A DNA stretch of 13,274 nucleotides. Origin: Candidatus Micrarchaeota archaeon (GTDB lineage: Archaea > Micrarchaeota > Micrarchaeia > Anstonellales > Bilamarchaeaceae). The stretch covers positions 1 to 13,274 of the forward strand of contig JBFMCO010000059.1 in NCBI GenBank assembly GCA_040754495.1. The letters run 5' to 3'. Within the stretch, counting starts at the first letter, position 1; the number at the start of each line of letters is the position of its first letter. The translations under genes were made by a program, and so were the position numbers. Below are positions 1 through 13,274 of the stretch, piece by piece. The notes beneath the pieces are model-generated. The model searched no databases and was not told the DNA's origin. It was given only the letters and a program-made list of their open reading frames with translations.

Positions 1-1
1 C

Positions 2-1048
2 ACTCCGAAAGAGCGCCCGCTTGCTGAGGCCCTGCGCAAATTCGGCCTCATCGAGCGGGCCGACGGGGCCGGTGCCACCTCTTTTTACTACGGCACCAAC
101 GTCTCCAGGGGCGGCGAGCCACTGGACCAGCTCGATGCCCTGCTGCTCCTGTCAAGGATGAGGAAGAGCGGCCTTGATGGCAGGCTCACCCTGTTCGTGG
201 CGGGAAGATACTCCCAGCTGAATGGGGCGCCACTCGCGGAGCTGCTCGCGGCTGAAGAGAGGAAGATGAGGGCGATGCGCGCTGCTGCGTCCGCCCTCTC
301 GCTTCCGCTCGCCATCCTGCGCACGGACGAACTCTGGTACGACCCCGGATACTGGTCTGCGGTTTCTGAACTCAGCACGGTCCCGGGAATAATAAGCGGG
401 CGCAGCGGAGCCCGGTTCTCGGATGTCGCCTCGTCGTTCGAGCCTGCCATACTCTCTGCCATGCCGGAAGGGCTGATGGGCGCCCTCGGCCAAATCGAGG
501 CCCCGGCATTATACCGCCTCTTCGAGGTCGCCGAGGCATCCGCGCTCTCGCGCAGGATGGGCATCGGGTGCAAAATCGGCCCTGCGAGCGAGGAGGAATA
601 CGACTGGTTCATCGGCTCTTTCATGGGGATAATCCAGCTCAGGCAGCCGCTCGATTTTCGGAGCTCTCCCGCATCCCCGCGCCCTCTCCTGCCGTACATA
701 AGCAAAAGCGGGCAGGAGCGCATTTTCCTGGACGATGGGAAGGAGGAGCTGGCCGGAAAGATATTCGGGCTCGCGCAGCGCTCATCAGGCTCGCCGCTCT
801 TCTACGGCGGCTTCATGAATCCGTTCGCAAGGGCCGCGGCGCTTGCCGTGGAGGCCGCCGCTGCCGCCGATTCGCTCCCGGTCCGGTTCGGCAACTCGCT
901 CGTCCGGGACGGGGAAGGCGCCATCAGGGTGCTGGACCGGGGCGGGACGTCGGGCCTGACACGGCTCGCGCCCGTCGTGGCAGAGTGCCTGTGGGCATAC
1001 CTTCTCAAGCCGGTGCAGGCTGCGCTGGAAGGAGGTGCTGCCGCATGA
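2..1048 (+). CDS. Hypothetical protein, 5'-truncated by the window edge
   Basis: The frame of the 158..1048 ORF is open back to base 2 (TPKERPLAEALRKFGLIE...), so the true start lies upstream. Its TGA overlaps the next ATG (ATGA at 1045-1048). No family motif recognised. Confidence 0.7.
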   Translation, partial: TPKERPLAEALRKFGLIERADGAGATSFYYGTNVSRGGEPLDQLDALLLLSRMRKSGLDGRLTLFVAGRYSQLNGAPLAELLAAEERKMRAMRAAASALSLPLAILRTDELWYDPGYWSAVSELSTVPGIISGRSGARFSDVASSFEPAILSAMPEGLMGALGQIEAPALYRLFEVAEASALSRRMGIGCKIGPASEEEYDWFIGSFMGIIQLRQPLDFRSSPASPRPLLPYISKSGQERIFLDDGKEELAGKIFGLAQRSSGSPLFYGGFMNPFARAAALAVEAAAAADSLPVRFGNSLVRDGEGAIRVLDRGGTSGLTRLAPVVAECLWAYLLKPVQAALEGGAAA

Positions 1049-1749
1049 TAGGAGTTCTCGGGGGCATGGGGCCGGAAAGTACGGCCTACACGTACATGCG
1101 CATGGTTCGGTACTGCCAGCAGGAGCTCGGCTCAAGCTTCGACTGCGATTTTCCGCCGATAGTGATGTTCAGCATGCCCATCCTGGATGTCGTGGAGGAG
1201 GGGAGCAACGATGCGGCGGTGCTCTCGGCGCTAGGGCGAGGCCTTGGCGTCCTTGAAAAGGCCGGCGCGTCGTTCTCCTTCATCGCATGCAACACCATGC
1301 AGGGCTTCGTTCCTGAGCTTCGGAAGAAGTACGAAATGATGTCTCTCGTGGAAGAGACGCTCCGGGCCGCGCAGCGGACAGGCGTCCGCAACTGGGGGCT
1401 GCTTTCAACCGAAGTCACGGCAAGGAAGGGCTATTACCAGGAGGCGTTCCGCTCGCGGGGCATGTCGCTCGTCGCGCCGGATAACTCCGCGCAGGCGCAG
1501 GTTACGAGGGCGATCCGGGAGATACTCTCAGGCGCGGACATCGCCAAAGCCGGCGGGAGGCTGAGGTCTGTTGGCCGCTGCCTCGAAGCCGGGGGCGCAG
1601 ACGGCCTCGTCCTTGCATGCACCGACCTGCCGCTCGCGCTGCAGGGCCCGGATGCGGGGATGATTGTGCTCGACACCGCGGACATCATAGCCCGGGCGGC
1701 CGTGAAACGCTATGTATTGGAATCCGGAGGGCCCCCTTTTCTTTTTTAA
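1045..1749 (+). CDS. Aspartate/glutamate racemase family protein (234 aa)
   Basis: Starts MIGVLGGMGPEST; both catalytic Cys motifs are present (IACNT, LACTDLP). SD GGAGGTG at 1031-1037 precedes ATG 1045. The track's start at 568 is a spurious extension. Confidence 0.93.
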   Translation: MIGVLGGMGPESTAYTYMRMVRYCQQELGSSFDCDFPPIVMFSMPILDVVEEGSNDAAVLSALGRGLGVLEKAGASFSFIACNTMQGFVPELRKKYEMMSLVEETLRAAQRTGVRNWGLLSTEVTARKGYYQEAFRSRGMSLVAPDNSAQAQVTRAIREILSGADIAKAGGRLRSVGRCLEAGGADGLVLACTDLPLALQGPDAGMIVLDTADIIARAAVKRYVLESGGPPFLF

Positions 1750-1778
1750 TCCAAGCAGGATATAGAGGATGGATTGAC

Positions 1779-3011
1779 ATGAAGCTCACGCCAAAGGGAA
1801 TGAGGGACATCGGCCCCGATGACATGTACGTCAGGGAGGAGGTCGTAGAGAAGATACGCTCAATCTTCCGCGGCTACGGCTACCGGCCCCTCGAGACGCC
1901 TGCCATGGAATACCTTGAGACGCTGAGAGCCAAGGCCGGGCCTGAAGTGGACAAGCAGATTTTCGTAATTGAGGGCGGGGAATACGGCCTCCGCTTCGAC
2001 CTGACAGTTCCGCTAGCAAGATATGCTGCCAGCGCGGACGTTCCCAAGCCCTTCAAGCGCTATGCGATAGACGTGGTCTGGCGCAGGGAGGAGCCGCAGA
2101 GGGGACGCTTCAGGGAATTCTACCAGGCTGACGTTGACATCGTCGGCAGCCCCTCGATGCGGTGCGAGGCCGAGCTCCTGCGCCTCGCCCGCGACGTCTG
2201 CCTCTCGTTCGGGTTCGATAAGCCGCGCATCATGCTAAACAACAGGAAAATACTGGACGGCATCGCGGATTCGCTCTCGCTCGGGGCCGACAAGGGCGAG
2301 GTCTTCCGCGTCCTTGACAAGCTCGACAAAATCGGGAAGGCAGAGGTCGGCCGCCTCCTTGCCGAGATACTGGGCGAGGAGAAGGCGGGCAGGCTCATGG
2401 AGATAACGATGGCCGGCGGGAGCAATGATGAGAGGCTCGCGCTCGCTGAGAAATTCAGCAAGGAGGGGGCGGACGAGCTGAGGCAGATAGTATCCTCCTG
2501 CCCGTTCGAAATCGAAGTGGACCTCTTCCTCGTCCGGGGCCTCGGATATTACACCGGCCCTGTCTATGAGATAAGCCTTCATGAGGACATCGGCACAGTC
2601 ATCGCAGGCGGCAGGTACGACAGCCTCCTTGGCGTCTACGGCCCCGCCCTGCCCGCGGTCGGCATATCGGTCGGCATCGAGAGGCTGGTCACGCTCATCA
2701 GCGAGCGGGGCGGGGGGAGGAAGAAGACAGACAGCACGGTCCTTGTAGCGGCCGTGAAGCCGGAGTTCTATGGCAATGCCTCGGAATTCGCGGCGAAACT
2801 CCGTTCTGCCGGCATCCCCTGCGAGACCGACCTGAACGAGCGCAACCTCAGGAAGCAGTTCGAGTACGCGAACGCCCTATCCATCCAGTACGTAATCATC
2901 CTCGGCGAGCGCGAGGTGAAAGGGGGCCTGGTCACGCTGCGCGAGATGGGCTCAGGGAAGGAGCAGCAGCTGCCTGAGGCCGAGGCGCTCAAGCTGATAC
3001 GGGGTAGATAG
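1779..3011 (+). CDS. hisS: Histidyl-tRNA synthetase (410 aa)
   Basis: PKGMRD N-terminus, LRFDLTVPLARY, motif 2 WRREEPQRGRFREFYQADVD, RGLGYYTG, GGRYD, motif 3 GISVGIERL, and a C-terminal anticodon-binding domain. ATG at 1779. Confidence 0.97.
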   Translation: MKLTPKGMRDIGPDDMYVREEVVEKIRSIFRGYGYRPLETPAMEYLETLRAKAGPEVDKQIFVIEGGEYGLRFDLTVPLARYAASADVPKPFKRYAIDVVWRREEPQRGRFREFYQADVDIVGSPSMRCEAELLRLARDVCLSFGFDKPRIMLNNRKILDGIADSLSLGADKGEVFRVLDKLDKIGKAEVGRLLAEILGEEKAGRLMEITMAGGSNDERLALAEKFSKEGADELRQIVSSCPFEIEVDLFLVRGLGYYTGPVYEISLHEDIGTVIAGGRYDSLLGVYGPALPAVGISVGIERLVTLISERGGGRKKTDSTVLVAAVKPEFYGNASEFAAKLRSAGIPCETDLNERNLRKQFEYANALSIQYVIILGEREVKGGLVTLREMGSGKEQQLPEAEALKLIRGR

Positions 3012-3012
3012 G

Positions 3013-3525
3013 TTGCGGATTCCGGTCATGTACCTGCGGGACAAGCAGGCATTCAGGAAGGAAGGCGGGGCGATGCGCCTTGCGGGAAAGCCCCTCAATG
3101 TCGCAAAGGCATTCAAGGAAGACGGCGTGAAGCTCATCCACATAGTGGACATCGACGCCCTCTCCGGGCTCCGGAATAACCTGGACGTATACGACAACCT
3201 GACATTCATCATCAACGTGCAGGTCGAGTGCGCGCCCAGGGCGGACATCGTGATGAAGCTCCTTTCCCTGAAGTGCCGCGTCGTCCTTCCGCCGTCGTTC
3301 GATGCATCCGGCCTCAAGGAAAAGAAGCTGCTTGTCGCGAAAATCCCGAAGGATTACCCGGGCGACGCCGGGGGCTTCCACGACGTACTGCTTGAGGACG
3401 CTGATGATGCTTCAGTCCGGAGATTCCATTCCCTTGGAAAGCGCGTAATAGTGCATGAAGAAGGCTACGGGAAACTGGATGCCGGCTGCCGGAAGCTGGT
3501 GTGGGGCGTCATTTCTTCTTCATGA
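3013..3525 (+). CDS. Degenerate, short HisA/HisF-like TIM-barrel protein
   Basis: N-terminus RIPVMYL...GKPLNVAKAFKEDGVKLIHIVDID resembles HisA (IPAID...DPVExAxxF...LHxVDLD). Only ~170 aa. TTG start at 3013, or ATG at 3028. Confidence 0.65.
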   Translation: MRIPVMYLRDKQAFRKEGGAMRLAGKPLNVAKAFKEDGVKLIHIVDIDALSGLRNNLDVYDNLTFIINVQVECAPRADIVMKLLSLKCRVVLPPSFDASGLKEKKLLVAKIPKDYPGDAGGFHDVLLEDADDASVRRFHSLGKRVIVHEEGYGKLDAGCRKLVWGVISSS

Positions 3526-4471
3526 TTTTGCTCTTCGCTTCTGCGAGCCTTGCCGCGAGCGTGGGCGACATCTTCGCCGGAGCCGGCCTTGCTGGCTTTG
3601 CGGCCGGCTTGGGCGGCGCTTTCGCAGGCTTCGGTTTGGGCTTTTCCTCGGCGGGAGCCGGCTCCCCCCTCTCTTCAGGCTCCGGTCTGGGCGCCAGGGT
3701 TTTAAGCGGCTTCTGGGGTGGCGGGGCCGCCTTGTGGACCTGTGCCTGCGGTTTGGGCGTTTCAGCGGGCCTTGCCTCATGGACGATGCTGAACCCCTTC
3801 GAGTTCAGGATGGCCGGGTATGCCCTCGAAGAGTGGTCGACGCCCTTCATCTTTATCACTTCGACATAGCGCGCCCTGGAGAGCGCCTTGTCGTCATACT
3901 TGAAGAACAGGTTGACCCAGCCGTCGGTGAAGCTCTCTATGCCGTATTCGGACGAGGGCCTCGAGCCTGCGTGCCCCATCTTGAGGTCCTCCGAGACTAT
4001 CAGCGTCGTGGTGTTCCATTTCCGCAGGTTCTCTATGAACTTCAGGAACCCCTTCTTGCGCTCATCGTCCCCCTTGAAGTAGAGGGCTATCGGCATGATG
4101 GAGTCTATGACCACCCTCTTCGTCCCCGTGGTGGCTATGATTTCCTGGATGGCGCTCGACTGCGTCACTATCTGGTCCACCTCGTGTATCGGGTAGTCGA
4201 GGAGGATGAACTTGCGGTCTCGCTCGAGGGCCTGGAAGTCCCACTCGAAGCCGCCGAGGTGGAAGAAGAAGTCCCGCCTGCTCTCCTCTATGGAGATGTA
4301 CAGCCCCGGCTCGTTGCTGTCGACGGCTCCGTTGTGGAGGAACTGCGCCGCGAGGGTGCTCTTTCCCGCACCCGTGGGGCCGCTCACCGTGACTACCGAG
4401 CCTTCGAGGAGGCCCCCCCCGAGAACATCGTCCAGCCCCGGTATGCCGCTCTTGATGAACTTGCGCTCCAT
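3509..4471 (-). CDS. KaiC/RAD55-family single-domain ATPase with Pro/Ala/Lys-rich C-terminal tail
   Basis: SGIPGLDDVLGGG, Walker A GPTGAGKS, YISIEE, Walker B RVVIDS, ESFTDG, EVIKMKG. SD GGAGTGA at 4482-4476. Confidence 0.92.
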   Translation of the reverse strand: MERKFIKSGIPGLDDVLGGGLLEGSVVTVSGPTGAGKSTLAAQFLHNGAVDSNEPGLYISIEESRRDFFFHLGGFEWDFQALERDRKFILLDYPIHEVDQIVTQSSAIQEIIATTGTKRVVIDSIMPIALYFKGDDERKKGFLKFIENLRKWNTTTLIVSEDLKMGHAGSRPSSEYGIESFTDGWVNLFFKYDDKALSRARYVEVIKMKGVDHSSRAYPAILNSKGFSIVHEARPAETPKPQAQVHKAAPPPQKPLKTLAPRPEPEERGEPAPAEEKPKPKPAKAPPKPAAKPARPAPAKMSPTLAARLAEAKSKIMKKK

Positions 4472-4475
4472 CAAA

Positions 4476-4970
4476 TCACTCCTTTTTCTCCTTCTTAAGG
4501 AGTTTCTTGCCCATCTCGGCCCTTTTCCTCAGGTTCTCCTGAAGCTGCAGGAGCTCCTCGGGCTTTGACAGCTTTGTGAGTATGTACCTCTTGTATTCTG
4601 CGGTGGTGGCGGACATGGTCCCGAGAAGCTCGTGGGCCTGCGAGAGCGGCAGCCTTATCTCGTCTGGCCTCAGTATCTCGACGGTGTAAGGGCTGTGGGC
4701 CATGCAGATTGCCGCAAGGGAGGAGAAATCCTTCGTGAGCACCTTGACCTCGATGGAGCTCGACCAGTTCTTGCCCTCCTCGCCGCCTGCCGGCTCGTCA
4801 ATCTCCCCCAGGGCGAACACGACGCCGGGCTTCTGTATGATGCTGTTGACGAATCCCGTGCCGAGCTCCTGGACGAGCTCCTTGGTCTTCGCGTGTATGT
4901 CGAAATAGAGCATCGCGAGCACCCCGCCGCCCGCTACGGTATCTCGTGTGAGCTTCTCAACGTCCGTCAT
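4476..4970 (-). CDS. Hypothetical protein (164 aa), translationally coupled to the KaiC-like ATPase
   Basis: ATG at 4970 with SD AGGAG. Alpha/beta N-terminal part and a charged helical C-terminus. Its TGA lies inside the SD of the ATPase gene. Confidence 0.8.
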   Translation of the reverse strand: MTDVEKLTRDTVAGGGVLAMLYFDIHAKTKELVQELGTGFVNSIIQKPGVVFALGEIDEPAGGEEGKNWSSSIEVKVLTKDFSSLAAICMAHSPYTVEILRPDEIRLPLSQAHELLGTMSATTAEYKRYILTKLSKPEELLQLQENLRKRAEMGKKLLKKEKKE

Positions 4971-5001
4971 CAAATCTCCTGGATGGAATTCTCTGCTATG
5001 C

Positions 5002-5008
5002 TTTAAAA
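5002..5008 (-). promoter_or_regulatory. TATA box for the 4970 gene / KaiC-like operon
   Basis: TTTTAAA on the - strand, 32-38 nt upstream of ATG 4970, in an AT-rich patch within GC-rich DNA. Confidence 0.55.
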
Positions 5009-5011
5009 TAC

Positions 5012-6028
5012 TCACCAGACGCCTTCCCTGAATGCGTCCTCCAGCACCGAGAGGGGATGGCCGGTGCATGAGAGCAATGCGAGGGCGCCCGGGTGAAGGA
5101 GGCGCCTCTCGCCCTCGCGCCTCTTGTCCTTGTTGGCCACCAGCCCGCGATAGGTCATTCTGATAAATTCAACTATCTCATCCCGCCGGAGCGGCACGAG
5201 GCGGGTGTGCTCCCCCTTGTCCTCGTCCTTGTTGGCCTCGTACCTCCCGACAAGGCCTTCGAAGGTGAGGCCCGTCTGCACATGGAATACGTACATCGGG
5301 CCGTCCTCTATCGCCCGGTCCATAATCCTTGCCTGCAAGGAAACGGACCGGATGTCATGCTCCATAAGCCCGAACTCTGCCGTCAGCTCTTTGGACCTGT
5401 AGAAACCGAATATCGTCTCCTCCCCGCTCATGATGCCCGCGGTCAGGCCGAGCGCCCCGGCATTGATGTGGAAGGTGTCCGGGTATGCTGCCCCGCCGCG
5501 GAGCCCTATCGCGAGAAACGCATCCGAAGTCTCCACTATCCCCCCGATCGAGATGCTGCTGATTCCTACATCGACTCCGCTCCTCACAAGCTGCGTCTCG
5601 ATGCTGTGCCTCGGGCCTATCGTCACCATGACCGCCCTGCCATCGAAGCTGTGCCCCAGTTCGGCCGCCGCAAGCTCGTTCCACCAGGGAACCCTGACTT
5701 TCGTGATGTCCCGGGTGTCCAGCTCAAGCAGCCGGAACGCCTCCCCGAACCGCCGGTCCTCCCAGAATCTCGCCCTAACGCGGTCTGCCATGTCCCCCAG
5801 CCCATACCTGTCGAATTCCTTTCCGGTCTCTTTCCGGTACCACGCCGCCACGTCGGCGCCCAGTTCGTCCAAAAGCGGGACCGCCGTCCTGAAATCCAGC
5901 TGCTTCCCGCTCCGGCCAAGGCGCCGCTCGTGATACTCGTGCCGGAGGCTCTGCGGCGCAAGGGATGGGTAACGCAGGATGGCGTCATCGCCAAAGAGCC
6001 TTTTTCTCACGTCAGGAACCGTAACCAT
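5012..6028 (-). CDS. Nudix-fold protein (NUDT22-like, degenerate Nudix box)
   Basis: SIGGIVETSDAFLAIGLRGG...PDTFHINAG followed by SKELTAEFGL, which resembles the RELxEExGU part of the Nudix box. Confidence 0.6.
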   Translation of the reverse strand: MVTVPDVRKRLFGDDAILRYPSLAPQSLRHEYHERRLGRSGKQLDFRTAVPLLDELGADVAAWYRKETGKEFDRYGLGDMADRVRARFWEDRRFGEAFRLLELDTRDITKVRVPWWNELAAAELGHSFDGRAVMVTIGPRHSIETQLVRSGVDVGISSISIGGIVETSDAFLAIGLRGGAAYPDTFHINAGALGLTAGIMSGEETIFGFYRSKELTAEFGLMEHDIRSVSLQARIMDRAIEDGPMYVFHVQTGLTFEGLVGRYEANKDEDKGEHTRLVPLRRDEIVEFIRMTYRGLVANKDKRREGERRLLHPGALALLSCTGHPLSVLEDAFREGVW

Positions 6029-6052
6029 AGTTATAATTAGTGTTATGTCATA

Positions 6053-6094
6053 TTTTTAAAAGGGCAGCCGGCGCACCCAGAAACGATTTAAATA
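6053..6094. promoter_or_regulatory. Divergent TATA boxes (Nudix-like gene and nop5)
   Basis: TTTTAAAAA on - (6061-6053), 25-33 nt before ATG 6028. TTTAAATA on + (6087-6094) with a purine-rich BRE (CAGAAACGA), ~31 nt before ATG 6125. Confidence 0.6.
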
Positions 6095-6124
6095 TCGATG
6101 AGCAATCTTACTACGGTGCTATTT

Positions 6125-7027
6125 ATGCGGGAAAGGAGACCCCACAGGGGCAATCAGGGATTTCGCGGAAACCGGATGTCCGGAAGCCAGGAAGGCGAAC
6201 GCTTCGAAAAGCGCGCAAGGTTCATGAAGAGGGCCAGGCAGACCGTGATGCAGGCGCTGCGCAGCAGGGACATGCTCCTTGCCAGCGTCACCAAGTCCAT
6301 AGAGGATTTGGACAAGACCATCAACCTGCTCGGCGAGCGCTTCGAGGACTGGTACGGGATATACTTCCCGGAGCTCAGGGCAGAGGAGAAATTGCAGTAC
6401 TGCAATGCGGCCCTCATGATAGACAAGGAGAACCTGGACGAGAAGGGGCTTGCGGTCATACTCGGCCAGAAGCGCGCCTCAGAGCTCGCAGCTGCCGCAA
6501 AGGGCAGCCTCGGGGCGAAGCTCTCGCCCAAAGACCACTCCGAATGCCTCTCCATGGCACGCGCCATAATCACGCTGGAGAAGCTGCGCAAGGACTACGA
6601 GGCTTACCAGAAGGAACTCGCGAACGAGCTGTGCCCGAACATGTCGGAAGTGGGCGGGCCGGAAATCGCGGCCAAGCTCGTCTCGCATGTCGGCTCGCTC
6701 CAGAGGCTGGCGCTCCTGCCATCCAGCGCAATACAGGTGCTGGGAGCCGAGAAGGCGCTTTTCAAGCACCTGCGGAACAGGAAGATACCCCCGCCCAAGC
6801 ACGGCATAATCTTCCAGCACGTGCGGATATCCGCCTCCCCGAAATCCGTGCGGGGCAAAATCGCGCGCGCCCTGGCCAACCAGCTCTCGCTCGCCTCCAA
6901 GGCGGATGCCTTCAGCAAGAGGAGCATCTCGCCCGCGCTGAAGAAGAAGTTCGACGACCGCTATGCCGAGATAATGAAGGAGTATGAGGCGCAGAAAAGC
7001 AAGGCCCCATCCGGCCCGAAGCCCTGA
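6125..7027 (+). CDS. nop5: Nop5/Nop56/58 C/D box sRNP core protein (short form)
   Basis: EDLDKTINLLGERFEDWYGIYFPEL, CPNMSEVGGPEIAAKLVSHVGSL, PSSAIQVLGAEKALF, PPKHGIIFQH, RGKIARALA. Start set at ATG 6125 by TATA spacing; 6098 and 6176 are alternatives. Confidence 0.95.
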   Translation: MRERRPHRGNQGFRGNRMSGSQEGERFEKRARFMKRARQTVMQALRSRDMLLASVTKSIEDLDKTINLLGERFEDWYGIYFPELRAEEKLQYCNAALMIDKENLDEKGLAVILGQKRASELAAAAKGSLGAKLSPKDHSECLSMARAIITLEKLRKDYEAYQKELANELCPNMSEVGGPEIAAKLVSHVGSLQRLALLPSSAIQVLGAEKALFKHLRNRKIPPPKHGIIFQHVRISASPKSVRGKIARALANQLSLASKADAFSKRSISPALKKKFDDRYAEIMKEYEAQKSKAPSGPKP

Positions 7028-7031
7028 GCGC

Positions 7032-7658
7032 ATGAGAATCCTCGCGTTCTCGGACATCCACGGGGAGGAGGCGGCGCTGGAATCGCTGCGCTCGATTTCG
7101 CCCTCCTACGACCACGTGTTCATCTGCGGAGACATCTCCCAGAGCGGCGTTTTCGCCGAAGCGGTCCTGGAGGCGTTCCCGAAATCGTTCATCGTCCCGG
7201 GCAACTGGGACAACTGGAGGGTGAACGAGATTCTCTCGAAGCAGCCGCAGTGGCTCCACGAGAAGCGCGCCGGACTGGGGGACGGGCTGAACGCTGTCGG
7301 CTTCGGCTACTCGAACCCCACGCCGTTTTTCACTTTCGGCGAGCTTGGCGAGGACGAAATATACTCGCGCATGTCGAAACTGCCGATAGACGGGAACACG
7401 CTCCTCCTGCTCCATTGCCCGCCGAAAGGGCATTTCGACAACGTCCATGTGGTGCGCCACATCGGCAGCGAGTCCATCCTGCGGGTCATCAGCGAGAAGA
7501 AGCCGCTCGCCGCGCTCTTCGGCCACGTCCACGAGCACTTTGGGACATCGAAACTCGGAACAACCGAGCTCATCAAGCTCCCGCCGGCGCAGGATATGTT
7601 GGCCTGCTCCATCACCATTAAGGATAAAAAAATTACCACGGAGTTCATATTGTTATGA
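7032..7658 (+). CDS. Calcineurin-like (Icc-related) metallophosphoesterase
   Basis: DIHG, CGDI, GNWD, LLLHCPP and FGHVHE motifs. ATG at 7032. Confidence 0.93.
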   Translation: MRILAFSDIHGEEAALESLRSISPSYDHVFICGDISQSGVFAEAVLEAFPKSFIVPGNWDNWRVNEILSKQPQWLHEKRAGLGDGLNAVGFGYSNPTPFFTFGELGEDEIYSRMSKLPIDGNTLLLLHCPPKGHFDNVHVVRHIGSESILRVISEKKPLAALFGHVHEHFGTSKLGTTELIKLPPAQDMLACSITIKDKKITTEFILL

Positions 7659-8044
7659 TACAGGTCAGGACGGTCAGGCCATCCGAGATGGATTTCGCCA
7701 AAAGCTTCATCCGCAGCATCTTCCCGGATGCGATGGTCCAGATAACCGAGGAGGACACCCTGCTGCTTGCCGAGCACGAGGGCCGGGTCGTGGGCTTTGC
7801 CCACATCGTGGACGAGGGGGACCGCATCATCCTGCAGGGAATCGGCGTGGACAAGTCCGTCCGGGGCCACGGCGTAGGCACCATACTGCTCGAGCACATC
7901 CTCGACACCCTCAGGGATGTCGAGCGGCCCATTTTCCTCAAGGTGAAAGTCATGAACCCTGCGATAGACCTCTATGCCCGCTACGGGTTCATGCTGAAGC
8001 GTTTCGGCGATGCGCACCTCCTTGTCAAGAAGCCGAACAGCTAG
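7655..8044 (+). CDS. GNAT-family N-acetyltransferase
   Basis: VDKSVRGHGVGTILL (acetyl-CoA motif A) and NPAIDLYARYGF. ATGA overlap with the upstream gene. Confidence 0.92.
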   Translation: MIQVRTVRPSEMDFAKSFIRSIFPDAMVQITEEDTLLLAEHEGRVVGFAHIVDEGDRIILQGIGVDKSVRGHGVGTILLEHILDTLRDVERPIFLKVKVMNPAIDLYARYGFMLKRFGDAHLLVKKPNS

Positions 8045-8098
8045 CCCAGAAAAGGTTATAAGCAGCAGGGAATCAATCTTCACTCGACTGGTGATGCT

Positions 8099-8491
8099 AT
8101 AGCCGAAACGAAGTTCTGCTTCCGGTGCGGCGAGAAGATATTCTCGGATGCCGAAATCTGCCCGAAATGCGGCGTGAGGCAGATGCAGCCTACGCAGGCT
8201 GCTGCCCAGGCACCGGCCCCCGCCGCAGGGGGCGCAGCCGTCTCCCCTCCGGTCGAGAATAAGAAAAGCCCGGGCCTTGCCGCAGTGCTCAATTTCCTCT
8301 GGGTGGGCCTCGGGCACATCTACTGCGGGGACATCATGTTCGGCCTTTTCCTCATGGTGGCCTATCCCATCGTCATCCTCCTGTGTTTCGTCACGATAAT
8401 ATGCATCCCGGTGCCCTTCATCATGTGGCTGTGGGCGATATTCGACGCGTACAACCTGGCCAAGAAAATCAACAGGGGCGAAGTCAGGTAG
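8099..8491 (+). CDS. Zinc-ribbon + TM2-domain membrane protein, probable ATA start
   Basis: In-frame upstream of the track's ATG 8174 is AETKFCFRCGEKIFSDAEICPKCGVRQ (two CxxC). SD GGTGAT at 8090-8095 is followed by ATA at 8099. C-terminus KKSPGLAAVLNFLWVGLGHIYCG...WLWAIFDAY is TM2-like. TATA TTATAAG at 8056-8062. Confidence 0.85.
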   Translation: MAETKFCFRCGEKIFSDAEICPKCGVRQMQPTQAAAQAPAPAAGGAAVSPPVENKKSPGLAAVLNFLWVGLGHIYCGDIMFGLFLMVAYPIVILLCFVTIICIPVPFIMWLWAIFDAYNLAKKINRGEVR

Positions 8492-8493
8492 AA

Positions 8494-8500
8494 TTTAAAC
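8494..8500 (+). promoter_or_regulatory. TATA box of tRNA-Pro
   Basis: TTTAAAC 28-34 nt upstream of the tRNA 5' end (8528). Confidence 0.65.
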
Positions 8501-8527
8501 ATTTCGCGACAACCTTACAATATCCTA

Positions 8528-8710
8528 GGGGAAATGAGCTAACCTGGTATGCTGTCAGCTTTGGGTCGCACCTTTTTTGGAAAAAGGTGCGTCCAAAAAC
8601 CGGCTGTTGAGAAACCCTTCCGGGTTTTTTTAGCAAGACGGTTTTGGGCCGCCTTTTCCTAAAAGGCGGAAAAAAAGCTGGTTGTCTGAGTTCAAATCTC
8701 AGTTTCCCCA
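8528..8710 (+). tRNA. tRNA-Pro(UGG), split by a 110-nt intron at 37/38; exons 8528-8565 and 8676-8710; CCA not encoded
   Basis: Acceptor GGGGAAA/TTTCCCC + A73. D-arm AGC-TAACCTGGTAT-GCT. Anticodon stem TCAGC/GCTGG with loop TT-TGG-G|A. T-arm CTGAG-TTCAAAT-CTCAG. Mature length 73 nt. Confidence 0.93.
8566..8675 (+). other. tRNA-Pro intron (110 nt) made of three hairpins
   Basis: H1 CGCACCTTTTT-TGG-AAAAAGGTGCG (8567-8591). H2 long imperfect stem 8593-8647 with CCC-TTCC-GGG apex. H3 CCGCCTTTT-CCT-AAAAGGCGG (8649-8669). Confidence 0.9.
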
Positions 8711-8773
8711 TTGCCGGGCCTACTTCTGCTAATCTTCGGCGGCCCAGGCTATGCCCCGCCTGAGGTCCCCCCG

Positions 8774-9451
8774 TCATCCCCCGTTGGGCCAAACCATCCT
8801 GCCCTTGTGGAAAATGCGCCCGCTCCCATGGCCTGGAGTGCCGAGCGTTTCGATGCCGCCATCAACATGCACCTCGCCGCCAATGATGCCCCATGCCGCC
8901 TGCCGCCCCGCGTCCCCGTTGAGTACGAGGACGCCCCCCTCCATCCTGCAGGCGAGGAAATCCCCGGCGCAGCCGTCTATTTTCAGCGAGCCCTCGAGCA
9001 TCTCGTAGCCTGCACCGGCGCCGGCATCGCCCTTCACGGAGAGCGCCCGCATGTTGCGGTAGCCGAGCATCGAAACCTTCCACTCAAGATGGTCTAGGCA
9101 CAATGCGTAGTCGCTGCCAGAGCCGTTGTTCACGAGCGCGCTGACAAAGAGGCCGGCCCTGCGGCGAATCTCGCCACCCGACCCCAGCGCAGGAAGGCCT
9201 TCCAGCACGAACCGCGCGACATCGTCCGGCGACCACCTGAGGCCTTCAAGCGACACGAGCATCGAATCGTAAATCTCCTCGTATCTTGTGTTTCCCAGGA
9301 AAAGGGGCACCGATGAAAATACGTCCACGAGCTCGCCGAGCCTTTCGTTGGTCTTCCCCTCCGCGCTCCTTGCCGCCTGCTCCTTCATGGGCCGATAGCC
9401 CCTGAACCTTCCTGATGAATGCAGCACTGCATCTGCCGGGCGGAGAATCAT
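8774..9451 (-). CDS. Hypothetical protein with C-terminal GltB/FmdC/FwdC-like GXGXG beta-helix (225 aa)
   Basis: Repeats LSVKGDAGAGAGYEMLEG / LKIDGCAGDFLACRMEGG / LVLNGDAGRQAAWGIIGG. ATG 9451 has TTTAAAA 24-30 nt upstream. The track's 10066 start overlaps the opposite-strand gene and is spurious. Confidence 0.8.
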   Translation of the reverse strand: MILRPADAVLHSSGRFRGYRPMKEQAARSAEGKTNERLGELVDVFSSVPLFLGNTRYEEIYDSMLVSLEGLRWSPDDVARFVLEGLPALGSGGEIRRRAGLFVSALVNNGSGSDYALCLDHLEWKVSMLGYRNMRALSVKGDAGAGAGYEMLEGSLKIDGCAGDFLACRMEGGVLVLNGDAGRQAAWGIIGGEVHVDGGIETLGTPGHGSGRIFHKGRMVWPNGG

Positions 9452-9474
9452 GGCTTTATCCGTGTTTGACTCCG

Positions 9475-9565
9475 TTTTAAAGTGTTTGCATGCGCTTTGA
9501 CGCGCGGATGTGCAAAGCGCCAAAAAACCGGTTTTTCCGGTGAAAAACGGCGAACCATTTATATA
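9475..9565. promoter_or_regulatory. Divergent promoter region: TATA boxes at 9475-9481 (-) and 9558-9565 (+), flanking palindromes
   Basis: TTTAAAA (-) and TTTATATA (+) at canonical spacing from ATG 9451 and ATG 9587. Inverted repeats lie between them. Confidence 0.55.
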
Positions 9566-9586
9566 GTTATCGGCGAAAAACTCCTC

Positions 9587-10747
9587 ATGGCAACCAGAAA
9601 GATACGACTCCCCAGCATAGAGATTACACCAGAGATAGACGAGCGAGCCAAAAGGCCCCAGCGGAAGAAGTCGCTGAGCGTCCACCACAAGACGCCCGAC
9701 CGCTTCAGCTTCTCGCATCTCGCGAGAATCCTGACTAGCGGCGAGCGCCTCGCGATGCTGAACGCGGTGGACCGGCTCAAGGGCCGCGCCCGCGTGCTTG
9801 TGGAACTCGCGCTGTTCTCCAACTTCCAGTTCGTGAGGCTGGCCGCCGTGGAGCACCTCCATGTTGACCTGGAGGCGCTGCTTGATATTGCGAAATACTG
9901 CCATTACGAGGACACGAGGGCCTCCGCGCTGGACGAGCTTTCCGTCAACCCGGAAGCGCTCGTCGAAGTCGCCTGCTCCTCGCTCTTTGGCAGCACGAGG
10001 CTCGATGCGGTGGCCCTGCTCTCTGATGCGGATGCCCTTGCAAAGGTCGCATCGCGCTCCCCGCACAAGGATTCCCGCGAGTCGGCGCTCGAGCGCATCT
10101 CGGACAATCCCGGCGCGCTGAGGAGGGTGGCCGAGGAGTCTTCTTACCGGAGCGTGCGCATGAGCGCAATCAGCGGCCTGTCATCCCACGTGGAGTCGCT
10201 GTGCTCCCTCGTCCTCTCGAAGCACGCTGAAGTGAAGAGGATGGCGGCGGCGAAGCTTTCGGCCTACGTAGAGGAACTGAGCGACCCGGACGCGCTGATA
10301 GAGATAGCCAAGGTATCGCCCAGCGAGGACGCGAGGTACATCGCGGTCGGAAGGCTCTCGAACGACCCGCTGTCGCTACGCTCCATAATCTCAGACTCCA
10401 GCCACAACGACGCCCGGACGACCGCGCTCATGCTGCTCTCGGACATGGTGTCCGACCTCGACGACCCGGAAATCCTCTCGGACGTGGCCATGCTCTCCCC
10501 CTACCCGGACTGCAGGACGGCTGCGGTGGAGCGCCTGGTCGGCCAGAGCAACGCGCTGCTATCGGTCGCCAACAAGTCCCGCTTCAAGGACGCGCGGGAG
10601 CTTGCGCTCAGCAAGCTGAGGGACGACGTCGAAGCATTGAAGAGCGTCTCGAAGCTCTCCAAATACAGCGACACCCGCAGGAAAGCCCACAGCCTGGTGT
10701 CCAAGCCGGAAGTCTTCGAGTCGGAGCTGTCCAGGATTCTCGGTTAG
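9587..10747 (+). CDS. HEAT-like alpha-solenoid repeat protein (386 aa, ~11-12 repeats of ~27 aa)
   Basis: Repeats such as SPHKDSRESALERISDNPGALRRVAEE, SPYPDCRTAAVERLVGQSNALLSVANK and SRFKDARELALSKLRDDVEALKSVSKL. ATG at 9587. Confidence 0.85.
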   Translation: MATRKIRLPSIEITPEIDERAKRPQRKKSLSVHHKTPDRFSFSHLARILTSGERLAMLNAVDRLKGRARVLVELALFSNFQFVRLAAVEHLHVDLEALLDIAKYCHYEDTRASALDELSVNPEALVEVACSSLFGSTRLDAVALLSDADALAKVASRSPHKDSRESALERISDNPGALRRVAEESSYRSVRMSAISGLSSHVESLCSLVLSKHAEVKRMAAAKLSAYVEELSDPDALIEIAKVSPSEDARYIAVGRLSNDPLSLRSIISDSSHNDARTTALMLLSDMVSDLDDPEILSDVAMLSPYPDCRTAAVERLVGQSNALLSVANKSRFKDARELALSKLRDDVEALKSVSKLSKYSDTRRKAHSLVSKPEVFESELSRILG

Positions 10748-10773
10748 GCTCTTGGCGGGCCGGCTGCGCATGC

Positions 10774-10838
10774 GGGTTTCCGGTTCCGGGTTTCCAGTTT
10801 CGAGTTTGCCAGAACCCTAAACCGAGAACCCAAAACCA
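10774..10838. repeat. Degenerate 7-mer tandem repeats in inverted arrangement
   Basis: GGGTTTC CGGTTC C GGGTTTC CAGTTTC GAGTTTG, then CC, then AGAACCC TAAACCG AGAACCC AAAACCA. Confidence 0.7.
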
Positions 10839-10876
10839 CCTTAGCCTTTATTAACCTCAGATGCGTATGGCCCTGC

Positions 10877-11137
10877 ATGGGAGAGGATGAGAAGACCAGG
10901 CTTTCCATTCTGGCCAAGCTCAGCAATCTTTCCGTGAAATTCGGCAAAAGGAAGGCGCGCGACTCAGGGAGAAAAAAATGGCTTGAGGTGAGGCGCGACC
11001 TGGAAGCGCTCTGCGGGGCCGCCCGCGAGGACGACCTGGAGCGCATGCTCAAAGCAATGGAAAGCGAGATATCAGCGCGCGAAGGCGCACCGCAGCCATC
11101 AGGCGAGATGACCATGGTGAAGCGCAGGCGCTCCTGA
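10877..11137 (+). CDS. Small helical hypothetical protein (86 aa)
   Basis: GC3-rich codon usage like neighbouring genes. TTTATTAA at 10847-10854 upstream. Fills the gap between two genes. Confidence 0.7.
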   Translation: MGEDEKTRLSILAKLSNLSVKFGKRKARDSGRKKWLEVRRDLEALCGAAREDDLERMLKAMESEISAREGAPQPSGEMTMVKRRRS

Positions 11138-11172
11138 AGGAAATTTAAACTCGTTTATACAAATTATACAAC

Positions 11173-11844
11173 ATGCCCCGGAAAAGAAGCGGCAGCTTCA
11201 GGGTGCGGCCTGCAACCGACCCCGCCCTGCCCCGCACCGTTCCGCCCCCGACGCTCTCGGATGTCATGCCCCGGGCCGAGCCCTTGCGGTCCAATGTCCC
11301 GCTTCGGCTCAGGCTGGCAAGCCAGGACGCCGGAGAGCGTGCCGTGGCTGCATGGGAATCCAAGCTCATCTCCGAGGCAGGAGACATCGGGGATATCCTC
11401 CAGGCCCTGCCATCAGCGATGCGCCTCGCGCTGAAGCCCGAATCCGGCACGGCAGCGAAGGTGTATCTGGCCGAGGCCCTGATGAATTCCGCCAAATCCG
11501 GCGCTGATATAGAGCCGGCACTGGCCGTCGTCCCGCTGTGCATCGAGGACAACAGCCTGCAGCTCCGCAACCGCATCCTCCTCGCGCTGGGGCATTATTG
11601 CGACAGGGGAGGGGACATCTCAGAATACGTCGGGCTGCTCCTGCAGCGCCTCGTGAGCGACATCGCCCCCATGAACCAGGAGGCGGCACTCAGTGCGCTG
11701 AAGTCGTTCGTTTCGCAGGGGCCGCTGAAGGCGCACCAGGTGCATCTGGCATTGGGCGAGGAAAAGCAGTACGAGAATCCCGACGTGCAGGAGCGCGTCC
11801 AGGAGCTGAAGGACGCGTGCATGGCGGCGCTCGGGAAGCGCTGA
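11173..11844 (+). CDS. Hypothetical protein with ARM/HEAT-like helical region and Pro-rich N-terminus (223 aa)
   Basis: Helical pairs such as LRNRILLALGHYCD and NQEAALSALKSF. TTTAAA at 11144-11149 upstream. Confidence 0.75.
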   Translation: MPRKRSGSFRVRPATDPALPRTVPPPTLSDVMPRAEPLRSNVPLRLRLASQDAGERAVAAWESKLISEAGDIGDILQALPSAMRLALKPESGTAAKVYLAEALMNSAKSGADIEPALAVVPLCIEDNSLQLRNRILLALGHYCDRGGDISEYVGLLLQRLVSDIAPMNQEAALSALKSFVSQGPLKAHQVHLALGEEKQYENPDVQERVQELKDACMAALGKR

Positions 11845-11893
11845 GCGCCGGACACAGGAAACTGAAGACCACCGAAGAAAGTTATTGCTGAAG

Positions 11894-11900
11894 AAAAAAA
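11894..11900 (-). terminator. Oligo-U terminator of tRNA-Thr
   Basis: T7 run on the - strand starting 6 nt downstream of the discriminator base (11906). Confidence 0.55.
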
Positions 11901-11941
11901 TAGTTAGCCCCCGGAGGGATTTGAACCCCCGACTTCCTCCT

Positions 11942-12126
11942 TTCCCGCTTCCCTATGGAACGACGCATCGTTCCATGGGCGGAGGGAACGAAGTTCCCTA
12001 CCGTTAGGAAAAGCGGGGCCAAAACGGGCTTGCTAATTTTGCCCTTGCGGGCAAAATGGTTTTCACCGAAAAACCCGGAAGGGTTTTTCAACAGCCGGTT
12101 TTGATCCAACTTTTCCTAAAAGTTGG
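11942..12126 (-). other. tRNA-Thr canonical 37/38 intron (185 nt), multi-hairpin, homologous to the tRNA-Pro intron
   Basis: C32-U33-C34-G35 pair with the intron's 3' GGGC to give a 4-bp BHB central helix; the 3' bulge is A-A|A38. Shares 34-nt and 33-nt blocks with 8596-8662. Confidence 0.9.
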
Positions 12127-12147
12127 TACGAGAGAGGCGCTCTGCCA

Positions 12148-12192
12148 TTGCGCGCCTTGGCGTGCAAAACTTGAACGAGCACGTTCAAGGCT
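12148..12192 (-). other. tRNA-Thr non-canonical D-loop intron (~45 nt, probably position 15/16)
   Basis: Extra sequence between AG(14-15) and TGGCA. Removal restores GCTC-AGTGGCA-GAGC. Contains hairpin CTTGAACG-TGCT-CGTTCAAG. Exact boundaries uncertain by 1-3 nt. Confidence 0.8.
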
Positions 12193-12233
12193 CTGAGCTA
12201 CGGAGGCGGGTAGACTGGATATGCCCCCTCGCT

Positions 12234-12241
12234 GTTAAAAA
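12234..12241 (-). promoter_or_regulatory. TATA box of tRNA-Thr
   Basis: AGAAATC-TTTTTAAC on the - strand (BRE + TATA), 27-34 nt upstream of 12207. Confidence 0.6.
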
Positions 12242-12246
12242 GATTT

Positions 12247-13150
12247 CTAATTGCCCCTTGCCGCTTGGGAAAAGAGCAGGTACCTGCGCGGGCCATCAGG
12301 GCTGCCGACAGGATAGGCGACCTTGTTCCTCCCCCCGTCCTTGGCGGCATAAAGCGCGAAATCCACGTCATGGGTGAGCTTGTGCGCGAGGTTCTCTATG
12401 TCCGTGTCGTGGTGCTCCTTCCGGCCGATTATCGCATCGGCGTCGCTGACGCCCACGCTCATGCTTAAGCCCACCTCGCCGGCGCTGGTATCGACCTTCA
12501 CGCCCTCGATTACGGTCCTAAGCCTCTCCGCGATGATTAGCGCCTCGCTGACGTCGGTTTTCGGAAGTATTACGGTCAGTTCCTCGCCGCCCCACCTGAA
12601 GCACTGGTCCATGTCTGCGTTGTGGCCGTTCGACCTCCTCTCCTGGACGTCCCCCTTCCTGATGCTCCTCAGGCTCGTGCTCAGAGCGGCCGCCACTGCC
12701 CGAAGGGCCAGGTCGCCTGCATCATGGCCGTACGTGTCGTTCACCCTCTTGAAGTGGTCCAGATCGAACATGAGCAGCGAGAAATTCGGGCCTCCGGCCA
12801 CGTATTCCGCGACAAGCTTGCTGAGCTGGGCTTCGTACTCCGGCTTCTTGGGAAGCCCGGTAAGCGGGTCGAACCTCGCATCTACGATGCGCGAAAGCAG
12901 CCTCGCGCCGCATGCCACGAGGAGCGCGGCCTTCTGTATCGCCGGCGCGCCGGTCTGCCGTGTCTCCTGCACCATCAGGGACCTGCCCTTGAGCGTCAAT
13001 ACGCCGAGCTTTTTGGATGTCTCCGGACCGTCGTTGCCCCGCTCGGCCATGAAAAGCGGGACCGCGCATACGTGCCTGTCCCCGTTCTTGATGTCCTTCC
13101 GGGAATACTCTGCGTCGCCTGGTATCATGTTGAATCGGTAGAGCACGCTT
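12247..13150 (-). CDS. GGDEF (diguanylate cyclase-like) protein with partial GAF-like N-terminus, probably 5'-interrupted by IS3
   Basis: DPLTGL, LLMFDLDHFKRVNDTYGHDAGD, RWGGEEL, SMSVGV, ALYAAKDGGRN. Upstream VCAVPL...KLGVLTL is GAF-like. The frame runs into the IS end at 13151. First internal ATG at 13128. Confidence 0.88.
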
Positions 13151-13274
13151 TGGACTGCACCCCTAAAAGTGGACAATTAGAAAAGACTCATCCCACTATT
13201 GAAAAGGGGTGCAAAAATGAAATTGAAGCGCAGGTTCACGAGAGAATTCAAGCTGGCAGTAGTACGGGAGCTGC
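13151..13274 (+). mobile_element. IS3-family (IS150-like) insertion sequence, left end, truncated by the window edge
   Basis: 5'-TGGACTGCACCCCTAAAAGTGGACA (13151-13175) matches the TG-starting IS150-group terminal IR pattern. Sequence becomes abruptly AT-richer. An OrfA-type HTH start follows. Confidence 0.85.
13217..13274 (+). CDS. IS3-family transposase OrfA, N-terminal fragment
   Basis: MKLKRRFTREFKLAVVREL matches the RRxF(S/T)xEFKxxxV start of IS3 OrfA HTH proteins. SD AGGGGTG at 13205-13211. Confidence 0.85.
   Translation, partial: MKLKRRFTREFKLAVVREL

Follow-up and report, generated by a model that had tools for sequence, protein, structure and literature searches.

The tRNA-Pro(TGG) and tRNA-Thr(CGT) genes of a Micrarchaeota archaeon carry introns that belong, with a probability of about 80%, to family A, a group of protein-spliced tRNA introns that is lineage-specific and has been copied repeatedly. 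Both genes are located in a stretch of 13,274 nucleotides (contig JBFMCO010000059.1, the window), which belongs to a 1.6-Mb MAG (G000) of 72 contigs and 80% completeness; its genus is probably Ca. Bilamarchaeum. Sequence comparison indicates that family A has been copied into many tRNA genes at three loop positions. The initial annotation had proposed that homologous non-coding introns in two unrelated tRNAs represent a candidate mobile family, which is supported by sixteen related 37/38 introns and by the variable presence and copy number of the element. Its placement of the element in anticodon loops holds for the 37/38 copies; however, the family also occupies D-loops and T-loops and is not confined to the anticodon loop.

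Two interrupted tRNA genes

The tRNA-Pro(TGG) and tRNA-Thr(CGT) genes are genuine tRNA genes. Neither was called in a default run of ARAGORN, and an intron-aware run labelled tRNA-Pro(TGG) with the wrong isotype, Gln. Both tRNAs were decoded by hand and then recovered in a scan for acceptor and T arms. The features are:

8528-8710, + strand: tRNA-Pro(TGG) gene with a 110-nt intron at 37/38
8528..8565, +: 5' exon, nucleotides 1-37 (identical exons in intron-less orthologs)
8566..8675, +: family-A intron, 110 nt, at 37/38 (comparison with intron-less orthologs)
8567..8591, +: H1, 5' hairpin CGCACCTTTTT-TGG-AAAAAGGTGCG, from intron nucleotide 2 (folds, hairpin family statistics)
8593..8647, +: H2 domain, including the 34-nt core at 8596-8629
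8648..8669, +: H3, 3' hairpin GCCGCC-TTTT-CCT-AAAA-GGCGG (~20 genome copies)
8670..8675, +: A6 tail (tail-pairing analysis, fold)
8676..8710, +: 3' exon, nucleotides 38-73 (sequence reading, acceptor/T-arm scan, intron-less orthologs)
12207-11906, - strand: tRNA-Thr(CGT) gene with a 185-nt intron at 37/38 and a D-loop intron
12193..12207, -: exon 1 (acceptor/T-arm scan; orthologs in G022, G018 and G099)
12148..12192, -: D-loop intron, 45 nt, not family A (sequence reading, orthologs)
12127..12147, -: exon 2, ending 3' in anticodon CGT and A37 (sequence reading)
11942..12126, -: family-A intron, 185 nt, at 37/38 (blastn, module comparison)
12106..12126, -: H1, CCAACTTTT-AGG-AAAAGTTGG (module search)
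12069..12102, -: 34-nt core (blastn, 33/34 identical to 8596-8629)
12037..12068, -: two extra small hairpins (module comparison)
12019..12036, -: TTAGCAAG and the 3' strand of the outer stem, CCCGTTTTGG (sequence reading)
11951..12004, -: nested double-hairpin insert, 54 nt, splitting H3 (intron comparison)
11942..11950, -: 3' half of H3 and tail, AAGCGGGAA (tail-pairing analysis, fold)
11906..11941, -: exon 3 (sequence reading, acceptor/T-arm scan)

The boundaries of the tRNA-Pro intron are fixed by intron-less orthologs, in which CTTTGGG is joined directly to AGCTGG and the exons are otherwise identical. The positions first assigned to the two introns, 8566-8675 (+) and 11942-12126 (-), both at 37/38, are confirmed. 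So is the similarity reported between them: segment 8596-8629 is 33/34 identical to 12102-12069 (blastn E ~1e-10 against the 1.63-Mb genome), and direct sequence comparison gives 28/33 for the second shared block. The H1 stems differ in sequence and retain their pairing around a common TTTT-NGG-AAAA centre. In the H2 domain of the tRNA-Pro intron, CCAAAAACCG and CGGTTTTGG form the outer stem, GCTGTTGAG and TTTTAGCAAGA the internal loops, and AAACCC-TTCC-GGGTTT the inner hairpin. Beyond generic tRNA features the exons are unlike, as had been stated; the mature tRNAs have 38 identical columns out of ~73. The D stem in the 5' exon of tRNA-Pro is weak, as is typical of this tRNA in Micrarchaeota, and the D arm of tRNA-Pro from Candidatus Micrarchaeum acidiphilum ARMAN-2 is degenerate (PMC3239211). 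Both pre-tRNAs fold far more stably than shuffled sequences (z = -5.2 and -8.7).

The extra small hairpins of the tRNA-Thr intron are missing from the tRNA-Pro intron and common to the Ala(CGC), Ile(GAT) and Arg(GCG) introns. On contig C61, a 22-mer identical to the Thr H1 is located 3' of the gene for RNase P RNA. The initial annotation overlooked the D-loop intron of tRNA-Thr and the nested insert in its H3, which is antisense, whereas the same type of insert is sense in other introns. At the D-loop site, the Thr(CGT) ortholog of G018 has no intron, and those of G022 and G099 have a family-A-type intron; intron versions among the orthologs are long, short or of different composition.

Architecture and predicted splicing of family A

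Members of family A are built from a palindromic hairpin H1 that starts at intron nucleotide 1-2, a CCAAAAC/GTTTTGG stem around an inner hairpin (H2), a palindromic hairpin H3, and a purine-rich tail of 2-7 nt that is specific to the host tRNA. H1 and H3 belong to the same hairpin type, one being an inverted version of the other, and the modules recur at ~26 loci in G000; both features had escaped the first reading. There are ~20 copies in G000 (sixteen 37/38 introns, three in D-loops and one in a T-loop), which make up about half of the introns found in this genome and range from 50 to 213 nt. The sixteen 37/38 introns are located in different isotypes and have at least 30 nt in common at 80% or higher identity. 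The family occupies at least 13 isotypes, the exons of which are no more alike than those of any two tRNAs. A covariance model built from 7 copies recovers all G000 copies, and the tRNA-Pro intron scores 100.8 bits with model R1. The most repeated module is H3 with its GTTTTGG flank (from 8641 in the tRNA-Pro intron), which has ~20 copies in the genome; its exact 29-mer was found in 91 stretches, nearly all of them from Micrarchaeota MAGs.

At least four contiguous base pairs flank 42 of the 94 TTTTNNNAAAA sites, with 16 different stem sequences, versus ~8 sites for shuffled partners. An alignment of 24 sense-strand copies has 93% of its cells paired and compensatory changes in 23/35 pairs; it was fitted to the model and is therefore biased toward the structure. 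G-U pairs outnumber A-C pairs 41 to 13 in these copies, mostly in H2, and the asymmetric extra hairpins have the tRNA-sense orientation in 8/8 copies carrying them. Because the copies are mutually related, the counts of covariation, orientation and G-U pairs are not independent events. Hairpin modules and 5' half-elements are also found outside tRNA introns: 15/42 hairpins lie outside tRNA genes and another four directly downstream of tRNA or RNase P genes. Therefore, the modules are not purely intronic.

Family A introns are predicted to be protein-spliced introns of the bulge-helix-bulge (BHB) type, with a splice motif that is relaxed in the models. Pairing with nucleotides 32-35 is better for cognate than for non-cognate tails (permutation P = 0.004), and in several members it is only 1-2 of 4. 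The tail and nucleotides 32-35 would form the central helix, with the D-stem strand taking their place in D-loop copies, and the intron-side helix would be supplied by H1 or by H1 paired with H3. In the tRNA-Pro intron, H1 is proposed to be the h' helix beside the 5' splice site. Four A residues of its tail are opposite U32 U33 U34 G35 (3/4 pairs) and may form the relaxed central helix of the motif; consisting of three A-U pairs only, this helix slides in the minimum-energy fold. In tRNA-Thr, the tail CGGG pairs 4/4 with C32 U33 C34 G35 and leaves a 3-nt bulge around the 3' splice site; helix and bulge are both present in the full-length minimum-energy fold. The EndA gene of G000 matches 4fz2, the epsilon2 enzyme of ARMAN-2, over the full length (E = 1e-132), and the genome also encodes RtcB. 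The ARMAN-2 endonuclease cuts both BHB and BHL substrates (PMC3239211, PMC12397907). A broad-specificity epsilon2 endonuclease would cut the two flanking bulges and RtcB would join the exons; removal by these enzymes would make the intron cost-free and allow it to grow long. Established introns may then be safe havens that gather further small DNA insertions, such as the 54-nt insert in tRNA-Thr.

Distribution and origin

Strong model matches are present in 8 of the 43 relatives sampled in the same family, namely 7/12 of the genus and one other genome, and in 0/77 genomes from other families of the order. Their number per genome in the genus is 0 to 18, with both strands counted; a query with the tRNA-Pro gene, exons included, gives 2 to 26 matches. 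At least 14 congeners have an ortholog of tRNA-Pro(TGG) without an intron, and G006, G011 and G022 have an unrelated intron at this site in the same gene neighbourhood; only G000 has family A there. Comparison of filled and empty tRNA-Pro sites reveals no target-site duplication. Of the full-length copies inspected in relatives, 28/29 are inside tRNA genes, where they occupy the D-loop, the 37/38 site or the T-loop. This near-exclusive location of full-length copies in tRNA loops indicates that the route of spread is targeted to tRNA structure. It may tentatively be placed at the RNA level, by reversal of splicing or mis-ligation followed by copying into DNA, at somewhat less than even odds; this route is weakened by the finding of no reverse transcriptase in the 80%-complete G000. 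Structure-guided insertion or recombination at the DNA level is only slightly less probable, and core exchange between pre-existing introns is less probable than either.

It is unlikely that family A is a generic palindromic DNA repeat (MITE-like, REP/BIME-like or like IS200/IS605-derived PATEs) that inserts genome-wide at the DNA level and survives in neutral tRNA introns. Its ends do resemble terminal inverted repeats (H1 with CCAAAAC versus GTTTTGG with H3), the reverse strand too scores well with the covariance model, solo hairpins and half-elements exist outside tRNA introns, and an unrelated MAG, of the Ruminococcaceae, has the same 29-mer in an intergenic repeat. Nested double-hairpin inserts of ~55 nt interrupt the T-run of H1 or H3; they run with or against transcription and show no target duplication, which indicates DNA-level insertion for those inserts. 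However, tRNA genes, which hold nearly all full-length copies, are less than 1% of the genome, the element ends within 1-7 nt of the splice sites at all three loop positions, its tails are adapted to the host tRNA, and the tRNA-Pro site lacks a duplication. Y1 (IS200-type) transposases are encoded in 9/40 genomes of the genus; by contrast, they are absent from G000 and from the copy-rich G011, G021, G006 and G022, and the ends of IS200-like elements in relatives are unlike H1 or H3.

Old, vertically inherited introns, made similar by concerted evolution (gene conversion) between pre-existing introns or by descent from duplicated tRNA genes, are a still less probable origin. This explanation would fit the mosaic similarity, in which the tRNA-Pro core is nearest to tRNA-Thr (97%) and the intron nearest to the whole tRNA-Thr intron is that of tRNA-Ala(CGC) on contig C4, with 92% identity over 93 nt. 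It would also fit the G000 and G017 orthologs of Glu(TTC), which have the same ends and a different centre, and the 37/38 intron found in all four Thr(CGT) orthologs examined. Family-A and family-B introns have similar A-rich tails at tRNA-Pro(TGG), which is compatible with core replacement inside an older intron. Against descent stand the intron-less tRNA-Pro orthologs with identical exons, the three loop positions and diverse isotypes, the restriction of family A to one taxonomic family among the sampled relatives, and the range from 0 to ~20 copies among species of one genus. Conservation of the core as a functional excised RNA, linear or circular, acting as a modification guide, protein-binding RNA or regulator rather than through recent copying, is improbable to a similar degree. 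The copies do not vary in the CCAAAAC/GTTTTGG stem or in parts of the internal loops, the excess of G-U over A-C pairs is on the sense strand, some D- and T-loop copies contain the box-C-like heptamer CTGATGA, and archaeal tRNA introns are known to circularise, one class of them with C/D guides (PMC12558985). By contrast, no Rfam family matches family A even at E up to 1, and no guide-RNA motif was matched, although the initial annotation had allowed for both. The heptamer reads CTGTTGA in the window copies, without the GA needed for a kink-turn and with no box D after it, and CTGTTTG in the largest subfamily. The inner part is dispensable, since minimal copies consist of H1, the stem and H3 only, and the element is missing at the same tRNA site in most congeners. 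The probability is negligible that assembly, as considered at the outset, or binning created the shared blocks artificially in a repeat-rich metagenome bin. G000 is a fragmented, incomplete MAG with identical repeats at some contig ends; however, both window genes are more than 1 kb from the contig ends, intron removal restores perfect tRNAs, and the same modules recur in the tRNA genes of many MAGs that different studies assembled independently, which speaks against an artefact.

Comparison with known systems

Like REP/BIME elements and IS200/IS605-derived PATEs, family A has imperfect palindromes of ~30 nt with a conserved 5' flank, often arranged in inverted pairs. Family A also resembles them in its solo copies just downstream of genes and the lack of target duplication. 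It differs in that its full-length elements are intronic rather than extragenic, no RAYT/Y1 transposase is found in G000, and transposase and copy number are not associated in the genus. The introner elements of eukaryotes are MITE-like DNA elements, insertion of which creates spliceosomal introns; they insert genome-wide in protein-coding genes with target-site duplications. As in introners, the repeat carries most of what host splicing needs, so that new copies would be removed from RNA and be nearly neutral, and it expands in lineage-specific bursts. Unlike introners, family A depends on another splicing machinery, its full-length copies are almost all in tRNA loops, and it left no duplication at the tRNA-Pro site.

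The archaeal tRNA-Trp intron with a C/D-box guide RNA, which is excised at a BHB and circularised (PMC12558985), is likewise a long, structured, non-coding tRNA intron. Family A, however, lacks a box C/D pair and an Rfam match, no guide-length complementarity was identified in it, and it is located in many isotypes with variable presence among species. ARMAN-2 is from the same phylum as G000 and has the same type of endonuclease, and in both many tRNAs are interrupted in the D-loop, the anticodon loop or the T-loop; by contrast, the ARMAN-2 introns described are short, with lengths such as 13 and 25 nt (PMC3239211, PMC3488258, PMC12397907). These papers report no common intron family or mobility, and mention transposition only as an idea borrowed from Thermoproteales. 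For the transposed tRNA introns of Thermoproteales, recent gain by copying has been inferred, with the mechanism given as unknown in the summaries of that work (Fujishima et al. 2010, Mol Biol Evol 27:2233; summarised in PMC4090602 and PMC10714607). Hosts in both systems have broad-specificity endonucleases, which is of the epsilon2 type in the DPANN (Micrarchaeia) host of family A and not (alpha-beta)2. As far as the Thermoproteales introns are described in these sources, family A is distinguished by its length, modular structure, palindromic end hairpins, three-helix layout and nested inserts, and by half-elements that also flank other stable-RNA genes. Family A appears to be of the same kind as the transposed Thermoproteales introns and new in architecture and host, the two being set apart by their descriptions. 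It provides a concrete system in which the arrival of introns in archaeal tRNA genes can be studied.

Two interrupted tRNA genes and their intron family

The window is one whole contig (C59) of a Micrarchaeota metagenome-assembled genome (MAG) of 1.63 Mb in 72 contigs, with a G+C content of 59.5% and approximately 80% completeness. This host MAG is designated G000, its relatives bear other G numbers, and contigs and loci bear C and L numbers. The contig carries genes for tRNA-Pro(TGG) and tRNA-Thr(CGT), whose parts were read from the sequence.

Intervening sequences and exons of the two window tRNA genes
8528-8565 and 8676-8710, plus strand: exons of tRNA-Pro(TGG)
8566-8675, plus strand: intron of tRNA-Pro(TGG), 110 nt
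12207-12193, 12147-12127 and 11941-11906, minus strand: exons of tRNA-Thr(CGT)
12192-12148, minus strand: D-loop intron of tRNA-Thr(CGT), 45 nt
12126-11942, minus strand: intron of tRNA-Thr(CGT) at anticodon-loop site 37/38, 185 nt
11951-12004, minus strand: 54-nt insert nested in the 3′ hairpin of the 185-nt intron

Both tRNAs, decoded by hand, form complete cloverleaves after the removal of the intervening sequences. The joined exons of tRNA-Pro(TGG) have the sequence of its intron-less orthologs, and the boundaries of the intron are set independently by the intron-less genes of congeners, which read ...CTTTGGG/AGCTGG...; the three joined exons of tRNA-Thr yield a standard cloverleaf. Comparison upholds the proposal of the initial annotation that the introns are homologous and the exons are not. 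One shared block is identical at 33 of 34 positions (blastn, E approximately 1e-10) and another at 28 of 33 by direct comparison, while the mature tRNAs agree at only 38 of about 73 aligned positions. The predicted folds of the pre-tRNAs are much more stable than those of shuffled sequences (z = -5.2 for Pro and -8.7 for Thr). The window introns are a real feature and not an artefact. The initial annotation overlooked the D-loop intron of tRNA-Thr, the nested insert, and the relation between the 5′ hairpin (H1) and the 3′ hairpin (H3), which are of the same kind in inverted orientation. The D-loop intron follows nucleotide 15 and does not belong to the family of the two other introns; in Thr(CGT) orthologs the site holds a family-A-like intron (G022 and G099), a different one, or none (G018).

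The Pro intron and the 37/38 intron of tRNA-Thr belong to a hairpin-built family, family A, the parts of which are arranged from 5′ to 3′ as listed, with a stem (H2) of CCAAAAC and GTTTTGG enclosing an inner hairpin.

Architecture of family A
H1, starting at intron nucleotide 1-2: stem-TTTT-NGG-AAAA-stem
Segment after H1: (N)CCAAAAC
First internal loop: CTGTTG, CTGTTTG or CTGATGA
Inner hairpin: AAACCC...GGGTTT or TGCAAACCC...
Second loop: TTAGCAAG or CGACAA
Segment before H3: GTTTTGG
H3: GCCGCC-TTTT-CCN-AAAA-GGCGG
Tail, the short 3′ end of the intron: purine-rich, 2-7 nt

Sixteen module-bearing 37/38 introns of G000 were decoded manually, in tRNAs for Pro (TGG), Thr (CGT, TGT), Ala (CGC), Ile (GAT), Arg (CCG, GCG, CCT), Leu (CAG), Val (GAC), Gly (CCC), Glu (CTC, TTC), Asp (GTC) and Lys (CTT, TTT). 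Each of these introns, which were picked for comparison because they bear the modules, has at least 30 nt at 80% or higher identity in common with an intron of another amino-acid family. Three further copies are located in D-loops and one in a T-loop. In an approximate manual census of about 35 tRNA genes, family A accounts for about 20 introns out of an estimated total of 42-45. Short versions (50-57 nt) consist only of part of H1 and the GTTTTGG-H3 end, the minimal copies of relatives contain H1, the stem, H3 and nothing else, and long versions include additional hairpins or nested inserts. A covariance model trained on seven clean copies recovered all copies in G000. The element is nearly palindromic, so that both strands score; its orientation is not readable from model scores and was determined from asymmetric extra hairpins.

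The hairpins are under structural constraint. Among the 94 TTTTNNNAAAA sites in G000, 42 are flanked by at least four contiguous base pairs, representing 16 stem sequences, as compared with about 8 sites when the partners were shuffled. An alignment of 24 sense-strand copies from several genomes, itself fitted to the model, has 93% of its cells paired and compensatory changes at 23 of the 35 pairs. No Rfam family matches the introns at the gathering threshold or at E values up to 1.

The initial annotation had suggested running ARAGORN. A default run reported no tRNAs in the window, and an intron-aware run mis-typed tRNA-Pro as Gln and missed tRNA-Thr. Across the whole of G000, 17 genes came out of the intron-aware run, including spurious and mis-typed ones. 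The tRNA census was instead based on a T-arm/acceptor scan and manual decoding; only about 6 of the approximately 35 genes found are uninterrupted. Most tRNA genes of such genomes escape standard tRNA finders. Therefore, tRNA counts used as a criterion of MAG quality are biased towards low values in this lineage.

Putative splice motif and class of the introns

The canonical archaeal bulge-helix-bulge motif has a central helix of 4 bp between nucleotides 32-35 and intron positions n-5 to n-2, a 3-nt bulge with a splice site on each side of it, and, after the 5′ bulge, a further helix within the intron, h′. The start of H1 and the end of H3 coincide exactly with the positions expected for the start and the end of h′; fold prediction indicates that the two hairpins can fold locally or with one another. 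The putative motif is relaxed, because the intron-side helix is the hairpin H1 and not a helix closing the whole intron. The Thr tail CGGG forms four of four pairs with CUCG, and the minimum-energy fold of the full-length transcript contains this helix and a 3-nt bulge at the 3′ site. The Pro tail AAAA is opposite UUUG and forms three of four pairs, all of them A-U. A strict motif in every member of the family is ruled out by the central-helix scores, which are spread from 1 to 4 of 4; a D-loop copy on C14 has a strict motif, read by eye, with a GCUC:GAGC central helix and a 10-bp h′. Tails fit the anticodon loops of their own tRNAs better than those of other tRNAs (19 family-A introns, permutation P = 0.004, positions 34-35). 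Therefore, the last few nucleotides of the intron are specific to the host tRNA, and everything upstream is shared.

The splicing endonuclease of G000 (391 residues) matches the three-unit epsilon2 enzyme of ARMAN-2 (PDB 4fz2) over its full length with E = 1e-132, and RtcB is also encoded in the MAG. The ARMAN-2 enzyme cuts both strict and relaxed motifs (PMC3239211, PMC12397907). As judged from these sequences, family-A introns are probably removed by splicing.

Other classes of element do not account for the introns. A box C/D guide is not supported, because the window copies read CUGUUGA, have no box D, and match no snoRNA or sRNA family of Rfam at E values up to 1. Reading H2 as a kink-turn, C/D or H/ACA structure was rejected, since the GA dinucleotides are absent from the window copies and from the largest subfamily and an ACA box is lacking. 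A group I, group II or homing-endonuclease intron is not supported either: no intron family of Rfam is matched, and lengths of 110 and 185 nt are too short for an endonuclease reading frame. Copies on C5 and C29 were considered as conserved small-RNA genes, a reading rejected because the copy on C5 lacks a syntenic counterpart in 39 congeners.

Distribution and routes of spread

The initial annotation had proposed a mobile intron family, and this is borne out by similar introns across isotypes and positions in G000 and by their presence or absence at the orthologous tRNA-Pro(TGG) site. Its picture of an element hiding in anticodon loops holds for the 37/38 copies and not for those in D- and T-loops. 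At least 14 genomes of the genus have a tRNA-Pro(TGG) gene without an intron, as indicated by contiguous exon matches and confirmed by sequence in G017, G015 and G023. The 37/38 site is occupied by an intron of an unrelated recurrent family, family B, in G011 (about 124 nt), G022 (about 83 nt) and G006 (about 117 nt); the gene downstream of tRNA-Pro is the same in these genomes, with 71-73% nucleotide identity. Family A occupies the site only in G000. Elsewhere, the intron most closely related to the Pro intron is that of tRNA-Glu(TTC) of G017, with 87% identity over 97 nt. Thr(CGT) orthologs contain family-A introns of 98 nt (G022), about 105 nt (G018) and 51 nt (G099). Family B (GAGCCTTTTGGCT...GGCAAAAGCC...CCCTGAGG) itself recurs in different tRNAs and positions.

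Loci of family B
L014, L015 and L016: tRNA-Pro(TGG) of G011, G022 and G006
C58 of G000: D-loop intron
C31:10689-10893

At E <= 1e-6, the covariance model matches 7 of the 12 genomes sampled from the genus, one genome of a sister genus, and none of 77 genomes from other families of the order. Strong matches number 0-18 per genome with both strands counted, and a query of the tRNA-Pro gene, exons included, returns 2-26. The 29-nt H3 module is found in exact form in 91 stretches from approximately 186,000 species genomes; except for three contigs of one bacterial MAG, all are labelled as Micrarchaeota, Micrarchaeia or Bilamarchaeaceae or simply as archaeal MAGs. The latter is the gut Ruminococcaceae MAG UMGS1591, which has 64% G+C and is unrelated to G000; its 29-mer, GTTTTGGGCCGCCTTTTTCGAAAAGGCGG, is in an intergenic repeat of about 250 nt (L106, L134, L181) that is flanked by genes for a response regulator and a glycosyl hydrolase, with no transposase beside it. 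It may represent a coincidence or a shared type of hairpin repeat.

Among the relatives, 28 of 29 inspected full-length copies are in tRNA genes (D-loop, 37/38 or T-loop), with some tRNAs holding two, and in G000 about 19 of approximately 26 loci matched by the model are inside tRNA genes. A random transposon would leave mainly intergenic copies; therefore, arrival was targeted to tRNA structure. This distribution, the lack of a target-site duplication at the Pro site, and the lack of a Y1 transposase in G000 argue against a MITE, REP-BIME or PATE repeat. Solo hairpins are present outside tRNA introns.

Transfer at the RNA level is, by a narrow margin, the most probable route of spread, with a probability of about 40%. 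It is favored by the coincidence of splice sites with the ends of the element, by the sense orientation of the asymmetric interior in all eight copies that have one, by an excess of G-U over A-C pairs on the sense strand (41 versus 13), and by several places where the 5′ end of a cassette adjoins the 3′ end of a stable-RNA gene or gene fragment. Targeted insertion at the DNA level is nearly as probable. Neither a reverse transcriptase, the absence of which favors this route, nor a Y1 transposase was found in G000 (about 80% complete). Solo hairpins beyond tRNA introns also speak for it, as do inserts of about 55 nt, each a double hairpin, that interrupt the T-run of H1 or H3 in either orientation to transcription and without target duplication. 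With respect to the half-palindrome around them, the polarity of these nested inserts is constant, and they resemble insertions at the DNA level with the palindrome as their target. Introns within introns were considered; the insert borders, inspected by hand for the Leu inserts, lack a 4-bp central helix, and the inserts are therefore read as DNA insertions. The mosaic similarity among copies shows, on alignment, that recombination between them contributes too, and a spread mainly by core exchange among older introns is the least probable of the three routes.

In addition to the insert in the window, nested inserts occur on C4, C28, C50 and C56 (L029, L038, L040 and L044) and in G021 (L024); one type consists of CCCTAT-hairpin-ATGGGG and a second hairpin. 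IS200-type (Y1) transposases are encoded by 9 of 40 congeners, and among the copy-rich genomes examined only by G109 (two copies). Their occurrence is not associated with the copy number of family A in the genus, and the end hairpins of IS200-like elements are unlike H1, H3 and the nested inserts. One Y1 transposase gene (G018:C1:64688-65047, L081), with end hairpins of its own unrelated to H1 and H3, is positioned 136 bp upstream of a tRNA-Arg(CCG) gene with a family-A intron.

Hairpins beside stable-RNA genes and comparison with known systems

The 42 hairpins of G000 include 23 in tRNA genes, 4 just 3′ of the genes for tRNA-Arg(CCT), tRNA-Lys(CTT) or RNase P RNA, and 15 others, most of which carry a CAAAAC or GTTTTGG flank. 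The RNase P RNA gene (C61:643-336; Rfam RF00373, E approximately 1e-19 and 71 bits, which is below the gathering score) has immediately 3′ of it a 38-nt piece that agrees with the beginning of the Thr intron at 36 positions. At the same position in G017 and G022 there is a hairpin of like style, followed by ATCAAAC or ACTAAAC. Therefore, stable-RNA genes also have the H1-type module as a conserved 3′ flank.

Further arrangements of this kind were observed. On C61 (296-643, L096), the 38-nt piece is followed by a unit of about 85 nt that ends in a second copy of the 3′ 17-mer of RNase P RNA, GACTATGCCCCTCACTT. The tandem arrangement is also present in G022, many congeners hold several copies of pieces of the region, and C61 ends in an assembly-breaking repeat. 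A sequence of about 80 nt on C28 (26740-26845; L091:441-546), with a TATA-like box upstream and 85-90% conservation in at least seven congeners, has no Rfam match and may be an unannotated small RNA; an H1-type hairpin and CCCAAAAC lie directly 3′ of it. Downstream of the intron-less tRNA-Gly(GCC) gene (C23:10331-10421, L095), a partial duplicate of the 3′ end of the gene, comprising the T arm with an 8-nt insertion, the acceptor strand and the discriminator, is fused to an H1-type hairpin, CCCAAAAC and TTCCTGTT.

A 3′ flank module of stable RNAs may be the source of the intron cassette; alternatively, the hairpin may act generally as a signal for an endonuclease or for termination. A tentative and rather unlikely proposal is that the cassette (stem-UUUU-NNN-AAAA-stem with CAAAAC) is a portable recognition module of the epsilon2 endonuclease, which would create a cleavable half-site beside any helix. 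It would serve as a 3′-end processing signal downstream of RNase P RNA, two tRNAs and the conserved small-RNA-like sequence, and inverted pairs would constitute a self-sufficient introner-like element that enters tRNA loops and is immediately spliced out. Such an element would be the prokaryotic equivalent of the introners of eukaryotes and provide a concrete route of tRNA intron gain.

Family A is an unusually clear test case for how archaeal tRNA introns arrive. Orthologous sites are empty, filled and differently filled; the cassette is recognizable, and its parts map onto the splice motif; the host enzyme is of a type for which a crystal structure is available and in-vitro cleavage assays are established; and half-elements beside other stable-RNA genes hint at the origin of the cassette. 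Full-text searches on tRNA introns of Micrarchaeota or Micrarchaeum found no description of the family, and the paper naming Bilamarchaeum does not mention introns. ARMAN-2 is reported to have heavily interrupted tRNA genes and the epsilon2 enzyme; its introns, by contrast, are short, with no common family reported. The closest known phenomenon is the large-scale transposition of introns in Thermoproteales (Fujishima 2010, as presented in PMC4090602 and PMC10714607), the mechanism of which was called unknown in a 2014 review (PMC4090602). A 2026 preprint puts cross-isotype families at 28% of introns in Thermoproteales and 1.5% in Asgard archaea; no general way of arrival emerged from a 2026 census of tRNA introns in Asgard archaea (bioRxiv 10.64898/2026.10.13.758758). 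What is new relative to the H3 hairpin alone is the H1-H2-H3 architecture, the fit of the tails, the three-state tRNA-Pro site, the tRNA-restricted distribution, the nested inserts, and the link to the 3′ flanks of stable RNAs. Family A is best read as copy-spreading, probably protein-spliced tRNA introns, a known kind of element with a new architecture in a new lineage.

What the first reader, a model, noticed from the sequence alone, without database searches (positions are those of the whole stretch)
11942..12068. Russian-doll growth: the Thr intron equals the Pro-type intron plus nested hairpin insertions
Seen: relative to the Pro intron, the Thr copy has a 32-nt insert in the H2 3' arm (12037-12068: CGGTGAAAACC-A-TTTTGCCC-GCAA-GGGCAAAA, with a GNRA loop). 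It also has a ~50-nt insert at the H3 loop (about 11951-12003) containing AGGGAAC-TTC-GTTCCCT and ATGGAACGA-TGCG-TCGTTCCAT. Each insert is self-folding, so the outer stems and splice motif are preserved. Inference: the intron expands by repeated hairpin-into-hairpin insertion, under selection only for closure, like rRNA expansion segments.
Basis: partly seen in the sequence, partly recalled or inferred. Interest (0 to 1): 0.7.

Follow-up and report, generated by a model that had tools for sequence, protein, structure and literature searches.

The report
tRNA intron grown from nested hairpins
The 185-base intron in a threonine tRNA gene of a tiny Micrarchaeota archaeon is an old three-hairpin scaffold that has picked up extra self-folding hairpin units, one of them a repeat found across the genus, which shows one way archaeal tRNA introns get longer.

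Summary
The Thr(CGU) intron (12126..11942, minus strand, 185 nt) aligns end to end with the Pro(UGG) intron (8566-8675). It differs by two clean indels of 32 nt (12037-12068) and 53 nt (11951-12003). Each indel folds on its own, and removing both leaves the scaffold fold intact.

Thr(CGU) orthologs from 31 of 40 genomes of the genus carry introns of 0 to 185 nt, and this one is the longest.

The 53-nt unit is a derived insertion. Orthologs and paralogs with the same H3 hairpin have the exact empty site (G018, G013, three Thr(UGU) genes). The unit belongs to a double-hairpin repeat found in 15 of 40 genomes, in other tRNA introns and in spacers. One genome has a second copy nested inside the first.

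Three parts of the reading do not hold:
- The Pro intron is not the ancestor. 25 of 36 relatives have no intron there, and the sister species carry an unrelated one.
- The 32-nt unit predates the split from G019 (found at the same site in its Thr intron), and its polarity is unresolved.
- Deletions and module swaps are also common.

The closer analogy is nested palindromic repeats, not rRNA expansion segments. The scan had already noted this module-built intron family on other windows of this genome. Splicing itself is not shown.

The parts
11906..12207 (-). tRNA-Thr(CGU) gene, 302 nt including the discriminator, interrupted by two introns
   Evidence: Hand parse. The exons join to the same mature sequence as the intron-less orthologs G014 and G031. 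The gene is syntenic with HisRS and tRNA-Pro in at least 15 genomes.
12148..12192 (-). D-loop intron, 45 nt (boundaries ambiguous by 1-2 nt), containing a GAAC...GTTC hairpin
   Evidence: Absent from G020, G019, G034 and other orthologs. A related D-loop intron is present in G008 and in G024 Thr(UGU).
11942..12126 (-). Canonical-position (37/38) intron, 185 nt
   Evidence: The fold constrained to the bulge-helix-bulge motif is -98.2 kcal/mol against an MFE of -100.9.
12106..12126 (-). H1 end hairpin (9-bp stem)
   Evidence: Identical or nearly so in the Thr(CGU) orthologs of G020, G013, G018 and G007, and in the Thr(UGU) genes of G024, G012 and G017.
12019..12103 (-). H2 central hairpin (type A), including the branch site
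   Evidence: In the 14-copy alignment, 9 of 29 pairs show compensatory changes, and the U-G and G-U pairs of the outer stem are conserved.
12037..12068 (-). ins1: 32 nt, two small hairpins branching from the 3' arm of H2
   Evidence: Gap against the Pro intron. Present in the G019 ortholog and in the G000 copies on C4, C9, C50 and C56. The same site holds 0 to 112 nt in other copies.
11944..12018 (-). H3 end hairpin (arms 12018..12004 and 11950..11944) with ins2 in its loop
   Evidence: The same H3 is empty in G018, G013, G024-ThrU, G037-ThrU and G017-ThrU.
11951..12003 (-). ins2: 53-nt double hairpin, a copy of a genus-wide dispersed repeat
   Evidence: Exact 53-nt gap against G018, G019 and G013. 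Related copies occur in 15 of 40 genomes, in Arg, Lys and Thr introns and in spacers. G000 itself holds 37 perfect GAAC-type hairpins.
11906..11941 (-). 3' exon (nt 38 to the discriminator)
8529..8710 (+). tRNA-Pro(UGG) gene with a 110-nt H1-H2-H3 intron at 8566-8675, the comparison copy
   Evidence: Orthologs in all 40 genomes: 25 of 36 parsed have no intron at 37/38. Only G000 and G013 carry this intron type.

Best explanation
The stretch is the enzyme-spliced (bulge-helix-bulge type) intron at position 37/38 of tRNA-Thr(CGU) in a Micrarchaeota genome. It is a composite of three layers. (1) An old scaffold of two end hairpins (H1, H3) and a central hairpin (H2), inherited within Thr genes of this genus. 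(2) Two small hairpins branching from the 3' arm of H2 (ins1). These sit at a hypervariable site and were already present before this species split from G019. (3) A 53-nt double hairpin (ins2) in the A-run of the H3 loop. ins2 is a copy of a dispersed palindromic repeat of the genus and was added to a previously empty H3. Each unit pairs with itself, so it hangs off the scaffold as a side branch and leaves the helix at the splice sites unchanged. The whole intron is discarded after cleavage, so such additions cost little and can accumulate. They can even land inside one another. Shown here: the architecture, the independent folding, the empty and filled sites, the dispersal of the repeat and the length ladder. 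Inferred: that the additions happen at the DNA level (by insertion, or by copying between introns), that they are close to neutral, and that the intron is spliced.
For: The alignment has two clean indels, and the inserts fold alone. The central 4-bp helix and the 3' three-base bulge of the splice motif can form at 2.7 kcal/mol above the MFE. The genome encodes a multi-domain splicing endonuclease in a 421-aa frame. That is close to the size of the 390-aa three-unit enzyme of Micrarchaeum, which cuts relaxed motifs (PMC3239211). Orthologs are syntenic, and their intron lengths run from 0 to 185 nt, with G000 the longest. Wagner parsimony on a three-protein tree gives downpass sets of 46-71 nt at the root, 98-157 nt at the ancestor of the two nearest clades and 98-185 nt at G000's parent node, against 185 nt in G000. 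For ins2, the same H3 sequence is empty at exactly the same point in G018 (sister clade; 83 of 91 aligned bases identical), in G013 (outgroup) and in three Thr(UGU) paralogs. Related double hairpins occur in 15 of 40 genomes: in the H3 or H1 loops of Arg(UCU), Arg(CCU), Lys(CUU) and other introns, in an unrelated intron family, and in spacers. Most intron-borne copies share the junction AA^...GGG^A(A)G; the spacer copies differ. Two different tRNA genes of G001 hold what looks by eye like the same 66-nt copy (both 77% identical to the query). In G002, two copies are 58/60 identical, but one carries a further 56-nt double hairpin inside the loop of its second hairpin. At the ins1 site, type-A H2 copies carry 0 to 112 nt, and the longest show hairpins inside hairpins.
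Against: The only other ortholog with ins2 is G020, which is not the nearest species on the tree. So there were two gains, or one gain with precise losses, or an exchange between lineages, and I cannot say which. No near-identical donor copy of ins2 exists in the 80%-complete G000 assembly. No target-site duplication and no consistently associated transposase were found, so the insertion mechanism is unknown. The polarity of ins1 is unresolved. The species tree is FastTree only, midpoint rooted, and one of the three markers is missing in G000. There is no RNA evidence of splicing. The inner helix of the splice motif is weak.
Confidence: 0.7

Rival explanations
1. Shrinkage rather than growth. 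The long, many-hairpin form is ancestral, and the shorter forms (the Pro-type H2, and the empty H3 in relatives) arose by precise deletion of palindromes, which replication slippage across hairpins removes easily.
For: G020, in the neighbouring clade, shares ins2, and its whole intron is 150/168 identical to G000's. ins2 has diverged about as much as the scaffold. Among type-A H2 copies, 17 of 20 carry an insert, and short forms are rare (G000 Pro, G013 b and c; a short copy on G000 C28 fell outside that list). ins1 is shared with the G019 ortholog. Clear deletion derivatives exist: half an H1 joined to H3 in G025, G022 and G004.
Against: For ins2, the outgroup G013 and three Thr(UGU) paralogs have the same H3 empty. 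On this tree, parsimony needs at least 3 precise losses against 2 gains. Intron-less and roughly 50-nt forms dominate the deeper branches. The unit is a dispersed repeat with recent filled and empty pairs elsewhere (G002, G021).
Confidence: 0.2
2. Copy-and-paste between introns rather than insertion into this intron. Whole modules such as 'H3 plus double hairpin' or 'H2 plus branch hairpins' are exchanged among paralogous introns by recombination or gene conversion, so the Thr intron received ready-made composite modules.
For: The composite 'H3 arms plus double hairpin' recurs with the same junctions in Arg, Lys and Thr introns of several genomes, and what appears to be the same 66-nt copy (equal scores, identical by eye) sits in two different tRNA genes of G001. 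The H2 and H3 types differ between orthologs that share H1 (G018, G019 and G000). H2 arms are 80-94% identical across all copies, whatever gene or species they come from.
Against: The H3 arms of G000 are the Thr-specific type (shared with G018, G013 and G020), not the arms seen around the unit in Arg or Lys introns. So at least here the unit lies in resident arms. Copies in spacers and in an unrelated intron family show that the unit also moves without H3.
Confidence: 0.3
3. The added hairpins are functional RNA parts, for example a guide or protein-binding element carried in the intron as in the box C/D RNA of archaeal tRNA-Trp introns, and are kept by selection for that function.
For: Stems are kept by compensatory changes, and some G-U pairs are conserved on the RNA strand only. 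The folding energy is extreme.
Against: No Rfam family matches, and I saw no C/D box motifs by eye. The units are present or absent between close orthologs, occur in either orientation, and also lie in spacers. Loop sequences are not conserved.
Confidence: 0.05

Closest known systems
Transposed tRNA-intron families of Thermoproteales (Fujishima et al. 2010, Mol Biol Evol 27:2233, as summarised in PMC4090602)
   Same: Near-identical intron sequences sit in tRNA genes of different isoacceptors, at sites cut by the archaeal splicing endonuclease, and were gained after speciation. The mechanism is unknown but is thought to act on DNA.
   Different: Here the introns are 5 to 10 times longer than usual, built of separable hairpin modules, and the modules themselves come and go. 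One module family also occurs outside tRNA genes and nests inside itself. The lineage is different (Micrarchaeota).
Micrarchaeum (ARMAN-2) disrupted tRNA genes and the three-unit epsilon2 splicing endonuclease (PMC3239211)
   Same: Same phylum. Many tRNA genes are interrupted. The endonuclease tolerates relaxed bulge-helix-bulge motifs. G000 has a 421-aa frame with at least two endonuclease domains.
   Different: The introns assayed in that paper were 13 and 25 nt long, and my term search of it turned up no repeat-built or nested introns. I did not test whether the G000 enzyme has the three-unit architecture.
REP/REPIN, RPE and MITE-type small palindromic repeats of bacteria (named from my own knowledge)
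   Same: Short, dispersed, self-pairing units, often as hairpin doublets. They insert into tolerant sites including structured RNAs and even coding regions, and nested copies occur.
   Different: No terminal inverted repeats with target duplication as in MITEs. No RAYT or Y1 transposase is found in G000, and its presence in the genus does not track the repeat. The preferred home here is the loop of an intron hairpin.
rRNA expansion segments
   Same: Extra helices are added at tips or bulges of an existing helix without disturbing the core. This gives an insertion-fingerprint type of architecture.
   Different: Expansion segments stay in the mature, functional RNA and are not copies of dispersed repeats. 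Here the host is a discarded intron, and at least ins2 is a repeat copy. Turnover is fast: states differ between species of one genus.

Membership tests
Archaeal endonuclease-spliced (bulge-helix-bulge) tRNA intron | Interrupts a tRNA gene whose exons join into a normal cloverleaf, here at the canonical 37/38 position | tested here: met
   Hand parse. The joined exons equal the intron-less orthologs of G014 and G031.
Archaeal endonuclease-spliced (bulge-helix-bulge) tRNA intron | Two 3-nt bulges separated by a 4-bp helix at the exon-intron junctions | tested here: inconclusive
   The 4-bp helix (nt 32-35 with intron positions -6 to -3) and the 3' bulge form, at 2.7 kcal/mol above the MFE. The 5' side is an enlarged loop with a weak inner helix, so this is a relaxed motif, not the strict one.
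Archaeal endonuclease-spliced (bulge-helix-bulge) tRNA intron | Splicing endonuclease encoded in the genome | tested here: met
   Pfam tRNA_int_endo hits in a 421-aa frame on C14 and a 268-aa frame on C31.
Archaeal endonuclease-spliced (bulge-helix-bulge) tRNA intron | Removal of the intron from the RNA | not testable with these tools
   No public run holds more than 9% of the sampled words of the locus.
Transposed / paralogous tRNA-intron family | Homologous intron sequence in tRNA genes of different specificity within one genome | tested here: met
   About 20 loci or more in G000, most in or beside tRNA genes (Thr, Pro, Leu and others) and a few with no tRNA nearby.
Transposed / paralogous tRNA-intron family | Orthologous genes in relatives lack the intron or carry another one | tested here: met
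   Pro(UGG): 25 of 36 parsed orthologs have no intron at 37/38, 9 carry introns of other types (7 of one unrelated family, 2 a short 37-nt intron), and only G000 and G013 carry this type. Thr(CGU): 0 to 185 nt.
Dispersed small palindromic repeat (REP/MITE-like), for ins2 | Many dispersed copies, including outside tRNA genes | tested here: met
   Hits in 15 of 40 genomes. Spacer copies in G000 (C61, C50), G002 and possibly G023 (context judged by eye). G000 holds 37 perfect GAAC-type hairpins.
Dispersed small palindromic repeat (REP/MITE-like), for ins2 | Filled and empty versions of the same site | tested here: met
   G000 against G018, G019 and G013 at H3. G002 L231 against L221. G021 tandem units with and without the insert.
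Dispersed small palindromic repeat (REP/MITE-like), for ins2 | Terminal inverted repeats plus target-site duplication (MITE definition) | tested here: not met
   The four A's of the loop are split two and two with no extra bases. The unit is two side-by-side hairpins, and its ends do not pair with each other.
Dispersed small palindromic repeat (REP/MITE-like), for ins2 | Cognate Y1/RAYT-type transposase in the genome (REP/REPIN definition) | tested here: not met
   Pfam Y1_Tnp is absent from G000 (80% complete) and present in 9 of 40 genomes, only 4 of which carry the repeat.
Intron within an intron (nested spliced unit) | Bulge-helix-bulge motif at the borders of the inserted unit | tested here: not met
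   Read directly from the sequence: the four bases upstream of either insert cannot pair with positions -6 to -3 of that insert.

The most novel reading that the evidence does not exclude
Micrarchaeota carry a small double-hairpin DNA element that inserts, without target duplication, into the A-run of hairpin loops. Discarded tRNA introns serve as its safe harbour. Repeated nested insertion, together with exchange of modules between introns, would then be a general route by which archaeal tRNA introns lengthen, and perhaps by which new ones are seeded. That would be a mobile-element origin for part of the archaeal intron load, driven by an enzyme not yet identified.
Probability: 0.35. Interest if true: 0.75.

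Novelty: new variant of a known kind. Interest (0 to 1): 0.58.

Why it matters
How archaeal tRNA introns arrive and change is still open. A 2026 census of Asgard tRNA introns tested copying, mobile elements and reverse transcription and found no general route (10.64898/2026.10.13.758758). This genus offers the intermediate stages at one syntenic gene: no intron, a short intron, a three-hairpin scaffold, then scaffolds with one, two or four extra hairpins. It also offers exact empty sites and a repeat that can be followed outside tRNA genes. That makes intron growth testable by comparison, and by simple cleavage assays with and without the inserts. There is a practical point too. ARAGORN in its default mode and Rfam find neither of the two tRNA genes in this window, so tRNA sets of such genomes are probably under-called by default settings.

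Tried and rejected
- ARAGORN in default mode and Rfam cmscan found no tRNA in the window. ARAGORN with introns allowed mislabelled the Pro gene as Gln and missed the Thr gene, so I parsed the genes by hand.
- nhmmer with the single short inserts as queries found few copies. A hairpin scan and a BLAST across the genus were more useful.
- RpoA1 is missing from the G000 assembly, so G000 is placed on EF-2 and HisRS only.
- Sequencing runs: no run holds more than 9% of the sampled words of the locus, so no reads were laid and nothing can be said about expression or splicing.
- REP/RAYT idea: no Y1 transposase in G000, and its distribution in the genus does not follow the repeat. Four TnpB-like genes exist, but I found no link to the repeat.
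- Nested-intron idea: the insert borders cannot form a bulge-helix-bulge motif.
- Share of G-U pairs in predicted stems, as a test of RNA-level against DNA-level constraint: 6% against 13% in shuffles, not decisive.
- Identity of the H2 arms as a way to find the nearest relative of the Pro copy: all copies are 80-94% alike, so there is no resolution.

Full report
**What is there.** The window is a whole 13,274-base contig (C59) of a 1.63-Mb, 72-contig assembly that is 80% complete. The nearest public relatives of its HisRS gene are genomes labelled Candidatus Micrarchaeota or Micrarchaeia, at 64-75% identity.

On the minus strand, 12207..11906 is a tRNA-Thr(CGU) gene. Its parts are:
- 15 nt of exon;
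- a 45-nt D-loop intron (12192..12148);
- 21 nt of exon up to nt 37 (12147..12127);
- a 185-nt intron (12126..11942);
- a 36-nt 3' exon.

On the plus strand, 8529-8710 is tRNA-Pro(UGG), with a 110-nt intron at 8566-8675. ARAGORN in its default mode and Rfam find neither gene. The joined Thr exons equal the intron-less orthologs of two relatives.

- A global alignment of the two introns has two gaps only: 32 nt (12068..12037) and 53 nt (12003..11951). The rest is about 85% identical. The shared blocks give E = 2e-10 and 0.003 against the whole assembly.
- ins1 folds alone into two small hairpins (-14.2 kcal/mol, z -5.3). ins2 folds into two perfect-stem hairpins (-29.9 kcal/mol, z -5.1). Removing both leaves the scaffold fold unchanged.
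- The intron as a whole folds at -93.2 kcal/mol, z -8.45.
- In the pre-tRNA, nt 32-35 can pair with intron positions -6 to -3, and a three-base bulge holds the 3' splice site. This fold costs 2.7 kcal/mol over the MFE. The 5' side is looser, so the motif is a relaxed one.
- The genome encodes a splicing endonuclease in a 421-aa frame with at least two catalytic-type domains. That is close to the size of the 390-aa three-unit enzyme of Micrarchaeum, which cuts relaxed motifs (PMC3239211).
- Splicing itself could not be checked, because no public run holds the locus.

**Not a pair but a family.** The same intron type occurs at about 20 or more places in this genome. Earlier notes of this scan on other windows of the genome describe the family. 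What was left to test here is the claim about growth.

**Orthologs of the Thr gene.** The genus holds 40 genomes. I recovered tRNA-Thr(CGU) from 31 of them. The gene keeps its neighbourhood: HisRS and tRNA-Pro lie a few kb away in at least 15 genomes. The 37/38 intron lengths are:

| Intron length (nt) | Genomes | Form |
|---|---|---|
| 0 | G014, G031 | no intron |
| 18, 29, 39 | G003, G026, G016 | short |
| 45-57 | fourteen genomes | short |
| 71 | G009 | |
| 98-103 | G011, G012, G018, G034 | H1-H2-H3, no extras |
| 118 | G013 | one hairpin at the ins1 site |
| 123 | G019 | both ins1 hairpins |
| about 135 | G001, G024 | |
| 157 | G037 | double hairpin in H1 |
| 168 | G020 | one ins1 hairpin plus ins2 |
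| 185 | G000 | both ins1 hairpins plus ins2 |

**Species tree.** A tree from EF-2, RpoA1 and HisRS (FastTree, LG model, midpoint root) places G000 with G018, G019, G017 and G025 (support 0.99). The next clade holds G037, G011, G012, G020 and G022. Wagner parsimony on intron length gives downpass sets of 46-71 nt at the root, 98-157 nt at the ancestor of those two clades and 98-185 nt at G000's parent node, against 185 nt in G000.

**ins2 is a gain.**
- H1 and H3 of G000 are the Thr-specific type, also seen in G018, G020 and G013 and in Thr(UGU) genes of G024, G037 and G017.
- In all of these except G020, H3 is uninterrupted, and the gap against G000 is exactly 53 nt at CCTAA^AAGCGGG. G018 matches 83 of 91 aligned bases.
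- The unit is not private to this intron. A search with it finds relatives in 15 of 40 genomes. They lie in the H3 loops of Arg(UCU) (G010, G021, G001), Arg(CCU) (G001) and Lys(CUU) (G008). They also lie in H1 loops in either orientation (G000 C4, C56, C28), in loops of an unrelated intron family (G011, G012, G021), and in spacers (G000 C61 and C50, G002, and possibly G023).
- Most intron-borne copies share the junction: the unit follows AA and is followed by A(A)G. The spacer copies have other flanks. There is no duplicated target.
- The two G001 copies look identical over 66 nt by eye.
- In G002, two copies are 58/60 identical, but one has a further 56-nt double hairpin inside the loop of its second hairpin. 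That is a unit inside a unit.
- G000 itself holds 37 perfect hairpins of the GAAC...GTTC kind.

Because G020 is not the nearest species, ins2 was gained twice, or gained once and lost precisely at least three times, or exchanged. I cannot decide among these.

**ins1 is older, and its direction is open.**
- G019, in the sister clade, has both small hairpins at the same place. G013 and G020 have only the second.
- In type-A H2 copies from nine genomes, the site holds 2, 6, 10, 21, 22, 29-35, 39-46, 99 and 112 nt. Three of 20 copies are short.
- The longest copies (the G013 Pro intron and a second G013 copy) have hairpins inside both ins1 hairpins.
- An alignment of 14 copies keeps the stems through compensatory changes at 9 of 29 pairs.

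So the site behaves as an expansion point. Whether the Pro-type short H2 is primitive or a deletion product is not settled.

**The Pro intron is not the ancestor.** tRNA-Pro(UGG) is present and syntenic in all 40 genomes. Of the 36 I could parse, 25 have no intron at 37/38. Seven, including the sister species G019, G017 and G025, carry an unrelated intron family, and two (G005, G039) carry a short 37-nt intron of another kind. Only G000 and distant G013 carry the H1-H2-H3 type. The Pro copy is therefore a recent arrival or replacement: a sibling of the Thr intron, not its starting point.

**Loss and replacement also happen.** G025, G022 and G004 have half an H1 fused to H3. The H2 and H3 types differ between orthologs that share H1.

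**Mechanism.**
- The insert borders cannot form a splice motif, so the units are not introns within the intron.
- No Y1 transposase is present in G000, and its distribution in the genus does not follow the repeat.
- G-U pairs make up 6% of predicted pairs against 13% in shuffles. This does not separate RNA-level from DNA-level constraint.
- I infer DNA-level insertion, or copying between introns, tolerated because each unit closes on itself and the intron is discarded.

**Comparison with what is known.** The nearest described case is intron transposition in Thermoproteales (Fujishima 2010, via PMC4090602). Nothing turned up by the two literature searches I ran describes repeat-built or nested tRNA introns in Micrarchaeota. 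I rate this a new variant of a known kind. It was already seen by this scan elsewhere in the genome. What this report adds is the polarity test and the unit-inside-unit case.

Noticed in passing
window 12148-12192 (-): The second intron of the Thr gene, in the D-loop, is itself two hairpins, one of the GAAC...GTTC kind. Related D-loop introns sit in the Thr(CGU) gene of distant G008 and the Thr(UGU) gene of G024. Many relatives have other D-loop introns built from the H1-type hairpin.
   Followed up: partly
L174-L213 (tRNA-Pro(UGG) orthologs), e.g. L193, L190, L196: A second, unrelated intron family occupies 37/38 of tRNA-Pro(UGG) in seven relatives. It too shows discrete hairpin additions (82 to 133 nt). 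In G021 (L230) the same unit stands as three tandem copies outside a tRNA, one of them carrying the double hairpin.
   Followed up: partly
G000 C4:13909-14279 (L265); L034 (G004): Some tRNA genes also carry an intron in the T-loop. In C4 it is made of GGAAAC-type heptamer repeats, and the Thr(CGU) gene of G004 has an H1-type hairpin there. The same heptamer arrays flank many tRNA genes.
   Followed up: no
whole window and genome: ARAGORN in default mode finds no tRNA in the window. The Rfam tRNA model finds only 22 matches in the whole genome, 8 of them below its cut-off. tRNA counts for such genomes from default pipelines are probably too low.
   Followed up: partly
window 12247-13176 (-): The open frame next to the Thr gene has a clear GGDEF diguanylate cyclase domain (Pfam E = 7e-30), which is unusual for an archaeon.
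   Followed up: no
G000 C28:26813-26849, C29:3076-3123, C14:17191-17221, C50:30736-30763: Copies of the H3 end module (tail plus hairpin) lie away from any recognisable tRNA gene.
   Followed up: no
A1 columns 14:87 and 16:85 (H2 outer stem): A U-G pair is kept in all 14 copies and a G-U pair in 11 of 14. These pairs work only on the transcribed strand, which hints that part of H2 is constrained as RNA and not as a DNA palindrome.
   Followed up: no
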